From: Janthinobacterium sp.
GTDB taxonomy: Bacteria; Pseudomonadota; Gammaproteobacteria; Burkholderiales; Burkholderiaceae_D
Reading direction: 5' to 3'
DNA length: 64,000 nt
Assembly (NCBI RefSeq): GCF_009923995.1
Contig: NZ_RFSK01000030.1
Coordinates: 1,358 to 65,357, forward strand
This document shows positions 1 through 64,000 of the stretch, piece by piece. The notes beneath the pieces are model-generated. The model saw nothing but the letters and a program-made list of their open reading frames with translations. It was not told where the DNA came from and ran no database searches. Position numbers and translations under genes: made by a program. How positions within the stretch are numbered: position 1 is the stretch's first letter; each line of letters begins with the position of its first letter.

Positions 1-445
1 AACTGGGGAACGGCCCGAAATACTGGTTTTTCTTGTCCACCGCGCCCCGGTAATACACCATGCGCGGCGCATCGCCGCTGGTGATTTTCAGATACGGGTA
101 CGACTTGTCGTCGCGGAACAGGATGTTGTAGCGGGGCTGCAGGGCCTTGATCAGGTTGTTTTCCAGGATCAGCGCTTCCGCCTCGCTGTGCGTGACGGTC
201 GTTTCCAGGCGCGCGATGCGCTCGACCATCATGGCGATGCGGGGACTGGCCAGGTTCTTCTGGAAATAGCTGGAGACGCGCTTTTTCAGGTCGCGCGCCT
301 TGCCGACGTACAACACCTTGTCGGCCGCATCGAAATAGCGGTACACGCCGGGCAGGTTCGGCAGCTTGGCGACGGTGGCCAGCACTTGCGCGCGCGGGTC
401 GGGCGGCGTTTCCGCCAAGGAAGATTCTGGGCTTGCTTCGGTCAT
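1..445 (-). CDS. uvrC: Excinuclease ABC subunit C, 5' part (runs off the window edge)
   Basis: Manual translation from ATG at 445: MTEASPES...[12 protein letters not shown]...[39 protein letters not shown], the UvrC GIY-YIG N-terminal domain. Confidence 0.95.
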
Positions 446-460
446 TGCTGGCTCTTAAAT

Positions 461-524
461 GGGGTCAGACCCGCCGGGGGAATACGTCCCAATGGGACGC
501 ATTCCGATCGAAAAGACTGACCCC
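461..524 (+). repeat. 64-bp inverted-repeat element (REP/MITE-like), copy 1
   Basis: GGGGTCAGACCC...GACTGACCCC ends with inner hairpin GGAAT-A-CGTCCC-AAT-GGGACG-C-ATTCC. Same length and ends as copies at 18820 and 27680. Confidence 0.85.
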
Positions 525-536
525 GGCATCTCATTG

Positions 537-932
537 CTACTCCGCTTGTTCCACGATCACAAACGCCACGGCATACTCTTCTTCATCGCTGACGGTCACT
601 TGCGCGCTCAGGCGGTGCTGCTCCATGAACTCCGCCAGCACGCCGCTGCAGACGATCATCGGCTTGCCGCTGGGATGGTTCAGCATCTGCGCGGCGGGCC
701 ACGTCATCGGCATGCGCAGGCCCAGGCCGATGGCCTTGGAAAACGCCTCCTTGGCGGCGAAACGGGTGGCGAGGAAGCGCACGCCGCGCACGGCATGCTT
801 GGCGCTGCGGGCGCGGAATTTTTCCAGCTCCTGCGGCCCCAGTATCTTTTGCGCAAAACGCTCGCCGTGGCGCGCCAGCGCCGCCTCGATGCGGGGAATC
901 TTGCAGATGTCGGTACCGATGCCGTAGATCAT
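537..932 (-). CDS. acpS: Holo-[acyl-carrier-protein] synthase
   Basis: MIYGIGTDI...[13 protein letters not shown]...[12 protein letters not shown] motifs; directly downstream of pdxJ. Confidence 0.95.
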
Positions 933-954
933 GCTGCCTCCTGTGTCCGCGCGC

Positions 955-1716
955 TTATGCCTTGCTGGCCAGGCGCGTGGCCACCATGATGGCCTTCATT
1001 TCGCGCACGGCGTTTTCCCAGCCGACAAACACGGCATGGGCGACGATGGCGTGGCCGATGTTCAGTTCGGCAATTTCCGGGATGGCGGCAATCGCCTGCA
1101 CGTTGGTGTAATGCAAGCCGTGGCCCGCATTCACCTTCAAGCCCCGGCCCACGCCGAACAGCACGCCCGCCTTGATGCGCTCCAGCTCGGCCAGCTGCTC
1201 GGCGCCTTCGGTGTCCGCATAGCGGCCCGTGTGCAGCTCGATGACGGGCGCCTTCAACTCGGCGGCGGCGGCGATCTGCTGCTCGTCCGCATCGATGAAC
1301 AGGCTCACGCGGATGCCCTCGCCCTGCAATTGCTGCACGGCCGCCTGCACTTCCTTGAAGTAGCGCACCACGTCCAGGCCGCCTTCGGTCGTCACTTCCG
1401 TGCGCTTTTCCGGCACCAGGCACACGTCCGCCGGGCGGATGCGGCAAGCGAAGTCGATCATCTCCTGCGTGACGGCCGCTTCCAGGTTCATGCGCGTGAG
1501 CAATTGCGGCGCGATGGCGATCACATCCGCATCCTTGATGTGGCGGCGGTCTTCGCGCAAATGCAGGGTGATGGCGTCGGCGCCCGCCTGTTCGGCCAGC
1601 AGGGCCGCGCGGATCGGATCCGGATAGGCCGTGCCGCGCGCATTGCGCAAGGTGGCCACGTGGTCGATATTGACGCCCAAGTCGATGACGGGGCCGGAAG
1701 GCTGCAAAAAGCTCAT
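955..1716 (-). CDS. pdxJ: Pyridoxine 5'-phosphate synthase
   Basis: [39 protein letters not shown] motifs. Confidence 0.97.
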
Positions 1717-1758
1717 AGTGATGGTATCCGTAAAGTGCTGTCGCGCGGCACAGCGCCG

Positions 1759-2610
1759 CTACAGCTGCATTAAATCGATCAATATCTGGCGCGTATTCAA
1801 GGTGGCGCCCCCCAGCTGATGGGCCAGCAGGAAGCGCATCAGCAGCTTGCTTTGCGCCTGCGTGGCCACATCGCCATATTCTTCGCGCTCCATGTCAAGC
1901 AGGGTCTTGCCCGTGATCTTAGGCCAGGCGTCGGCGGCGCGCGCCGGGCGCGGCCCCCGCTCCGGGTCCACCACGTACACCTGCCCCGCATCGACGGCCT
2001 GGCGCGTGCCCGTGCAGCGCGTCAGGTCGGCCGCCACGCCCGTTTCCTTGAGCAGGGCGCGCTCGAACTTGCGCAGCACGATGGGCGGCGGTTCATTGTG
2101 CGCCAGTTGATTCAAGGTGGCAACGTAGTGGTCGAACAGGACGGGATGCGGATCGTCGCGCGCCAGCAGTTTCACCAGCAGTTCATTCAGGTAAAAGCCG
2201 CACAGCAAGGCCGTCTTTTCCAGCGGCAACATGCCGCCCACCCATTCGGCGCCCGTCAGGATGCGCAGCTCGGATTTGCCCGTCCAGCCCGCCTGCAGGG
2301 GCTGGAAGGTCTGCAGCACGCCCCGCAGCTGCGAATGGGGGCGCTTGGCGCCCTTGGCGACGAGCGCGATGCGGCCGTATTCGCGCGTGAACACGTCGAC
2401 GATGAGGCTGGTTTCTTTATGCGGATAGCTGTGCAGCACGAAGGCGGGCTGGCCCGTGACCTTGCCGTCGCGCGCGGGCGGACGGCTGCGCCGCGGCGCG
2501 GCGGGTGGAGCGCATGCGGGAATGGCGGCCGGCGGCGCGAGGGCCGCCGGCGCGGGAACGACGAGTGAAGCTGGCGCGAGATCAGGCTGCGCTGGCGTGG
2601 TGGTGCTCAT
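1759..2610 (-). CDS. recO: DNA repair protein RecO (Pro/Ala-rich N-terminal extension, start uncertain)
   Basis: [36 protein letters not shown]; era-recO-pdxJ synteny. Confidence 0.93.
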
Positions 2611-2638
2611 GCGTGTGGCGTCGCCCCCGGGTTGCGGA

Positions 2639-3541
2639 TTACTCGTAGCCGTAGGCGCGCAAGCCCGCCTCGTTGTCGGCCCAGCCCGATTTGACCTTGA
2701 CCCAGATTTCCAGGTACACGGGGCCGCCGAACAGTTTTTCCATGTCCAGGCGGGCCTGGGTGGAGACTTCCTTCAGGCGCGCGCCCTTGTTGCCGATAAT
2801 CATGGACTTGTGCGTATCGCGCTCGACGAGGATGGCGGCAAACACGCGGCGCAGATCGCCTTCCTGCTCGAATTTCTCGATCAGCACGGTGCTCGTGTAC
2901 GGCAGTTCGTCGCCGACGAAGCGGAACAGCTTTTCGCGCACGATTTCCGAGGCGAGGAATTTTTCGCTGCGGTCCGTGATGTCGTCCGGCCCGAAGATGG
3001 GCTGGTTTTCCGGCAAGAAACGCTTGATCTCGTTCTGCAAGCCTTCCAGCTGGAAATGCAGCTTGGCCGAGACGGGCACGATGGCGGCGAAGTCGCGCAT
3101 GGCGGCGATTTTTTGCGCGAACGGCAACAATACGGCCTTATCCTTGACGCGATCGGACTTGTTGATGACGAGGATGCACGGCACTTCCTTCGGCAGCAGG
3201 TCCATCACTTGCTGGTCGGCCGGGCCGAAGGTGCCCGCCTCGATCACGTACAGAATGACGTCCGAGGAAATCAGGGTATTGGTGACCGTCTTGTTCAGCG
3301 TCTTGTTCAGCGCGTTCGAGTGGCGCGTCTGGAAACCGGGCGTGTCGACGTAGATGAACTGCGCGTCCGGCAAGGTCTGGATGCCCGTGATGCGGTGGCG
3401 CGTCGTTTGCGCCTTGCGCGAAGTGATGCTGACCTTCGCGCCGATCAGCACGTTCATCAGGGTCGATTTGCCCACGTTGGGGCGGCCCACGATGGCGATA
3501 TAGCCACAGCGGAAGTTGTCAGGCATTTTGGTGGTGGTCAT
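2639..3541 (-). CDS. era: GTPase Era
   Basis: [21 protein letters not shown] and KH domain. Start set at ATG 3541, just after the rnc stop. Confidence 0.97.
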
Positions 3542-3542
3542 G

Positions 3543-4358
3543 CTAGTGTCGATTCTGTGTAGTGTGAGCGGCGATCGCGGGGGCCGCAGGGGCTTGCGCG
3601 TCGTCGCTCTGGATGGTGGCAATGCCGGCCAGCTTGAGCTGGGCGGCGCGCGGTTTGGGCTTGCGGCTGGCGGCTGGCGACTTCAGCAGTGCCTGCTCGG
3701 CCACCTCCAGCGCCAGTTTGGCGGCGGCTTGCTCACCGGCGCGGCGGCTTCCGCCACGGCCGTAGACCTGGATGTTCAATTTCGGCACCAGGCATTCGAT
3801 CTCGAATTCCTGGCTGTGGGCGGCGCCGTGGGTGGCCACCACGTTGTACTGTGGCAGCGAAATTTTCTTGCTTTGCAGAAACTCCTGCAGCAGGGTCTTG
3901 GCATCCTTGCCCAGGGTCTGCGGATCGACCGAGTCGAGGATGGGAATGTAGAAGGCGCGGATCACCGTGCTGGCCGCATCGAAGCCCGTGTCGAGGAAGA
4001 TGGCGCCCAGCAGCGCTTCCAGCGTGTCGGCGAGGATGGATGGCCGGCGGAAGCCGCCCGACTTCAGTTCGCCTTCGCCCAGGCGCAGGAACTGCGACAA
4101 TTCCAGCTTTTGCGCGATTTCGTACAGCGACTGCTGCTTCACCAGGTTGGCGCGCAGGCGCGACAGGTCGCCCTCGTCGATGGCCTTGAAGCGTTCGTAC
4201 AGGATGGAAGCGACCACGCAGTTGAGGATGGAGTCGCCGAGGAATTCCAGCCGCTCGTTATGCAAACTGCTGTGGCTACGGTGCGTCAAGGCTTGCTGCA
4301 ACAGGCCAGCATCCTGGAACGTATAGCCTAGACGGGTTTGCAATAGCTGAAGATTCAT
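3543..4358 (-). CDS. rnc: Ribonuclease III
   Basis: [13 protein letters not shown] signature plus dsRBD. Confidence 0.97.
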
Positions 4359-4445
4359 TGTTGTTTCTGTGTCATCTGATTGATTCGGCTGGCCGCCGCG
4401 CGGGGAATCGGCGCGGCAGCCATGGGTAGTGCATGCAAGAAAGAC

Positions 4446-5363
4446 TTAATGGATGCCGCCTACGCGTTTCGGGTTGCTGAAATTCATCCATACGAGGAAA
4501 GCCTTGCCGACGATGTTTTCGTTCGGCACGAAGCCCCAGTAGCGGCTGTCCGCGCTATTGTCGCGGTTGTCGCCCATCATGAAATAGTTGCCTGGTGGCA
4601 CCACGCAAGTAAAACCGTCTTCGTTGTAGTCGCACGCTTCCTTGTGCGGGAAATCCTTGACTTCGCGCAAGTTCAAGGTCGGCGCCGGCTCATCGTTGAG
4701 GATGCGGTGGCTCACGCCCGTCAGGTTTTCTTCCAGCTGCTTGTGGTACACGGTGCTTTCGTCGTCCAGGTAGTCGTCCAGCGGCGTGTACTGCACTTCC
4801 TTGCCGTTGACCGTCAAGCGCTTGTTTTCATAGGTGATTTTATCACCGGGCACGCCGATCACGCGCTTGATATAGTCTTGCGACATATCTTTCGGATACT
4901 TGAACACCATCACGTCGCCGCGCTGCGGGTCGTTCACTTCGATGATGCGCTTGTTGACGATCGGCAAACGGATGCCATACGTGAACTTGTTCACCAGGAT
5001 CAGATCGCCCACCAGCAAGGTCGGCACCATCGAGCTCGACGGAATCTTGAATGGCTCGTACAGGAACGAACGCAGGCAGAACACGAGGGCGATGACGGGG
5101 AAGAAGCTGCCCGAATACTCGACCCAGGTGGGCTGGCGCAACAGGGCTGCCTCGATGGCGGCGCGGTTGCCGCCCGCATCGGACTTGATGCCTTCGGCCG
5201 ACAGCCGGGACTGGCGCGCATCGAACTCGGCCAGGGCGCGGTCGGCCGCCTTGCGGCGCTGCTTGGACAGGTAGAACACGTCCAGGCACCAGACCAGGCC
5301 CGTCAGCACCATCAGCACGAACAGGATTAAAGCGAAATTTCCTAAGATCACTTGCAGGTTCAT
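4446..5363 (-). CDS. lepB: Signal peptidase I
   Basis: [36 protein letters not shown]. Confidence 0.97.
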
Positions 5364-7153
5364 TTATCGTCCACTTGTAAAATTGCCAGGAATGCTTCTT
5401 GCGGGATCTCCACGGAACCCACTTGCTTCATGCGCTTCTTACCCGCCTTTTGTTTTTCCAGCAATTTTTTCTTGCGGCTGATATCGCCGCCATAGCACTT
5501 CGCCAGCACGTTCTTGCGCAAGGCCTTCACGTTTTCGCGCGAAATGATGTTGGCGCCGATGGTGGCCTGGATGGCCACGTCGAACATCTGGCGCGGAATC
5601 AGTTCGCGCATCTTGGCGGCCACCTGGCGGCCACGGTACTGGCTGTTCGAGCGGTGGACGATGATGGCCAGCGCATCGACCTTTTCGCTGTTGATCAGCA
5701 TGTCGACCTTGACCACGTCGGCCGCGCGGTATTCCTTGAACTCGTAGTCCATCGAGGCATAGCCGCGCGACGTCGATTTCAGGCGGTCGAAGAAGTCCAG
5801 CACGATCTCGGCCATCGGCATTTCATACACGAGCTTGACCTGGCGGCCGTGGTAGCTCATGTCCATCTGGATGCCGCGCTTGGCGATGCACAGAGTGATC
5901 ACGGAACCCACGTATTCCTGCGGCATGTACAGGTTGACGGTGACGATAGGCTCGCGCACTTCCTCGATGCGCGACGGATCGGGCATCTTCGACGGATTGT
6001 CGACGTTGATCAGGGTGCCATCGCGCTGGATCACTTCGTACACGACGGTCGGCGCCGTCGTGATCAGGTCCATGTCGAATTCGCGCTCCAGGCGTTCCTG
6101 CACGATTTCCATGTGCAGCAGGCCCAGGAAGCCGCAGCGGAAGCCGAAGCCCAGCGCCTGCGACACTTCCGGCTCGTACATCAGGGCCGCGTCGTTCAGT
6201 TTCAGTTTTTCCAGCGAGTCGCGCAGCGCGTCGTACTGGTTCGCTTCCACGGGGAACAGGCCGGCAAACACTTGCGGCTGCACTTCCTTGAAGCCAGGCA
6301 ATGGCTCGGCGGCAGGACGGTTGGCCAGGGTGACCGTATCGCCCACTTTCGCCGCCTTCAATTCCTTGATGCCGGCGATGATGAAGCCCACCTGGCCTGC
6401 CGACAATTGCGGCAAGGATTGCGAACGGGGCGAGAAGACGCCGATGTCTTCCACCAGCTGCACGGAATCGGTGGCCATCAGGCGGATCTTGTCCTTCGGC
6501 TTCAGGGTGCCGTTGACCACGCGCACCAGCATCACCACGCCCACGTAGGAGTCGTACCAGGAGTCGACGATCAGCGCCTGCAGCGGCGCATCGGGGTCGC
6601 CCTTCGGCGGCGGCACCTTGGCGATCAAGGACTCCAGCACGTCCTGCACGCCCAGGCCCGTCTTGGCCGAGCAATGCACGGCGTCGCCCGCATCGATGCC
6701 GATCACGTCTTCGATCTCGGCAATGGCTGTCGGCGGGTCTGCGTTCGGCAAGTCGATCTTGTTCAGGACCGGCACCACTTCCACGCCCAGGTCCAGCGCC
6801 GTGTAGCAGTTGGCCACGGTTTGCGCTTCCACGCCTTGCGATGCGTCAACGACCAGCAGCGCGCCTTCGCAGGCGGACAGCGAGCGCGACACTTCATAGC
6901 TGAAGTCGACGTGGCCCGGCGTATCGATCAGGTTCAGGTTGTAGATCTGGCCATCGCGGGCCTTGTAGTGCAGGGCCGCCGTTTGCGCCTTGATGGTAAT
7001 GCCGCGCTCGCGCTCCAGATCCATCGAATCGAGCACCTGCGCCTCCATCTCGCGGTCGGACAAGCCGCCGCACAATTGAATGATGCGGTCAGCCAGGGTC
7101 GATTTACCGTGGTCAATATGGGCGATGATGGAGAAGTTGCGTATGTTGTTCAT
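5360..7153 (-). CDS. lepA: Elongation factor 4 (LepA)
   Basis: [20 protein letters not shown] through [16 protein letters not shown]. Confidence 0.98.
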
Positions 7154-7243
7154 TAACTAATATAAGTGCGAAGTTGACGACACTGCTTTAACAGGAATCA
7201 TGGGGATCATGCTCGGGCCAGGCCCGGCGCCCCACTCATGATG

Positions 7244-7291
7244 AAAAAAGCGCTCCGAGCAGGACATCTGCATGCCCAGGCGAGCGCTTTT
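7244..7291 (-). terminator. Intrinsic-terminator-like hairpin in the region upstream of lepA
   Basis: Minus strand AAAAGCGCTC-[GGGCAT/ATGTCC inner stem]-GAGCGC followed by TTTTTT, about 90 nt upstream of the lepA ATG. Confidence 0.55.
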
Positions 7292-7459
7292 GAAGCGACA
7301 GAAGCTGCTGCCTCGGACAGTAGCTTTTTCGACCTCCCCATTTTACCGGATTTCAGAGTAGAAAGCCCGTCTTATGAGGCCGGCGCCGGGGCAAGGCCAC
7401 AATTTTGCCTGATTTCAGCACCAGAATGGTGCATTGCAGTGTCAATATTGGTATTTAGC

Positions 7460-7705
7460 CTATACCAGGCAGCGCCGCACGGCCGCTTCGTCGAGGAAAT
7501 AATGGCACAGCTCAGGCTGCGCCAGGTCGCCGAACAGCACCGGCACGAGCTCGTCGAAGCGCGCCAGCAGCGAGGCATCGGGCGAGGCATCGATATCGAT
7601 CACGTCCACCGTGAAGGGCGCAGCGGGCGGCTGCAGCAGGAGCAAGGCGTCCAGCATGTCCTGGCATAAATGGCAATAACTGCGGGAATAGAGGGTAAAG
7701 TGCAT
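7460..7705 (-). CDS. Glutaredoxin-like protein (DUF836-type)
   Basis: YSRSYCHLC CxxC, VIDID, ELVPVL; conserved position between mucD/degP and lepA. Confidence 0.85.
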   Translation of the reverse strand: MHFTLYSRSYCHLCQDMLDALLLLQPPAAPFTVDVIDIDASPDASLLARFDELVPVLFGDLAQPELCHYFLDEAAVRRCLV

Positions 7706-7759
7706 GGCGGGCAGGATACCGCATCCCGGCTGCGGCCGGAATGCGGGAGGATCACCTAG

Positions 7760-9256
7760 TTACTTCGCCGACGGGCGCAGCGAGACGAACTGGGCCACGT
7801 CGCCACGGCGCACCAGCACGGCCGCGGATTTCTTCGGATCGAGCTTGGCCACCAGCGCGTTGAACTGCTTGGCATCTTTGACGGCAACATTATTCAACTG
7901 CAAGATGACGTCGCCAGGCTGCAGGCCCGCCAGGGCGGCCACGCCGTCCGCGTCGTCGACCTGCACGCCGCCGTCGATTTTCAGCTCCTGCTTCTTCGCG
8001 GCCGGCACGTCGCTGACCTTCAGGCCCAGCGCGTTGACGGCTTGCGCTTCCGGCTCCTTGACGCCCTTCTTCGCCGTCTTGTCGCCTTCCAGCTCGACCA
8101 CGGTGACGGGAATGTCCTGTTGCGCGCCCTTGCGCCAGACGGTGACGGTGGACTTGCCGTTGACGGGCGCGCCGCCGACCAGGCGCGGCAGGTCGGACGA
8201 GCGCTCGATGGCCGTGCCGTTGAATTTCAGGATGATGTCGCCCGGCTTGATGCCCGCCTTGTCGGCAGGACCGCCCTCTTCCACCATCGACACTTGCGCG
8301 CCCTTGGCGTTCGGCAAGCCCAGCGACTGGGCCACGTCCTTGCTCACTTCGCCGATCTGCACGCCGATGCGTCCGCGCACCACCTTGCCCGTCTTCTTCA
8401 GCTGCTCGCCCACGCGCATGGCTTCGTCGATGGGCACGGCAAACGAGATGCCGTTGTAGGCGCCGGACAGGGTAGCGATCTGCGAGTTGATGCCGATCAC
8501 TTCACCGCGCATATTGATCAGCGGGCCGCCCGAGTTGCCGGGATTGACGGCCACGTCGCTCTGGATCAGGGGCAGGTAATCGCCCGTATCGCGGGACTTG
8601 GCGGAAATAATGCCGGCCGTCACCGTGTTTTCCAGGTTGAAGGGCGAACCGATGGCGATCACCCATTCGCCCACGCGGATCTTGTTCGAGTCGCCGATGG
8701 TCAGGCGCGGCAGGTTGCCGCCTTCGATTTTCAGCAGGGCCACGTCGGTGCGCGCATCGGCGCCGATCACCTTGGCCTTGAATTCGCGCTTGTCCGTCAG
8801 GGTCACGTAGACTTCGTCGGCGCCATCGACCACGTGCGCATTGCTCAGCACGTAACCGTCGGCCGAAATGATGAAGCCGGAACCGACGCCGCGCTGCACT
8901 TCCTGCTCTTGCGGCACGGCACGACGGCCGCCGCGCGGCGCCTGCTGGCGCGGCGTCGGCATGGCGCCGCCAAAGAAGCGGCGCAGGAATTCCTGCATTT
9001 CCTGTTCATCCTGGCCGCCGGCACCGGCGCCGCCCATTTTCAGGCGCTCGGTGGTGCGGATATTCACGACGGCGGGGCCGACGGCGTCCACCAGGTCGGA
9101 AAAATCAGGCAACTTTACGGCCGGCACGGCCGCCTGCGCTTGCGGCGCCAGGCCCAGCATGGTCGGGGCGAGGAAGACACCAGCCGTACCGAACAATAAG
9201 GCGGAAAGCGTCTTCACTGAAAACGTCTTGCTGGCGGCACACATGTTTTTTTTCAT
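7760..9256 (-). CDS. degP: DegP/MucD (DegQ family) periplasmic serine endoprotease with 2 PDZ domains
   Basis: Signal peptide, SNAHVV, NPGNSGGPL, two PDZ domains; downstream of rpoE. Confidence 0.92.
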   Translation of the reverse strand: MKKNMCAASKTFSVKTLSALLFGTAGVFLAPTMLGLAPQAQAAVPAVKLPDFSDLVDAVGPAVVNIRTTERLKMGGAGAGGQDEQEMQEFLRRFFGGAMPTPRQQAPRGGRRAVPQEQEVQRGVGSGFIISADGYVLSNAHVVDGADEVYVTLTDKREFKAKVIGADARTDVALLKIEGGNLPRLTIGDSNKIRVGEWVIAIGSPFNLENTVTAGIISAKSRDTGDYLPLIQSDVAVNPGNSGGPLINMRGEVIGINSQIATLSGAYNGISFAVPIDEAMRVGEQLKKTGKVVRGRIGVQIGEVSKDVAQSLGLPNAKGAQVSMVEEGGPADKAGIKPGDIILKFNGTAIERSSDLPRLVGGAPVNGKSTVTVWRKGAQQDIPVTVVELEGDKTAKKGVKEPEAQAVNALGLKVSDVPAAKKQELKIDGGVQVDDADGVAALAGLQPGDVILQLNNVAVKDAKQFNALVAKLDPKKSAAVLVRRGDVAQFVSLRPSAK

Positions 9257-9509
9257 GGAAAGGATCTTTTCGAATATTAAAACGGATCAGGCGATTGCCC
9301 ACGTGCATGATTCACCCGCATCGCGGAATTTCGGGGGACGACACACCCGGCAGCACGCATGGCAAACCATACAACAATATATCGCAAAAGCAAGATATTG
9401 CCTGTTCATAGTGTCAATCGTGTAGAAGGCCCATGTCAAGAGCGGCAGACGGCCGTTAAGCCTCGCGTAAGGTGCCGGGGGCGCGCAGGCGCGCGGCGGC
9501 GTGACGGGC

Positions 9510-9818
9510 CTAGCGCTGCACCAGCGGCCCCGCCTCCAGCGGTTCCGGCAGGCCGGGCGGCACGATGGCAGCGGTCACGGGTGCCAGCGGCGCGGACTCG
9601 GCCGCCAGGCGGCTGGCCAGGCGCGCGTCGAACTGGGCGCTCAACTCATGGCCGCACTGGTCCGAGCGCAAGGTATCGCCGATGCGGCGATACGCATCCC
9701 AGGCTTGCCGGCCCTCGTCCGTGTCGAGGGCGGCAAAGGCCAGTTCGAGCTCACTGGCCGCCAGCTCGCCATCGGCCAGGGCGGAAATCGTCTCGAGCAA
9801 TCGTGTGTGCGTGTCCAT
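9510..9818 (-). CDS. rseA: Anti-sigma-E factor RseA, N-terminal domain only (no TM or periplasmic part)
   Basis: ISALADGEL...WDAYRRIGDTLRS is the RseA_N motif; the ORF stops after about 102 aa with no hydrophobic segment. Confidence 0.8.
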   Translation of the reverse strand: MDTHTRLLETISALADGELAASELELAFAALDTDEGRQAWDAYRRIGDTLRSDQCGHELSAQFDARLASRLAAESAPLAPVTAAIVPPGLPEPLEAGPLVQR

Positions 9819-9890
9819 GATAGGCCCTGCCATTTCAAGAGGATCGGTGCGGAAACCGGGCGCAGCCATGCCAACCTCATACTCATCACA

Positions 9891-10493
9891 TTACCAGCGC
9901 TTGTCAATCGGCATGTCCAACAAAGGCTTCAATTTCTCCGCGATCACTTCGCGCGCGCGGAAAATGCGGCTGCGCACGGTGCCGATGGGGCATGCCATGA
10001 TCTCCGATATTTCTTCGTAGCTCAGTCCCTCTATTTCGCGCAGTACGATGGCCGTGCGCAACTCGATGGGCAGCACATCCATGGCGGCATTGACGGTCGC
10101 CGCAATCTGCTTGCTGGCCAGCACTGATTCGGGGGTATTGTTATCGCGCAACTTATTGCCGTCATCGAAGGATTCCGCCTGCTCGGCGTCGGCGTCGCTG
10201 GACGTGGCGGCGCGCCGCCCCTGGGTGACGAGGTAATTCTTCGCCGTATTGATGCCGATGCGATACAACCACGTATAGAAGGCGGCGTCGCCGCGGAAAT
10301 GCCGCAGCGCCCGATACGCCTTGATAAAGGTTTCCTGCACCACATCTTCGGCCTCCGCCGGGTCATGCACCAGGCGCGACACCAGGCGCATCAGGCGGCG
10401 CTGGTACTTCGATACCAGCACGTCAAATGCCCGCTTGTCGCCAGCCCGCACCCGCTCGACCAGTAACTGATCATACTCGCGCTCTGTCCTCAC
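9891..10493 (-). CDS. rpoE: ECF sigma factor RpoE
   Basis: DQLLVERV, AEDVVQETFIKAYRAL, FYTWLYRIGINTAKNYL, GLSYEEI, CPIGTVRSRIFRARE. GTG start at 10493 chosen by analogy to MTTERExDQ starts; upstream ATG at 10514 is possible. Confidence 0.96.
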   Translation of the reverse strand: MRTEREYDQLLVERVRAGDKRAFDVLVSKYQRRLMRLVSRLVHDPAEAEDVVQETFIKAYRALRHFRGDAAFYTWLYRIGINTAKNYLVTQGRRAATSSDADAEQAESFDDGNKLRDNNTPESVLASKQIAATVNAAMDVLPIELRTAIVLREIEGLSYEEISEIMACPIGTVRSRIFRAREVIAEKLKPLLDMPIDKRW

Positions 10494-10537
10494 GCCCCAT
10501 GTCCCCGTTGGCATGCAGCGTGGGCGCCCGTATGGAT

Positions 10538-10564
10538 ATAGAGTTGGCCCGCTGCAAGAAGTTC
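10538..10564 (-). promoter_or_regulatory. Sigma-E (RpoE/AlgU-type) promoter upstream of rpoE
   Basis: Minus strand GAACTT-N16-TCTAT, matching the AlgU/RpoE consensus GAACTT-N16/17-TCTRA; typical autoregulation. Confidence 0.7.
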
Positions 10565-10580
10565 AGTGTTCACCCCACTT

Positions 10581-11075
10581 TTATTCTTCCTTTCCCCGCG
10601 CCGCGAGCGCCCGGCAAGCCACGGCCAGCTGGCGGAACGCGGCACAGCCGCTGCCCCGCTGGGCCAGCACAACCGTCCGCCGTCCGGCATCGTCCATCAG
10701 GCACAGCACCAGCAGCGCAGGCCACAGGGTCGAGCCGGGCAGCAGGCGCACTGCCGACGCTGCCGGCGGCACCGGCGCCGCGCCGCCATGCTCCAGATAT
10801 ACCGCCAGCCGCAGCTGGCCAACCGGCGAAATATCAAGCGCCTGCGGCTTTCTGCGCGAACGCAGCAAAAGCAGTAAAAACGCGCCTCCAGCCGCACTCA
10901 GCACGGCGCCAGCCCCGCCCAGGGCGTAACAGCCGACGAGTTCGCCAGATACGGGCGCACGGCTCCACAGACCGCTCAAGGGCCAGGCGGCCAGCACGGC
11001 ACACAGGCCCAGCGTCGCTTGCAGCCAGCGCAAACAGACAGGCGTACGGATGACCGCCGAAACAGCGATAGACAT
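10581..11075 (-). CDS. Membrane protein, YgfX/CptA-like
   Basis: Two N-terminal hydrophobic segments and a C-terminal LWPALLVLCL...VVL...FRQLAVACR pattern recalling YgfX. Family call is tentative. Confidence 0.5.
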   Translation of the reverse strand: MSIAVSAVIRTPVCLRWLQATLGLCAVLAAWPLSGLWSRAPVSGELVGCYALGGAGAVLSAAGGAFLLLLLRSRRKPQALDISPVGQLRLAVYLEHGGAAPVPPAASAVRLLPGSTLWPALLVLCLMDDAGRRTVVLAQRGSGCAAFRQLAVACRALAARGKEE

Positions 11076-11150
11076 ACAACATGGGAAAAAAAGGCGCGCC
11101 GGCAACATGCCGGGCAAATTCAGGTGCCAACGAACGTTGGCACCGAATCA

Positions 11151-11181
11151 GCGCTCACTACGGTTTGACCGCAGCGAGCGC
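11151..11181. repeat. Hairpin made of two inverted copies of the end motif of the ~100-bp repeat family
   Basis: GCGCTCACTACGGT-TTG-ACCGCAGCGAGCGC; compare CGCTCGCTACGGTTT at 17411-17425 and 58162-58176. Confidence 0.55.
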
Positions 11182-11195
11182 TTGAAAGTTCCTGC

Positions 11196-12446
11196 TTATT
11201 TCGCTTTGCCGAAAATCAGTGTGCCATTCGTGCCGCCGAAGCCGAACGAGTTCTTCACTGCATAATCGATCTTCATTTCACGCGCCGTGTTGGCACAGAA
11301 ATCGAGATCGCAAGCCGGATCCTGGTTGAAGATGTTGATGGTCGGTGGCGACACCTGATGGTGCACTGCCAGGACCGTAAACACCGCTTCCAGACCGCCC
11401 GCGCCGCCCAGCAAATGGCCCGTCATCGACTTGGTCGAGTTGACAACCAGATTCTTGGCATGCTCGCCGAAGGTACGCTTGATGCCCATCACTTCCGCCA
11501 CGTCGCCTTGCGGGGTCGACGTGCCGTGCGCGTTCAGGTACTGAATCTGATCCGGGTTCAAGCCTGCGTTGTTGAGGGCCGCGATCACCGATTTGCTGCC
11601 GCCGCTACCATCTTCCAGCGGCGAGGTCATGTGATAAGCATCTGCGCTCATCCCGAAACCATGCACTTCGGCATAGATCTTGGCACCACGGGCCACCGCG
11701 TGCTCGTACTCTTCCAGCACCATGACACCGGCGCCCTCGCCCAGCACGAAGCCGTCGCGGTCGGTATCCCACGGACGCGACGCCGTTGCCGGATCGTCGT
11801 TGCGGGTCGACAAGGCGCGTGCCGAGGCGAAACCGCCCAGGCCCAGCGGCGACACGGTCGATTCGGCACCGCCGGCGATCATGACGTCGGCATCGCCGTA
11901 CTCGATCATGCGCGCGGCGGCACCGATGCTGTGCAGACCGGTGGTGCAGGCCGTGACGATCGCCAGGTTCGGGCCCTTCAGACCATATTTGATCGAAAGG
12001 TTGCCAGAGATCATGTTAATGATCGAGGCAGGCACGAAAAATGGCGAAATACGGCGCGGACCGCGCTTTTCGTACTCGGACTTGGTTTCCTCGATCAGCG
12101 GCAAGCCACCGATACCGGAACCGATGATGACGCCGATACGCTCGGCGTTCTCTTCGGTCACTTCCAGACCGGAGTCCTGGATCGCCTGGATGCCCGCAGC
12201 CATGCCGTAATGGATAAAGGTATCCATGTGGCGGGCTTCCTTACCGGAGATGTAATCTTCGATATTGAAGCCTTTGACTTCACCGGCAAAATGCGTGGTG
12301 AATGGCTGTGCATCAAACTTGGTAATCGTGGCAATGCCGGATTTACCTTCAATGATTGCGCCCCACGCCTCGGCAATAGTATTGCCGACAGGTGAAACGC
12401 AGCCCAGGCCGGTGACAACAACACGACGGTTTTTAGAACGGCTCAA
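11196..12446 (-). CDS. fabF: 3-oxoacyl-ACP synthase II
   Basis: [35 protein letters not shown]. Confidence 0.97.
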
Positions 12447-12475
12447 GCGATTCTCCTGAAGTCGGTCAGACAGGC

Positions 12476-12715
12476 TTATGCCTTGACGTGTGCGGTGGCG
12501 TAGTCGATCGCCTGTTGCACGGTGGTGATTTTTTCAGCTTGTTCGTCAGGGATTTCCATTTCGAATTCGTCTTCCAGGGCCATCACCAGTTCCACGGTGT
12601 CCAGGGAATCGGCGCCCAGGTCGTCGACGAAGGAGGATTCGATTTTGATGTCTGCTTCTGCAACGCCCAGTTGCTCAGCGACGATTTTCTTAACGCGTTG
12701 TTCGATATCCGACAT
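12476..12715 (-). CDS. acpP: Acyl carrier protein
   Basis: [17 protein letters not shown]. Confidence 0.98.
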
Positions 12716-12893
12716 GTTATGGCTCCAAAGTGTGTGTTACGGAAAGTGCGCGCATTTTATCAGGTTTGCGCGTCCGAATACTAATTTCGGTGTCTGCTGC
12801 TAATTCGACCGAAGCTGCTGCTAAAAGATGCGATTATAGACAAAAACGGCCCGTGAATCATGCCACAAATGGCCGCCCCGTCTAGCGTTCACA

Positions 12894-13637
12894 TCAATTC
12901 ATGTACATACCGCCGTTCACGTGCAGGGTCGTGCCCGTGATATACGCCGCTTGCGGCGAGGCCAAAAAGGCCACGGCAGCCGCCACATCTTCCGGCTTGC
13001 CCAGGCGGGACAAGGGAATCTGCGTCAACAGCGCCGCGTGCTGCTCTTCGCTCAGCGCCTTGGTCATGTCGGTATCGATGAAGCCCGGCGCGATGCAGTT
13101 CACGGTAATGTTGCGGCTGCCGATTTCGCGCGCCAGCGCGCGGCTCATGCCTTCCACGCCGGCCTTGGCCGCCGCGTAGTTCATTTGCCCCGGATTGCCC
13201 GACGAGGCAACCACCGACGTGATATTAATGATACGCCCAGTTTTGGCTTTCATCATGCCGCGCAGTACGGCGCGCGACAAACGGCCCACGGCCGACAGGT
13301 TGGTGGAGATCACGCTGTCCCACTCTTCATCCTTCATGCGCATGGCCAGCTGGTCTTGCGTGATGCCCGCATTGTTGACCAGGATGGACAGGCTGCCGTA
13401 GGTTTTCTGCACTTCGTCGACGACGGCCGCGCAGCGCGCCGCATCGGTCACGTTCAGGACCAGACCCTTGCCCGTCACGCCTTCGGCGGCCAGGTAATCG
13501 GTGATGGCTTGCGCGCCGCTTTCCGAGGTGGCGGTGCCGACGACGGTGGCGCCCTGCTTGCCCAGTTCGGTGGCGATGGCACGGCCGATGCCGCGCGAGG
13601 CGCCCGTGACCAGCACGACTTGATTTGCTAAATTCAT
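12894..13637 (-). CDS. fabG: 3-oxoacyl-ACP reductase
   Basis: TGASRGIG, NNAGIT, NYAAAKAG; start MNLANQ at 13637. Confidence 0.97.
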   Translation of the reverse strand: MNLANQVVLVTGASRGIGRAIATELGKQGATVVGTATSESGAQAITDYLAAEGVTGKGLVLNVTDAARCAAVVDEVQKTYGSLSILVNNAGITQDQLAMRMKDEEWDSVISTNLSAVGRLSRAVLRGMMKAKTGRIINITSVVASSGNPGQMNYAAAKAGVEGMSRALAREIGSRNITVNCIAPGFIDTDMTKALSEEQHAALLTQIPLSRLGKPEDVAAAVAFLASPQAAYITGTTLHVNGGMYMN

Positions 13638-13690
13638 GAGTATCCTTAAAGATGGCTGGCGGCAGGCATCGCTGCACTGCCGCTTGCTGT

Positions 13691-14632
13691 TTACTTGAGC
13701 TGCGTCAAAATGCGTTCCAGCGAGGCCTGGTCGACGATGGCGTCGCCCACCAGCACGGGATCGATGCGCTTGGCCAGGCCCATCAGGACCTTGCCCGGAC
13801 CGCATTCGATCACTTGCGTGATGCCGTCCGCGGCCACCTTTTGCATGGTTTCCACCCAGCGCACGGGGCTGGCAGCCTGGCGCACGAGCGCATCCTTGAT
13901 GCCGGCCACGTCATTGACGATGGCCACGTCGACGTTGTTGATCAGGGCGATCTGCGGCGCGGCGAACGTCAGGCCCGCCATGTATTCGCGCAGACGGTCC
14001 GATGCCGGCTTCAGCAGCGACGAGTGGAATGGCGCGGAGACGGGCAGCTTCATGGCGCGCTTGGCGCCCTTGGCCTTGGCCAGTTCGCAGGCGCGCTCGA
14101 CGGCAGCCGTGTGGCCGGCGATGACCACTTGCGCAGGTGCATTGAAATTGACGGGCTCGACCACCAGGGCCGGGTTTTCCGCCGCCGCTTCCGCACAGGC
14201 GGCGCGCACGTCGTCGTCCGACAGGCCCAGCACGACAGCCATCGTGCCCTGCCCGACGGGCACGGCTTCCTGCATGGCTTGCGCGCGGAAACGCACGAGC
14301 GGCACGGCATCCTTGAAATCGATGACGCCGGCGGCGACCAGCGCCGAATATTCACCGAGGCTGTGGCCGGCGACGACCGTCGGCACGGGACCGCCGGCCG
14401 CCAGCCAGGCGCGGTAGAAAGCCACGGCCGCCGTCAGCATCACGGGCTGCGTGTTGGTGGTCAGGTCCAGTTCTTCCTTCGGACCTTCGGCGATCAGCTT
14501 GCCCAGGTCGAATTGCAGGGCGTCCGACGCTTCGGCCACGGTCTGGGCCACGACGGGGTTGCCGGCGAAGCCGTCGAGCATCGCAATCGCTTGCGAACCT
14601 TGGCCTGGGAAAACAAATGCAAATTGTGTCAT
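13691..14632 (-). CDS. fabD: Malonyl CoA-ACP transacylase
   Basis: FPGQGSQ, GHSLGEY, VSAPFHS. Confidence 0.97.
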   Translation of the reverse strand: MTQFAFVFPGQGSQAIAMLDGFAGNPVVAQTVAEASDALQFDLGKLIAEGPKEELDLTTNTQPVMLTAAVAFYRAWLAAGGPVPTVVAGHSLGEYSALVAAGVIDFKDAVPLVRFRAQAMQEAVPVGQGTMAVVLGLSDDDVRAACAEAAAENPALVVEPVNFNAPAQVVIAGHTAAVERACELAKAKGAKRAMKLPVSAPFHSSLLKPASDRLREYMAGLTFAAPQIALINNVDVAIVNDVAGIKDALVRQAASPVRWVETMQKVAADGITQVIECGPGKVLMGLAKRIDPVLVGDAIVDQASLERILTQLK

Positions 14633-14664
14633 GGTGACTCCGTTTTTTTAATAGTATTGCGGGA

Positions 14665-15663
14665 TTACATGCGCGCCAGCACGGCGCCCCAGGTAAAGCC
14701 GCCGCCCACGCCTTCCATCATGACGTTGTCGCCCTTCTTGACGCGGCCGTCGCGCACGGCGATGTCCAGTGCCAGCGGGATGGAGGCGGCCGAGGTGTTG
14801 CCATGCTGGTCCACCGTGACGACCATCTTGTCCAGCGGCAAGCCGAGTTTCTTGGCCGTACTGTTCATGATGCGGATGTTCGCCTGGTGCGGAATCAGCC
14901 AGTCGATCTGGTCCGAGGTCATGTTGGCGTGTTCCAGGGCTTCGTGGGCGACTTTTTCCAGCACGGAGACGGCCAGCTTGAACACGGCCGGACCGTCCAT
15001 GTACAGGAAGGCGCTGCCGTCCAGCGCGCCGCCGGCCAGGCTGCCCGGGACGCTGAGGATGTTCGAGTGGCGGCCATCGGCGTGCAGCTTGGTGGCCAGG
15101 ATGCCCGGCTCGGTGGACGCCGTCAGGACGATGGCGCCGGCGCCGTCGCCGAACAGCACGCAGGTGCCGCGGTCGTCGAAATTGAGGATGCGCGAAAACA
15201 CTTCGGCGCCGATCACCAGCACGTTCTTGTGCATGCCCGACTGGATGAAGCTGTCGGCCGTTGCCACCGCATAGACAAAACCGCTGCAGACGGCTTGCAC
15301 GTCGACGGCGGCGCAGTTATTCGTGATGCCCAGCTTGTTTTGCACGATGCAGGCCGTGCTGGGGAAGCTGCCGAAGAAATCGGGGGTCGAGCTGGCGACG
15401 ATGATCAGGTCCAGGTCGTTGCCGCTCAGGCCAGCCATTTCCAGGGCCTTCCTGGCCGCTTCCACGCCCAGGTCCGAGGAATTTTGCGTCGGCGCCGCGT
15501 AATGGCGCGCCGAGATGCCGCTGCGCGACACGATCCATTCATCCGACGTCTCGATGCCTTTGGCGGCGAGCTGTTCGGTCAAATCCTGGTTGGTGACGCG
15601 TTTCTCCGGCAGGTAGCTGCCGGTACCGATAATTTTGCTGTAGATTTTGCTAAAAACAGTCAT
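14665..15663 (-). CDS. fabH: 3-oxoacyl-ACP synthase III
   Basis: [29 protein letters not shown]. Confidence 0.97.
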
Positions 15664-15678
15664 GCAAGTACCCGTCCA

Positions 15679-16746
15679 CTAAATGGTAGAGCTTGTTGAT
15701 GTAGGTTCGTCCGGTACTGGCGTGCGCGGCATCAGCTCGGCGATCAGGCTGGCCAGGTGCGCTTGCACGTCATTTTTTGCCGCATCAAAGGCGCGGCGCA
15801 AGGCCCATTCGAAGGAATAGGCATCGGCGCTGCCATGGCTCTTGAAGACGAGTCCACGCAAGCCCAGCAGGCTGGCGCCGTTATAACGCGACGGATTCAG
15901 GCGGTTGCCGATGGCTTTCAGGGCCCCGCGGGCGATCAGCGCGCCCAGCATGGTAATCGGATTGCGCTTGAATTCGGAAGTGAGCACGTCTTTCATGAAG
16001 CGCGCCAGGCCTTCGATGGCTTTCAGGGTGACGTTGCCGACGAAACCGTCGCAGACGACGATATCGGTCGTGCCCTTGAAGATGTCGTTGCCTTCCACGT
16101 TGCCGTAGAAGTTCAGCGCGCCGCGCTCGTGGTCGGCCTGCAGCAGCTTCGAGGTGAGTTTCACCACTTCATTGCCCTTGATATCTTCCGTACCCACGTT
16201 CAGCAAGCCGATCGTGGGACGGGCGATGCCTTCCATGGCGGACACGAGCACGGAACCCATGATGGCGAACTGGTGCAGGTGATGCGGTTCGCAATCGACG
16301 TTGGCGCCCAGGTCCAGCATGTAGGTGGGGCCGTTCTTTTGATTCGGCAGGATGCTGCAGATGGCCGGGCGGTCGACGCCGGACATGGTTTTCAATACAT
16401 AGCGCGACACGGCCATCAGGGCTGCCGTGTTACCGGCGGAGACGGAGGCTTGCGCCACGCCGCTCTTGACCTGTTCGATGGCCACGCGCATGGACGAATC
16501 CTTCTTGCGGCGCAGGGCCACTTCCAGGGGGTCGTCCATGGTAACTTGTTCGGAGGCATGCAGTACCGACAGGCGCGGGTGCGCGTCGGCTTTGTGTTTT
16601 TTCAGTTCGGCACGGATCACGTCTTCCAATCCAACAAGGATCAGTTCGGCTTCAGGCTCATGTTTTACGAAGGAAATTGCTGCGGGGATAGTGACTGAGG
16701 GACCATGATCTCCGCCCATGCAGTCGATAGAAATTTTGATTGTCAT
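15679..16746 (-). CDS. plsX: Phosphate acyltransferase PlsX
   Basis: [38 protein letters not shown]; start MTIKI at 16746. Confidence 0.96.
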
Positions 16747-16953
16747 TTGTTTTGATTCAGTACCGCTGCGGGCTTGCGGCAAGATGTGAATCGGACTGGA
16801 GCATACCAAGGCGGCGCATGCGACCACAGCTCTGGCAAGCTTGATTCAAAATGACGGTGTGCAAGATGAATTGCAGCCGATAAAAAAGAAGAAGCGGCGC
16901 CACGCCGAATAACCACGTAACACCGCTTTCATCTTACCCAACAAAAACGTCGA

Positions 16954-17136
16954 TTACTCGTCGTTTTTGGTCTTCAGCACTTTACGGCCACGATAGAAGC
17001 CGTTAGGGCTGATATGGTGACGCATGTGGGTTTCGCCGGTAACTGGCTCGACGCTCAATTGCGGCGCGACCAGGAAGTCGTGCGAACGGTGCATGCCGCG
17101 CTTGGAAGGGGTTTTCTTGTTCTGTTGAACTGCCAT
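16954..17136 (-). CDS. rpmF: 50S ribosomal protein L32
   Basis: [19 protein letters not shown]...[15 protein letters not shown]. Confidence 0.97.
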
Positions 17137-17328
17137 GATGACTCCTAATACATAAGTTCTAAAATTTTAGCACAATCGATTAGCAAATACATGCGAATCG
17201 AGTATCCCAGCGGCAAAGACTACCCGAAAATAGCCCGGACCGACATCGTTTATTACAATTACATTTCACTACACTTGCCATACTCGATTACTACACGCGT
17301 TTGACACGTTCTCTAAACGGAACCTCAC

Positions 17329-17425
17329 AAACCTACTGCGCGCCCCACTATCGCCTCGGCGTTGCTCAGCGTACTTCCGTACGCTTGCGCTACTCAAGAC
17401 GATATTGGACCGCTCGCTACGGTTT
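17329..17425 (+). repeat. ~100-bp structured intergenic repeat, copy A
   Basis: AAACCTACTGCGCG...GCTCAGCGTAC-TTCC-GTACGC...CCGCTCGCTACGGTTT; homologous to 19726-19829 and 58078-58176. Confidence 0.85.
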
Positions 17426-17472
17426 TTGAGGCCCCCTACAAACTACCACTACTACTTAACTTTTCTCTTAAC

Positions 17473-17970
17473 TTATTCTGGCTTCAAGTCTTTCAGTGCC
17501 GCAAACGGCGACTTCTTTTCAGTCTTGAGAGCATCGAGCTGCGCCGTATCGGGGCAGACGTCATGTTTGGGTACCTGCGGCAGGGCCAGCAAGGCTTCAT
17601 CTTCGATCAGGGCCGAGGCATCCATGCTGCGGCTGCCGACGATCACGTCGATCGTTTCATCGTTGATGATTTCTTCGATCTCGTCCGCATGCTCGTCATC
17701 CTTGCCCAGCATCAGAACAGTCGAAGAATCAATCGCGTAAGCATACGGAGTCAGGCAGCGCTGGCAAACCAGCTGAACGGTGCCGTTGACCGACAAGGTC
17801 AGTTGCGGGTAGCCCAGCTTGCTGGTGCCGCCGACGACCTTCCAGGCGATATCGCCGGAAGCATCTGCACAATCCTTGGTCAACCGGGTCATTTCAGCGA
17901 CAGGAGTTACACCCTCGCGGCTCCCGCTGATACGACAAAAATCAAAGGCGTCGATCACAAAAGCATTCAT
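17473..17970 (-). CDS. yceD: YceD/DUF177 family protein
   Basis: LVCQRCL, LIEDEALLALP, SPFAALKDLK; directly upstream of rpmF. Confidence 0.9.
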   Translation of the reverse strand: MNAFVIDAFDFCRISGSREGVTPVAEMTRLTKDCADASGDIAWKVVGGTSKLGYPQLTLSVNGTVQLVCQRCLTPYAYAIDSSTVLMLGKDDEHADEIEEIINDETIDVIVGSRSMDASALIEDEALLALPQVPKHDVCPDTAQLDALKTEKKSPFAALKDLKPE

Positions 17971-18203
17971 TGGTAGAAAATTTCCCCGGAAAACCTGCGA
18001 TAATAACAGGGTTTTAAGCGCCGAGTCAAAGGCTAAGCATCTTTTTTGATGCCTTGATTACAAGCCGATTGCCATTTCGTGACATCTTCATCAACATCGT
18101 CATGCCGCATGGAGCCTCAGTTGTGGGCTCCGCGCCCTGGAATTTGCGTGAAATTCCGCTGACATCGACCAGTGCGGCCATGCCGGCCGCCATCCACTAC
18201 CGA

Positions 18204-18812
18204 ATGATACCAACTTCCGCCCCATTGCGCTTGATTCTTGCATCGAGTTCGACCTACCGCAAGGAACTGCTGGAACGCCTGCGCCTGCCGTTCGAGGTGG
18301 CCGTGCCCGACCTCGACGAACGCCCCCTGCCCGGCGAAAGCCCCAGCGCCACGGCCCTGCGCCTGGCGCAGGCCAAGGCACAGGCCGTGCTCGACCGCCA
18401 TCCCGGCAGCCTCGTCATCGGCTCCGACCAGGTCGCCACCCTGGACGGCGCGCAGATCGGCAAGCCGGGCAACCATGCCGTTGCCCTGCGCCAGCTGCAA
18501 ACCATGCGCGGCCGCCAGACCGTGTTCCACACGGCACTGTGCCTGCTCGATGGGCGCCAGACGCCCGCCGTGGCGCAGGTGGAAGACATCCAGACCCGCG
18601 TCACCGTGCGCGACCTGCCCGACGCGGAACTGGACGCCTACCTGCGCATCGAGCAACCGTACGACTGCGCCGGCAGCGCCAAGAACGAGGGCCTGGGCAT
18701 CGCCCTGCTCGAACGCATCGACAGCACGGACCCCACCGCCCTTACCGGCCTGCCGCTGATCGCCCTCACCGGCATGCTGCGCAAGGCAGGCGTGGCGTTT
18801 TTCACATTTTAA
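18204..18812 (+). CDS. yceF: Maf-like nucleotide pyrophosphatase (YceF type)
   Basis: LILASSSTYRKELL, IGSDQV, GKPG, CAGS, LTGLPL; divergent from yceD. Confidence 0.9.
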   Translation: MIPTSAPLRLILASSSTYRKELLERLRLPFEVAVPDLDERPLPGESPSATALRLAQAKAQAVLDRHPGSLVIGSDQVATLDGAQIGKPGNHAVALRQLQTMRGRQTVFHTALCLLDGRQTPAVAQVEDIQTRVTVRDLPDAELDAYLRIEQPYDCAGSAKNEGLGIALLERIDSTDPTALTGLPLIALTGMLRKAGVAFFTF

Positions 18813-18819
18813 TCACCCT

Positions 18820-18883
18820 GGGGTCAGACCCGACGGAGGAGCAGGCTCAATGGAGCACGCTCCGATCCCGAAGGTCTGACCCC
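18820..18883 (+). repeat. 64-bp inverted-repeat element, copy 2
   Basis: GGGGTCAGACCC...GGTCTGACCCC with inner hairpin GGAGC-AG-GCTC-AATG-GAGC-AC-GCTCC. Confidence 0.85.
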
Positions 18884-18904
18884 GGTCTATACAAAGCTAA
18901 CACT

Positions 18905-19654
18905 ATGACCGGCATCCTGTACCTGATCCCCAACCACCTCGGCCTGTCCGACGGCCCCGCCGACCCGCTGGGCCACATCATTCCCAGCCAGGTGCAGCAG
19001 ATCACCTCGCAGCTCGATTATTTCGTTGCGGAAAACGCCAAGACGGCGCGCGCCTTCCTGAAACTGATCGGCAGCCAGTATCCGCTGGCCAAGCCCTTGC
19101 AGGAAATCACCATTTCCGAACTCAACGTCAACACCCCGGCGCAAGCGCTGGCCGGCTTGCTGGCGCCGTTGCTGGCGGGACGCGACGCGGGCCTCGTGTC
19201 GGAAGCGGGCGTGCCCGCCGTGGCCGACCCCGGCGCCGACCTGGTGCGCCTGGCGCACCAGCACTCTATCCGCGTGCGCCCGCTGGTGGGACCGTCCTCG
19301 ATCCTGCTGGCCGTGATGGCCAGCGGCTTGAACGGCCAGAGCTTCGCCTTCAACGGCTACCTGCCCACGGATGCGGCCCAGCGCGCCAAGCGCATCAAGG
19401 AACTGGAAGTGCGTTCGCGCACGGAAAAGCAGACCCAGCTCTTCATCGAGACGCCCTACCGCAACGCCGCCATGCTCGAAGCCCTCGTGGCGCAATGCGC
19501 CCCGTCCACCCTGATCTGCGTCGCCACCGACCTGAGCCTGGACACGGAAAGCGTGCAGACGTGGAATGGCGGGCAGTGGAAGAAACAATTGGCCGCCGGC
19601 AAGGCACCGGACTTCCACAAGAAACCCACCGTGTTCTTGCTGCTGGGACAGTAA
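18905..19654 (+). CDS. SAM-dependent methyltransferase, tetrapyrrole methylase/RsmI-like
   Basis: GILYLIP, VSEAGVPAVADPG, VGPSSI, FIETPYRN. Confidence 0.88.
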   Translation: MTGILYLIPNHLGLSDGPADPLGHIIPSQVQQITSQLDYFVAENAKTARAFLKLIGSQYPLAKPLQEITISELNVNTPAQALAGLLAPLLAGRDAGLVSEAGVPAVADPGADLVRLAHQHSIRVRPLVGPSSILLAVMASGLNGQSFAFNGYLPTDAAQRAKRIKELEVRSRTEKQTQLFIETPYRNAAMLEALVAQCAPSTLICVATDLSLDTESVQTWNGGQWKKQLAAGKAPDFHKKPTVFLLLGQ

Positions 19655-19658
19655 ACGA

Positions 19659-19690
19659 CAAACGCCACGAACATATTTGCCGTGGCGTTT
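19659..19690. terminator. Probable bidirectional intrinsic terminator
   Basis: AAACGCCACG-loop-CGTGGCGTTT immediately after the methyltransferase stop, facing the convergent rlmJ. Confidence 0.55.
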
Positions 19691-19725
19691 ACTTTGCTTA
19701 ACTACGATGGTTACGACACCTGACA

Positions 19726-19829
19726 ACACCGTAGCGGGCGCAAGGGCGAGGTGGCCAGGAAGCGCAACCGTACTCCAGTACTGGTACGGTGAGCATCGCA
19801 GCCCGCCTGTCCCGACGCGCAGCAGGTTA
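19726..19829 (-). repeat. ~100-bp structured intergenic repeat, copy C (reverse orientation)
   Basis: Reverse complement reads TAACCTGCTGCGCGTCGG...GCTCACCGTAC-CAGTACTGGA-GTACGG...CGCCCGCTACGGTGT, close to copy B. Confidence 0.85.
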
Positions 19830-19841
19830 GTTCAGGCGCCC

Positions 19842-20759
19842 TCAGACGCGGCGCGTGCCCGTGTTTTTCTGTCCGCCCTTGCCCGTCTCCAGCACGAACT
19901 TGGCGCCATCGTCGCGGCCCAGCACTTTTACCAGGTACGGCATGACTTCGCGCAACATCGGCTCCAGGGTGTACGGCGGGTTCAGGATGAACATGCCGCT
20001 GCTGTGCAGGCCGAAGCCGTCCGGCGACGGCGTGTTCACCGTCAGGGTCACGTGCAGCCAGTCCGAGCAGGGCAGCTGCTTGAGCTTGTCGGCGAACTGG
20101 CGCGATTCCATGCGCTGCAGCACCGGATACCAGACGGCATACATGCCCGACGGGAAGCGCACGAGGGCGTCGGCCAGGGTGTCCTTGACCTTGCGGTAAT
20201 CCATCTTGTCTTCGTATGGCGGATCGATCAGCACCAGCGCGCGGCGCGATGGGGGCGGCAGCAGGGCTTTCAGGCTCTGGAAGCCGTCCGCCTTGGTGAT
20301 GATGACGCGCTTGCCGCGCACGGTGGGACGCTCGCCCTGGGCCAGCGCATGCGCCTCGACCTTGCGGAAGTTGTCTGCCAGAATCTTTGCATCGGCGGGG
20401 TGCAGCTCGAACAGGCGCAGACGGTCTTGCTCGCGGCTGACCTTGTCGGCGCAGTACGGCGAACCCGGGTAATAGCGCATCTTGCCGCTCGGATTCATTT
20501 CCTTGATCAGCTTCATGTACTCGGCCAGCGAGGCGGGCAGGTCCGTGCGGTCCCACAGGGGCGCGATGCCCGTTTCGTACTCGGCATTCTTCGAGGCGTA
20601 ACCGCCGTCGAGCGCATATACGCCTGCGCCGGAGTGGGTATCGATATAACTATAGGCGGTATCTTTTTGATTCAGGTACTGCAACAACTGAATCTGCACA
20701 TAATGCTTCAACACATCGGCGTGATTACCCGCGTGAAAGGCGTGGCGGTAACTCAACAT
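19842..20759 (-). CDS. rlmJ: 23S rRNA m6A2030 methyltransferase
   Basis: MLSYRHAFHAGNHADVLKH, YIDTHSGAG, YPGSP, LIDPPYE. Confidence 0.96.
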   Translation of the reverse strand: MLSYRHAFHAGNHADVLKHYVQIQLLQYLNQKDTAYSYIDTHSGAGVYALDGGYASKNAEYETGIAPLWDRTDLPASLAEYMKLIKEMNPSGKMRYYPGSPYCADKVSREQDRLRLFELHPADAKILADNFRKVEAHALAQGERPTVRGKRVIITKADGFQSLKALLPPPSRRALVLIDPPYEDKMDYRKVKDTLADALVRFPSGMYAVWYPVLQRMESRQFADKLKQLPCSDWLHVTLTVNTPSPDGFGLHSSGMFILNPPYTLEPMLREVMPYLVKVLGRDDGAKFVLETGKGGQKNTGTRRV

Positions 20760-21028
20760 AAGCTGGCTAATTCCATAATAAAAATAAACAAAGGCGGGAG
20801 CGCTGACACCGGGCAGGGCATGAAACAGACTGGAGGAGTCAGGCTGCGGGGCCAGGAAACAGCATGGACCAGCGTAATCAGCGCGCAATTACCAGCATTA
20901 TCCACCAGAAAGGTGGGTTGCATCAAAAAACACGGATAAACAAGCCCATGCATTCTCGGGACTGCGCCGGCCGGGCGCGGTAGAATACGCGCATCGGGCG
21001 CCCCGCGTCCATTGCCCTACTCATATAG

Positions 21029-21463
21029 ATGACCATGCACAGCCTGACCCTCACGACCGATAACCGCAGCGACGTCGCGGCAGCCCTGGCCGGCCCGCGC
21101 TGGACCGTGGCCTGCCTGTGCGCGCTGTGGTGCGGCACGTGCGGCAGCTACCGCGCCACGTTCGAGGAACTGGCCGCGCGCCACCCGGACACGCTCTTCG
21201 TCTGGATCGACATCGAAGACCAGGCCGACGTGGTGGGCGACCTCGACATCGACAACTTCCCCACCCTGCTGATCCAGCGCGAAGACAACGTGGCCTTCTT
21301 CGGCACGGTCTTGCCCGACGGCGGCCTGGCGCACCTCATGGTGCAGGCGCAGCAGGCGCTTGGTGCCGAGGAACTGGCGCGGCTGTCGACCAGCACGCCG
21401 GAGCGGCGCGACTGGCAGCGCGACTGCAATCTGCGTCAATTACTGGCCGCTACCCTGGCCTGA
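21029..21463 (+). CDS. Thioredoxin family protein
   Basis: CALWCGTC, WIDIED, NFPTLL. Confidence 0.88.
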   Translation: MTMHSLTLTTDNRSDVAAALAGPRWTVACLCALWCGTCGSYRATFEELAARHPDTLFVWIDIEDQADVVGDLDIDNFPTLLIQREDNVAFFGTVLPDGGLAHLMVQAQQALGAEELARLSTSTPERRDWQRDCNLRQLLAATLA

Positions 21464-21469
21464 CCCATC

Positions 21470-23752
21470 TCAGGCCAGGCGCAGCGGCAGGCTGCGCAGC
21501 CGTTTCCCCGTCAAGATGAAGACGGCGTTGGCCACGGCCGGCGCGATGGGCGGCGTGCCCGGCTCGCCCACGCCCTCGGGATGCTCGGCGCTGGCGATGA
21601 TGAGGGTCTCCACCTGGGGCGTCTGGCCCATGCGCAGCACGGGATAGTCGTGGAAGTTGCTTTGCTCGACTTTCCCCTCCTTGAAGGTGATCTCGCCGCC
21701 CAGCGCCGCCGACAGGCCGAACAGCACGGCCGATTCCATCTGCTGGGCGATGATGTTCGGATTGACGGCGATGCCGCAATCGATGGCGCACACGACGCGC
21801 TGCACGCGGATTTCGCCGTTTTCCACGGATACCTGCGCCACCTGCGCGACGATGCTGCCGAAGGACTGGTGCAGGGCCACGCCGTGCGCGTGACCGGGCG
21901 GCGGCGTGCCCGCCCTGGCGACCGCCGCATCGAGCACGGCCAGGTGGCGCGGGTGCTGCGCCAGCATGGCGCGGCGGAAGGCGACGCCGTCCTGCCCCGC
22001 CGCGTGGGCCAGCTCATCGATAAAACTTTCCTTGAAGAACGCGTTATGCGAGTGCCCGACGGAGCGCCAGTAGCCGATCGGCACGGGGCTGTCGGCGATC
22101 ACGTGGGCGATGCGCTGGTTGGCGATCTCATAGGGCATGTCGAATTCGCCTTCGGCCGTGGTCTTGTCCGGCCCCGCGCCCGGCAAGCCGAAATTGCGCT
22201 GCAAAAACTGGTGCGTGATGGAACCGCTGACGGATTTGTTGTCCCAGGACGCGATACGGCCCTGCGCGTCGAGGCGGGCCGCAAAGCGGGCCAGCGCGGC
22301 GGGACGGTACATATCGTGCTGCGTATCCTGCTCGCGCGTCCACAGCAGCTGCACGGGCAGGCCATCGCACTGCAGGGCGATGGCGACGGCTTGCGCCACC
22401 ATGTCCACTTCCAGGCGGCGGCCGAAACCGCCGCCCAGCAGCAGCACCTCGATCGTCACGTCCTGCGCAGCGACGCCGGCGACCTTGGCCGCCACGTCGA
22501 CGGCGATGCCGGGCGCCTGCGTCGACACCCACAACATCACCTTGCCATTTTTCACCTGCGCGGTGCAGTTGACGGGTTCCATGGCGGCATGCGCGAGGAA
22601 AGGCGCGCGGTACTCGGCCTTGACGCTGCGCAAGGCCTGCACGGCCTTGCCCTCCACGTCGCCGCTGGCGTAATACGCATGGCCCGCCTCGCTGTCGAGC
22701 AGGCGGGCAAATCCGGCATACACGGCATCGCTGGACAGGGCCGCCTGCGGCCCCGCCTGCCACTGCACGGCCAGGGCGGCGGCCGCCGTCTTCGCGCGCC
22801 AGTACGTGTCGGCCACCACGGCCACGCAGGAGGGAGACGCCGTGCCCCGCTGGCGCAGCGCCGGCGTCAGGTCCGCCACCTTTTTCACGCCGGGCAGCGC
22901 CAGCACGGGCACCGCATCGAAGGCGGCGACGGCATCGCCCAGGCGCGGCGGCAGCTGCAGGGCCGCATACAGCATGCCGGGCGGGCGGGCATCGATGCCG
23001 AAGCGCGCGCTGCCGTTGACTTTCGACGGCGTGTCGCGGCGCGGCGCCGGCTGGCCGATCAGCTTGAACTCCCCGGGGGATTTGAGCGCGGGCGTGCCCG
23101 GGTCCATGCCGGCGGCGCGCTGCGCCAGGCTGGCGTAGCTGGCGCGCCGGCCATCCGCATGCAGCACTTCGCCCTGTTCTGTGCGGCACTGCGCGGCCGG
23201 CACCTGCCACTGTGCCGCGGCCGCTTGCAGCAGCATGGCGCGCGCGCAGGCGCCTGCCTCGCGCATGGGGCCCCAGCCATCCTTCACGCTGGACGAGCCG
23301 CCCGTGACGATCACGCCCAGTTCGCGCGCAGCCTTGGCCACCGTCCACTGCGCCAGCGCCTTCAGCCGACCCTGGTCGTCCGGGTGGAACGGCAGGCTGT
23401 CCTTGAGCATGGCGACATTGCCAAAGATTTTATCCATGGGCGCCTGGATCAGCTTGACGCTGCTCAAAGCCACGTCGAGTTCCTCCGCCACCAGCATGGG
23501 CAGGGCCGTATGCACGCCCTGCCCCATTTCGCTGCGCGGCATGGCCAGCAGCACCGTGCCGTCGGCCTGGATGGCCAGCCAGCCGTTCAGGGCCACGGCC
23601 CCGTCGGTGACGGGCAGCGGCGCACTGCCATGGAGGCGCTGGCGCGGCGGCAGCACGCCCCAGCCCAGCACCAGGGCGCCCACGCCGGCCACGCCGAAGC
23701 CCAGGCCACCGAGCAGGAAACGGCGGCGCGAAGTGGAAGAGTGTGCGGCCAT
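21470..23752 (-). CDS. Xanthine dehydrogenase family molybdopterin-binding subunit (IorB/CoxL-like) with Tat signal
   Basis: SRRRFLLGG Tat motif, EMGQGV, TGGSSS, HAAMEP, GGGFGRR, WRSVGHS, GVGEPGTPP. Confidence 0.9.
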   Translation of the reverse strand: MAAHSSTSRRRFLLGGLGFGVAGVGALVLGWGVLPPRQRLHGSAPLPVTDGAVALNGWLAIQADGTVLLAMPRSEMGQGVHTALPMLVAEELDVALSSVKLIQAPMDKIFGNVAMLKDSLPFHPDDQGRLKALAQWTVAKAARELGVIVTGGSSSVKDGWGPMREAGACARAMLLQAAAAQWQVPAAQCRTEQGEVLHADGRRASYASLAQRAAGMDPGTPALKSPGEFKLIGQPAPRRDTPSKVNGSARFGIDARPPGMLYAALQLPPRLGDAVAAFDAVPVLALPGVKKVADLTPALRQRGTASPSCVAVVADTYWRAKTAAAALAVQWQAGPQAALSSDAVYAGFARLLDSEAGHAYYASGDVEGKAVQALRSVKAEYRAPFLAHAAMEPVNCTAQVKNGKVMLWVSTQAPGIAVDVAAKVAGVAAQDVTIEVLLLGGGFGRRLEVDMVAQAVAIALQCDGLPVQLLWTREQDTQHDMYRPAALARFAARLDAQGRIASWDNKSVSGSITHQFLQRNFGLPGAGPDKTTAEGEFDMPYEIANQRIAHVIADSPVPIGYWRSVGHSHNAFFKESFIDELAHAAGQDGVAFRRAMLAQHPRHLAVLDAAVARAGTPPPGHAHGVALHQSFGSIVAQVAQVSVENGEIRVQRVVCAIDCGIAVNPNIIAQQMESAVLFGLSAALGGEITFKEGKVEQSNFHDYPVLRMGQTPQVETLIIASAEHPEGVGEPGTPPIAPAVANAVFILTGKRLRSLPLRLA

Positions 23753-23762
23753 GGGTAGTCCT

Positions 23763-26700
23763 TTATCGTGGTGGGTGGTCGAGCCAGCGCTCCAGCATAT
23801 CCTGCGCCAGCACCGGACGGCTATATAAATAGCCTTGCGCCAGCTTGCAGCCGTGGCGCAGCAGGAACGCCGCCTGCTCTTCCGTCTCCACGCCTTCGGC
23901 GATCACGGACAAGTGCATGCTCTTGCCCAGCTGGATGATGGCAATGGCGATGGCCTCGTCGTTGACGTCCGTCGAGATATCCTTGATGAAGGAGCGGTCG
24001 ATCTTCAGCGTCTGCACGGGCAGCTGTTTCAGGTAAGCCAGCGAGGAATAGCCGGTGCCGAAGTCGTCGATGGCCAGACCCACGCCGATGGCATGCAGGT
24101 CGTTGATGAAGCCCAGCGCGTCGCCCGTGTTCATGATCACCGATTCCGTCACTTCCAGCTGCAGGCGCTGCGGTTCCAGGCCCGTTTCCCGGAGGATGTC
24201 GGCCACCATGCCGGCGATGCTGCCCCGCTCGAACTGTTTCACGGACAGGTTCACGGCCATCTTCGGCACGCGCAGGCCCTGCGCCTGCCAGTGCATCATC
24301 TGGCGGCACGCCGCGTCGAGCACCCATTTGCCCAGCTGGTTGATGAAGCCGCTGTCCTCGGCCAGCGGAATGAAGCGGGCCGGCGGCACCAGGCCCAGTT
24401 CCGGGTGATTCCAGCGCACGAGCGCCTCGACACCGACCAGGCGGCCCGTGTCGATTTCCACCTGCGGCTGGTAAGTGAGGAAGATTTCGTTCTTCTCGAT
24501 CGAGCGGCGCAAAAAGGTTTCCAGGCGCAGGCGCTCGACGCCCTCGCCCGTCATCGACGGCGCGTAGAAGCGGTAGCCGTTGCGCCCGCGCGCCTTGGCC
24601 TGGTACATGGCCACGTCGGCATTGCGGATCAGCATGTTCAAGTCCAGCGCATCGTCCGGATACAGGCTGATGCCCACGCTGCAGGTGACGAACAGTTCAT
24701 GGTCGGCCACCGTGAACGGCTGCTCGAACATGGTCATCAGCTTTTCCGCCACCTGCGTGGCGCCATACTCGCCATCGATACGCTCGAGCAGGACGATGAA
24801 TTCGTCGCCGCCCAGGCGCGCCAGGGTGTCGCCTTCGCGCAGGCGGGCCGCTAGCTGGCCGGCCACCTTCTGCAGCAATTCGTCGCCCACGTGGTGGCCC
24901 AGGGTGTCGTTGACGTTCTTGAAACGGTCCAGGTCGATGAACAGGATGGCCAGCTGCTCCTGGTCGCGTCCGGCGCGCTGCAGGGCGTGCTGCAGGCGGT
25001 CGTGGAACAGCAGCCGGTTCGGCAGCGCCGTCAGGGGGTCGTGGTGCGCCATGTGGTCGAGCTTTTCCTGCGACTCCTTGATCAGGGTGATGTCGCTGAA
25101 CACGCCCACGTAATGGGTGGTGCCGGCGCGCGTGTCGCGCACGGCGCTGATGGTCAGCCACTCCAGGTAGATTTCGCCGTTCTTGCGCCGGTTCCAGATC
25201 TCGCCGCGCCAGAAGCCGGAGACGGCCAGTTCCTCCCACAAGGCCTGGTAAAAGGCCGCGTCGTGGCGTTCCGAGCGCGTCAGCGACGCATGCCGCCCCA
25301 GCGCCTCCGCTTCGCTATAGCCCGTGATCTGCGTGAAGGCGGGATTGATGGTGACGATGATGCCGTCCGCATCGACCACCATCACGCCGTCGGCGATATG
25401 TTCGAGCACGGTGGCCGACAGGCGCAGCTTTTCCTCGGCTTCCTTGCGCGCCGTGATGTCGGCATACACCCAGATGCTGCCTTCGTTGGGCCGCAGCGGA
25501 TCGAGGGCGCAGCCGCTGACGAGCGCCCAGAACAGGCTGCCGTCGCGGCGCTGGTACTGGCGTTCCTCGCTGAAGTCGCCCCCCAGGGCCAGGGCCGGGT
25601 ACTGGCGCTCGCCCGCCTCCTCGAAATCATACGAGGAAGTGAAGACGATGGCCGTCGAATTGCCCATCATTTGACCGGGATCATAGCCGAACAGGTCTTC
25701 GCAGCGGCGATTCACGGAAATGATGCGGCGGTGGCGCACGAACATCACGCCGAACATGACGTTGTCGAGGATGGCGCTCTGTTCCGTCAGCAGCGCCTCG
25801 ATGCGCATTTCGTGGTGCTTGCGCTGGCTGATGTCGGCGATGATGCCGTCCACCCAGGTCACGCCGTGCTCGCCCGCCTGCGGCTGGCCGTTCTCGGCCA
25901 CCCAGCGCTCGGTGCCGAAGGCGTCGATGATGCGGTATTCCAGCGCGTACGGCTGCACCTCGAGCACGGCCTGCCTGACGGCGCGGCGGTGTTCGCGGCG
26001 GTCTTCCGGACAGATCAGGTCGGCCCAGGCATGCGTGGTGCCGCGCATGAACTGGCGCGCGGAATAGCCGGCGATTTCCTCGATGGCGTCGCTGACGAAG
26101 TCGATGGGCCCGTCGGGCCGGTAGCGGAAGACGGCGCCCGGCACCTGCGTGACGATGGTGCGGAAGCGCTCCTCGCGCTGGCCCACGTCCTCGAACAGCT
26201 GGCCGATGGCGGCGCGCATCTGTTCCAGCTGGGCCGCCAGCCGGCCCAGCTCGTCATTGCTGCCCGAATCCAGGCGCGTGTCGAAATCGCCGTGCGACAG
26301 GCGGTCGGAAAAGCGCATCAGGCGGCGCAGCGGCTTGAGCAGGCGGCGGTTCAGGAACAGCACGATCAGCGCCATCGACACGGCCAGCTGCGCGCCCAGC
26401 ACGAAAATATACGCCACCTGCTTTTCGCGCAGCTCCTGCTGGCTGCGCGCATCGTCCATCTCGACCACGACGTGGCCGATGCGTTCGCCGCGCACGAGGA
26501 TGTCGCGCTCGGCCCGGTACACATTGCCCACGGAACGCTGCGGCGCCTGCAGGCGGATGAATTCCGTGTCGCCCTGCCCCACCACCTGCACCAGCAGCAC
26601 GGCGCGGTCGCGCATCACCGATTCGACCAGCGAATGGGCCGATTCCGCATTCATGTTCCACAGGGATTCCTGCATGCCCAGCGCGAGGATGTCGGCGTTG

Positions 26701-26888
26701 CGCTGCAGCGATTCGTTCAGGCTGGTGCGCGCCGACTGGCGCTCGTGCACGCCCACCAGCAGGTAGCTGCCGATGATGGCGGGAATGACCAGGCCGCCAA
26801 ACACGACCAGCAGCAGGGCGCCATAGATCGACGAGCCATACAGGGCGCTCAGGCGGGCACGCAGGCGTTGGTAGGGTGAATTAGACAT
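23763..26888 (-). CDS. Membrane-anchored HAMP-PAS(x3)-GGDEF-EAL diguanylate cyclase/phosphodiesterase
   Basis: Two TMs, HAMP (DELGRLA), PAS domains, RxxD I-site (REGD), GGDEF, VEALVRW and DDFGTGYSS all intact. Confidence 0.93.
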   Translation of the reverse strand: MSNSPYQRLRARLSALYGSSIYGALLLVVFGGLVIPAIIGSYLLVGVHERQSARTSLNESLQRNADILALGMQESLWNMNAESAHSLVESVMRDRAVLLVQVVGQGDTEFIRLQAPQRSVGNVYRAERDILVRGERIGHVVVEMDDARSQQELREKQVAYIFVLGAQLAVSMALIVLFLNRRLLKPLRRLMRFSDRLSHGDFDTRLDSGSNDELGRLAAQLEQMRAAIGQLFEDVGQREERFRTIVTQVPGAVFRYRPDGPIDFVSDAIEEIAGYSARQFMRGTTHAWADLICPEDRREHRRAVRQAVLEVQPYALEYRIIDAFGTERWVAENGQPQAGEHGVTWVDGIIADISQRKHHEMRIEALLTEQSAILDNVMFGVMFVRHRRIISVNRRCEDLFGYDPGQMMGNSTAIVFTSSYDFEEAGERQYPALALGGDFSEERQYQRRDGSLFWALVSGCALDPLRPNEGSIWVYADITARKEAEEKLRLSATVLEHIADGVMVVDADGIIVTINPAFTQITGYSEAEALGRHASLTRSERHDAAFYQALWEELAVSGFWRGEIWNRRKNGEIYLEWLTISAVRDTRAGTTHYVGVFSDITLIKESQEKLDHMAHHDPLTALPNRLLFHDRLQHALQRAGRDQEQLAILFIDLDRFKNVNDTLGHHVGDELLQKVAGQLAARLREGDTLARLGGDEFIVLLERIDGEYGATQVAEKLMTMFEQPFTVADHELFVTCSVGISLYPDDALDLNMLIRNADVAMYQAKARGRNGYRFYAPSMTGEGVERLRLETFLRRSIEKNEIFLTYQPQVEIDTGRLVGVEALVRWNHPELGLVPPARFIPLAEDSGFINQLGKWVLDAACRQMMHWQAQGLRVPKMAVNLSVKQFERGSIAGMVADILRETGLEPQRLQLEVTESVIMNTGDALGFINDLHAIGVGLAIDDFGTGYSSLAYLKQLPVQTLKIDRSFIKDISTDVNDEAIAIAIIQLGKSMHLSVIAEGVETEEQAAFLLRHGCKLAQGYLYSRPVLAQDMLERWLDHPPR

Positions 26889-27152
26889 GCAGGAACGGGG
26901 CAACAGGGATCTGGCGAGCGATCATCGAACGTTTTACGGGGGAATCCGGGTGGATGGGGCGGGAAGAAACTTTTTCAGAAGCAATTATGCATGGAAAAAG
27001 CGGGAAAAGTCACCAATAAACACGCGCTGCCAGCCGCCGCATGCCATATGCACAGGGCCGAAAAACCACACGTGCGTGCGCAGCGCCCATGGCGGCCAGC
27101 AGAAAACCGCGCCGCTTGCTATCATCGCGCCACTTCACCTAGAGGAACCACC

Positions 27153-27659
27153 ATGACCTTCTCCATCTATTCCGCATCGATCCCCGTCTTCAAACAGATC
27201 CTGGGCAGCCTGGCCGCCATCCTGGACAAGGCGGAAACACACGCGCAAGACAAGAAAATCGACCCGAACGCCCTGCTGCAGTTCCGCCTGTTCCCGGACA
27301 TGCTGCCCTTCGTGCGCCAGATCCAGATCGCCACCGACTTCGCCAAAGGCTGCGGCGCGCGCCTGGCCGGCGTGGCCGTGCCGCCGTATGAAGACAGCGA
27401 ACAGAGCTTTGCTGAACTGAAGGCGCGCATCGTGAAAACCATCGCCTTCCTGGAAAGCCTGCCGCAGGCGGACATCGACGGCAGCGAAACGCGCGCCATC
27501 ACCACCGGCAGCGGCGAAAAGACCAAGCACTTCACGGGCCAGACCTATCTGTTCCACTACGCGCTGCCGCACTTCTTCTTCCACGCAACGACGGCGTACG
27601 ACATCCTGCGCCACAACGGCATCGAAGTCGGTAAAAAAGATTTTATTGGCAGTTATTAA
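27153..27659 (+). CDS. DUF1993 family protein
   Basis: RLFPDMLPFVRQIQIATD, LPHFFFHATTAYDILRHNG...GKKDF; RBS GAGG upstream. Confidence 0.88.
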   Translation: MTFSIYSASIPVFKQILGSLAAILDKAETHAQDKKIDPNALLQFRLFPDMLPFVRQIQIATDFAKGCGARLAGVAVPPYEDSEQSFAELKARIVKTIAFLESLPQADIDGSETRAITTGSGEKTKHFTGQTYLFHYALPHFFFHATTAYDILRHNGIEVGKKDFIGSY

Positions 27660-27679
27660 TAGCTGACGCCAATAGTACC

Positions 27680-27743
27680 GGGGTCAGACCCTCGCGGCCG
27701 CCAACGCTGAGCTCTGCGTTAGCGTCCTTGGGGGTCTGACCCC
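27680..27743 (-). repeat. 64-bp inverted-repeat element, copy 3
   Basis: Minus strand GGGGTCAGACCC-N7-CGCTAACGC-AGAGCTCA-GCGTTGGCG-N7-GGGTCTGACCCC; lies between convergent genes. Confidence 0.85.
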
Positions 27744-27764
27744 AGCAGTTGCCGTTGGGTCAAA

Positions 27765-27959
27765 TCAAGTATTCCGGCGCGGATACCCCTGCGCCAGAAT
27801 GCGTACCCACACCACTTCCTTCTCTTCATCCGTCATCGACACCCAGTGGGCCACTTCCACCACGGTGCGGCCGCAGCCGCGGCAGATTTCATCGAAAGTG
27901 GTCGAGCACACGGCCACGCAGGGCGTGTCCGGGCGCAGCGGCAAGTCCTTGTCCGCCAT
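27765..27959 (-). CDS. DUF1289 family Cys-rich small protein
   Basis: TPCVAVC...CRGCGRT..EVAHW; start overlaps the DUF1415 stop (ATGA). Confidence 0.85.
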   Translation of the reverse strand: MADKDLPLRPDTPCVAVCSTTFDEICRGCGRTVVEVAHWVSMTDEEKEVVWVRILAQGYPRRNT

Positions 27960-28531
27960 CAGGACACCTTCGGCACGCCGAGCTTTTCCCAGCCGTCGAT
28001 GCCCAGTTTTTCCAGAGTGGCAATATTCTTGTCGAAAATCTCGGACGCTTCCGGGAACGCTTCCACGGCGCGCTCGATGCTGTCTTCGCGCAGCAGGTGC
28101 AGGGTGGGGTATGGCGAACGGTTGGTGTAATTGCTGATGTCGTCCTCGAACGTCTCGGCAAACTGGTAGTGCGGGTGGAAACTGGCCACCTGCAGTTCGC
28201 CGGCCAGGTGCATGTCTTCCACGGCCGCGTCGGCCACGTCGAGGAATTCGTTGTAGTCGAGGAAGTCGTTCAGGGTGTACGGGTGGATCAGCAGGGTCGT
28301 GTCGATCTGCTCGGGGTCCGCATCGGCCAGGATTTGCAGCTCGTCCATCAGCAGCGCCAGCAGATCTTCCGGATTGCTGGAATCGCAGACCACGTAGCGG
28401 ATCTGCTTCTTGACGTGCACGGCCTTGGCGAACGGGCACAGGTTCAGGCCGATCACGGCTTTTTCCATCCAGGCAACGGTATTGGCGATGATGACGGCGT
28501 GGTCGTCGTCGTGGCGCGGCGGGGTGTTCAT
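27959..28531 (-). CDS. DUF1415 family protein
   Basis: VIGLNLCPFAK, TTLLIHP, QVASFHPHY, NRSPYPTLHLLRE. Confidence 0.9.
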   Translation of the reverse strand: MNTPPRHDDDHAVIIANTVAWMEKAVIGLNLCPFAKAVHVKKQIRYVVCDSSNPEDLLALLMDELQILADADPEQIDTTLLIHPYTLNDFLDYNEFLDVADAAVEDMHLAGELQVASFHPHYQFAETFEDDISNYTNRSPYPTLHLLREDSIERAVEAFPEASEIFDKNIATLEKLGIDGWEKLGVPKVS

Positions 28532-28858
28532 ATGCGTACTCTCTATCGGTGACGTGGCCGGCGCGCAATTGGCCAGCCAAAGCCAAATTGTACGCACTCT
28601 TTGCGCAGTCTCATACCCGGCGCTTGCCAGGCTTGCGCCGGCTTCGTCGCCATGTATGCTATAACAGCGGCCGAATCACGCAAACGGCAAATTAAATTTG
28701 CAATAATTGCACTATTGGCGAATGGAAACTTAGCTATTTCCGCCTATGTGCTGTCATCATGCTGACATAATTCTTGACTCCGGCATGTGGATATACGTAC
28801 ACTCGCTGCTTAATCATGGGTCTGTCCGATGTTTCTCCGACGACAACAATGGAACACT

Positions 28859-30271
28859 ATGCACGAAAACTCCTTTAAATCGACCGTCCTGGCGGCGTTG
28901 GCCCTGGCGCTTGCGCCCGCCCTCAGCCAGGCGTACGAAGCCGGTGTTGAGAGCGATAACGCGCCAGTCGCCGCCGCCGCACCTGCCCTGATCCCGATGA
29001 CGCCCCAAGTCACGGCGAAACTCCCCACCCTCGACAACCGCCTGCAAAAGACCGACCGCCTGCTGAAAAACCTCAGCGACAGCTCCGATCCGCTGCGCGA
29101 AGCCGACGTCTGGGGCCGCATCCGCAGCGGCTATGCGATTCCCGACATTAACAACCAGCTGGTGGCCAACCACGTCAACTGGTACGCCACCCGCCCCGAC
29201 TACATCGCCCGCACGACGGCGCGCGCCTCGCGCTACATCTTCCATGTGGTGCAGGAACTGGAAAAGCGCGGCATGCCGACGGAACTGGCCTTGCTGCCAT
29301 TCATCGAGTCCGCCTTCAACCCGCAGGCGTTCTCCAGCGCGAATGCGGCCGGCATGTGGCAATTCGTGCCCGCCACGGGACGCGACTTCAACCTCAAGCA
29401 GAACATGTTCAAGGACGAGCGCCGCGGCGTGCTGGCCTCGACCGATGCGGCCCTGACGTATCTGCAGCGCCTGTATGACATGTTTGGCGACTGGCAACTG
29501 GCCCTGGCCGCCTACAACTGGGGCGAAGGCTCCGTGCAGCGCGCCATCAAGAAAAACCAGGCGCTGGGCAAGCCCACCGATTTCGAAAGCCTGGCCGACC
29601 TGATGCCGGCCGAGACGCGCAACTACGTGCCCAAGCTGCAGGCGGTGAAGAACATCATCGCCAATCCGGCCCAGTACGGCCTGACCCTGCCCGTCGTCGA
29701 CAACCAGCCCTACTTCACGGCCATCGACAAGACGAGCGACATCGACATCACCGTCGCCGCCCAGCTGGCCGAACTGTCGATGGACGAATTCAAGGCCCTG
29801 AATCCCCAATTTAACCGCCCCGTCATCATCGGCGGCGAAAAGACGAAGATCCTGTTGCCACAGGAAAACGCCGCCAAGTTCACCACCAACCTGGCGCAAT
29901 GGGGCCATGCCTTGTCGAGCTGGACCACGCACAAGATCACCAACGCGCGCGAACGCCTGGAAACCCTGGCGTCGAAATTCGGCACCACGGCCGACGTGCT
30001 GCGCCAGGCCAACAACATTCCCCAGCGTACCCGCCTGCGTGCCGGTTCCACCATCCTCGTGCCGAAAACGTCGGCCACGATGAACAAGGACATCACCCAG
30101 GAAATCGCCGACAGCGCCACCATGCTGCTGGAAGCGGACCGTCCCGAACGGGTCGCCAAGGCCGCGCACCGCGCCGCCAAGGGTGGCAAGGTGCAGGCCG
30201 CGCCCATCTCCCTGGTGAAACCGCGCATCCAGCGCGGCGGCGGCAACAACCGCGCCAAGGCCCGCCATTGA
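28859..30271 (+). CDS. mltD: Membrane-bound lytic murein transglycosylase D-like (SLT + LysM)
   Basis: LPFIESAFNP, AAGMWQF, ALAAYNWGEG, ETRNYVPKL, C-terminal LysM. Confidence 0.9.
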   Translation: MHENSFKSTVLAALALALAPALSQAYEAGVESDNAPVAAAAPALIPMTPQVTAKLPTLDNRLQKTDRLLKNLSDSSDPLREADVWGRIRSGYAIPDINNQLVANHVNWYATRPDYIARTTARASRYIFHVVQELEKRGMPTELALLPFIESAFNPQAFSSANAAGMWQFVPATGRDFNLKQNMFKDERRGVLASTDAALTYLQRLYDMFGDWQLALAAYNWGEGSVQRAIKKNQALGKPTDFESLADLMPAETRNYVPKLQAVKNIIANPAQYGLTLPVVDNQPYFTAIDKTSDIDITVAAQLAELSMDEFKALNPQFNRPVIIGGEKTKILLPQENAAKFTTNLAQWGHALSSWTTHKITNARERLETLASKFGTTADVLRQANNIPQRTRLRAGSTILVPKTSATMNKDITQEIADSATMLLEADRPERVAKAAHRAAKGGKVQAAPISLVKPRIQRGGGNNRAKARH

Positions 30272-30431
30272 GTACACCTGGCATAAGCTAGTGCGCGTCG
30301 CGACGCTGCTGTCAGGCGTTGTCAGGCTACGCCACCCGCCCAGCACCTGATGCCCACCGGCCGCCACAGCCTAGCTGTCGCGGCCGGTGGTACATCCGCT
30401 CTACCCGCCCACCACCCAGACAGGAGTCGTC

Positions 30432-31220
30432 ATGGCTTTCTTGCAAGGCAAAAAAATCCTCATCACGGGCCTGCTGTCGAATCGCTCCATCGCCTACGGC
30501 ATCGCCAAGGCTTGCCACCGTGAAGGCGCCACCCTCGCCTTCACCTATGTGGGCGAGCGCTTCAAGGAGCGCATCACGGAATTTGCGGCCGAATTCGGCA
30601 GCGAACTGGTCTTCGACTGCGACGTGGCCAGCGATGAGCAGATCAGCGCCGTCTTCCGCGACCTGGCGCAGCACTGGGAACACCTCGACGGCCTCGTGCA
30701 CGCCATCGGCTTCGCCCCGCGCGAAGCCATCGCCGGCGACTTCCTCGACGGCCTGTCGCGCGACAGTTTCCGCATCGCCCACGACATTTCCGCCTACAGC
30801 TTTCCTGCCATGGCCAAGGCCGCCCTGCCCCTGCTGCATCCGGGCGCGTCCGTGCTGACCCTGACCTACCTGGGCGCCGTGCGCGCCGTGCCCTACTACA
30901 ACACCATGGGCCTGGCCAAGGCCTCGCTGGAAGCGTCCGTGCGCTACCTGGCCGAATCGCTGGGTCCGCGCGGTATCCGCGCCAACGGCATCTCCGCCGG
31001 CCCCATCAAGACCTTGGCCGCTTCCGGCATCAAGGATTTCGGTAAACTCCTGGGCTTCGTGGCCGAGCACGCCCCGCTGCGGCGCAACGTGACCATCGAA
31101 GAAGTGGGCAACACGGCCGCCTTTCTGCTGTCCGACCTGGCCTCGGGCATCACGGGCGAGATTACCTACGTCGATGGCGGCTTTTCGCAAGTGATGGCCG
31201 TCAATCCGGAAGTAGAGTAA
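30432..31220 (+). CDS. fabI: Enoyl-ACP reductase
   Basis: [38 protein letters not shown]; RBS AGGAG. Confidence 0.96.
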
Positions 31221-31229
31221 TGCGGTGAT

Positions 31230-31281
31230 GACCGTTATTTGGCGGTTGTCACTTGACAACCGTCAAATAACGGTCTACCTT
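31230..31281 (+). promoter_or_regulatory. 46-bp palindrome (22-bp arms) overlapping a sigma70-type promoter TTGACA-N17-TACCTT
   Basis: GACCGTTATTTGGCGGTTGTCA-CT-TGACAACCGTCAAATAACGGTC (one mismatch); -35 at 31253-31258, -10 at 31276-31281. Confidence 0.8.
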
Positions 31282-31292
31282 GGAGGCATCGC

Positions 31293-31571
31293 ATGGCGCG
31301 CTCCCCGCACCCCAAGAAAGAAATCGAAGCGGCGCTGCGCCACGCGGAAAGCCAGGGCTGGCGCGTGGAAACGGGCGGCAGCCATGCCTGGGGCAAGATC
31401 TATTGCCCCTACAATAATGACGGCTGCCGTTGCGGCGCATTCTGCATCGCCTGCATCTGGAGCACGCCGAAAAATCCCGGCAACCACGCGCGGGCGATCC
31501 GCCGGGCGGTCGATCATTGCAGCGTGCACAAGCTGCTGCATGCCTTCGAGCAGCGCCAGACCAGGGAATAG
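31293..31571 (+). CDS. HicA-like putative toxin with Cys-rich insertion
   Basis: 92 aa: ALRHAESQGWRVETGGSHAWGKIYCP...CRCGAFCIAC.WSTP; contains the HicA GW..R..GSH pattern; GGAGG upstream. Confidence 0.6.
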   Translation: MARSPHPKKEIEAALRHAESQGWRVETGGSHAWGKIYCPYNNDGCRCGAFCIACIWSTPKNPGNHARAIRRAVDHCSVHKLLHAFEQRQTRE

Positions 31572-31573
31572 CC

Positions 31574-32095
31574 ATGGACTACATCTTCACCCTCAAATAC
31601 CGCCTGCCGGACGACGAAACCGACCTCGACGCGCTGGCCGGGCGCCTGGGCAGCGGCGGCTGCGACGATGCGCTCGTGGGCATCGGGCAAGCGGGCCGCC
31701 TGGCGCTGGAATTCACGCGCGAGGCCGGCAGCGCCAGCGCGGCGCTGCAAAGCGCCATGGCCGACGTGAAAGCCGTCGTGCCCGGCGCCCGCCTCGTCGA
31801 GGCCGCGCCCGACTTCGTGGGGCTGACGGACGTGGCCCAGGTGCTGGGCCTGTCCCGGCAAAACCTGCACAAGCTGATGAACAAACACCGCCACAGCTTT
31901 CCCGCCCCCGTGCACGAAGGCAGCGCCACCATCTGGCACCTGGCCGACGTGCTGGCGTGGCTGCATGCCAGGGGCAGTTACCAGCTGGAACGCGGCCTGA
32001 TCGACGTGGCCCGGGCGGCGCGGCAAATCAACCTGGCGCGGGAAGCGACGCAGACGCCGCCGCTGCCCGCCGACATGAGCGCCCTGCTCGCCTGA
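31574..32095 (+). CDS. HicB-like putative antitoxin with C-terminal AlpA-like HTH
   Basis: N-terminal ...EFTREAGSASAALQSAMADV; C-terminal VGLTDVAQVLGLSRQNLHKL...FPAPV...W..ADVLAWL; starts 2 nt after the upstream stop. Confidence 0.6.
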   Translation: MDYIFTLKYRLPDDETDLDALAGRLGSGGCDDALVGIGQAGRLALEFTREAGSASAALQSAMADVKAVVPGARLVEAAPDFVGLTDVAQVLGLSRQNLHKLMNKHRHSFPAPVHEGSATIWHLADVLAWLHARGSYQLERGLIDVARAARQINLAREATQTPPLPADMSALLA

Positions 32096-32193
32096 TGGGC
32101 CGGGAACTGCGCGAAAACTACGTATTCATACTGATTTCACATAGGAAACACGGACAAAACGTGGTAGGCCCCGCGTTTATTCCCATTTAGACA

Positions 32194-32222
32194 GTGCAAA
32201 ATGCCGGCAAATACGGTATAGT
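32194..32222 (+). promoter_or_regulatory. Candidate sigma70 promoter for the DEAD-box helicase
   Basis: GTGCAA-N17-TATAGT about 265 nt upstream of the helicase ATG. Confidence 0.5.
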
Positions 32223-32489
32223 GTCGTTGTGCGCTGCAATATGTTTCCTTGAAGCGATGGCAACACCGCAGTTACATGCACTACAAACTTAGCAGCTTCG
32301 CAAGCCTTAGCGCATCCACAGGATGCCGCTTAATAAAGCCCTCCCGCCTTGTGTGTCGCACCTGACACCGTCCCGGCGCAAAGCTTTTGTGCCGAAATTT
32401 CTTTCTAGTTGAGTCATTTCGTTTTGGTTGGCGTTGCTATTTTGCGTTCTGCTTTTTGCAAGAACGCTGATTTTCACGAAAGAAAAAGA

Positions 32490-33896
32490 ATGACATTTGA
32501 ATCCTTAGGCCTGCATCCGTCCATCCTCGCCGCTCTGACCGAATCGGGCTACACCGCGCCAACCGCGGTACAGTCGCAAGCGATTCCCGCCGCGATCGAA
32601 GGCCGTGACCTGCTGGTCTCGTCGCAGACCGGTTCGGGCAAGACCGCAGCATTCATGCTGCCGTCGCTGCACAAACTGGCCAGCGCCGAACAAAGCGCCG
32701 CCGGCAAGACGCCGAACCAGGAAATGCAAGCATCGCGCGCCCGTGGCGAGCGTCCACGCTTCAAGGCTGCCCAGCCAAAAATGCTGGTGCTGACGCCGAC
32801 GCGCGAACTGGCCCTGCAAGTGACCACCAACACCGACAAGTACAGCACCGGCATCCGCCGCATCAAGGCCGTATCGATCCTGGGCGGCATGCCTTACCCG
32901 AAACAGATGCAATTGCTGGCCAAGAATCCTGAGATCCTGGTCGCTACCCCTGGCCGTCTGATCGACCACATGGATTCGGGCAAGATCGACTTCTCGCAAC
33001 TGGAAATCCTGGTGCTGGACGAAGCCGACCGCATGCTGGACATGGGTTTCATCGACGACATCGAAAAAATCGTCGAAGCGACGCCGGAAGGCCGCCAGAC
33101 CATGCTGTTCTCGGCAACCCTGGATGGCGTGGTCGGCAACATGGCCCGCCGCATCACGAAAAACCCGCTGGTCATCCAGGTGGCAAGCTCGAGCAACAAG
33201 CATGAAAACATCACGCAGCGCGTGCACTTCGTCGACGACCTGTCGCACAAGAATCGCCTGCTGGACCACCTGCTGCGCGACGAAACGCTGGACCAGGCTG
33301 TTGTGTTCACCGCCACCAAGCGTGACGCCGACACCATCGCCGACCGCCTGAACATCGCCGGTTTCTCGGCTGCCGCCCTGCACGGCGACATGCACCAGGG
33401 CGCGCGTAACCGCACCCTGGACGGCATGCGCCGCGGCCAGGTGAAGGTGCTGGTTGCCACCGACGTTGCCGCCCGCGGCATCGACGTGCCAACGATCACC
33501 CACGTGTTCAACTACGACCTGCCGAAGTTCCCGGAAGACTACGTCCACCGCATCGGCCGTACCGGCCGCGCTGGCCGCAATGGCCTGGCCATCTCGCTGG
33601 TGAACCACGCTGAAGGCATGAACGTCAAGCGCATCGAACGCTTCACCAAGCAATTGATCCCGGTCAATGTCATCGAAGGTTTCGAGCCGAAGAAAACGGC
33701 CTCGGCACCACGTTCGAGCGCCCGTCCAGGCGGCTGGAAACCAGGCGACAACCGCGGCGGCGCGAAACCGGGCCAACGCACGTTCAGCAAGCCGGGCGCA
33801 CCGCGTAAAGACGGCGCACCTAGCACCGGCGGCGGCTACAAGGGTTCCAACCCGCGCAGCACCGACGGCGCACGCCGCAGCTACGGCGACCGTTAA
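32490..33896 (+). CDS. DEAD-box RNA helicase (RhlE/CsdA-like) with basic Gly/Arg-rich tail
   Basis: Q motif, QTGSGKT, PTRELA, TPGRL, DEAD, SAT, HRIGRTGRAG. Confidence 0.95.
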   Translation: MTFESLGLHPSILAALTESGYTAPTAVQSQAIPAAIEGRDLLVSSQTGSGKTAAFMLPSLHKLASAEQSAAGKTPNQEMQASRARGERPRFKAAQPKMLVLTPTRELALQVTTNTDKYSTGIRRIKAVSILGGMPYPKQMQLLAKNPEILVATPGRLIDHMDSGKIDFSQLEILVLDEADRMLDMGFIDDIEKIVEATPEGRQTMLFSATLDGVVGNMARRITKNPLVIQVASSSNKHENITQRVHFVDDLSHKNRLLDHLLRDETLDQAVVFTATKRDADTIADRLNIAGFSAAALHGDMHQGARNRTLDGMRRGQVKVLVATDVAARGIDVPTITHVFNYDLPKFPEDYVHRIGRTGRAGRNGLAISLVNHAEGMNVKRIERFTKQLIPVNVIEGFEPKKTASAPRSSARPGGWKPGDNRGGAKPGQRTFSKPGAPRKDGAPSTGGGYKGSNPRSTDGARRSYGDR

Positions 33897-33931
33897 TCAC
33901 GGTTCCCTGCCGCCAGCAGGCGGCAGACAAT

Positions 33932-33971
33932 AAAAAAACGGCCACCAGATCGCTCTGGTGGCCGTTTTTTT
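33932..33971. terminator. Bidirectional intrinsic terminator
   Basis: AAAAAAACGGCCACCAGA-TCGC-TCTGGTGGCCGTTTTTTT between convergent genes. Confidence 0.9.
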
Positions 33972-33984
33972 ATTGTCCGGCAAT

Positions 33985-34467
33985 TTACTTCTTCGACACC
34001 TTCTGGCGCGACAGCTTGCGCAGCTTGGCCTGCTCGAAGCGCAGCTGCTGCTCCGGCGTCTCCAGCACCAGCGGCGGCACGGCCACGGGCTTGCGGTTGG
34101 CATCCACGGCCACCATGGTGAAGTAGCAGCTGTTGGCGTGGCGCACCAGGCGCTGCTGGATGTTTTCCGTCACCACGCGGATGCCCACTTCCATCGACGT
34201 CGTGCCCGTGTAGTTGATCGAGGCCAGGAAGGTCACCAGTTCGCCCACGTGGATGGGCTGCAGGAACATCACCTGGTCCACGGACAGGGTCACTACGTAG
34301 CTGCCCGAATAGCGGCTGGCGCAGGCATAGGCGACGCTGTCGAGATATTTCAGGATGGTGCCGCCGTGCACGTTGCCGGAAAAGTTGGCCATATCGGGCG
34401 TCATCAGGACCGTCATCGTCAGTTCGTGGGCCGACCAGTTCATCGCGCTGTCCAAAGTGTTCTCCAA
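33985..34467 (-). CDS. Acyl-CoA thioesterase (hotdog fold, YciA-like)
   Basis: ANFSGNVHGGTILKYLD, VTLSVD, GTTSMEVG, YFTMVAVD. Confidence 0.9.
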   Translation of the reverse strand: MENTLDSAMNWSAHELTMTVLMTPDMANFSGNVHGGTILKYLDSVAYACASRYSGSYVVTLSVDQVMFLQPIHVGELVTFLASINYTGTTSMEVGIRVVTENIQQRLVRHANSCYFTMVAVDANRKPVAVPPLVLETPEQQLRFEQAKLRKLSRQKVSKK

Positions 34468-34536
34468 AGGGGATGGTTTATCAATGCATGGGGGATATGA
34501 AAACCGGCCCCAGGGGCCGGTGGCAGGGACCGGCTG

Positions 34537-34905
34537 TTACAGTCCCAGGGTGTCGATGTCGGCCAGCGAGTCGCGGCCCTTGTCGGAAATGTCGTGGCCC
34601 TCGCCTTCGGCGCGCGCCACGATGTGGGCTTTCTTGCCCAGGAAGTAGGCCACGTCCGTGTCCAGCTTGGTCAGCGGATCGGCAGCCACGGCGCGCAAGC
34701 CCATGATGCAGCGGCGCAGGAACAGCATCTGCTGGGCCTTCTCGGTGATGGACAGGCGGCCATCGCGCGCGTAGCTGAGCAGCTTCAGGCCGGACAGGCG
34801 CTTGGCATTGCGAGCAACGCAAGCGCTGGGGCGCTCGGTCTTGATGCCGCGTGCAACTTGCTCCAGCGCGTCATATTCATCGGTTGTTAATTTCTCGTTC
34901 TTCAT
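34537..34905 (-). CDS. Hypothetical protein, possibly two winged-helix-like halves
   Basis: 122-aa ORF MKNEKLTTDEYDALEQVARG...; both halves end in a similar (I)TEKA/(I)SDKG pattern. Confidence 0.6.
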   Translation of the reverse strand: MKNEKLTTDEYDALEQVARGIKTERPSACVARNAKRLSGLKLLSYARDGRLSITEKAQQMLFLRRCIMGLRAVAADPLTKLDTDVAYFLGKKAHIVARAEGEGHDISDKGRDSLADIDTLGL

Positions 34906-35034
34906 TACTTTTCCATAAAAGGCCAGGTGTTCGGCCCCCATGGTACGCGCCCCGCTGCGCATCGGCAACAGGCAACGTGATTCAGCCGCCGCCCGCCCCG
35001 CGGACGGCGCGCTGAAAAGACGCCAGGACGGCGC

Positions 35035-35172
35035 TTATTTGTAGCTGCGCAGCAGCAGCCAGGCCAGGCCGCAACCAGCCACGGCGCCAGCCAGCGCCAG
35101 TGCCACCATGTTCTTGCTGGTGATCACAGGGCGACGGCCCAGGTAAATTTTGTTATGCAAGGAATTGCCCAT
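35035..35172 (-). CDS. Small 45-aa single-TM protein (absent from the ORF track)
   Basis: Manual translation MGNSLHNKIYLGRRPVITSKNMVALALAGAVAGCGLAWLLLRSYK*; RBS CAGGAG 6 nt upstream. Confidence 0.6.
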   Translation of the reverse strand: MGNSLHNKIYLGRRPVITSKNMVALALAGAVAGCGLAWLLLRSYK

Positions 35173-35385
35173 GATGGTCTCCTGTACAAGAATTTTTATG
35201 ATGTCTCATTATAAGAACAGAATCGTGACGGCCGCATGACACACAGCAGTTCAGCCTTGATTTGTATCCACTCGGCAACGTTTATTGGCATTTTTGTTGT
35301 TTAAATGGCGTGGCTATCCGGCCGCCCGCGCAATCCATTTCCGACTAGAAATAAACAGGGCGTGCGGCAGCACGGCGCCTCGCGT

Positions 35386-35556
35386 TCAGCCCATCTTGAC
35401 GGGTGGCGGCGGCGTCGGCTCCTCGACGGGCACGGGCTCCGTGTGGGGCGGCTTTTCCGCTGGCGGCACCAGCGGATCGCCTTCGGGCGGCGGCGGGATA
35501 TCCGGTTCGGGCGTGCTGTGCGCACGCAGCGGGGCGTGACGGGATGGTAGTTGCAT
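35386..35556 (-). CDS. Small 56-aa Pro/Glu-rich protein
   Basis: MQLPSRHAPLRAHSTPEPDIPPPPEGDPLVPPAEKPPHTEPVPVEEPTPPPPVKMG*; strong RBS AAGGAGG. Confidence 0.6.
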   Translation of the reverse strand: MQLPSRHAPLRAHSTPEPDIPPPPEGDPLVPPAEKPPHTEPVPVEEPTPPPPVKMG

Positions 35557-35780
35557 GGTGTGACCTCCTTTGCCTGCAACTGTAGCCCAGGACGGGAAAG
35601 GCTGGCGCCCGCAAGCGGCGCCCTGCCGGCACGCCGTCCCGTGCCAGACGCGGGCCGCGCCGGCCCTGGCCTTCCCGGCCGCCGTGAACAGGCGGCGCGA
35701 AACGTCGGCTTTCTTTACACGCGCGCGCAAAATGGCTGACCCGTTTTTGTAAGTCCTTGAATGTAAATAGAAAGATGAGA

Positions 35781-35795
35781 TGGTACAAATTCTGC
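35781..35795 (+). promoter_or_regulatory. Sigma-54 (-24/-12) promoter for the PEP-CTERM gene
   Basis: TGGTACAAATTCTGC = GG-N10-GC, about 80 nt upstream of the ATG; TTTACA (35714) and TGTAAA (35762) hexamers upstream. Confidence 0.6.
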
Positions 35796-35873
35796 TTGAA
35801 GGGCGTATGAGGTTATCTGAGGCAGACGCCACAGTGACCTGGTCCGATCAACCCTCACGCTGAAGGAAATGCC

Positions 35874-36707
35874 ATGAAACCGCTGTCCTCATTCCTGCGT
35901 CTCGCACTCTCCGCGGCCGTCATCGGCGCCGCGCTGATCAGCGCGCCCGCATCCGCCGGTCCTTTGTTTACCGTCAATGAAGGTTCCGTTCCCGGCGCCG
36001 CCCCCAACCTGGTGGTGGCCGACCGCATCAGCTTTGAATATCACGCGCGCATCGAACAGACCATCGTGGGTGGTCTCGGCGGCGGCAACGATCCCTTCAC
36101 TGAAACGGGCTTCCTGAGCAAGGCCGCGTTCGGCACCCCCGCCAACGGCAGCATTCCATCGCAGCTGAACGCCCTCAATGGCTATGGCATGTATGGCCTG
36201 TTCACCATCACCGGCCAGGCGGACGCCCTGGCTGCCGGCATCCATGCCACCTTCCAGACCCTGACCATGACGCTGTACATCGATCCCAACCAGGATACGA
36301 CGCTGTCGCTCAGCAACGTCGCAGGCTCGCCGGTGAACGTGGGCGGCATCTCCGCGGATGACTATGCAATCGTGACCTACACCCTCGATGTGGGCGAAGC
36401 GCACATTTTCGACGGCCTGGCCCAAGGCGACTTCAAGGCCTTGCTTAACGCGACGCTGACTCCGCAAGGACAATTATTCTTCGTCAATCCCAATCCGTTT
36501 TTCCCCCTGGAGTCTCTCAGCGGGAATACGAACAGTTTCGTCGGCGGCAGCCTGACCGACAGTTTCGTCGCGATGGCCGATGGGGGCGGCCTGGAATTGT
36601 TCCAGGCGGCAGTACCTGAGCCAGGCACGATCGCCCTGCTGGGCATCGGCCTGTTTGGCCTGGGCATGACTGCGCGCCGCCAGCAAGAGGGACAGCGCAA
36701 GTCCTGA
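35874..36707 (+). CDS. PEP-CTERM protein (resembles flocculation-associated PepA)
   Basis: Signal peptide; C-terminal VPEPGTIALLGIGLFGLGMTARR sorting signal. Confidence 0.9.
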   Translation: MKPLSSFLRLALSAAVIGAALISAPASAGPLFTVNEGSVPGAAPNLVVADRISFEYHARIEQTIVGGLGGGNDPFTETGFLSKAAFGTPANGSIPSQLNALNGYGMYGLFTITGQADALAAGIHATFQTLTMTLYIDPNQDTTLSLSNVAGSPVNVGGISADDYAIVTYTLDVGEAHIFDGLAQGDFKALLNATLTPQGQLFFVNPNPFFPLESLSGNTNSFVGGSLTDSFVAMADGGGLELFQAAVPEPGTIALLGIGLFGLGMTARRQQEGQRKS

Positions 36708-36725
36708 CATGGGCATCACCCCGCT

Positions 36726-36757
36726 GAAAAGCCGCCGGCATCCCCGGCGGCTTTTTC
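36726..36757. terminator. Bidirectional intrinsic terminator
   Basis: GAAAAGCCGCCGG-loop-CCGGCGGCTTTTTCC between convergent genes. Confidence 0.8.
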
Positions 36758-36786
36758 CGCTGCGGCAGCGCCCCGGCGCATGCCGT

Positions 36787-37896
36787 TCACGCCGGCGGCC
36801 TTGCCTCGGCCGGCGCCACCAGCAAGTCCTGCAGCGGCCGGCGCAGGGAACGGGCCTGCGCCGCCGGCCCGGCGCCCAGGCGGCCGAGAAACACGGCCCG
36901 CCCGGCGGCCGCCGTCCCCAGCACGGCCTGGCATTGCGCCGCCAGGTCCTGCGCCAATTCCTGCATGCCATCCGTGCGGGAAAAGGCCCGCCGTTCGCGC
37001 ACGTAGCGGGAAAAGATCAGCGGCGTCAATTCCGGCTGCAGTTGCAGGCCCAGCTGCGTGGCCGTCAGCCAGAAGCGCTGCACGGCCCTGCCGGCCGCCA
37101 CATAGTCGTCCGTGTGGCGCGGCGGCGCCTCGGCCAGCAGCAGGAAATGCGCGCCGCAGTAGATACCTGGCAGCAAGTCCATCTGCAGGCGCGGCGCGAC
37201 GGTGCCCGCCAGCCAGGTATTGAAGAAGTCCACGCGGCGCCAGCTTTGCATGACCCAGCGCATCAGCCGCGCCGTCATGGGGTCCACGCCCAATGCCTGG
37301 TCCGGGATGCGGTCGGCGCTGTAGCGCGCGCCCCACTCGATGACGTCGCGGTGCACCTTGTGCGCTTCGGGCATGGTCAGGCGCAGGCGGGCATTGTCGA
37401 ACATCAGGCGCGCGCAGGCCAGGCGCGCGCGCCAGCCCTCGAACCATTGCACCTGGTAGCCCGGCGGCAGGCTGGCCGCCAGCGCCGCCTTTTCGCTGGC
37501 GCGCAGGCGGCGCGTGCTGAGCCGGCGCCGCTGCACGCTGCGCCGGGGCAGGAAGGCCGCCAGCGGGTCGGGCGCCAGGCCGGGACTGTCGACAAAATGC
37601 ACGTCGAAGGTGGGCAAGGTCTCGGGCATGTCCGCGCGCCGGCGCGCCGCCATGCGCAAGCCATGGCTGCTGGCCGCCAGCGCCATGCTTTCCAGCAAGG
37701 CACCCAGCGACAGCTGGCTGGGATGGCCGTCGAGGTCGTACACGCAATGGCTGCGCGTATCGAAGCCGTGCACGACGACGTGGCGCCCGTCGACGACTTC
37801 GAAGCGCCACGGCTGCGTATTGTCGCCGCTGGGCGCCCAGCGCGCCTGGTCGAGGATGTTTTCCAGGACGGGATCGATCTGCAGTGCTGGCGCCAT
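36787..37896 (-). CDS. Nitroreductase-like protein (often labelled MoeY-like)
   Basis: ARWAPSGDNTQPWRF, RRSVQRR, AGRAVQRFWLTATQLGL. Confidence 0.82.
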   Translation of the reverse strand: MAPALQIDPVLENILDQARWAPSGDNTQPWRFEVVDGRHVVVHGFDTRSHCVYDLDGHPSQLSLGALLESMALAASSHGLRMAARRRADMPETLPTFDVHFVDSPGLAPDPLAAFLPRRSVQRRRLSTRRLRASEKAALAASLPPGYQVQWFEGWRARLACARLMFDNARLRLTMPEAHKVHRDVIEWGARYSADRIPDQALGVDPMTARLMRWVMQSWRRVDFFNTWLAGTVAPRLQMDLLPGIYCGAHFLLLAEAPPRHTDDYVAAGRAVQRFWLTATQLGLQLQPELTPLIFSRYVRERRAFSRTDGMQELAQDLAAQCQAVLGTAAAGRAVFLGRLGAGPAAQARSLRRPLQDLLVAPAEARPPA

Positions 37897-38766
37897 TTAT
37901 GCCCCCTGCGCCGCGCGGCGCCGCTTGATGATGGCCATCGCCAGGCGTTGCAGCGGGTGGCGGTTGCCGCCGGGACGCCAGGTATGCACGAGCTTGTTGC
38001 GGTAGGCATCGAAATGCTGGCCGTGCGGCGCCGCCAGCACCTTGCCGCGTTTCAACAAGATCTTCAACGCTTCCGTGGCGGCCGCGCCCGCGCACAGCTG
38101 GCAGCCCATGATGGTCGACGGCCCGCGCCGCTCCTTCAGATTGATGGCGGACGGGTCCACCAGGTAGGGGCCGTGCAGGCCGGCCGGCGCCAGCCCGACG
38201 AGGAAGCGCAGGGCTTTTTCTTCCTCGGGCAAGTCGCCCCAGCCGAAATATTCCTCGAACGTCATGCCGCCCGGCAAGAAGTTGAGCACGGCCGTGCCCA
38301 TGCCCAGCGGCGCGGCCGTGATGGCGGGGATGCCCAGGTGCGCGCAGCGGGCGAACGTGGCCTGGCGCGCGGGGAAAGCGAAGAAATCTAGGCCATCCAC
38401 GTACAGGTCCACGCCGTCGAAGAATTCGGCCAGATTGCTGTCATGTATGCCATCGGGAAATTGTTTAATCTCCAGTTCGGGATTGATATCCCGCGCCATC
38501 TGCGCCAGCACGGCCACCTTGGGCTGGCCCAGGGTAGAGACCATGGCGCCCGCCTGGCGGTTGAAGTTGGCGATATCGAAGGTGTCGAAGTCGGCGATGT
38601 GGAAGGCGCCGATGCCCAGCCGCGCCAGGGTCAGCAAATGCACGCCGCCCACGCCCCCCATGCCGGCGATGGCCACGCGCTTGCCGCGCAAGCTCTCCTG
38701 CTCCGCCTGCGTGACCCAGCCCAGGTTGCGGGCGAACGCCGCGTGATAGGAAAAACCGTCTGTCAT
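37897..38766 (-). CDS. ThiF family adenylyltransferase
   Basis: IAGMGGVGG, ADFDTFDIANFNRQ, GQPKV, VDGLD; no Zn-binding CxxC pairs; abuts the nitroreductase gene. Confidence 0.88.
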   Translation of the reverse strand: MTDGFSYHAAFARNLGWVTQAEQESLRGKRVAIAGMGGVGGVHLLTLARLGIGAFHIADFDTFDIANFNRQAGAMVSTLGQPKVAVLAQMARDINPELEIKQFPDGIHDSNLAEFFDGVDLYVDGLDFFAFPARQATFARCAHLGIPAITAAPLGMGTAVLNFLPGGMTFEEYFGWGDLPEEEKALRFLVGLAPAGLHGPYLVDPSAINLKERRGPSTIMGCQLCAGAAATEALKILLKRGKVLAAPHGQHFDAYRNKLVHTWRPGGNRHPLQRLAMAIIKRRRAAQGA

Positions 38767-38855
38767 GCTCACCTCTACTCTACGTCCGCGAAGGACCAAG
38801 AAGGGTTTGACAGACGATCAGGCGCCAAGTTCCCTTGCGCTCAAGAAAAAGTCGC

Positions 38856-40421
38856 CTAGCGGCCCAGCCGGCGCGGTGCCGGGGCCGCGCGCTGCACCGC
38901 CGCGCCCACCTTGAACACGCTGACGATCTGCGCCAGGCCCGCCGCCTGCTCGTTCATGGCCTGCGCCGCCGCCGATGCCTGCTCGACGAGGGCCGAGTTT
39001 TGCTGCGTCATGTTGTCCATCTCGACGATGGCCTGGTTGATCTGCTCGATGCCGGCGCTCTGCTCGGCGCTGGCCGAGGAAATCTCGGCCACGATATCGG
39101 TCACGTGCTGCACGCTGGAAACGACTTTTTCCATCGTCTCGCCCGCCAGCGCGACGAGTTTTTCACCCGCGCCCACCTGTTCGGCGGAACTGTCGATCAA
39201 TTGCTTGATCTCTTTCGCGGCGGCGGCCGAGCGCTGCGCCAGGTTGCGCACTTCCGTCGCCACGACGGCGAAGCCACGGCCCTGCTCGCCCGCGCGCGCC
39301 GCTTCCACGGCCGCATTCAGGGCCAGGATATTCGTCTGGAAGGCGATGCCGTCGATGACGGCGATGATGTCGCCGATCTTTTGCGACGAGGCATTGATGG
39401 CGCCCATGGTCTCGACCACCTGGCCCACCACGCCGCCCGCCTGGCTTGCCACTTGCGAAGCGGAAATGGCCAGCTGGTTGGCCTGGCGCGCATTGTCCGC
39501 ATTCTGGCGCACGGTCGAGGTCATTTCTTCCATCGTCGAGGCCGTCTCTTCCAGGGAGCCCGCCTGCTGTTCCGTGCGCGCCGACAGGTCGTGGTTGCCG
39601 GACGCGATCTCGCCCGATGCCGTGGAGATCGATTCCGCATCCGTGCGCACCTGGCTCACCAGGTGCGCCAGGTTGTCGCGCATGGCCTTGATCGCCATCA
39701 GCAGGCTGGACGTGTCACCGGGGCGCGTGTCGATGTGCGTGGTCAGGTCGCCCTGGGCGATCTGCGCGACGATGGCGGCCGCGTAATCGGGTTCGCCGCC
39801 CAGCTGGCCCAGGATGCGGCGCAGCATCAGGGCCGCCAGGCCGCCCACCACCAGCATCAGCGCCGCGCCGATGGCCAGCAGCACGCCCGCCTGGGCCCAG
39901 AACTTGTGGTTGATGTCATCGATGTAGGTGCCCGTGCCGATGAGCCAGTCCCACGGCGCAAATTTCACCACCGCATACATCTTTGCCACGGGCTCGGCCA
40001 CGCCGGGCCGCGTGCCGTCCGCCTGCACGAGGCCGATGCGGCTGTTGGCCAGGGCCGCGCGGTAGCGGTCGCCCGACTGCTTCATGTTCTTTTGCGGCAC
40101 GCCGATGCGCGCTGCGTTCGGGTGCACGTACAGCAGGTCCGTGCTGAAATCGCGCACGAAATAATACATCTCGTCCTTGACGAAGCTGCCGATGGCCAGC
40201 TTGGCTTGCTGCTGGGCCTGCTCACGCGTGAGCTTGCCCGACTGTTCCAGCGCATACGCCTTTTCCACCGCAGCGTTGGCCAGCTCGACGAGCACCGTCA
40301 ATTGCTCGACGCGCTCGGCCATCATGGTCTGGCGCAGGGAATACAGGGAAAAGGAAGCGATGAGGACGATGCCCAGCAAGGTGCTGAAACACAATAAGAG
40401 TATGCGCGAACGGAGAGTCAT
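38856..40421 (-). CDS. Methyl-accepting chemotaxis protein with single Cache sensor
   Basis: TM-Cache-TM-HAMP, QTNILALNAAVEAARAGEQGRGFAVVA. Confidence 0.95.
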   Translation of the reverse strand: MTLRSRILLLCFSTLLGIVLIASFSLYSLRQTMMAERVEQLTVLVELANAAVEKAYALEQSGKLTREQAQQQAKLAIGSFVKDEMYYFVRDFSTDLLYVHPNAARIGVPQKNMKQSGDRYRAALANSRIGLVQADGTRPGVAEPVAKMYAVVKFAPWDWLIGTGTYIDDINHKFWAQAGVLLAIGAALMLVVGGLAALMLRRILGQLGGEPDYAAAIVAQIAQGDLTTHIDTRPGDTSSLLMAIKAMRDNLAHLVSQVRTDAESISTASGEIASGNHDLSARTEQQAGSLEETASTMEEMTSTVRQNADNARQANQLAISASQVASQAGGVVGQVVETMGAINASSQKIGDIIAVIDGIAFQTNILALNAAVEAARAGEQGRGFAVVATEVRNLAQRSAAAAKEIKQLIDSSAEQVGAGEKLVALAGETMEKVVSSVQHVTDIVAEISSASAEQSAGIEQINQAIVEMDNMTQQNSALVEQASAAAQAMNEQAAGLAQIVSVFKVGAAVQRAAPAPRRLGR

Positions 40422-40551
40422 GGATGCCTGGAGTCAAGGGAAAATAAGTTGCCCGATAGAAATCTTTTCAGAAAAGCAAAACGGGCGGCGCTACCGGGCT
40501 GATGCCCGGCAGGCACCGCCCGCGTTGTTGTTGATAAATCTCTGTGGCCGG

Positions 40552-40749
40552 TCAGGCCAAGGCTTCCTTGGCCGCCTCTTCCGGCGTCAAGCCGTCATAG
40601 AACTGGTCGGTAAACCACTCGACCTGCTCTTCGATGTGGTCCTGCGCCTGCGCCACGGTGGCGCCGCCGGCCACGAGGAAGCCTTCGACCTCGATGCACC
40701 AGTTGATCAATTCCAGGGTTTCCGGATCCAGCTCTTCTTTCTTGGCCAT
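40552..40749 (-). CDS. Small acidic hypothetical protein (65 aa)
   Basis: MAKKEELDPETLELINWC...GLTPEEAAKEALA; RBS AAGGA; coding-like composition. Confidence 0.7.
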   Translation of the reverse strand: MAKKEELDPETLELINWCIEVEGFLVAGGATVAQAQDHIEEQVEWFTDQFYDGLTPEEAAKEALA

Positions 40750-40844
40750 CGTGCATTCCTTGCTTGTTAATTGGCGATATCACATCAATAGGCGGCAGTT
40801 TAACAGCTTCGTCGCCCTGCCGCCCCGCATGTCCACAACAAGGA

Positions 40845-43688
40845 TTACTTTACCGCAACATTTTTACGTTCCGGATACAGCACCACCTGCACATAATTGT
40901 CCATGTTCAGGTAGCGCTGCGCCGCCTGCCGGACGGCTTGCGGCGTGATGGCCCGCACGCGCTGCTCGAAGCGCAGGATTTGCGCGGGGTCGCGTCCCTG
41001 CGTCACGGAACCCATCAGCTGGCTCATCCAGTAATTGTTTTCCCGCAAGGATTTCTGCTGGCGCGTGATCCAGTTCAGCTTGACCTTCTCCAGGTCGGCC
41101 GCCGAAGGCCCGTCCGTCTTCATCTTGTTGATTTCGGCAAACGCGGCGGCGATCACCTTGTCCACGTTTTCCGGCCCCGTCGGCAAGGTCAGGGCCACGG
41201 AGTAATGGCCGTAAGGGTGCTGGCCCATGGCCGTCTCGAAGCCGCCGCCGTAGATCATGCTCATCTTCTCGCGCAGCACTTCGATGACTTTCAGGTTCAG
41301 CACCTCGCCCAGCGCCTGCAGGGTCAGCTTCTGCTCGTCCGAGTAGGCCGCGTCGCCATTGAAGGTGATGGAAATCGTGCTTTTCGGCTCGCTGCCCATG
41401 TAGATGTCCTTCTTCACCACCCCGCTCACGGGGCGCATGCCCACGTCGCGGTAGGCATGCGCCACGTCGGCCACGGGCAAGGTGCCCAGGTAGCTGGCGA
41501 TCAGGGGCTTGATCTTGTCGAGATCGAAACTGCCCGTGAAGATGAAGGTCATGTCGCGCGCGCTGGAAAAGCGCTGGCGGAAGATGTCCAGCGAGCGGTC
41601 CAGGCCCACCTTGTCGAAGTCGGCCACGCGGGGCACGCCGTCGACGCGGGGGTTGTCGCCAAACGTGGCGTGCTGGATGGCGTCGTAGAACACGGCTTCC
41701 GGCTGCGCCATGCTGTTTTTCGCCAGGTCCTGCTGCTTGCCGATGAAGGACTGGTACAGGCCCGCATCCTTGCGCACGTCGTGGAAATACAGATACACCA
41801 GCTGCAGCATGGCTTCCACGTCGGCGCTGCTCGAGGAGCCGCCGAAGCCTTCGCTCAGTTCGCCCAGCGAGGCGCCCACGTTGACGGTCTTGCCGGCCAT
41901 GACTTTTTGCAAGTCCAGCGGCGCCAGGTCCTTCAGGCCCATGCTGCCGACGATGGCGCTGGCATAGCGGGCGTTATAGATGTCCGCGTCGCCAAACAGC
42001 GACTGGCCGCCGAAGCGGGTCGAGCCCATCAGCACCTGGTCATTCTTGAAATCCGTCGGCTTGAGCAGTACGCGCACGCCATTGCCCAGGGTCAGTTCCG
42101 TCACGCCGATGGCGCTGTTGCGCTTTTCCGCGACGATGCTGCCGCCCGCCGGCGGGCCGTCCATCAGCTTGCTGGCAAGCACTTTTTCCGTGCGCGGCTC
42201 GACCTTCTGCCGCTCCGCTTGCGCCACGGCATCGAGCAATTGCTGCTGCGTCGGCACCGTCGGGGCGGCATCGCCCGCCTTCGCTTCGGCACCCATGAAG
42301 ACGACGAGTTTCTTTTGCTGGTCGGGAATGACCTTGGCCACCGTCTCGTTGATTTCCTGCAGCGTTACCTGTGGCAAGAGCTCCTGTGCATACAGCAGCT
42401 CGTTGGCGATGCCGGGGATGGCTTCCTGCTCGAGGAAGTTGCGCGAATATTCGGCGACGAAACCGGCCGAATCGGACTTGTCGCGCTCGCTGTACGCGCG
42501 CTCGTAGTTGCGCAGCATGTTCTTGCGCGCGCGGTCCAGCTCATCCTGGCTGAAACCGAAGCGGCGCGCCCGCTCGTCTTCCTGCACCAGCGCATCGACG
42601 GCCGGCTGCACGCCGCCCTTGCCCAGCAAGGCATACGCGCTGAACGATTCATAGCCGCGCACCAGCTTGCCCATGCTGCTGCCGCCCTGGATGAACGGCG
42701 GGTTGGCCTGCTGCGACAATTCCTGCATGCGCGCGCTGAGCATCTGGCCGTACAGGTTTTCGATCATCTGGCGGCGGTAGTCGGCAATCGTGACGGGCTC
42801 CTGCGCCGGACGGATGGGGTAGCGGATGAAGACGGTATCGTCCGGCGCTTCCTTGTCCGTGATGACCAGCGCTTCCGTCTGCGAACGCTGGGGCACTTCC
42901 GCATACAGGCGGGGACGCGGCTTGGCGGGGTTCTTCAGCTTGCCGAAATGCTGCTGGATCAGCTTTTCGGCCTGCTTCGGCTCCACGTCGCCCACCACCA
43001 TCACGGCCATCAGGTCGGGACGGTACCAATCCTTGTAGAAACGCTTGATGGCTTCCGGCTTGAAGGTCTTCAGGATGGATTCCTTGCCGATCGGCATGCG
43101 TTCCGCGTAGCGCGAACCATTCAGCAGCTTCGGGTACAGCACCTTGTTCATGCGGTCGCTGGCGCCCTTGCCCAGGCGTGCCTCTTCCAGCACGATGCCG
43201 CGCTCGCTGTTGATGTCGGCCGGATTGAATTTCAAGCCGTGCGCCCAGTCTTCCAGCACGAGGAAACCCTTTTCCAGGTTTTCCTTCCTGTTCGTCGGAA
43301 TCGGCAAGACATACACGGTTTCATCGAAACTCGTGTAGGCGTTCAGGTCGGCGCCGAATTTCACGCCGATCGATTGCAGATAGGAAATCAGTTCATTGCG
43401 CTTGAAATGCGTCGAGCCGTTGAAGGCCATGTGTTCCGTGAAATGCGCCAAGCCTTGCTGGTCGTCATCTTCGAGGATGGAGCCAGCCTTCACGACCAGG
43501 CGCAGCTCCACTTTCTGCGCGGGACGGGCATTTTTCTTGATGTAGTAGGTCAAGCCGTTCGGCAGTTTTCCAACGGTAACTTCCGGTGCCACAGGCAGGG
43601 GATCGCTCAAACGGATTTCCGCCTGGGCCATGCAGGCGCAGGCCAGCAGGACGGCGCCCGAGATCAGGCGTAATTTACTCAGCTTCAT
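40845..43688 (-). CDS. M16 family zinc metallopeptidase (PqqL-like), secreted
   Basis: Signal peptide, GLAHFTEHMAFNGS (HxxEH), NAYTSFDETVY. Confidence 0.93.
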   Translation of the reverse strand: MKLSKLRLISGAVLLACACMAQAEIRLSDPLPVAPEVTVGKLPNGLTYYIKKNARPAQKVELRLVVKAGSILEDDDQQGLAHFTEHMAFNGSTHFKRNELISYLQSIGVKFGADLNAYTSFDETVYVLPIPTNRKENLEKGFLVLEDWAHGLKFNPADINSERGIVLEEARLGKGASDRMNKVLYPKLLNGSRYAERMPIGKESILKTFKPEAIKRFYKDWYRPDLMAVMVVGDVEPKQAEKLIQQHFGKLKNPAKPRPRLYAEVPQRSQTEALVITDKEAPDDTVFIRYPIRPAQEPVTIADYRRQMIENLYGQMLSARMQELSQQANPPFIQGGSSMGKLVRGYESFSAYALLGKGGVQPAVDALVQEDERARRFGFSQDELDRARKNMLRNYERAYSERDKSDSAGFVAEYSRNFLEQEAIPGIANELLYAQELLPQVTLQEINETVAKVIPDQQKKLVVFMGAEAKAGDAAPTVPTQQQLLDAVAQAERQKVEPRTEKVLASKLMDGPPAGGSIVAEKRNSAIGVTELTLGNGVRVLLKPTDFKNDQVLMGSTRFGGQSLFGDADIYNARYASAIVGSMGLKDLAPLDLQKVMAGKTVNVGASLGELSEGFGGSSSSADVEAMLQLVYLYFHDVRKDAGLYQSFIGKQQDLAKNSMAQPEAVFYDAIQHATFGDNPRVDGVPRVADFDKVGLDRSLDIFRQRFSSARDMTFIFTGSFDLDKIKPLIASYLGTLPVADVAHAYRDVGMRPVSGVVKKDIYMGSEPKSTISITFNGDAAYSDEQKLTLQALGEVLNLKVIEVLREKMSMIYGGGFETAMGQHPYGHYSVALTLPTGPENVDKVIAAAFAEINKMKTDGPSAADLEKVKLNWITRQQKSLRENNYWMSQLMGSVTQGRDPAQILRFEQRVRAITPQAVRQAAQRYLNMDNYVQVVLYPERKNVAVK

Positions 43689-43874
43689 GTATTCTCAACG
43701 GTAAGATTCAGTAAGCATACCTTACACCGAATTCCTCTTTCCGCCATTAAAAATAGCTTAGGGAAAACTGCTTTTCCCAGGCAACTTTGCCGAATAACAA
43801 ACGCATCCCTGCCCTGCCGGTTTTTTTCATCTGTGCTAAAGTATTGCCGCCGGTCATGTGACCGGCACAACAAT

Positions 43875-44021
43875 ACGTCTTCGGGGCGGGGTGCGATTCC
43901 CCACCGGCGGTAAGACCGGCAACGGTCAAGCCCGCGAGCGCTTGCCAGGCACCGCCTGGTGAGGTCAGCAGATCTGGTGTGACTCCAGAGCCGACGGTAT
44001 AGTCCGGATGAAAGAAGATGT
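43875..44021 (+). ncRNA. FMN riboswitch (RFN element)
   Basis: CGTCTTCGGGGCGGGGTGCGATTCCCCACCGGCGGTA...AGCCCGCGAGCG...GTCAGCAGATCTGGTG...AGAGCCGACGGTATAGTCCGGATGAAAGAAGATG upstream of ribB. Confidence 0.96.
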
Positions 44022-44117
44022 GCAGTAGTGTGATGTCCCATCGCCACGGCGATGCGGTCAGTTGCGTCTATTCGCTTGCCCTGTTGCGTTTTTCGCTGAT
44101 GCGAGGAGCGTTCCACC

Positions 44118-44765
44118 ATGTTAGTCAACAGCTATACCCTGCTTTCCAACGACCTCGAAGGTCGCATCCAGTCCGCCCTGGCCGCCATGCGCGCCGGCGT
44201 GCCCGTCATCCTGCTCGACGATTTCGACCGTGAAAACGAAGCCGACCTGATCCTGTCTGCCGAGAAACTCACCAACGAAACCATGGCCCTGTTGATCCGC
44301 GAATGCAGCGGCATCGTCTGCCTGTGCCTGCCGACTGACGTCGTCAGCGCCCTGGAGTTGCCGCCCATGTCGTCCGACAACGGCAGCCGCTACGGCACGC
44401 CGTTTACCGTCTCCATCGAGGCGCGCGAGGGCGTCACGACGGGCGTGTCGGCCGCCGACCGCGTCACCACCATTCGCGCCGCCATCGCCAAGGATGCCAA
44501 GCCGTCCGACCTGGTGCGTCCCGGCCACGTCTTCCCCCTGCGCGCCGCGCCCGGCGGCGTGCTCGAGCGCCGTGGCCACACGGAAGGTTCCGTCGACCTG
44601 TCGCGCCTGGCGGGCCTGAACCCGGCCGCCGTGCTGTGCGAGCTGATGAATCCGGACGGCACCATGATGCGCGGCGACGATATCGAGCGCTTCGCCGAAC
44701 TGCACGGCATGCCCATTTTGACCATCGAGGAACTGGTCGAATGGCGCAGCAAGCACCAGCAATAA
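44118..44765 (+). CDS. ribB: 3,4-dihydroxy-2-butanone-4-phosphate synthase
   Basis: [45 protein letters not shown]. Confidence 0.96.
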
Positions 44766-44769
44766 TCCG

Positions 44770-46140
44770 TCAGACGGCGGCCGCCGTCGGCACCCGCACG
44801 TGGCGGTAGACGAGGCTGGCGGCCAGCGCATACGCGGCGGCGATCGTCGCGTAGGCCAGCGGCAGGCGCAGCGACCAGTCTTGCACCATGTGCAGGATGC
44901 TGCCCATCAGGGCCACGCCCACCAGCGCGCCGATTTGCCGGTTCGCATTCAGGGCCGCCGCCGCGCTGTTCGCATGCTGCTTGCCGGCCACCCGCATCAC
45001 GGTGGCCGTCATGGCGGGAATGGCGATGCCGATGGCCACGTTCATGACGGCCGTGCCCAGCGCCAGCAAGACGTAGGGCGTGGCGGGACGCAAGGCCATC
45101 AACAGCAAGGCCATGCCGGCACCCACCAGCAAGCCTAGCAGCATGGGCCGGCGCGTGCCATGACGCGCCGCAATACTTCCCGCCATAAAATTCCCCACCG
45201 TATAGGCCGCCATCATGGGCAGCAGGCGCAAGCCCGACTGCAGGGCATCGGCGCCGCCCGCTTGCTGCAGGAACAGGCTGAGCAAAAACAGCTGGCCGAA
45301 GACGCAGAAATTGATCAGGAAACCGACGCCATTGGCCGCGCCGAAGCTGCTGCTGTCAAACAGGGCGCGCGGCAGCAGCGGATGGCTGCCACGGCGCTCG
45401 CGCCGCAGCAACAGCAAGGCCGACGCCGCCGTCAGCGTCCCCGCCGCCAGCACGCCCGGCGACAGCCAGCCCAGCACGGGTCCTTCGATGAGCACGAAAC
45501 TGAGGCCTGCCAGCGCCAGCACGCCGAGCGCATGGCTGAGCAGCGACAGCGCGCGCGGCTGGCGCGCCGGTGCCGCCAGCAGCAGCTGCGCCATGACGAT
45601 GGCCAGCAGGCCCAGCGGCACATTCACCCAGAAGACGCTGCGCCAGCCGAACTGGTGCACGAGGATGCCGCCGATCAAAGGACCGGACGCGCCCGCCACG
45701 CCCACCAGGGCCGACCAGGCGCCCAGCATGCGCGTGCGCACCTTGTCATCGTCGAAACTGTGCGTCAGCAGGCTGAGCGAACTGGGCATGAACAGGGCCG
45801 CGCCCGCCCCTTGCAGCAGGCGCGCGGCCGTGAGGAAATGCCCGTCGGGCGCGGCGCCGCACAGGACCGAACCGAGCAGGAAGATGCCCAGGCCGCCCTG
45901 GTACACGGTTTTCGGCCCGTAGCGGTCGGCCAGCGCGCCGCCGGCCAGCAGCAGCGCGGCAAACGTCAGGGTATAGCCGTCGACCACCCACACGAGGCCG
46001 GTGAGGGGGATGGCCAGGTCGAGCGCGATATCGGACAGCGCCACGTTGACGGCCGTGACGTCGAGCATGGCCATGACGAAGCCGAAGGCCAGGGTCAGCA
46101 GGATCAGGCCGTTGCTGCGGCGTGGGGGAGGGACAGACAT
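44770..46140 (-). CDS. MFS transporter, DHA2 (14-TM) drug efflux type
   Basis: LDVTAVNVAL, WVVDGYTLTFAALLLAGGALADRYG, ARLLQGAGAA, GPLIGG. Confidence 0.9.
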   Translation of the reverse strand: MSVPPPRRSNGLILLTLAFGFVMAMLDVTAVNVALSDIALDLAIPLTGLVWVVDGYTLTFAALLLAGGALADRYGPKTVYQGGLGIFLLGSVLCGAAPDGHFLTAARLLQGAGAALFMPSSLSLLTHSFDDDKVRTRMLGAWSALVGVAGASGPLIGGILVHQFGWRSVFWVNVPLGLLAIVMAQLLLAAPARQPRALSLLSHALGVLALAGLSFVLIEGPVLGWLSPGVLAAGTLTAASALLLLRRERRGSHPLLPRALFDSSSFGAANGVGFLINFCVFGQLFLLSLFLQQAGGADALQSGLRLLPMMAAYTVGNFMAGSIAARHGTRRPMLLGLLVGAGMALLLMALRPATPYVLLALGTAVMNVAIGIAIPAMTATVMRVAGKQHANSAAAALNANRQIGALVGVALMGSILHMVQDWSLRLPLAYATIAAAYALAASLVYRHVRVPTAAAV

Positions 46141-46223
46141 GATGGTTTCCTTGCAAAGGCAGCGGGGGCAGTCATTGTAGGAAGCTTGAAGAATGCAGTA
46201 AACAGGCATAAAATCGGCACACC

Positions 46224-46239
46224 GATGCAAAAATGCATC
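46224..46239. promoter_or_regulatory. Dyad in the divergent MFS/LysR promoter region, candidate regulator site
   Basis: GATGCA-N4-TGCATC; spacing differs by 1 nt from the canonical LysR T-N11-A box. Confidence 0.4.
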
Positions 46240-46259
46240 AACAAAAAGAGGACGGGAGC

Positions 46260-47126
46260 ATGGACTGGGATAACGCGCGCATCTTTCTCGCCATCGGCCG
46301 CGCCGGCACCCTGCGCGGCGCGGCGGCCCTGCTGTGCATCGACCAGGCCACCTGCGGGCGCCGCCTGGCCGCGCTGGAAAGCGCGCTGGGCGCCACCCTG
46401 TTCCTGCGCACGCCATCGGGCTACGTGCCCACGCCGGCCGGCGAACTGGCCTTGAGCGCCGCCGAAGCGATGGAGCGGGCCGCCGACAAGCTGCAGCGCG
46501 AGATGCAGGGCGTCGACAACCGTTTAAGCGGCCTGGTGCGCGTGGCCACCACGGACACCATGGCCAGCCATTTCGTCATCCGCGCCATGCAGCGGCTGCA
46601 TGCGGCCCACCCGGACATCCGCATCGTACTCAACGTGGCGCCCGCGCTGGCCAGCCTGACGCGGCGCGAAGCGGACCTGGCCGTGCGCGGCGTGCGGCCC
46701 ACCGACCCGGACCTGATCTCGCGCCACCTCGTCAAGCGCAGCCTGGGCCTGTATGCCTCAAAAAGCTATCTGGCCGAACGGGGCGAACCCGTGCGCGGCA
46801 CGGCCCTGGCCGGGCACGACATCGTCATCTACCACCAGTCCGTGACGCCGCGCCATGGAGACAAGATCGCCGGCGAACCCGTCGCCAACGCCAGGGTGGC
46901 CATGGAAGTGAACTCGGCCATGATGCTGCAGGAAGCCACGCGGGCGGGCCTGGGCGTGGCCGAGCTGGCCACCCACCTGGGCGACATCGACCCGCAGCTC
47001 GTGCGCATCTGGCCCGAGCGGGCGGAAAGCTACGACGTGTGGCTGGTCATGCACGCGGACCTGAACCGCTCGGCCAGGGTGCGCGCCGCGGCCGACGCCA
47101 TCATCGCCGGCGTGGCCGCCCCCTAG
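46260..47126 (+). CDS. LysR family transcriptional regulator
   Basis: MDWDNARIFLAI...GTLRGAA..L...Q.T..RRL..LE..LG..LF.R; divergent from the MFS gene. Confidence 0.93.
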   Translation: MDWDNARIFLAIGRAGTLRGAAALLCIDQATCGRRLAALESALGATLFLRTPSGYVPTPAGELALSAAEAMERAADKLQREMQGVDNRLSGLVRVATTDTMASHFVIRAMQRLHAAHPDIRIVLNVAPALASLTRREADLAVRGVRPTDPDLISRHLVKRSLGLYASKSYLAERGEPVRGTALAGHDIVIYHQSVTPRHGDKIAGEPVANARVAMEVNSAMMLQEATRAGLGVAELATHLGDIDPQLVRIWPERAESYDVWLVMHADLNRSARVRAAADAIIAGVAAP

Positions 47127-47184
47127 CGGGCCTGCGCACGGCTGGACAATCGCTTGTCCGCAGCGCATCCAATGTTAAGATGCC

Positions 47185-48003
47185 ATGATGACCCCATCCG
47201 TTTCCCTCATCATCAGCCTGCGCCGCCTGCACCGGGCCACCATGGCCTGGCTGGGCAGCTGGTGGCGGCTGCTGCATTTCGCCATCCTCGTGTTTTCGCT
47301 GGCCCTGTCGCCGTCGAGCTATAACCGCGCCAACCGCCCCATCCTGGCGCACCGGCTGGTGACGAACACGGCGCCCAACCTCGTGTGGTTCAGCGTCGCC
47401 TGCGCCCTCGTCAGCCTGGTGCTCATCCGCATTGTCGTCGTCAGCGCGCAAAGCTACGGCCTGTCGCGCTATGCGCTGGAAATGGTGGTGCGCGTGCTGG
47501 TGCTGGAACTGATCCCGCTGACGGCCGCCCTGTTCGTCGCCCTGCGCCTGACCTTGCCGGACGGCATTGCGTTTGCGCAAATGCGCTCTTCCGGCGTGCT
47601 CGACACCATGCAGCGCCAGGGCGTCGACCTGCTGCGCCGCGAATACTTTCCGCGCGTCATGTCCGGCATCTTCGCCGTGTGGATGCTGGCCATCGTCAGC
47701 TGCGTCACCTCGCTGGTGCTCGCCTACCTCACCATCTACGGTTTTACCCCGTGGGCGCTGCAGGGCTACACGCGCGTGGTGGGACAGATCTTCAATCCCG
47801 CCGTGGCCCTGATCCTGATGCTCAAGGTCATCTTCTTCAGCTTTGCCGTGGCCCTGATCCCCCTCGCCTCCTCGTACTACCCGGAAGACCCGCACAGCCG
47901 GCGCAACCGCCTGTGGGCCGCGCACGGCCTGTCCGAGATGCTGCGCCTGTTTTCCGTCATCCTGCTGATCGAAGTGGCATCGCTGATGGGCAATTACTAC
48001 TGA
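47185..48003 (+). CDS. MlaE-like ABC permease
   Basis: LVLELIPLTAALFVA, M...G.LD.M..QGVD....YFPR; precedes an MCE gene. Confidence 0.8.
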   Translation: MMTPSVSLIISLRRLHRATMAWLGSWWRLLHFAILVFSLALSPSSYNRANRPILAHRLVTNTAPNLVWFSVACALVSLVLIRIVVVSAQSYGLSRYALEMVVRVLVLELIPLTAALFVALRLTLPDGIAFAQMRSSGVLDTMQRQGVDLLRREYFPRVMSGIFAVWMLAIVSCVTSLVLAYLTIYGFTPWALQGYTRVVGQIFNPAVALILMLKVIFFSFAVALIPLASSYYPEDPHSRRNRLWAAHGLSEMLRLFSVILLIEVASLMGNYY

Positions 48004-48061
48004 TGCCCCGCGCCCGCCACCGCCAGCGATCCACGAACCACCCATACGAGAGCCAGAAGCC

Positions 48062-49093
48062 ATGAGCCAGCCCCAGCCACCCACTCCCGACCAGGTCGAC
48101 GTCACGGCGCCCGCCGGTCTCACGCAGGAAACCGTCCTGCCCGCGCCGCCGCCCGTGCGCCACGCCGAACTGAAGGCAGCTATCCTGCTCGTCTTCATGT
48201 TCGTGCTGGTGGTCGGCTCCGTCGTCTACCTGATGTACGCGCGCGGCGCCTTCGAAGCCACGCAGACGCTGGTGCTGACGACGGACGATTCGGACGGCGT
48301 GGGCGTGGGCGCCGACCTGACCTTCTCCGGCTTTCCCATCGGCCGCGTGCAGCGCATCGAGCTGGCGCCGGACGGCAAGGCCCGCGTCATCGTCGACGTG
48401 CCGAGGAAGGATGCGCACTGGCTGCGCACCAGCTCCATCTTCACCCTGGAACGGGGCATCGTGGGCGGCGCCAAGCTGCGCGCCTACAGCGGCATCCTGA
48501 CGGACCCGCCCCTGCCCGACGACGCCACGCGCGACCTGCTGGTGGGCGACATGGCGGCGGAAATCCCGCGCCTGCTGTCGGCCGCGAAAGATTTGCTGAA
48601 CAACCTGGGCAGCCTGACGGGCACCGATTCCGCGCTCGACAGCACCATGCGCAACGTGCAGGCCGTCACTGGCAAGCTCAGCGGTCCGGGCGGCGCCATG
48701 GGCTTGCTGACGGGCGACGACAAGCAGTCGCGCCTGCTCGTCGAGCGGGCCAACGCCCTGCTGGCCACGGCCGACCAGCTGGCGCGCCGCACGGATGCCC
48801 TGGTGGGCAATGCGGACCGGCGCGTGTTCGGCGAGCAAGGCGTCATGACGGATGCGCAAGCCACCATCGTGCAGCTGAACGCCCTGCTGGCCGACACACG
48901 CGCCAGCCTGAAGAAGGTCGACGCCGTGCTGGTCGAGGCACAGGCCGTGGGCGCCAACGCCAAGGCGGCGACGGCGGACCTGGGTCCGCTGCGCGCCGAC
49001 GTGGAAAGCAACCTGCGCAAGGTCGAGCAGCTGGTCAATGACATCAACCGCAAGTGGCCATTCAAGCGCAACCCGGAGATCAAGCTGCCATGA
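48062..49093 (+). CDS. MlaD/MCE family protein with long helical C-terminus
   Basis: TM followed by DGVGVGADLTFSGFPIGRVQRI and GIVGG MCE motifs. Confidence 0.88.
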   Translation: MSQPQPPTPDQVDVTAPAGLTQETVLPAPPPVRHAELKAAILLVFMFVLVVGSVVYLMYARGAFEATQTLVLTTDDSDGVGVGADLTFSGFPIGRVQRIELAPDGKARVIVDVPRKDAHWLRTSSIFTLERGIVGGAKLRAYSGILTDPPLPDDATRDLLVGDMAAEIPRLLSAAKDLLNNLGSLTGTDSALDSTMRNVQAVTGKLSGPGGAMGLLTGDDKQSRLLVERANALLATADQLARRTDALVGNADRRVFGEQGVMTDAQATIVQLNALLADTRASLKKVDAVLVEAQAVGANAKAATADLGPLRADVESNLRKVEQLVNDINRKWPFKRNPEIKLP

Positions 49094-49770
49094 GAAAAAT
49101 CCATCCCGCCCTGTCCGCCCTGGCCCTGGCGGCCCTCGCCGCCTGCTCCAGCGGCCCGCCCGTGCCGGACTGGAAGATGAATGCGCAAGGCTCGATCGAG
49201 CGTTTCCAGGCCGCCTACCTGGGCGGCAACGCCCTGGTGGAGCAGACGGAATTCCAGCGCGCGCGCGAACAGGTGGGCGCCACCGGCAAGCTCGCCCTGA
49301 TCGCCAGGGTCGAGCTGCTGCGCTGCGCTGCCCGCGTGGCCAGCCTGGCCTTCGACGATTGCCCGGGCTTCGAAGCGCTGCGCGCCGACGCCGATGCACC
49401 CGACCGCGCGTATGCGGCCTACCTGGCCGGCAAGGCGCAGGCGGCCGACATCGCCCTGCTGCCCGAGGCGCAGCGCGCCGCGGCGGCGGCGACGCAGGAC
49501 ACGGCGGCTGCGGGCGCCGTGGCCGCCATCAGCGACCCGCTGTCGCAGCTGGTGGCGGCCGGCGTGCTGCTGCGCTCGGGCCGCGCCACCCCCGCCCTGC
49601 TGGAAACGGCCGTGGCGACGGCCTCGGACCAAGGCTGGCGCCGTCCCCTGCTGGCCTGGCTGGGCGTGCAGCGCCTGCGCGCGGAACAGGCGGGCGATGC
49701 CCAGGAAGCCGAACGCCTGCGGCGGCGCATGGATATCGTGGACAGGAGCGGCAAGCCGCTCTCCTCCTGA
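49090..49770 (+). CDS. Lipoprotein associated with the MlaE/MlaD pair
   Basis: Lipobox LAAC; start overlaps the mlaD stop (ATGA). Confidence 0.8.
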   Translation: MRKIHPALSALALAALAACSSGPPVPDWKMNAQGSIERFQAAYLGGNALVEQTEFQRAREQVGATGKLALIARVELLRCAARVASLAFDDCPGFEALRADADAPDRAYAAYLAGKAQAADIALLPEAQRAAAAATQDTAAAGAVAAISDPLSQLVAAGVLLRSGRATPALLETAVATASDQGWRRPLLAWLGVQRLRAEQAGDAQEAERLRRRMDIVDRSGKPLSS

Positions 49771-49857
49771 GCCGGCGCGCGGCGTGCCAGCCGCCCCCGC
49801 TTCAGGCATAATCGCAACAGGCCCACGGCGAGGCCGCGCAGGCAGCGAGGTGTGACG

Positions 49858-51167
<1,310 letters not shown>

Positions 51168-51171
<4 letters not shown>

Positions 51172-52499
51172 CCTTCCTTCACGGGCGCATACACGCGGAT
51201 GCCGAGGCGGCCGCCATTCTTGCCCTCGAAGTCGAGCAGCTGGGCGATCACGCGGGCCGTCAGCACGTGTTCGGCCGCCAGCAGCATGAGGCCGTCGCGG
51301 CTGATCAGGTCGCGCGACAGCACCATGCCCGGCTCCAGCTGGCCCGACAGCACCGTCAGGTCGCGCGGCGGCGGCTCCGTCTCGTCCATCACGGCGCGGA
51401 AGGCGGCCACCACGGCCGGGTCGTAGCGCTTGCCGACGCTGTCGTAGATCAGGGTACGGGCCTCGTCGGCGCGCAGGCTGCGCTGCACCATGGCGCCGAT
51501 CTGCAGGCCGTCGTAGTCCGACGCCAGCGCCAGGATGCGCGCCCCCAGCGGAATGGCCAGGCCCACGAGGCCGTCGGGAAAGCCGCCGCCGTCGAAGCGC
51601 TCCAGCTGCGAGCGCAGGATCACGGACACGGCGCGCAGCTCGTCGAGCGCCATCAGCAGCTGCTCGGCGCGCAGCGGATGCTTGCGGAAGGCGGCCAGCT
51701 GTTCGCCCGTCCAGGCGCTGGCGGGCAATTCCAGCAGCTCGTCGCTCAGGCTGAGTTTGCCGATATCCTTGAGCAGGGCCGCGATGAACACGTCGCGCGT
51801 CTCCTGCGCTTCCAGGCCCAGCGTCTGCGCCAGCTTGCGCGCCAGCTCCGCCACCCGCCGCGCATGGCCGGCCAGCTTGCCGCCGCGCATCTCGATCAGG
51901 TTGGAAAATACCTTGATCGTCGTCACGAACGTGGCCTTCAGGCGCTCGTTGGCCGCCTGCACCTCGTCGTGCGACTGCTTCAGCTGCTGCGTGCGCGTGG
52001 CCACCTTCGCTTCCAGGCTGGCGTTGAGCGCCTGCAGCTGCACGTTCTGGCTGGCCGTCAGCGCTTCCAGGCGCCGCTTTTCCTGCTCCAGCGCGCGCCG
52101 TTCCAGCGCATGGCGCACCACCAGCACGATATCGTTCTCGTCCCACGGCTTGGTCACGTAGCGGTAGATCTCGCCCTCGTTGATGGCGTCGAGGATGGAC
52201 TGGATGTCCGCGTAGCCCGTCAGCAGCAGGCGCATGGTGGCGGGCCAGCGCTGGCGCACCTGGGCCAGGAATTGCGCGCCATCCATGTGCGGCATGCGCA
52301 TGTCAGAAATGACCAGGTCCACCGCCTCGGCCTCCAGCAGGGTCAGGCCCGCCGCGCCGCTCTCGGCCGTCAGCACGCGGTAGCCGTGCGGGCGGAACAG
52401 GCGCCGCAGCGCCGACAGGATATTCGGTTCATCATCCACGCACAGGATGGTGGGCGGCGCGGCCGCGGTGCTGGTGCTCATGTTGTCCTGTTCAGTCAT
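51168..52499 (-). CDS. Response regulator with REC + degenerate HD-GYP domain + small C-terminal domain
   Basis: VDDE...SDMRMP...KPW receiver; LLKDIGK and SQLERFDGGGFP in place of LHDIGK and HHERxDGxGYP. Confidence 0.88.
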
Positions 52500-53956
52500 G
52501 GGGCGACGGCCTGCGCCTGGCGCACGGGCAAGGTGATGCGGAAAGTGGTGCCGCAGCCGGGCGTGCTGCGCACGTCGATGCGGCCATGGTGCTTCTGCAC
52601 CGTGCTGTAGGCCAGCGACAGGCCCAGGCCCGTGCCCTTGCCGACGGCCTTGGTGGTAAAGAAGGGGTCGAAGATGCGCGACAGGTGCTCGGGCGCGATG
52701 CCGCCGCCGTTGTCCTCCACCTCGATCCACACCTCCGCCGCGCTGTCGCTGCCCGTGCGCAGGGTGATGCGGCCCCGCTGCTCGCCCATGGCATGGGCCG
52801 CATTGACGACCAGGTTCATGATCACCTGGTTCAGCTCGGAGGGCTGGCATTCGATGTCGGGGATGTCGCCATACTGCCGCACCACGTCCGCCTTGTACTT
52901 GACTTCGTTATTCACGATGTTGAGCGTCGTGTCCATGCCCTGGCGCAGGTCGGCCCACACCCATTCCTGGTGCGCGTCCGTGCGGGAAAAGTCCTTCAGG
53001 TCCTGCACGATGCGGCGCACGCGCACGATGCCCTCCTTCGACTCGTCCATCAGCAGGGGGATGTCGGTGCGCAGGAACGCCAGGTCGATCTGTTCGCGCA
53101 GGGCGCGCAGGCGCTGCGCCACCTCGGGCACGGCAATGCCGGGTTCGGCCTCCTGGTAGGCGTCGAGCATGGAAAACAGGTCGGCCAGGTAGCCTTCCAG
53201 GGTGCCGAAATTGGAAAACACGTAGCCGATGGGGTTGTTGATCTCGTGCGCCACGCCGGCCGCCAGCTGGCCGATGGAGGCGAGCTTTTCCGACTGCAGC
53301 AGCTTTTGCTGGGCCAGCGACAGCTTGTTGTTCAGTTCCGTCAGGGCCAGGTTGCGTTCGCGCAATTCCGTGTCGGCCAGTTCGCGCTGGCGGATATCGT
53401 CGGCCAGGCGCTCGTTCATCTCGGCCAGCTGGGCCGTGCGCCTGGCCACCAGGTGTTCCAGGTTGGCGTGCGCCTTGCGCAGGGCGCTTTCCGCATGGTG
53501 CCGCTCCGTCACGTCGCGCAGGGTTTCGATGGCGCCTACCAGGCGGCCCTGACGGTCGCGCAGGGGCGCGGCCGTGAAGTGCAGCCAGTGGCCGTCGAGG
53601 CCGATATTCGCGAAGAAATCCTCGGCCTCGTAGGCGCCGGGAATGACGGCGGAGCGTTTCAGCTTGCCCTGGTACAGCTCGTTTTCGCCCAGCGCGATGT
53701 CGTCGGCCACCAGCAGGTCGGCCAGGCAGGCGCGGGGCTGGCGGTAGAACGCCTTCCAGTGGTTACGCGTGCCCACCATGTCGGCGGCGGAATAGCCCAG
53801 CAGCTGCTCGCAGGCGCTGTTCCAGTGGGTCACCACGTGGTCCGTGTCGATGGCGAAGGTGGCCACGGGATGGCCGTCGAAAAACGCCGACAGCGCGATC
53901 GCGTCGGGCGGCGGCGCGGCGGCGCCGGGCGGGCTCGCGTGCAGGTCGTCGCTCAT
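52496..53956 (-). CDS. Soluble PAS sensor histidine kinase
   Basis: [40 protein letters not shown]. Confidence 0.92.
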
Positions 53957-54792
53957 GCCAGCATGATCCGCGACATTTCATCGAAGGTGCGCTCGATGCG
54001 TGCGAACAGCGCGAACCAGGCCGCGTCGTCCGACGCGAAGCGCTCCCAGCCCGTGGCCGACAGGGGCGGCACGAGGGCGTCGTCCTGGCCGGACAGGTCC
54101 AGCCCGTGGGCAATGGCATTGGCCACGTGCACCACCAGCGCCAAGCCGCCGCCATCGAGCCGGTCGATGGCGTGGTGATCGGCGACGGCCTGCTGTATGG
54201 TCAGCGGAAATTTCCAGTAGGCGGCCAGGGCGCTGCCCACCTGCGCATGGTCCATGCCGATGACGGCCTGCTCTGCCGCCGCCATCTGGCAGTCGTGCGC
54301 CGCGCGGTAGCCGCGGATCTGCGCGTGTTCGGCGGGAAAGCGCGTGGCCAGCACGAGGGTGCCCAGGTCGTGCAGCAGGCCGGCCGTAAATGCCGTTTCC
54401 GGATTGACCTGCAGCTGCGGCGCCAGCACGCGCGCCGCCACGGCCGTGGCCAGCGAATGGCGCCAGAAGGCGGCAAAATCGAAGCCGCCGCCGACCGGCG
54501 CGAAGCTGCCCGTCAGGGCGCACGCCGTGACGAGGGTGCGGATGCTGTGAAAGCCCAGCACGGAAACGGCTTGCGGTATGCTGGTGACCTTGGACTGCAT
54601 GCCGTAGAACGAGGAATTGGCGATGCGCAAGGTCTTCGCCGCCAGCGCCTGGTCCAGCTCGATCTTTTGCGCCAGCACATGCACGTCCGTGTCTTCCTGG
54701 TCTATGCTCGACAGCAGTTCCAGCACCACGGCCGGCAGCGCGGGCAATTCCTGGATCTGGCGCACCAGTTGTTCAAAGCTGGGCCCCGTCAT
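53953..54792 (-). CDS. HDOD domain protein
   Basis: LPALP, DQALAAKTLRIANSSFYG, FWRHS, AGLLHDLG, WKFP. Confidence 0.9.
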   Translation of the reverse strand: MTGPSFEQLVRQIQELPALPAVVLELLSSIDQEDTDVHVLAQKIELDQALAAKTLRIANSSFYGMQSKVTSIPQAVSVLGFHSIRTLVTACALTGSFAPVGGGFDFAAFWRHSLATAVAARVLAPQLQVNPETAFTAGLLHDLGTLVLATRFPAEHAQIRGYRAAHDCQMAAAEQAVIGMDHAQVGSALAAYWKFPLTIQQAVADHHAIDRLDGGGLALVVHVANAIAHGLDLSGQDDALVPPLSATGWERFASDDAAWFALFARIERTFDEMSRIMLA

Positions 54793-55130
54793 GCCTGGCC
54801 TCCCTGCCGGTAGCGCTGCAGCAAGGCCAGCAGCTGCGCACCCGGCCCGTCCGGCGGCGTGGCGCGGAACAGCACGGCCAGGCGTTCCAGCCGGCGCGCC
54901 CGCTCCTGCTCGGCATGCGCCTGCGCGGCCGGGTCGTCCTCTTCCCCGGCGACGATCCAGCAGCGCTCCACGCCGCGCCGCCGCAGCGCGGCCAGGTTGG
55001 CCGCCGTCAGGGTGGCGCCCTGCGCCAGCAGCACCGCGCCGCCGGCATCGCTGAGCGCCTGCGCCAGCAGCATGCCTTCCTGCGCCTGCTCCAGCGCGAT
55101 CTCGCGGCCGCCGGGCACGTCGCCGCTCAC
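54789..55130 (-). CDS. Small hypothetical protein (stand-alone GM.LA...G..LL..G..LT domain)
   Basis: GTG start overlaps the upstream stop (GTGA) and the stop overlaps the HDOD start, so it is translationally coupled on both sides. Confidence 0.7.
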   Translation of the reverse strand: MSGDVPGGREIALEQAQEGMLLAQALSDAGGAVLLAQGATLTAANLAALRRRGVERCWIVAGEEDDPAAQAHAEQERARRLERLAVLFRATPPDGPGAQLLALLQRYRQGGQA

Positions 55131-55993
55131 GTGGGCGCTCCATGGCGCGTCAGCGTGACGAGGCTGCCGCGCGAGCGGGAGTTCGCGCCCATGGGATGAA
55201 TCGCCACCGCGTACGGCTGGCCGTCGATGGCGGCCAGGCCGGGCGCGCCCTGGCCATCGAACAGCTGCGGCAGGACCACGGCCGCCTCGTTGCCCAGCAG
55301 GGCCGCGCCCCGCTCGAACAGGCCGGCGGCGGCCGCATTGATGAAGGCGATCATGCCATCCTCGTCGAGTCCGATCACGGCCAGCGGCAGGAATTGCAGC
55401 AGTTCGCGGGCGATGCCCAGGCTGACCTCGTCGCGGCTGATCTGGTGCTGCTGCTGGCGCACGAGCACCTGCATCGCGGCATTTGCCGCCGCCAGGGCCT
55501 GGTTGGCGTCGCGCAGCTGGGCATTCAGGCGCGCGTTGTCGTCGTCGATGCCCTTCAGGCGGAACGCTTCGGCGATATGCTCGCGCAGCTGGTGGTCTTC
55601 CCACGGCTTGGTGAGGAACTTGAAGATGGCGCCCTCATTGACGGCGTCCGTGACGGCTTGCAGCTCCGTGTAGCCCGACAGCATGATGCGTATCGTCTGC
55701 GGGTACAGCAGCTTGGCCTTGCGCAGGAAATCAGCGCCCAGCATGCCGGGCATGCGCTGGTCCGAGACGATCACGTCGACGGCATGGCTGGCCAGCACTT
55801 CCAGCCCTTCCTGGCCGCTGCCGGCCGTGAGAATATGGTAGGCATCGCGCCGCAGCAGGCGCTTGAGCGAGGCGAGGATATTCTGCTCGTCGTCGACCAG
55901 CAGCAAGGTGCGCGGGGGCGCCTCGGGCGGCGCGGCGACGCCGGCGGCAACCGCCCCGGCCTCGGCCATCCTGTGCTCGTCGTGCAAATCCAT
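55127..55993 (-). CDS. Response regulator, REC + coiled coil + PAS-like C-terminus
   Basis: LVDDEQNIL, VSDQRMPGM, LTKPW, C-terminal IGLDEDGMIAFINAAA. Confidence 0.88.
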   Translation of the reverse strand: MDLHDEHRMAEAGAVAAGVAAPPEAPPRTLLLVDDEQNILASLKRLLRRDAYHILTAGSGQEGLEVLASHAVDVIVSDQRMPGMLGADFLRKAKLLYPQTIRIMLSGYTELQAVTDAVNEGAIFKFLTKPWEDHQLREHIAEAFRLKGIDDDNARLNAQLRDANQALAAANAAMQVLVRQQQHQISRDEVSLGIARELLQFLPLAVIGLDEDGMIAFINAAAAGLFERGAALLGNEAAVVLPQLFDGQGAPGLAAIDGQPYAVAIHPMGANSRSRGSLVTLTRHGAPT

Positions 55994-56157
55994 CGGACCA
56001 TCCTGTCGCCGCCGCAGCGGCATCGGAGCTTGCCTGGAAGGGAAAACGCCGCGCGCCACAGCCGGGCGCGGCAGCCTATTTGCCTGAAACTTCTTTGCCT
56101 AAAATTATACGACTAATTATTCCCTTGCGGCACTAATCTCGGGCCGCGCCGCCATGC

Positions 56158-56631
56158 TCATGCGCGAGCCGGACACGGCATGTCGCGGTAGAACACAAAG
56201 CCGCCCAGGCCGATGGCATCCGTGTCCGCCTTCACGCCGTACACCAGCGTGTTTTTCTTGCCATCGATGCGCAGCAGATTCTTGTGCAGGACAATCTGCG
56301 CATGCGACAACTCCAGCGAGGGCGTGGGCGCCAGCTGCAGGCTCAGCTCGGCGGTGGCGGGATCATAGGTCCAGCGGCCCGGATTGAAGAAGGCGAAGCC
56401 GCCGTCGAAGCGCAGGCTGCCATCCTTGAACTGGGTCAGGCAAATGCCGGGAAATTCGCTGGGCGGGTTGTACCAGGTGGCGGCCACGGCGGCATTGGCC
56501 GGCGCCTTGCCCGGCATCTGCATGCCGGCGCTCTCGTCCGGCTTGTCCGCTTTGCCGCCCAGGCCGGCGCAAGCGGCCAGCGCCAGCGCGCAAGCCATGG
56601 CGCCCGCGCGCGTGATGATCTTCATGTGCAT
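56158..56631 (-). CDS. Hypothetical lipoprotein
   Basis: Lipobox LAAC after a hydrophobic leader. Confidence 0.7.
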   Translation of the reverse strand: MHMKIITRAGAMACALALAACAGLGGKADKPDESAGMQMPGKAPANAAVAATWYNPPSEFPGICLTQFKDGSLRFDGGFAFFNPGRWTYDPATAELSLQLAPTPSLELSHAQIVLHKNLLRIDGKKNTLVYGVKADTDAIGLGGFVFYRDMPCPARA

Positions 56632-56711
56632 ACCGTCCCCTTGCTTTATAGAAACACAATCTTACGGCGGGACGGCTGGCCGTTCAAGCGGCCAGCGCAC
56701 ATAAGGGCGAT

Positions 56712-57983
56712 TTAGTTGTCGCCGCTGCCCTCGGCAGACTGGGCCGCCCTGGCCGCCGCTTCGCGCAATTTGTCCTTTTTACTCTTGCGCGCGCCCTTCA
56801 CGCCGCCGTTCACCGTATCCGTGGCGGGGTTGACGGGCGTGGGCAGCTCCGTCGGCTCGAAGCCGGCCACCACTTCGCGCACGATGCGCAAGTCGTTGCG
56901 GTTTTCGATCAGGCGGAAATGCGCTTCCGTATCGGCCGTCACGAAGCTGACCGCCGTGCCGCTCTCGCCGGCGCGGCCCGTGCGGCCGATGCGGTGCGTG
57001 TAATCGACGGCGGAACGGGGCAAGTCGTAGTTGACGACGGCCGGCAGGCCGGCGATGTCGATGCCGCGCGCGGCCACGTCCGTGGCCACCAGCACCTGCA
57101 GGCGGCCCGCCTTGAAGTCGGCCAGCAGCTGGCTGCGCGTGCCCTGGCTGAATTCGCCATGGAAGGCGCCCACGTGCAGGCCCGCGCGCTGCAGCTTGTC
57201 GGCCACGTGCTCGGCCGCGTACTTGGTGGCGACGAAGACCAGCACGCGCTCCCACTGGTGCTGCAGGATCAGGTAGCGCAGCAGTTGCGTGCGGCGCGGC
57301 ACGTCCACCGTGATGGCGCGCTGGACGATGTCAGGCTTGTCCTGCGGCTCGGACGCCACCTCGATGCGCACGGGGTCCGCCAGCAGGCTGTCGGCCAGCG
57401 CCTGCACGCTGTCGGGGAAGGTGGCGGAAAAGAACAGGTTCTGGCGTTTCGCCGGCAACAGCGCCAGGATGGCGTTGATTTCTTCGCTGAAGCCCATGTC
57501 GAGCAGGCGGTCCGCTTCATCCAGGACGAAGAGCGACACGCCGCCCAATTTGACGGCATTCTGGCGCACCAGGTCCAGCAGGCGGCCCGGGGTGGCGACG
57601 ACGATATCTGCGCCGCCGCGCAAATCCATCATCTGCGGATTGATCGACACGCCGCCGAACAGCACGGAAATCTTCAGCTTGACGGGCAGCGGCTTGGCCA
57701 GCGCGTGCACCGTCTGCCCCACCTGCGCCGCCAGTTCGCGCGTCGGCACGAGGATCAGCGCGCGCACCTGGCGCGGGCCGGCGGCGGGCGCCATCAGCGC
57801 CTGCAGCAGCGGCAGCGCGTAGGCGGCCGTCTTGCCCGAGCCCGTCTGCGCGGCGCCCAGCACGTCGCTGCCGCGCAGGATGGCGGGAATGGCGGCCGCC
57901 TGGATGGCCGTCGGCGCGGCATAGCCGGCCTTGTCAACGGCACGGACCAGGGCGGGAATCAGACCCAGGGAGGAAAATGGCAT
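56712..57983 (-). CDS. DEAD-box RNA helicase (RhlE-like)
   Basis: QTGSGKT, PTRELA, TPGRL, DEAD, SAT, HRIGRTGRAG. Confidence 0.95.
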   Translation of the reverse strand: MPFSSLGLIPALVRAVDKAGYAAPTAIQAAAIPAILRGSDVLGAAQTGSGKTAAYALPLLQALMAPAAGPRQVRALILVPTRELAAQVGQTVHALAKPLPVKLKISVLFGGVSINPQMMDLRGGADIVVATPGRLLDLVRQNAVKLGGVSLFVLDEADRLLDMGFSEEINAILALLPAKRQNLFFSATFPDSVQALADSLLADPVRIEVASEPQDKPDIVQRAITVDVPRRTQLLRYLILQHQWERVLVFVATKYAAEHVADKLQRAGLHVGAFHGEFSQGTRSQLLADFKAGRLQVLVATDVAARGIDIAGLPAVVNYDLPRSAVDYTHRIGRTGRAGESGTAVSFVTADTEAHFRLIENRNDLRIVREVVAGFEPTELPTPVNPATDTVNGGVKGARKSKKDKLREAAARAAQSAEGSGDN

Positions 57984-58046
57984 AGCGGGCCTTCTTTATT
58001 CGTAAAGTGAGACCGGCCGCGAAAGGCGGCCGGTCGGAATAGCGAC

Positions 58047-58075
58047 AGTATAAGGCAATGACCGTTAACACCCAA
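58047..58075 (-). promoter_or_regulatory. Candidate sigma70 promoter for the second helicase
   Basis: Minus strand TTGGGT-N17-TATACT; the -35 lies in the flank of repeat copy B. Confidence 0.4.
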
Positions 58076-58077
58076 CC

Positions 58078-58176
58078 AAACCTGCTGCGCGTCGGCACAG
58101 GCGGCCTGCGATGCTCACTGTACTATTCGTACAGTTCCGCTTCTCGGCCACCTCGTCCTTCCGCTCGCTACGGTTT
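58078..58176 (+). repeat. ~100-bp structured intergenic repeat, copy B
   Basis: AAACCTGCTGCGCGTC...GCTCACTGTAC-TATTC-GTACAG...CCGCTCGCTACGGTTT. Confidence 0.85.
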
Positions 58177-58201
58177 GATTGGGCGTCGTTGCGACAATAA
58201 A

Positions 58202-59260
58202 TCATTGCCTGGGCATTTGCAGCTGCGGGTAGCCCGCTTCATCGTAGCCCGGCATGCCGCGCCGGATGGCGTGCGAGAAGTCGGGGTCGTCATTCGCTGC
58301 CCGCGCGCGCGCCGTGATGTGGCCCCCGTCGCGCAGCTGCTGGAAGGCCAGGCCGGGCACCAGGCCCTTCACGTCGTACAGGTAGCGGTCCAGGTAGCCG
58401 GACACGAGCAGGCGGTAATCGACGGGCAGGCCCGGCACGATGCGGCGCACCATCTCGAAGACGATGGTGGTGCAGTTGGCCGTCAGGGTGTTGTAGAACT
58501 GCGGCTGGCGCTTCAGCGATTCCGCCTCGTCCAGGTAGGCGAGGAACAGCGAGCGCATGGCCGCCTTGGGCATCATCACGCGGTACAGATGCATGTCCTC
58601 GCCCCGCGCATTCGTGCGCACGCGCAGGATGTCGCGCTCGTCGGCGGCCACCAGGCTCATCTCGAAATGCTTGAAGAAGCCGCCGATGGCGGAAAAGCTT
58701 TCGCCCTTTTCCTTGCGGATTTCGATGGAAAACGTCAGGAAGCGCCCGTCCGCAAAGCCGAACGAGATCAGGGTGTGCGCGATCAGTGGCCCCGTCCAGT
58801 ACGACAGGGCCGCGTCCACCGTGCGCAGCTCGTCGAGGTTGTAGCTGCGCTGTTCCCACTTGACCGTGTAGTCGTCGTCGCTGCGCCAGTCGAAGTTGCG
58901 CACGTTCTCCAGGGTGACGATGCTGCCCTTCACGCTGCCCGTGACATTGCGCGCCACGTCGTCGGCCCACACGCGCTGCTGTTTCGGCATGATCAGGCTC
59001 CACCACAGCAACAACAGGAGAAAGCCGGCCGCATACGGCAGCAGCACGCGCGCGTCGCCGCGCATCCACCACAGCACGGCGCTGGCCACGCCCAGCGCGC
59101 CCCACAGCAGGGCGCCGATGCCTTGCGCGGCCACGCCCCCCGCCAACTGGTACCACAGCGCCAGGGCGCCCCACAGGGCAGTCAACAGGAGAATCAGGGT
59201 CACGGCCATTTTGCCGATGGTGCCCAGCACGGAGCGGGCACGGTGTGATAAGAAAGTCAT
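58202..59260 (-). CDS. DUF4105 domain protein (Lnb N-terminal-like)
   Basis: Three N-terminal TMs, VRNFDW, IAHTLISFGF, SIEIRKE, FYNTLTANCTT. Confidence 0.82.
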   Translation of the reverse strand: MTFLSHRARSVLGTIGKMAVTLILLLTALWGALALWYQLAGGVAAQGIGALLWGALGVASAVLWWMRGDARVLLPYAAGFLLLLLWWSLIMPKQQRVWADDVARNVTGSVKGSIVTLENVRNFDWRSDDDYTVKWEQRSYNLDELRTVDAALSYWTGPLIAHTLISFGFADGRFLTFSIEIRKEKGESFSAIGGFFKHFEMSLVAADERDILRVRTNARGEDMHLYRVMMPKAAMRSLFLAYLDEAESLKRQPQFYNTLTANCTTIVFEMVRRIVPGLPVDYRLLVSGYLDRYLYDVKGLVPGLAFQQLRDGGHITARARAANDDPDFSHAIRRGMPGYDEAGYPQLQMPRQ

Positions 59261-59439
59261 GCCGTAATTATAGGGGCAAGCGCGCCACCCCATGCATTCA
59301 GGCAAGCGGTGTGCAGGCGGACAAGCGCGAAACATTGCTTGCCTGCCAATTTATTTCATGCGAGTATCTTATCCAAATAAAATGTATAGACAAGACGGGC
59401 CATCCGCGCGGCCACGCCTTGCCACGTCCAGGAGACACC

Positions 59440-60144
59440 TTGCAGCTCCCTTCCCTCTACGCCGTCGCCGGCAGCCTCAATTCCCTCTTCATCGTCGTCA
59501 GCCTGTATGGCCTGTGGTCGCAGCTGGCAAAAATCTGGCGGCGCAAGCGCGATGCAGGCATCGGCGCCGGCAAGACGACGGACATCCTTTCCATCAACCA
59601 GTTCACCGTCAGCTTCCTCGCGTATTGCGCCTTCTTCGTGTACGGCTATTCGATCACGCCGTTCAACCATTACATCGTCTGGCCCCGTTTGATCGCCTCG
59701 CTGATCGCGCTGGCCATCCTGGTCGAGATCGACCGCGACCGCCGCAGTTTGACATCGCGCAATGCGCTGCTGGCCTGCGCGCTGCTGCTGGGCGCGGGCG
59801 TGGCGGGCATGGCTTTCGGCGCCACCTTCACGGATGAAAAGCGGCTGGTGTCGCAAAGCCTGATCGTCGCCGTCACGGTGCTGCTGGCGCAGGGCTATGC
59901 GCACCAGATCCGCCTGATCTGGCGCTCGGGCAGGACGGGCGCCGTGTCCCTGAAAATGAGCCAGTTCATCCTTGCCATGGATGCCAGCACCATCTTCTTT
60001 GCCTGCGTCATGGGACTGAAAACAGGCTGGCCCCTGCTGCTGCTCGCCTGCGTCAGCGCGACGACCAAGCTGGTCATCATGTGGCTGTTCCGCTGGGAAC
60101 AGACCAGCCCCGCCGCGCGCGTGAAGCGGCAGGCGCCGGCCTGA
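59440..60144 (+). CDS. 7-TM membrane protein with two PQ-loop/SWEET-like repeats
   Basis: TTG start after CAGGAG; repeats SQLAKIWRRK..KTTDILS and HQIRLIWRSGRTGAVS; 3+1+3 hydrophobic segments. Confidence 0.65.
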   Translation: MQLPSLYAVAGSLNSLFIVVSLYGLWSQLAKIWRRKRDAGIGAGKTTDILSINQFTVSFLAYCAFFVYGYSITPFNHYIVWPRLIASLIALAILVEIDRDRRSLTSRNALLACALLLGAGVAGMAFGATFTDEKRLVSQSLIVAVTVLLAQGYAHQIRLIWRSGRTGAVSLKMSQFILAMDASTIFFACVMGLKTGWPLLLLACVSATTKLVIMWLFRWEQTSPAARVKRQAPA

Positions 60145-60185
60145 CGCTAGAATGGCGCTATCGCCACCTTCCTGAAAGGCCCGCC

Positions 60186-60548
60186 ATGCAACTGTCCCCC
60201 GCCATCCCCATCCTGCGCAGCTTTTCCGAAGACAAGGCGCGCGAGTTCTACCTCGGCTTCCTCGGTTTCACGCTGGACTGGGAGCACCGCTTCGCGCCCA
60301 CGGCCCCCCTGTACCTGCAGGTGACGCGGGGCGGGCTCGTGCTGCACCTGAGTGAGCACTACGGCGACGCCACGCCCGGCGCGGCGCTGCTGCTCCCCGT
60401 CGACGACATCGCCGCCCTGCACGCGGAACTGCAGGCGAAGGATTACCCGTTTGCGCGGCCCGGCATCCGCGACGAGGACTGGGGCCGCATCCTGGAAGTG
60501 GCGGACCCGTTCGGCAACCGCCTGCGCTTCTGGCAGCGCAGCGCCTAG
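60186..60548 (+). CDS. Glyoxalase/bleomycin-resistance superfamily protein
   Basis: AIPILR, FYLGFLGF..DWEHRF, LHLSEH, DPFGNRL. Confidence 0.88.
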   Translation: MQLSPAIPILRSFSEDKAREFYLGFLGFTLDWEHRFAPTAPLYLQVTRGGLVLHLSEHYGDATPGAALLLPVDDIAALHAELQAKDYPFARPGIRDEDWGRILEVADPFGNRLRFWQRSA

Positions 60549-60551
60549 CCC

Positions 60552-61721
60552 TTACTGGCCGCTCAAGGCGCGCATTTCCGCATACAGGTTGGCCTTGCCC
60601 TCGAAGCCGATGCCGACCAGGTCCGGCATGGTAATGTGGCCGTTTTCCACGCGCACGCCGTCGGGGAAGCCGCCGAAGGGCTGGAACAGGTCCGGGTAGG
60701 ATTCATTGCCGCCCAGGCCCAGGCCCGCCGCGATATTCAGGGACATCTGGTGGCCGCCGTGCGGGATGCAGCGGCTGCGCGACCAGCCATGCTGGTGCAG
60801 CATGTCCATGGTGCGCAGGTATTCCACCAGGCCGTAGCTGAGGGCGCAGTCGAACTGCAGCCAGTCGCGGTCGGCGCGCATGCCGCCATAGCGGATCAGG
60901 TTGCGCGCATCCTGCATGGAAAACAGGTTCTCGCCCGTCGCCATGGGCTTGTCGTAATAGCTGCGCAGGGTGGCCTGCAGCTCGAAGTCGAGCGGGTCGC
61001 CCGCCTCCTCGTACCAGAACAGGTCGTACTGGCGCAGCGCCTTGGCGTAGGCGATCGACGTATCGAGGTCGAAGCGTCCGTTGGCGTCCACGCACAGCTT
61101 CTGGCCATCCTGCAGCACCTCCATGATGGCGTCGATGCGGCGCAAATCCTCGTCCAGCGAAGCGCCGCCGATCTTCTTCTTGACCACCGTGTAGCCGCGG
61201 TCGACATAGCTGCGCATCTCGTCCTGCAGGGCGGACAGGCTCTGGCCCGGATAATAATAGCCGCCGGCCGCGTACACGAACACCTGCTTGTCGGGCGCGC
61301 CCGTGCCGTGGCGCTCGGCCAGCAGCTGGAACAGTGGCTTGCGCTCGATCTTCGCCACGGCATCCCAGATGGCCATGTCGATGGTGCCGATGGCCACCGA
61401 GCGCTCGCCGTGGCCGCCCGGCTTTTCATTGGTGTACATGCAGTCCCACACCTTGTGCGGGTCGAGGTTGCTGCCGTCGTCCGTGACGAGGCTGGCGGGA
61501 TCGGCATCGAGGATGCGGGGGATGAAACGCTCGCGCATCAGCATGCCCTGGCCGTAGCGGCCATTCGAATTGAAGCCGTAGCCGACGACGGGCTTGCCGT
61601 CGCGCATCACGTCCGTGATGACGGCCACCAGGCTCAGGGTCATCTTCGTGAAATCGATGTAGGCGTTGCGGATGGGGGATGAAATGGGAATGGTCTTTTC
61701 GCGGATTTCAACGATTTTCAT
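60552..61721 (-). CDS. tarD: Enolase-superfamily dehydratase, probably D-tartrate dehydratase
   Basis: PISSPIRNAYIDFTKMT, FNSNGRYGQG, NEKPGGHGERS, VKKK, DANG, WYEE, HGGH closely match the Bradyrhizobium D-tartrate dehydratase as recalled. Confidence 0.8.
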   Translation of the reverse strand: MKIVEIREKTIPISSPIRNAYIDFTKMTLSLVAVITDVMRDGKPVVGYGFNSNGRYGQGMLMRERFIPRILDADPASLVTDDGSNLDPHKVWDCMYTNEKPGGHGERSVAIGTIDMAIWDAVAKIERKPLFQLLAERHGTGAPDKQVFVYAAGGYYYPGQSLSALQDEMRSYVDRGYTVVKKKIGGASLDEDLRRIDAIMEVLQDGQKLCVDANGRFDLDTSIAYAKALRQYDLFWYEEAGDPLDFELQATLRSYYDKPMATGENLFSMQDARNLIRYGGMRADRDWLQFDCALSYGLVEYLRTMDMLHQHGWSRSRCIPHGGHQMSLNIAAGLGLGGNESYPDLFQPFGGFPDGVRVENGHITMPDLVGIGFEGKANLYAEMRALSGQ

Positions 61722-61820
61722 GGGGGTCTCCTGGGGATGAAAACAAGGACATCAGCTTACCCGCGAATGGAAGTCATATAATCGACTGCAATTTAAACCA
61801 TTCTTCACTTCAGGTTAATA

Positions 61821-62741
61821 ATGAAAAGCGACGCCACCACGGAAATGGCTTTCTTTGTGCTGCTGGCCAAGCTGGGCAGCCTGTCGGCCACGGCGCGCGA
61901 GCTGGGCATCACGCCGCCTGCCGTCAGCAAGCGATTGCTACTGATGGAGCAGCGCCTGGGCGTGCGCCTCTTGAACCGCAGCACGCGGCGCATCAGCCTG
62001 ACGGGCGATGGCGAAAGTTATTTGCAACAGGCGCGGCAGATTCTCGACGATATCCGCGCCATGGAAGAGTCGCTGACCAGCGGCAGCGCGGAGCCGCGCG
62101 GCCTGCTGCGCGTGAATGCCACCCTGGGCTTCGGCCGCACGGTGATCGCGCCCCTGCTGTCGCAATTCGCCCTGCGCCACCCGCAGCTGGAAGTGCAGCT
62201 GCAGCTGACGGACAGCCCCATCAACCTCGTCGAGCAGGCCTACGACCTGGGCATCCGCTTCGGCGACCTGCCCGACACGCGGCTGTCGGCGCGCAAGATC
62301 ATGTCGAACCGGCGCTTCCTGTGCGCCTCGCCCGCCTACCTGCAGGCGCACGGCACGCCGCAGTCCCCCGACGAGCTGGCCCGCCACCGCTGCATCGTGC
62401 ACCGGCAGAACGACGACGCCTACGGCATCTGGCGCCTGAGCCGTGGCCGCGCCACGCACACGGTGAAGGTGCGCGGCACGGTGGCCAGCAACGATGGCGA
62501 CGTGGTGCTGGGCTGGGCCCTGGACGGCCACGGCATCCTGCTGCGCTCGGAATGGGACCTGGCCCGCTACCTCGACAGCGGCCGCCTGCGCGTGGTGCTG
62601 GCCGACTACACCCTGGCGCCGGCCGACCTGTACGCCTACTACCCCAGCCGCCACCAACTGCCCGCCAAAGTGCGCGCTTTTATCAATTTTCTCGGCCAGC
62701 GCCTGCAGCCGGACGGGGCCACGGGGAGCGAATCAGGTTAA
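61821..62741 (+). CDS. LysR family regulator (DmlR-like), divergent from tarD
   Basis: GSLSATARELGITPPAVSKRL..ME..LG..LL.R.TR, GFGR, DLGIR. Confidence 0.92.
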   Translation: MKSDATTEMAFFVLLAKLGSLSATARELGITPPAVSKRLLLMEQRLGVRLLNRSTRRISLTGDGESYLQQARQILDDIRAMEESLTSGSAEPRGLLRVNATLGFGRTVIAPLLSQFALRHPQLEVQLQLTDSPINLVEQAYDLGIRFGDLPDTRLSARKIMSNRRFLCASPAYLQAHGTPQSPDELARHRCIVHRQNDDAYGIWRLSRGRATHTVKVRGTVASNDGDVVLGWALDGHGILLRSEWDLARYLDSGRLRVVLADYTLAPADLYAYYPSRHQLPAKVRAFINFLGQRLQPDGATGSESG

Positions 62742-62744
62742 ACT

Positions 62745-62770
62745 ATAATATTGCGATATGGCAATATTAT
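62745..62770. promoter_or_regulatory. Perfect 10-bp-arm AT-rich palindrome upstream of motA
   Basis: ATAATATTGC-GATATG-GCAATATTAT; overlaps TATAAT at 62744-62749 and abuts RBS GAGGGAG. Confidence 0.6.
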
Positions 62771-62783
62771 GAGGGAGTAAGTT

Positions 62784-63647
62784 TTGCTAGTCATACTCGG
62801 ATTTATCGTCGTGCTGTTTTCCGTCTTCGGCGGCTTCGCCATGCAGGGGGGCCATCTGGGCGCCCTGTTCCAGCCGCTGGAGCTGCTGATGATCGGCGGC
62901 GCCGCGCTGGGCACCTTCTTTGTCGGCAACGACGCCAAGGCCATCCGCGCCACGTTCGCCGCCATCCCCACCCTGTTCCACGGCGCGCAATACACGAAGG
63001 CCCGCTACATGGAACTGATGGGGCTGATGTATGAAATCCTCAGCAAGATCCGCAAGGAAGGCCTGATGTCCGTCGAGGACGATATCGACGATCCCTACCG
63101 CAGCCCCATCTTCGTGAAATACCCGTACACGCTCGGCGACGAGCACATCCTGGAGTTCATCACCGATTATCTGCGCCTGATGGTGTCGGGCAATATGGAC
63201 GCCTACCAGATCGAAAACCTGATGGATAACGAAATCGAAACCCACCACGAAGATGCGGAAATGCCGATCCAGACGATTTCGCAGCTGGCCGACGCCATGC
63301 CCGCCTTCGGCATCGTCGCCGCCGTGATGGGCGTGGTGCATACCATGGCGTCCGTGGGCTTGCCGCCCGCCGAGCTGGGCGTGCTGATCGCGCAGGCGCT
63401 GGTGGGCACCTTCATCGGCATCCTGCTGGCCTACGGCTTCATCGCGCCGCTGGCCAGCTTGCTGCGCCGCAAGCACCATGAAACGGCAAAGATGTACCAG
63501 TGCGTGAAAGTCACCCTGCTGGCCAGCCTGAACGGCTACGCGCCGGCGCTGGCCGTGGAATTCGGCCGCAAGGTCATTTCCGCCACGGAACGCCCCTCGT
63601 TCAGCGAACTGGAAAACCACGTGCGCCAGGTGCGCACGAAGAACTAG
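62784..63647 (+). CDS. motA: Flagellar motor stator protein MotA (no motB follows)
   Basis: QPLELLMIGGAALG, IRKEGLMSVE, MPAFGIVAAVMG, ALVGTFIGILLAYG, AVEFGRK, ERPSF.ELE. Confidence 0.93.
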   Translation: MLVILGFIVVLFSVFGGFAMQGGHLGALFQPLELLMIGGAALGTFFVGNDAKAIRATFAAIPTLFHGAQYTKARYMELMGLMYEILSKIRKEGLMSVEDDIDDPYRSPIFVKYPYTLGDEHILEFITDYLRLMVSGNMDAYQIENLMDNEIETHHEDAEMPIQTISQLADAMPAFGIVAAVMGVVHTMASVGLPPAELGVLIAQALVGTFIGILLAYGFIAPLASLLRRKHHETAKMYQCVKVTLLASLNGYAPALAVEFGRKVISATERPSFSELENHVRQVRTKN

Positions 63648-63811
63648 GCGCGCCGGTTGCCCCTTTCCCCCACCAAGGAAGCGGATGGCCACCTGTGGAA
63701 CCTGGTCTGGACGGCGCCTGAAGCCTGAGGCGTCGGCCGACGGCGAGCGTCCAGGCTGGCGCGGCGCAGGGATGATTTCCATGACGGCGCGCCAGCCTTG
63801 CTCCCCGCCCT

Positions 63812-64000
63812 TTACTGGCCCGGCGCCGCTTCCTCGGGGCAGCTGACCTCTTCCTCCTGCGTGTACAGGGTCATCGGCACGCGCTGGCCATCGACTTCCA
63901 GTTCGCGCACCTTGGGCGGCACCAGCTGGAATTCGCCCGCCTGCAGCTTTTCACGCAGGGGCTTGCAGCGCAGGGCGTCCGTGGGGATTTGCCCCCGCGC
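63812..64000 (-). CDS. C-terminal end of an unidentified CDS entering from beyond the window
   Basis: Open frame ARGQIPTDALRCKPLREKLQAGEFQLVPPKVRELEVDGQRVPMTLYTQEEEVSCPEEAAPGQ* with coding-like GC3. Confidence 0.55.
   Translation of the reverse strand, partial: ARGQIPTDALRCKPLREKLQAGEFQLVPPKVRELEVDGQRVPMTLYTQEEEVSCPEEAAPGQ

What the first reader, a model, noticed from the sequence alone, without database searches (positions are those of the whole stretch)
461..524. Three intergenic elements of exactly 64 bp with fixed ends and a re-written inner hairpin
Seen in sequence: copies at 461-524, 18820-18883 and 27680-27743 (minus) are each 64 bp. All follow GGGGTCAGACCC / 6-7 nt linker / 26-27 nt hairpin starting at offset 19-20 / linker / (G)GTCTGACCCC, with degenerate ends in copy 1. 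The hairpin sequences differ (GGAAT..CGTCCC/GGGACG..ATTCC; GGAGC..GCTC/GAGC..GCTCC; CGCTAACGC/GCGTTGGCG) but each still pairs. In consensus orientation every copy is preceded by T and followed by GG, I see no target-site duplication, and each lies just past a gene 3' end. Inference: constant length and structure with free inner sequence suggests a structure-read non-autonomous element (REP/REPIN-like, possibly mobilised by a RAYT/HUH tyrosine transposase encoded elsewhere), or a protein-bound or RNA-level module. No transposase is in this window.
Basis: partly seen in the sequence, partly recalled or inferred. Interest (0 to 1): 0.66.

Follow-up and report, generated by a model that had tools for sequence, protein, structure and literature searches.

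The report
Hairpin repeats with swappable inner modules
The three 64-bp elements are larger versions of a 27-base DNA hairpin that is scattered about 130 times through this Janthinobacterium genome. The hairpin family goes with a single-copy transposase-like gene, and what is unusual is that extra small hairpins sit inside the basic hairpin and are exchanged at fixed genomic sites between species.

Summary
However, the three copies belong to two different sub-families, and both are derivatives of a much commoner 27-nt hairpin, GGGGTC(A/G)(G/T)ACCC-NNN-GGGT..GACCCC.

- **Census in this genome:** about 84 plain hairpins, 10 hairpins carrying a 14-nt module, about 13 class A (64 nt; window copy 3) and about 19 class B (63-67 nt, mode 66; window copies 1 and 2).
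- **Distribution:** the family is confined to Janthinobacterium among 17 sampled genera of the order. It lies a median 22 nt past stop codons and avoids divergent promoter regions.
- **Linked gene:** its abundance tracks a single-copy Y1/HUH transposase-like gene of the TIRYT type (TnpAY1 subclass 2.1) between greB and spoT. Two allelic lineages of that gene each abut their own hairpin subtype.
- **Class B structure:** a three-way junction with strong compensatory covariation and no G.U excess, which points to DNA-level structure rather than RNA.
- **Class A structure:** the inner "hairpin" has no covariation support.
- **Orthologous sites:** the same site holds an empty spacer, a 27-mer, class A, or class B in either orientation, and sister species differ.

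The verdict is a new variant of a known kind, TIRYT terminal-repeat families. How the modules get inserted is inferred, not shown.

The parts
461..524 (+). Class B composite element, 64-nt short variant. Outer stem 461-468 with 517-524. Remnant of the basic hairpin top, ACCC-GCC-GGG, at 469-478. Inner 12-bp hairpin at 479-505. Short third hairpin region at 506-516.
   Evidence: It lies 12 nt after the acpS stop (537-539, minus strand) and 16 nt before the uvrC start (445, minus strand). At the orthologous site G004 has a plain 27-mer with the same flank and the same GCC loop, and five genomes have no hairpin there.
18820..18883 (+). Class B composite element, 64-nt variant that keeps the right arm GGTCTGACCCC. 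Inner hairpin 18838-18863.
   Evidence: The orthologous site is an empty 22-28-nt spacer in at least 13 genomes of the genus. G023, G002, G011, G006 and G009 carry a class B element there, 63 nt in G023 and 66 nt in the others. The orthologues show a compensatory A-T / G-C change.
27680..27743 (.). Class A composite element, 64 nt and nearly two-fold symmetric. 12-bp outer arms at 27680-27691 and 27732-27743. 40-nt interior with the GCYAACG / CGTTRGC motifs at 27699-27724.
   Evidence: It lies between convergent genes. In other species the orthologous site holds class A, a class A variant, class B forward, class B reverse, plain 27-mers, an unrelated ~100-nt repeat, or nothing.

Best explanation
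**What it is.** The three elements are composite members of a Janthinobacterium-specific family of non-autonomous, REP-like DNA hairpins. These are dispersed copies of the terminal repeat of a single-copy TIRYT gene, a RAYT-like Y1/HUH nuclease-transposase of TnpAY1 subclass 2.1, which sits between greB and spoT. The basic unit is a 27-nt hairpin with a 12-bp stem whose arm GGGGTCAG.. matches the published TIRYT repeat consensus GGGGWSAS.

**How it most likely works (inferred, not shown).** The enzyme acts in trans on the single-stranded, folded form. It reads the constant outer arms, so the interior only has to stay foldable.

**How the composites are built.**
- Class B is the 27-mer with the central A/T of one arm replaced by a module of about 38-41 nt that makes two extra hairpins. 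The result is a three-way junction. The module usually brings its own right end, ACTGACCCC.
- A 14-nt mini-hairpin enters beside the same base, between GGG and TCTGACCCC.
- Class A is the 27-mer with its 3-nt loop replaced by 40 nt.

**Where the modules enter (inferred).** The shared entry point at arm position 9 is probably the enzyme's nick site. Modules would be inserted or exchanged there by cleavage and re-joining, on either strand.

**Shown:** family structure, distribution, linkage to the gene lineages, DNA-level covariation, and site turnover. **Inferred:** catalysis by the TIRYT protein, the nick site, and the insertion chemistry.
For: **Family and census.** Searches give 127 elements in the genome.

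**Distribution.** 21 of 24 other genomes of the genus have the exact 27-mer, and none of 16 other genera of the order do.

**Linked gene.** A PF01797 gene with NHVH and YIELNP motifs. These are the subclass 2.1 signatures in PMC6006769. The GGGGWSAS consensus of TIRYT repeats comes from PMC3733652.

**Homologues elsewhere.** Homologues at 39-47% identity in Halomonas getboli and two other taxa are bracketed on both sides by GGGGTCAGACCCC / GGGGTCTGACCCC.

**Lineage and subtype.**
- Lineage 1 always has a GG-type hairpin 9-20 nt after the stop; in one genome (G022) that hairpin is a class B composite.
- Lineage 2 always has an AG-type hairpin 23-36 nt after the stop.
- Both lineages sit at the same greB-spoT locus.

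**Copy numbers.**
- Median GG/GT-type counts are 24 (lineage 1), 3.5 (lineage 2) and 1 (no gene).
- Median AG-type counts are 14, 29 and 0.
- Any gene versus none gives p = 3e-6.

**Class B structure.** One search shows the covariation. G.T 33 versus C.A 31 shows symmetry between the strands.

**Modules.** They never occur outside hairpin arms.

**Same-site series with the loop retained.**
- Copy 1 site: the 27-mer in G004 and class B in G000 both have loop GCC.
- Copy 3 site: the G019 27-mer, G017 class B forward and G022 class B reverse share loop GTC and the right-flank haplotype; G017 and G022 also share the left flank, which differs somewhat in G019.

**Chimeric arms.** 6 of 9 class B elements with a G-type left arm have an AG-type right end, against 3 of 37 plain hairpins (p = 6e-4).

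**Genomic context.** 46 convergent, 54 tandem and 4 divergent, against a background of 522/1720/665 (p = 2e-12).
Against: - No TIRYT has been tested biochemically, so enzyme action is inferred from association only.
- The association tests are not corrected for phylogeny.
- G018 has 35 exact hairpins but no lineage 1 or lineage 2 gene. G004 and G043 have many GG-type copies with only lineage 2.
- This genome has only lineage 1, yet all three window copies have AG-type ends, so they may be immobile relics.
- In Janthinobacterium the gene has a hairpin on its 3' side only, not both sides.
- There is no orientation bias relative to the inferred replication direction (class B 8:8, class A 3:8, 14-nt module 8:3). 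A lagging-strand ssDNA mechanism might be expected to leave such a bias, though this test was weak.
- Sister species at the copy 3 site also differ in arms and tails, which fits replacement of the whole element as well as in-situ insertion.
Confidence: 0.78

Rival explanations
1. RNA-level element. The hairpins are kept because, once transcribed at the 3' ends of genes, they stabilise the upstream mRNA, terminate transcription or form a small structured RNA. On this view the conserved structure reflects RNA function.
For: They lie a median 22 nt after stop codons and are depleted between divergent genes. They fold stably. In class A, the inner motif pairs at 86% on one strand if G.T is allowed but only 64% on the other. 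REPs of E. coli are known to protect upstream mRNA (established knowledge).
Against: - Orientation relative to the upstream gene is mixed for class A and class B.
- Class B has equal G.T and C.A counts (33 versus 31) and 93% Watson-Crick pairs, unlike structured RNAs.
- There is no T-run terminator signature at any of the three copies.
- There is no Rfam family. Only sub-threshold generic miRNA hairpin matches appear.
- The class A strand asymmetry does not exceed column-composition shuffles.
Confidence: 0.12
2. Whole-element replacement rather than insertion of modules into a resident hairpin. The composite elements move only as complete units. The different occupants of one site arise by repeated independent landing at a preferred site, or by homologous exchange of the whole intergenic allele between strains.
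For: - At the copy 3 site, sister species differ in arm subtype, loop and the ~20-nt tails, not only in the interior (G043 versus G017).
- An unrelated ~100-nt repeat family occupies the same site in three genomes, which marks it as a general landing spot.
- At the copy 2 site, a complete class B element with extra flanking bases appears where at least 13 genomes have a short empty spacer.
- Near-identical class B interiors occur at different loci.
Against: - The resident loop is kept at two sites: GCC at the copy 1 site, and GTC in the 27-mer, class B forward and class B reverse on largely the same flank haplotype at the copy 3 site.
- The 14-nt module occurs in all three arm subtypes, mostly with a matching right arm, and also inside a class A element.
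- Class B combines GG-type left arms and TGA loops with an AG-type right end. That requires a join inside the hairpin.
Confidence: 0.3
3. Host protein-binding sites on duplex DNA, in the manner of E. coli BIMEs that bind IHF, gyrase or Pol I. The palindromic arm GGGGTCAGACCC and the class A direct repeat GCYAACG-N11-GCYAACG would be operator-like sites kept by selection on the host.
For: Each arm is itself nearly palindromic. The class A interior is conserved in sequence rather than by covariation, and it contains a direct repeat 18 nt apart. Subclass 2.1 proteins carry a C-terminal HTH-like domain according to PMC6006769.
Against: - Presence/absence polymorphism and interior swapping between sister species argue against conserved site-specific function.
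- The family is nearly absent from many species of the genus.
- Strong compensatory change in class B shows that intrastrand pairing matters, not the duplex sequence.
Confidence: 0.08

Closest known systems
TIRYT / TIRtron repeat families (Di Nocera, De Gregorio and Rocco 2013, PMC3733652); equals TnpAY1 subclass 2.1 (Quentin et al. 2018, PMC6006769); equals RAYT Group 1 (Bertels et al. 2017, PMC5581495)
   Same: - A Y1/HUH protein with NHVH and YIELNP motifs, about 213-240 aa and effectively single copy.
- A repeat core GGGGTCAG that fits the published GGGGWSAS.
- Self-complementary repeats dispersed as monomers, dimers and clusters.
- Homologues in other phyla bracketed by the same 13-mer.
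   Different: - In Janthinobacterium the gene carries the repeat on its 3' side only.
- Copy numbers exceed 100 per genome. Quentin et al. report no REPs for subclass 2.1, and Bertels et al. report only about 12 occurrences of flanking 16-mers for Group 1.
- Two allelic gene lineages at one fixed locus each have their own hairpin subtype.
- Hairpin-in-hairpin modules with site-level exchange are not described in these papers.
REP / REPIN-RAYT systems (E. coli, Pseudomonas, Stenotrophomonas; Nunvar 2010, Bertels and Rainey 2011, Ton-Hoang 2012)
   Same: Short extragenic palindromes at gene 3' ends. A vertically inherited single-copy Y1 gene next to its cognate repeat. Gene and repeat co-vary. 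Stems change in a compensatory way.
   Different: No GT[AG]G foot. A different enzyme subclass. The basic unit is a perfect 27-nt hairpin. It is not two imperfect REPs separated by a spacer.
BIMEs of E. coli and NIMEs of Neisseria (mosaic intergenic elements)
   Same: Mosaic build. Constant inverted end motifs are combined with a small set of alternative internal motifs of fixed length, and orthologous sites differ between strains.
   Different: The sequences are unrelated. BIME linkers lie between separate palindromic units, whereas here the module sits inside one hairpin arm or loop. No evidence was obtained here for IHF or gyrase binding.
Insertion sequences that target REP hairpins (IS1397, ISKpn1, ISPpu9/10, IS621/IS110 family)
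   Same: A REP hairpin serves as a specific landing site for another mobile sequence.
   Different: Those are 1-2 kb autonomous elements with their own transposase. Here the inserts are 14-41 nt, non-coding, and never found outside the hairpin.

Membership tests
TIRYT / TIRtron (TnpAY1 subclass 2.1) | Y1/HUH protein with HuH motif NHVH and Y motif YIELNP, about 238 aa | tested here: met
   The C79 ORF has NHVHLL and RYIELNP and is 213-215 aa. PF01797 matches at E = 3e-12. Motif table in PMC6006769. NCBIfam REP_Tyr_transpos scores 65.6 bits, below its cut-off of 80.
TIRYT / TIRtron (TnpAY1 subclass 2.1) | Terminal repeat containing GGGGWSAS | tested here: met
   The AG-type arm GGGGTCAG fits exactly. 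The GG-type arm GGGGTCGG departs at one position.
TIRYT / TIRtron (TnpAY1 subclass 2.1) | Gene bracketed by inverted repeats on both sides | tested here: not met
   In 16 Janthinobacterium loci the hairpin lies on the 3' side only, and no convincing upstream copy was found. The feature is met in Halomonas getboli L043, L096 and L121.
TIRYT / TIRtron (TnpAY1 subclass 2.1) | The same repeat is dispersed through the genome and follows the presence of the gene | tested here: met
   Exceptions are G018, G004 and G043.
Classical REP / REPIN-RAYT | 5' GT[AG]G tetranucleotide at the foot of the hairpin | tested here: not met
   The ends are GGGGTC.../...GACCCC with Y and RG outside. No GTAG is present.
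Classical REP / REPIN-RAYT | Cognate RAYT of subclass 2.2 or 2.5 (Bertels Groups 2 and 3) | tested here: not met
   The motifs place the protein in subclass 2.1.
Classical REP / REPIN-RAYT | High-copy extragenic palindromes at gene 3' ends | tested here: met
   127 elements. Median 22 nt from a stop codon. 46 convergent, 54 tandem, 4 divergent.
Intrinsic transcription terminator | G+C-rich hairpin followed directly by a T-run | tested here: not met
   No terminator-like site at any of the three copies.
Structured non-coding RNA (Rfam family) | Match to a curated family, or strand-specific covariation with G.U tolerance | tested here: not met
   Rfam gathering thresholds give only the FMN riboswitch elsewhere in the window. 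The E-value mode gives only sub-threshold miRNA hairpins. Class B has G.T 33 versus C.A 31, and orientation is mixed.
MITE of a DDE transposon | Terminal inverted repeats plus a target-site duplication | tested here: not met
   Filled-versus-empty comparisons show no direct duplication at the ends. Flank divergence limits how precise this is.
BIME-like mosaic element | Binding of IHF, gyrase or Pol I to linker motifs | not testable with these tools
   This needs protein-DNA assays. Only the mosaic architecture could be compared.

The most novel reading that the evidence does not exclude
The hairpin arm is both the recognition site and the cutting site of the TIRYT enzyme. The enzyme's cleavage and re-joining at arm position 9 (GGGGTCAG^A^CCC, or GGG^T^CTGACCCC on the partner arm) would paste very small hairpin cassettes of 14 to about 41 nt into resident hairpins on either strand, and would exchange them between copies. 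That would be a second tier of mobile DNA that lives only inside the first tier. It builds three-way DNA junctions, and it would make a Y1 transposase a cassette-exchange enzyme for its own repeats.
Probability: 0.3. Interest if true: 0.72.

Novelty: new variant of a known kind. Interest (0 to 1): 0.55.

Why it matters
- **The enzyme class is large and untested.** TnpAY1 subclass 2.1 (TIRYT, RAYT Group 1) is the largest RAYT-like group. No member has been tested biochemically, and the two main surveys describe it as having no REPs or only weakly repeated flanking sequence.
- **This genus offers a clean natural experiment.** There is one locus with two allelic enzyme lineages. Each lineage has its own hairpin subtype, and many species have lost both the gene and the hairpins.
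- **The composites give a concrete prediction.** They point to where the enzyme cuts (arm position 9).
- **Interiors can be rebuilt while the ends stay fixed.** This bears on how REP-like families diversify. It also bears on whether such enzymes could be used to place short cassettes at defined hairpins.

Tried and rejected
- **Orientation relative to replication.** Using local GC skew, I found no bias (class B 8:8, class A 3:8, 14-nt module 8:3). The skew assignment is weak on draft contigs; its correlation with gene-strand bias is 0.12.
- **Orientation relative to transcription.** Mixed.
- **Terminator and promoter scans.** Nothing at the three copies.
- **Rfam.** The gathering and E-value modes gave nothing meaningful.
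- **Literature.** No paper on Janthinobacterium REPs, and the motif strings occur only as unrelated primers.
- **Class A inner hairpin.** I first read the 141 C.A against 28 G.T pairs as a strand-specific wobble signal. Shuffles show that pairing on the favoured strand (85.8%) is explained by column composition (85.1 +/- 0.7%), so I dropped it.
- **"Exactly 64 bp" as a meaningful constant.** Rejected. Class B centres on 66 nt. Another genus of the family has elements of 63-64 nt between the inner 11-mers, with unrelated interiors. Length constancy simply reflects homology within each sub-family.
- **A second Y1 paralogue (C94 type).** It is present in all genomes and has no hairpin nearby, so it is not the cognate gene.
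- **Earlier notes of this scan.** Search by sequence found no look-alike.

Full report
**1. Observation**

The three copies are present as described: 461-524 (+), 18820-18883 (+) and 27680-27743, each 64 bp. The 11-mer GGGGTCAGACC, allowing one mismatch, occurs six times in the window against 0.99 expected, and no shuffle reaches six. The window is contig C77:1358-65357 of a 6.18-Mb draft genome with 64.4% G+C. Titles of matching public records name Janthinobacterium.

**2. The wider family**

Pairing the two end motifs across the whole genome gives a multimodal length distribution.

| Class | Copies | Length (nt) |
|---|---|---|
| Plain hairpin GGGGTC(A/G)(G/T)ACCC-NNN-GGGT..GACCCC | 84 | 27 in 77 copies |
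| Plain hairpin plus 14-nt mini-hairpin | 10 | 41 (one of 40) |
| Class A | 13 | 64 in 12 copies |
| Class B | 19 | 64/65/66/67 = 3/1/12/3 |
| Class A plus the 14-nt module | 1 | 78 |

- Window copies 1 and 2 are class B. Copy 3 is class A.
- The plain hairpins fall into subtypes with matched arm centres: AG/CT 33, GG/CC 23 and GT/AC 9.
- Each subtype has its own loops: GNC for AG, and TGA/TCA for GG and GT.
- GG- and GT-type hairpins also carry a ~20-nt tail, RGnnnTTGCnnTTGGGGTT, often on both sides.
- Elements lie a median 22 nt from the nearest stop codon.
- By my own crude GC3 gene calls, 46 lie between convergent genes, 54 between tandem genes and 4 between divergent genes. The background is 522/1720/665 (chi-square 54, p = 2e-12).

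**3. Distribution**

- The exact 27-mer occurs 0-86 times in 24 other genomes of the genus and never in 16 other genera of the order.
- Composite elements occur in 16 of those 24 genomes, plus a single match in one genome of another genus.
- Within the GTDB family, paired GGGTCWGACCC motifs occur in 6 of 64 genera. One other genus has 63-64-nt elements with the same ends and an unrelated AT-rich interior.
- A scan of all species genomes found GGGGTCWGACCCC-ended hairpins in many phyla.

**4. The associated gene**

The genome has two PF01797 genes. One is C79:60878-61516. It has the motifs NHVH and YIELNP and is followed 6 nt after its stop by a GG-type 27-mer. These motifs define TnpAY1 subclass 2.1 in Quentin et al. 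2018 (PMC6006769). That paper equates the subclass with the TIRYTs of Di Nocera et al. 2013 (PMC3733652), whose terminal repeats share GGGGWSAS. GGGGTCAG fits this consensus.

Homologues at 39-47% identity in Halomonas getboli and two other taxa are bracketed on both sides by arrays of GGGGTCAGACCCC / GGGGTCTGACCCC.

Across 31 genomes of the genus:
- The gene occupies one locus, greB-gene-spoT, in two allelic lineages.
- Lineage 1 (74-100% identity; 8 genomes) always has a GG-type hairpin 9-20 nt after the stop; in G022 that hairpin is a class B composite.
- Lineage 2 (53-62% identity; 8 genomes, three with stop codons inside the gene) always has an AG-type hairpin 23-36 nt after the stop.
- A third paralogue (34-40% identity) is present in every genome and has no hairpin nearby.

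Exact hairpin counts follow the lineages.

| Gene state | Median GG/GT-type | Median AG-type |
|---|---|---|
| Lineage 1 | 24 | 14 |
| Lineage 2 | 3.5 | 29 |
| Neither | 1 | 0 |

- Any gene versus none gives p = 3e-6.
- GG/GT-type, lineage 1 versus lineage 2, gives p = 0.003.
- These tests are not corrected for phylogeny.
- Exceptions are G018 (25 and 10 copies, no gene) and G004 and G043 (many GG-type copies with lineage 2 only).
- This genome has lineage 1 only. The AG-ended window copies therefore have no cognate gene here. The close relative G002 keeps a lineage 2 pseudogene.

**5. Structure of the composites**

*Class B.* I aligned 43 distinct sequences from across the genus. They fit an 8-bp outer stem enclosing three hairpins.
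- 95.6% of cells are paired.
- 14 pairs change on both sides.
- There are 98 compensatory cells against 23.9 +/- 4.4 in shuffles (0 of 500 reach the observed value).
- Slid controls give 34-56% pairing.
- G.T and C.A counts are equal, 33 and 31. Complementarity is therefore maintained symmetrically, as expected for DNA rather than RNA.

*Class A.* I aligned 57 distinct sequences with no gaps.
- The interior is conserved, with a motif GCYAACG repeated 18 nt apart.
- Its putative hairpin pairs at 64% on one strand and at 86% on the other if G.T is allowed.
- Neither value exceeds shuffles, so I do not claim a selected inner hairpin for class A.

*Modules.* They never occur outside hairpin arms.

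**6. Anatomy of the insertions**

- Class B keeps GGGGTC.GACCC-loop-GGG. It replaces the next base (T; A on the partner arm) with about 38-41 nt and ends in CTGACCCC.
- The 14-nt module lies between GGG and TCTGACCCC. It occurs in all three arm subtypes and in one class A element.
- Class A replaces the 3-nt loop with 40 nt.
- Class B often joins a GG-type left arm and TGA loop to an AG-type right end: 6 of 9, against 3 of 37 for plain hairpins (p = 6e-4). The module therefore seems to travel with its own right end.

**7. Orthologous sites**

*Copy 1 site.*
- Class B in G000, G023, G002 and G042.
- A plain 27-mer in G004 with the same left flank and the same GCC loop.
- 27-mers in G006 and G045.
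- No hairpin in five genomes, and only a 12-nt spacer in two more.

*Copy 2 site.*
- At least 13 genomes have an empty 22-28-nt spacer.
- Six genomes have class B.
- G004 has a 27-mer with both tails.
- Orthologous class B copies show a compensatory A-T / G-C difference.

*Copy 3 site.* The same position holds:
- class A (G000, G004, G009);
- a class A variant (G002, G011, G007);
- class B reverse (G006, G022, G018);
- class B forward (G017);
- plain 27-mers of two subtypes;
- an unrelated ~100-nt repeat (G008, G042, G021);
- nothing (G010, G014, G045, G024).

G019 (27-mer), G017 (class B forward) and G022 (class B reverse) share the GTC loop and the right-flank haplotype; G017 and G022 also share the left flank, which differs somewhat in G019. 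This fits insertion into a resident hairpin on either strand.

A maximum-likelihood tree of 1.8 kb of flanks shows that well-supported sister pairs differ in state:
- G006 and G011, support 100/98;
- G043 and G017, support 98/96;
- G045 and G012, support 100/99.

All 16 taxa of the inner clade are occupied, with at least six different states. Some sister pairs also differ in arms and tails, so replacement of the whole element happens too.

**8. Mechanism**

*Shown:* a hairpin family tied to an enzyme lineage, DNA-level structural constraint in class B, a shared internal entry point for two modules, and rapid turnover at fixed sites.

*Inferred:* the TIRYT protein recognises the constant arms on folded single strands. 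It nicks at arm position 9, and cleavage and re-joining there produces both the spread of the elements and the module insertion or exchange. The C-terminal HTH-like domain reported for subclass 2.1 could read the near-palindromic arm on duplex DNA. This was not tested.

**9. Rivals**

- The RNA-level reading is weakened by mixed orientation and the lack of G.U excess. There is also no U-tract and no Rfam family.
- A host protein-binding role does not fit the presence/absence polymorphism.
- Whole-element replacement remains a live alternative for part of the turnover.

**10. Comparison with what is known, and novelty**

Di Nocera et al. already noted that some TIRYT repeats form moderately abundant, sometimes self-complementary families. 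Quentin et al. found no REPs for subclass 2.1. Bertels et al. found only about 12 occurrences of flanking 16-mers for Group 1. No paper treats Janthinobacterium or these motif strings.

Earlier notes of this scan file similar hairpin repeats in other genomes under TIRYT. They agree with my reading but are not independent evidence.

New here:
- the allelic two-lineage system at one locus;
- the hairpin-in-hairpin modules with a common entry point;
- the three-way junction supported by covariation;
- the exchange of modules at orthologous sites.

I class it as a new variant of a known kind.

Noticed in passing
window 17329-17425 (+), 19726-19829 (-), 58078-58176 (+): A second, unrelated repeat family of about 100 nt (AAACCTRCTGCGCG...CGCTCGCTACGGTTT) gives about 90 BLAST hits in this genome. 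A member of it occupies the orthologous site of copy 3 in G008, G042 and G021, so that convergent-gene spacer is a landing spot for two repeat families.
   Followed up: partly
window 43873-44023 (+): FMN riboswitch (RF00050), 120 bits against a gathering score of 66.
   Followed up: no
genome contig C94:42543-43178 (-), outside the window: A second Y1_Tnp paralogue, 34-40% identical to the hairpin-linked gene, is present in all 31 genomes of the genus and has no hairpin nearby. It looks like a conserved core gene of unknown role.
   Followed up: partly
L043:3056-6622 (Halomonas getboli), L096, L121: TIRYT homologues at 39-47% identity are bracketed on both sides by arrays of GGGGTCAGACCCC / GGGGTCTGACCCC pairs, a textbook TIRtron layout that uses the same 13-mer core.
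   Followed up: partly
G171 and G144 (another genus of the same family), e.g. G171:C1:9159-9222: Dozens of elements of 63-64 nt, measured between the inner GGGTCAGACCC / GGGTCTGACCC 11-mers, carry an unrelated AT-rich interior (GTTTTTTATTCGG...AAAAAAC). Constant ends with a lineage-specific interior therefore recur outside Janthinobacterium.
   Followed up: no
genome-wide, e.g. C14:94637, C71:49405; window copy 3 right flank 27744-27763: GG- and GT-type 27-mers carry a conserved ~20-nt tail, RGnnnTTGCnnTTGGGGTT, often on both sides. The full unit is then an extended palindrome of about 67 nt. The TIRYT stop codon lies inside the left tail of its hairpin.
   Followed up: partly
genome, e.g. C119:22893-22991, C67:119684-119783, C111:122326-122437: Doublets of 27-mers 45-60 nt apart, with a short hairpin in the spacer (TTGGGTT...AACCCAA), resemble REPIN-like dimers.
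   Followed up: no
window 445-537: Copy 1 fills almost the whole 91-nt spacer between the acpS stop and the uvrC start. It ends 16 nt before the uvrC ATG, just upstream of the likely ribosome-binding site. Relatives manage with spacers of 12-35 nt.
   Followed up: no

What the first reader, a model, noticed from the sequence alone, without database searches (positions are those of the whole stretch)
31230..32095. Candidate uncharacterised HicAB-like toxin-antitoxin system with a Cys-rich toxin and AlpA-type antitoxin
Seen in sequence: a two-gene unit with a 2-nt gap between the housekeeping genes fabI and a DEAD-box helicase. Gene 1 (92 aa) has GWRVETGGSHAW plus an insertion CPYNNDGCRCGAFCIAC and a later Cys (six Cys in total). 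Gene 2 (173 aa) has an alpha/beta N-terminus ending in REAGSASAALQSAMADV and an HTH (LTDVAQVLGLSRQNL...FPAP...W). Established: HicA mRNA interferases carry a G-S-H motif with the catalytic His, are encoded toxin-first, and HicB joins a partial RNase H fold to a DNA-binding domain. Inference: a HicAB variant in which a putative metal-binding or redox-sensitive Cys cluster could regulate the toxin, with an AlpA/excisionase-like HTH instead of the usual Xre-HTH or RHH. This is the best candidate for an undescribed system in the window.
Basis: partly seen in the sequence, partly recalled or inferred. Interest (0 to 1): 0.72.

Follow-up and report, generated by a model that had tools for sequence, protein, structure and literature searches.

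The report
Mobile toxin-antitoxin-like pair, HicA-fold toxin
Two small genes wedged between fabI and an RNA helicase belong to a widespread, mobile-element-borne pair that looks like a self-regulated toxin-antitoxin module (a zinc-site, HicA-shaped small protein plus a new kind of DNA-binding partner); databases already list it as an untested phage-defence candidate.

Summary
Gene 1 (31293-31571, 92 aa) and gene 2 (31574-32095, 173 aa) are 2 nt apart and lie between fabI and a DEAD-box RNA helicase, with all quoted motifs present.

- Gene 1 has the HicA topology (alpha-beta-beta-beta-alpha). It gets weak profile and Foldseek support for a HicA-like fold but fails the Pfam HicA model.
- Its cysteines form a conserved metal-site pattern: C38, C51 and C76, plus either C45 or a His two residues after C76.
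- Gene 2 has a borderline AlpA-type HTH. Its N-terminal domain is ferredoxin-like, so it is not a HicB.

The pair is not undescribed.
- It matches PADLOC candidate PDC-M06 (untested) and PHROGs 5923 and 2620.
- A distant homologous pair in phage-plasmid Cyrano is annotated HicA/HicB.
- Gene 1 directly precedes gene 2 in 80 of 80 related loci.
- Elsewhere the pair follows the integrase of guaA-associated ICEs or sits on SSU5-like phage-plasmids.

An invariant palindrome, GGTTGTCA-N2-TGACAACC, overlies the -35 box in nearly every locus. In Janthinobacterium the pair is old, under purifying selection and repeatedly deleted. Broken gene 1 beside intact gene 2 recurs.

Best reading: an autoregulated type II toxin-antitoxin-like module (confidence about 0.5). 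Toxicity, RNase activity and metal binding are untested.

The parts
31230..31275 (.). 46-bp near-perfect palindrome, the putative operator. Arms are 31230-31251 and 31254-31275. The invariant core GGTTGTCA-CT-TGACAACC lies at 31244-31261.
   Evidence: the repeat finder gives 22-nt arms, 95% complementary, 2 nt apart. The core is invariant at the same position upstream of gene 1 in about 77 loci from many genera. It is unique in the 6.2-Mb genome even allowing 2 mismatches.
31253..31281 (+). Putative sigma-70 promoter: -35 TTGACA (31253-31258, inside the palindrome), a 17-nt spacer, and -10 TACCTT (31276-31281). Only 11 nt separate the -10 from the ATG.
   Evidence: Read from the sequence. The same architecture, with a better -10 (CATACT or TACATT), is conserved in related loci. 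The right spacer base that completes TTGACA is T in 71 of 71 distinct sequences. The window's own -10 matches only 3 of 6, so the consensus scan did not call it.
31293..31571 (+). Gene 1, 92 aa. A PDC-M06A / phrog_5923 family protein with a HicA-like alpha-beta-beta-beta-alpha fold and a conserved Cys/His set. It is the putative toxin.
   Evidence: PADLOC E 9.4e-48 and phrog_5923 E 3.7e-15. AF2 model pLDDT 86.5 with H9-20, E24-27, E32-37, E52-56, H62-91. Across the family, H6 is invariant and W23, H31, C38, C51, T58, P59, A66 and C76 are at least 90% conserved; H65 is kept in 58 of 67 members. There are 709 representative clusters at E <= 0.001.
31574..31810 (+). Gene 2 N-terminal domain (residues 1-79), ferredoxin-like beta-alpha-beta-beta-alpha-beta. 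It is the putative toxin-neutralising or dimerisation domain.
   Evidence: AF2 pLDDT is 87-97 over this part, with E2-10, H18-27, E33-38, E42-50, H54-68, E73-79. Foldseek finds only generic ferredoxin-like folds, best E 3.4e-3. hhalign against HicB gives 1.5%. The domain occurs alone as an 84-aa ORF in G229.
31814..32095 (+). Gene 2 C-terminal part. It holds an AlpA/HTH_17-type helix-turn-helix (residues about 81-133) and a long helix (140-160). It is the putative operator-binding domain.
   Evidence: Pfam PF05930 E 5.2e-4 at 20.3 bits (cut-off 21) and PF12728 E 0.002. PADLOC PDC-M06B E 1.3e-75. phrog_2620 'excisionase and transcriptional regulator' E 2.7e-21. Sources name homologues AlpA family or HTH regulator.

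Best explanation
The unit is a self-contained, autoregulated two-gene module of mobile-element origin that works like a type II toxin-antitoxin pair.

- Transcription. One promoter drives both genes. Its -35 box sits in the centre of a conserved palindrome.
- Gene 2. This is the antitoxin and repressor. Its AlpA/MerR-type HTH is proposed to bind the palindrome as a dimer and block the -35. Its ferredoxin-like N-terminal domain is proposed to bind and neutralise gene 1 protein.
- Gene 1. This is a small protein with the HicA (dsRBD-like) fold. A structural metal site, most likely zinc, is proposed to staple it together. The ligands would be C38, C51, C76 and a fourth ligand: C45 in this subfamily, or a His two residues after C76 in others.
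- Toxic activity. A conserved His set (H6, H31, H65) lies where HicA has its catalytic His, so the proposed toxic activity is RNA cleavage.
- Origin. The module normally rides next to the integrase of guaA-associated ICEs and on SSU5-like phage-plasmids. There it would stabilise the element and/or abort phage infection. In this Janthinobacterium lineage it was stranded long ago between fabI and the helicase gene and is slowly being lost.

Shown here: gene structure, family membership, strict pairing, conserved operator and promoter architecture, mobile-element contexts, fold topologies, the conservation pattern of Cys and His, purifying selection, and decay patterns.

Inferred only: toxicity, RNase activity, metal binding, g1-g2 binding, and repression by gene 2.
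For: Pairing and mobility
- Gene 1 lies directly upstream of gene 2 in 80 of 80 related loci from about 50 genera.
- All 19 gene-1-positive genomes among 400 class-level genomes also carry gene 2, adjacent wherever both coordinates are listed.
- The typical context is guaA, then a P4-type integrase, then g1-g2, then AlpA and ParB-like, DUF932, RadC or AbiEi genes. This is the guaA-associated ICE type described in PMC10386936 and PMC7385641.
- Distant homologous pairs sit on non-integrating SSU5-like phage-plasmids (344 plasmid records). In Cyrano they are expressed in lysogeny (PMC9928086).

Autoregulation
- The core GGTTGTCA-N2-TGACAACC is invariant over the -35 TTGACA, with a 17-nt spacer and a -10, in nearly all loci.
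- It is unique in this genome.
- Cyrano has an analogous palindrome over its -35.

HicA-like gene 1
- The AF2 topology is alpha-beta-beta-beta-alpha.
- hhalign against 17 bona fide HicA proteins gives P 1.6e-4, with GW and GSH in register. The alignment stays collinear over 63 columns at relaxed settings.
- BFVD Foldseek returns named HicA-like proteins at ranks 4, 5, 11, 25, 32 and 49.

Metal site
- C38, C51 and C76 are conserved in 61-65 of 67 diverse members.
- C51 is His in the phage-plasmid branch.
- An extra loop Cys and a His at C76+2 are inversely associated, Fisher p 4e-4.

Toxin-like decay asymmetry
- Among g2-anchored loci, gene 1 is frameshifted or truncated beside an intact gene 2 in L073, L102, L105, L125 and L146. 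The same is seen in L048 and G397.
- The genus chimera L050 carries H31P and has lost its start codon.

Functionality
- dN/dS is 0.18 and 0.21, and dS equals that of fabI.

Prior flag
- PADLOC lists the pair as PDC-M06, a candidate chosen because instances are embedded inside known defence systems.
Against: - No experiment exists for any member in the searched literature.
- HicA homology is weak. There is no Pfam PF07927 hit for gene 1, and gene 1 is not among the sub-threshold PF07927 hits in its own genome.
- With a more diverse family alignment the hhalign probability drops to 12%.
- Foldseek against the PDB gives no HicA and nothing significant.
- Gene 2 is unlike any known antitoxin N-domain.
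- One genome (G229) holds an intact, solitary gene 1 homologue with no gene 2 beside it. That is awkward for a toxin unless it is neutralised in trans.
- The decay asymmetry comes mostly from a gene-2-anchored sample, which cannot show the reverse case.
- The conserved His residues could be structural or metal ligands rather than catalytic.
- PADLOC PDC candidates can fail when tested: two others showed no defence in PMC12409345.
Confidence: 0.5

Rival explanations
1. It is a regulatory pair rather than a toxin-antitoxin pair. Gene 2 is a transcription factor of the mobile element. Gene 1 is a small zinc-binding co-regulator or anti-repressor that modulates gene 2. Neither is toxic.
For: - Gene 2 carries a DNA-binding HTH of the AlpA/excisionase class.
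- A dedicated operator overlaps the promoter.
- An intact solitary gene 1 exists in G229, and solitary gene 2 copies exist in G362, G334 and G339.
- Evidence for HicA homology is weak.
Against: - The operator core occurs once in the genome, so there is no regulon beyond the pair itself.
- The pair persists as an autonomous unit in three unrelated contexts: ICE, phage-plasmid, and bare chromosome with no element genes left. A regulator with nothing to regulate would be expected to be lost quickly, yet dN/dS is about 0.2.
- Recurrent inactivation of gene 1 with gene 2 retained fits a harmful gene 1.
Confidence: 0.22
2. Its selected function is anti-phage defence (abortive infection), as implied by the PADLOC label PDC-M06. 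Mechanistically this overlaps with the toxin-antitoxin reading but differs in what the module is for.
For: - Both proteins give strong PADLOC PDC-M06A/B matches.
- The candidate was defined from cassettes embedded in BREX, DISARM, type I RM or Hma systems.
- It sits at the integrase-proximal cargo edge of ICEs, beside AbiEi-type and Hypoth_Ymh genes in some loci.
- It is expressed from a phage-plasmid prophage like a moron.
Against: - Guilt-by-embedding is a contextual cue, not a test.
- No phage-challenge data exist.
- Two other PDC candidates showed no defence when deleted in their native host (PMC12409345).
- In this window the neighbours are housekeeping genes, not defence genes.
- Element stabilisation explains the ICE and phage-plasmid locations equally well.
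Confidence: 0.2
3. It is a recombination directionality (excisionase) module serving the neighbouring ICE integrase. Gene 2 would be the Xis/AlpA-like factor and gene 1 its accessory.
For: - The position is immediately downstream of the P4-type integrase in most loci.
- PHROG annotation of the gene 2 family is 'excisionase and transcriptional regulator'.
- The HTH is of the AlpA/HTH_17 class.
Against: - The pair is conserved on SSU5-like phage-plasmids that replicate as plasmids and have no adjacent integrase.
- It is also conserved in Janthinobacterium, where no integrase is present.
- The ICEs carry a separate canonical AlpA gene next to the pair.
- The conserved binding site lies on the pair's own promoter, not at an attachment site.
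Confidence: 0.06

Closest known systems
HicAB type II toxin-antitoxin systems (HicA, Pfam PF07927; HicB)
   Same: - The toxin gene comes first and the gap between the genes is tiny.
- The small protein has alpha1-beta1-beta2-beta3-alpha2 topology.
- GW and G-S-H motifs fall in the same register as HicA.
- The partner joins a neutralising N-domain to a DNA-binding C-domain.
- A palindromic operator lies over the promoter.
- A distant homologous pair is annotated HicA/HicB in phage Cyrano.
   Different: - Gene 1 fails the Pfam HicA model and has no PDB HicA match.
- It has a longer beta2-beta3 loop, a 30-residue C-terminal helix, and a conserved Cys3+(Cys/His) site that ordinary HicA proteins in the comparison set lack.
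- Gene 2's N-domain is ferredoxin-like, not the HicB partial RNase H fold.
- Its HTH is AlpA/HTH_17, not Xre or RHH.
PADLOC phage defence candidate PDC-M06 (Payne et al., bioRxiv 10.1101/2024.01.29.577857)
   Same: It is the same family. Both proteins match the PDC-M06A and PDC-M06B models over their full length, in the same order and adjacency.
   Different: PDC-M06 is only a contextual candidate, with 497 cassettes counted in RefSeq. No mechanism, fold assignment or test is attached. This copy is not embedded in a defence system but lies between housekeeping genes.
SSU5_055/SSU5_054 and Cyrano CYRAN_51/CYRAN_50 of SSU5-like phage-plasmids (PHROGs 5923 and 2620)
   Same: - It is a homologous pair with the same order.
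- An analogous palindrome lies over a TTGACA -35.
- It is expressed in lysogeny.
   Different: - The citrobacterial phage-plasmid gene 2 homologue is only about 34% identical to the window's.
- The loop is shorter and His replaces C51.
- The half-site sequence differs: GTTGACA..TGTCAAC.
AlpA / Xis-type HTH_17 (MerR-like) regulators and excisionases
   Same: The gene 2 HTH (residues 81-133) aligns end to end with the AlpA and HTH_17 models. Homologues are named AlpA family by NCBI and JGI.
   Different: - Scores fall just below Pfam cut-offs.
- AlpA proteins are about 60-130 aa with a single domain. Gene 2 adds an 80-aa ferredoxin-like N-domain and a C-terminal helix.
- It is always paired with gene 1.

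Membership tests
HicA toxin (Pfam PF07927) | Sequence matches the family model above its curated cut-off (27 bits) | tested here: not met
   There is no PF07927 hit for gene 1 at E <= 1. Gene 1 is not among the sub-threshold hits in its own genome at E <= 10. Only 2 of 67 family members hit, at E about 0.05.
HicA toxin (Pfam PF07927) | dsRBD-like alpha1-beta1-beta2-beta3-alpha2 fold | tested here: inconclusive
   The AF2 topology fits. BFVD Foldseek gives HicA-like named proteins at probability 0.95-0.97 and TM 0.5-0.68. PDB Foldseek shows no HicA and nothing below E 0.38. hhalign probability is 50% with alignment A1 and 12% with alignment A4.
HicA toxin (Pfam PF07927) | Conserved catalytic His in a G-[ST]-H motif at the start of beta2 | tested here: met
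   GGSHAW is present, and hhalign places H31 on the HicA GSH His. H31 is kept in 64 of 67 family members, although the preceding residue varies. A catalytic role was not tested.
HicA toxin (Pfam PF07927) | Ribosome-independent RNase activity and growth arrest relieved by the partner | not testable with these tools
   This needs expression and RNase assays.
HicB antitoxin | N-terminal partial RNase H-like fold (beta-beta-beta-alpha-beta) that covers HicA | tested here: not met
   The gene 2 N-domain is beta-alpha-beta-beta-alpha-beta. Foldseek gives only ferredoxin-like folds. hhalign against 12 HicB proteins gives 1.5%.
HicB antitoxin | C-terminal RHH or Xre-type DNA-binding domain | tested here: not met
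   The DNA-binding part is AlpA/HTH_17-like instead.
PADLOC PDC-M06 (candidate system) | Adjacent genes matching the PDC-M06A and PDC-M06B models | tested here: met
   E 9.4e-48 over residues 1-86 and E 1.3e-75 over residues 1-163, with the genes 2 nt apart.
AlpA family (Pfam PF05930) | Match to the model above the cut-off (21 bits) | tested here: inconclusive
   20.3 bits, E 5.2e-4, covering model positions 3-50 of 51. This is just under the cut-off.
Type II toxin-antitoxin module (generic) | Two small co-directional, coupled genes, one product with a DNA-binding domain, and a palindromic operator at their own promoter | tested here: met
   Binding itself is inferred.
Type II toxin-antitoxin module (generic) | Patchy, horizontally spread distribution on mobile elements | tested here: met
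   The pair is present in about 5% of 400 class-level genomes and 10 of the 25 genus genomes. It occurs in ICE and phage-plasmid contexts.
Type II toxin-antitoxin module (generic) | Toxin is neutralised by direct binding of the antitoxin protein | not testable with these tools

The most novel reading that the evidence does not exclude
Gene 1 could be a HicA-fold RNase whose own Cys3+(Cys/His) metal site acts as a built-in switch. Loss or oxidation of the metal would change toxin activity or its grip on the antitoxin. Triggers could be oxidative stress, metal starvation or a phage factor. The toxin itself, not only antitoxin turnover, would then sense the trigger.

In addition, the variable but symmetric outer arms of the operator could form a specificity code. 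That code would insulate co-resident copies of the module from one another.
Probability: 0.1. Interest if true: 0.75.

Novelty: new variant of a known kind. Interest (0 to 1): 0.5.

Why it matters
If the toxin-antitoxin reading holds, the family would add three things:
- a metal-site-bearing branch of the HicA fold;
- a new antitoxin architecture, with a ferredoxin-like domain joined to an AlpA-type HTH;
- an unusually well-conserved operator.

The family is large. It spans 709 representative clusters at 50% identity and occurs in about 5% of sampled genomes of the class.

It sits at the integrase edge of guaA-associated ICEs in Pseudomonas, Ralstonia, Burkholderia, Stenotrophomonas and Bordetella, and on SSU5-like phage-plasmids of enterobacteria. 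Its function therefore bears on how these elements are maintained and on phage defence.

It would also give PADLOC candidate PDC-M06 a testable mechanism. For this particular window it is an old, stranded copy of limited local importance.

Tried and rejected
1. Direct sequence search of both proteins and their family profiles against PDB chains found nothing usable.
2. NCBIfam gave no meaningful hit.
4. Gene 2 as HicB is rejected on topology, Foldseek and hhalign.
5. A more diverse gene 1 alignment was built from the exhaustive representative search in the hope of bridging to HicA. The hhalign probability fell from 50% to 12%.
6. An HNH or beta-beta-alpha-metal nuclease reading of the His/Cys pattern was considered from memory. 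I dropped it because the motif order does not fit. It was not tested with a tool.
7. The palindrome as a fabI intrinsic terminator is rejected. It has no T-run and the scan did not call it. The same core follows integrase genes elsewhere and always carries the -35.
8. Recent horizontal arrival in this genome is rejected, because dS of the pair equals dS of fabI and the locus is syntenic in all genus carriers.
10. Literature searches for PDC-M06 or any experimental work on the family found only the assignment line in a supplement.
Full report
**What is there**

The ORF list and the sequence show two co-directional genes.
- Gene 1 is at 31293-31571 and encodes 92 aa.
- Gene 2 is at 31574-32095 and encodes 173 aa.
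- They are separated by 2 nt.

The flanks are FabI (E 2e-151) and a DEAD-box RNA helicase.

The finding's start coordinate, 31230, is the first base of a 22-nt-arm inverted repeat: 31230-31251 / 31254-31275, with one mismatch. The centre of that repeat holds a perfect TTGACA (31253-31258). A 17-nt spacer follows, then TACCTT (31276-31281), then 11 nt, then the ATG.

**Family assignment**

- Pfam and NCBIfam do not recognise gene 1. For gene 2 they give only a borderline AlpA/HTH_17 hit at residues 81-133: 20.3 bits against a cut-off of 21.
- PADLOC recognises both proteins over their full length as PDC-M06A (E 9e-48) and PDC-M06B (E 1e-75).
- PDC-M06 is one of 145 untested 'phage defence candidates' proposed because cassettes were found embedded in BREX, DISARM, type I RM or Hma systems (bioRxiv 10.1101/2024.01.29.577857). 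The supplement assigns cassette CAS_00046, with 497 instances, as PDC-M06.
- PHROGs has the two families as phrog_5923 (unknown function) and phrog_2620 ('excisionase and transcriptional regulator').
- No paper in the library reports an experiment on the family.

**Size and spread**

- The word-indexed search found 630 homologues of gene 1 and 2003 of gene 2. Identities are 60-75% across Janthinobacterium, Pseudomonas, Ralstonia, Burkholderia, Xanthomonas, Bordetella, Mesorhizobium and others.
- The exhaustive profile search found 709 representative clusters for gene 1.
- In a sample of 400 genomes of the class, gene 1 occurs in 19 and gene 2 in 22. All 19 gene 1 genomes also carry gene 2, adjacent wherever both coordinates are listed.
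- In 80 loci retrieved with the gene 2 profile, gene 1 is directly upstream every time.

**Genomic context**

Outside Janthinobacterium the usual layout is as follows:
- guaB, guaA, a P4-type tyrosine integrase, gene 1, gene 2;
- an AlpA gene on the other strand;
- then ICE genes such as ParB-like, DUF932 and RadC, and sometimes AbiEi or Hypoth_Ymh.

This is the integrase-proximal edge of guaA-associated ICEs, as described in PMC10386936 and PMC7385641.

More distant pairs, with gene 2 about 34% identical, sit on SSU5-like phage-plasmids of enterobacteria. That covers 344 plasmid records. In phage Cyrano the two genes are annotated 'HicA toxin protein' and 'putative antitoxin HicB'. They are among the genes transcribed in lysogeny (PMC9928086). 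That annotation is a prediction, not a test.

**History in this genus**

- In one search, 10 of 25 genus genomes carry gene 2. Every genus copy found lies between fabI and the helicase gene.
- Synonymous divergence of the pair (0.41-0.46) equals that of fabI (0.46). dN/dS is 0.18 and 0.21, against 0.07 for fabI. The insertion is therefore old, vertically inherited and under purifying selection.
- Close relatives that 'lack' the pair keep scraps of the gene 1 5' end and the gene 2 3' end, so internal deletions have occurred repeatedly.
- More distant species have an unrelated intergenic region with an ordinary terminator.

**Regulatory region**

The sequence upstream of gene 1 was compared in all loci.
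- The half-sites GGTTGTCA and TGACAACC, 2 nt apart, are invariant in 71 distinct sequences.
- The second spacer base is always T, which completes TTGACA.
- A 17-nt spacer and a -10 (mostly CATACT, or TACATT in the genus) follow.
- The ATG comes about 11 nt later.
- The core occurs once in the 6.2-Mb genome even with 2 mismatches allowed.
- Cyrano has an analogous palindrome (GTTGACA-GA-TGTCAAC) over its -35.

This is what an operator for autorepression by a dimeric HTH protein looks like. Binding itself was not shown.

**Gene 1 protein**

- The AF2 model has pLDDT 86.5 and helix 9-20, strands 24-27, 32-37 and 52-56, and helix 62-91. That is the HicA/dsRBD order of elements.
- I built a HicA set from 17 PF07927 hits in related genomes. 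hhalign against the close-family alignment gives P 1.6e-4 and probability 50%, with GW and the GSH His in register. At relaxed settings the alignment stays collinear through beta3, the conserved Pro and alpha2.
- With a broader family alignment the probability falls to 12%.
- Foldseek against the PDB finds nothing.
- Foldseek against BFVD gives two Gordonia phage proteins first, probably family members. Proteins named HicA-like follow at ranks 4, 5, 11, 25, 32 and 49, with probability up to 0.97 and TM 0.5-0.68.
- The Pfam HicA model does not see gene 1, even sub-threshold in its own genome.

My reading is that a HicA-like fold is likely, common ancestry is plausible, and membership is not established.

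**Cysteines and histidines**

- Across 67 diverse members, H6 is invariant. W23, H31, C38, C51, T58, P59, A66 and C76 are at least 90% conserved, and H65 is kept in 58 of 67.
- C45 and C47 belong to the long-loop 'CRCG' subfamily, which includes this protein. C54 is variable.
- In the phage-plasmid branch the C51 position is His.
- Members with an extra loop Cys usually lack His two residues after C76, and members without it often have that His. The counts are 35/7 against 10/15, Fisher p 4e-4, not corrected for phylogeny.

This pattern fits a four-ligand structural metal site, probably zinc. It would tie the end of beta2, the start of beta3 and the long helix together. A regulatory redox role is not supported by anything yet.

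**Gene 2 protein**

- The model has pLDDT 83.
- Residues 1-79 form a beta-alpha-beta-beta-alpha-beta domain.
- The HTH region is predicted with lower confidence.
- A long helix spans residues 140-160.
- Foldseek returns only generic ferredoxin-like folds.
- hhalign against 12 HicB proteins gives 1.5%.

Gene 2 is therefore not a HicB. The N-domain occurs alone as an 84-aa ORF in one genome.

**Is gene 1 harmful?**

Evidence in favour:
- Gene 1 is frameshifted, truncated or internally deleted beside an intact gene 2 in L073, L102, L105, L125 and L146, and also in L048 and G397.
- The genus chimera L050 fuses a start-less gene 1 carrying H31P to the HTH half of gene 2.

This is the order of decay expected if gene 1 is the toxic partner.

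Caveats:
- Most of this comes from a gene-2-anchored sample, which cannot show the reverse case.
- G229 has an intact solitary gene 1 with no gene 2 beside it. The same genome has a second locus with a gene 2 N-domain-only ORF.
- Solitary gene 2 copies also exist.

**Verdict**

The best-supported explanation, at confidence about 0.5, is an autoregulated type II toxin-antitoxin-like module of ICE and phage-plasmid origin. It pairs a HicA-fold, metal-site-bearing toxin with a new antitoxin architecture.

Three rivals remain:
- a non-toxic regulator pair (0.22);
- a primarily anti-phage role (0.2), which overlaps mechanistically with the toxin-antitoxin reading;
- an excisionase module (0.06).

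The family is already catalogued as PADLOC PDC-M06 and in PHROGs but is not characterised. I class it as a new variant of a known kind, with moderate interest.

Noticed in passing
window 31230-31275, and the equivalent sites in L070-L149: Beyond the invariant 8-bp half-sites, positions 10-13 from the centre of the palindrome are complementary in 76-83% of 71 distinct sequences while using all four base-pair types. Complementarity falls to chance by about position 16. The outer arms are symmetric but variable. That could mean co-evolving operator specificity or selection for a hairpin or cruciform.
   Followed up: partly
window 31276-31295: Only 11 nt separate the -10 hexamer from the gene 1 ATG here and in nearly all related loci. 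The mRNA should therefore be leaderless or nearly so, although a GGAG lies in those 11 nt. The window's own -10 (TACCTT) is weaker than in its relatives.
   Followed up: no
window 32096-32486: The roughly 300-400 nt upstream of the DEAD-box helicase coding region are almost invariant across the genus. This includes distant species that never carried the pair (alignment). The stretch contains a terminator-like hairpin at 32374-32394. It is probably a long regulatory leader of a cold-shock-type helicase.
   Followed up: no
L043, L046, L049, L051, L054, L058, L050 (genus relatives): At least six internal deletions of the cassette leave the gene 1 5' end and the gene 2 3' end. In L050 the deletion creates an in-frame gene1::gene2 chimera (also present in the protein database as P0387) with H31P and no start codon.
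   Followed up: yes
L154 1966-2208 (minus strand) and G229:C5:180666-181123: A small-genome member of the class has an intact solitary gene 1 homologue next to a DegP-like protease gene. Elsewhere in the same genome a stop-containing gene 1 lies beside an 84-aa ORF that is only the gene 2 N-domain.
   Followed up: partly
BFVD hits A0A410TDQ7 and A0A162E1K4; Gordonia phage Horus gene 52: The best structural matches of gene 1 are uncharacterised Gordonia phage proteins (27% identity, TM 0.57). A Gordonia phage also carries a gene 2-like HTH protein. The pair may therefore reach actinobacteriophages.
   Followed up: no
L156 1753-2466 (G362, same order): A solitary, apparently intact gene 2 homologue lies downstream of an acetyl-CoA synthetase-like ORF (my reading, not checked with a family search). 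There is no gene 1 ORF in the roughly 400-nt upstream gap.
   Followed up: partly
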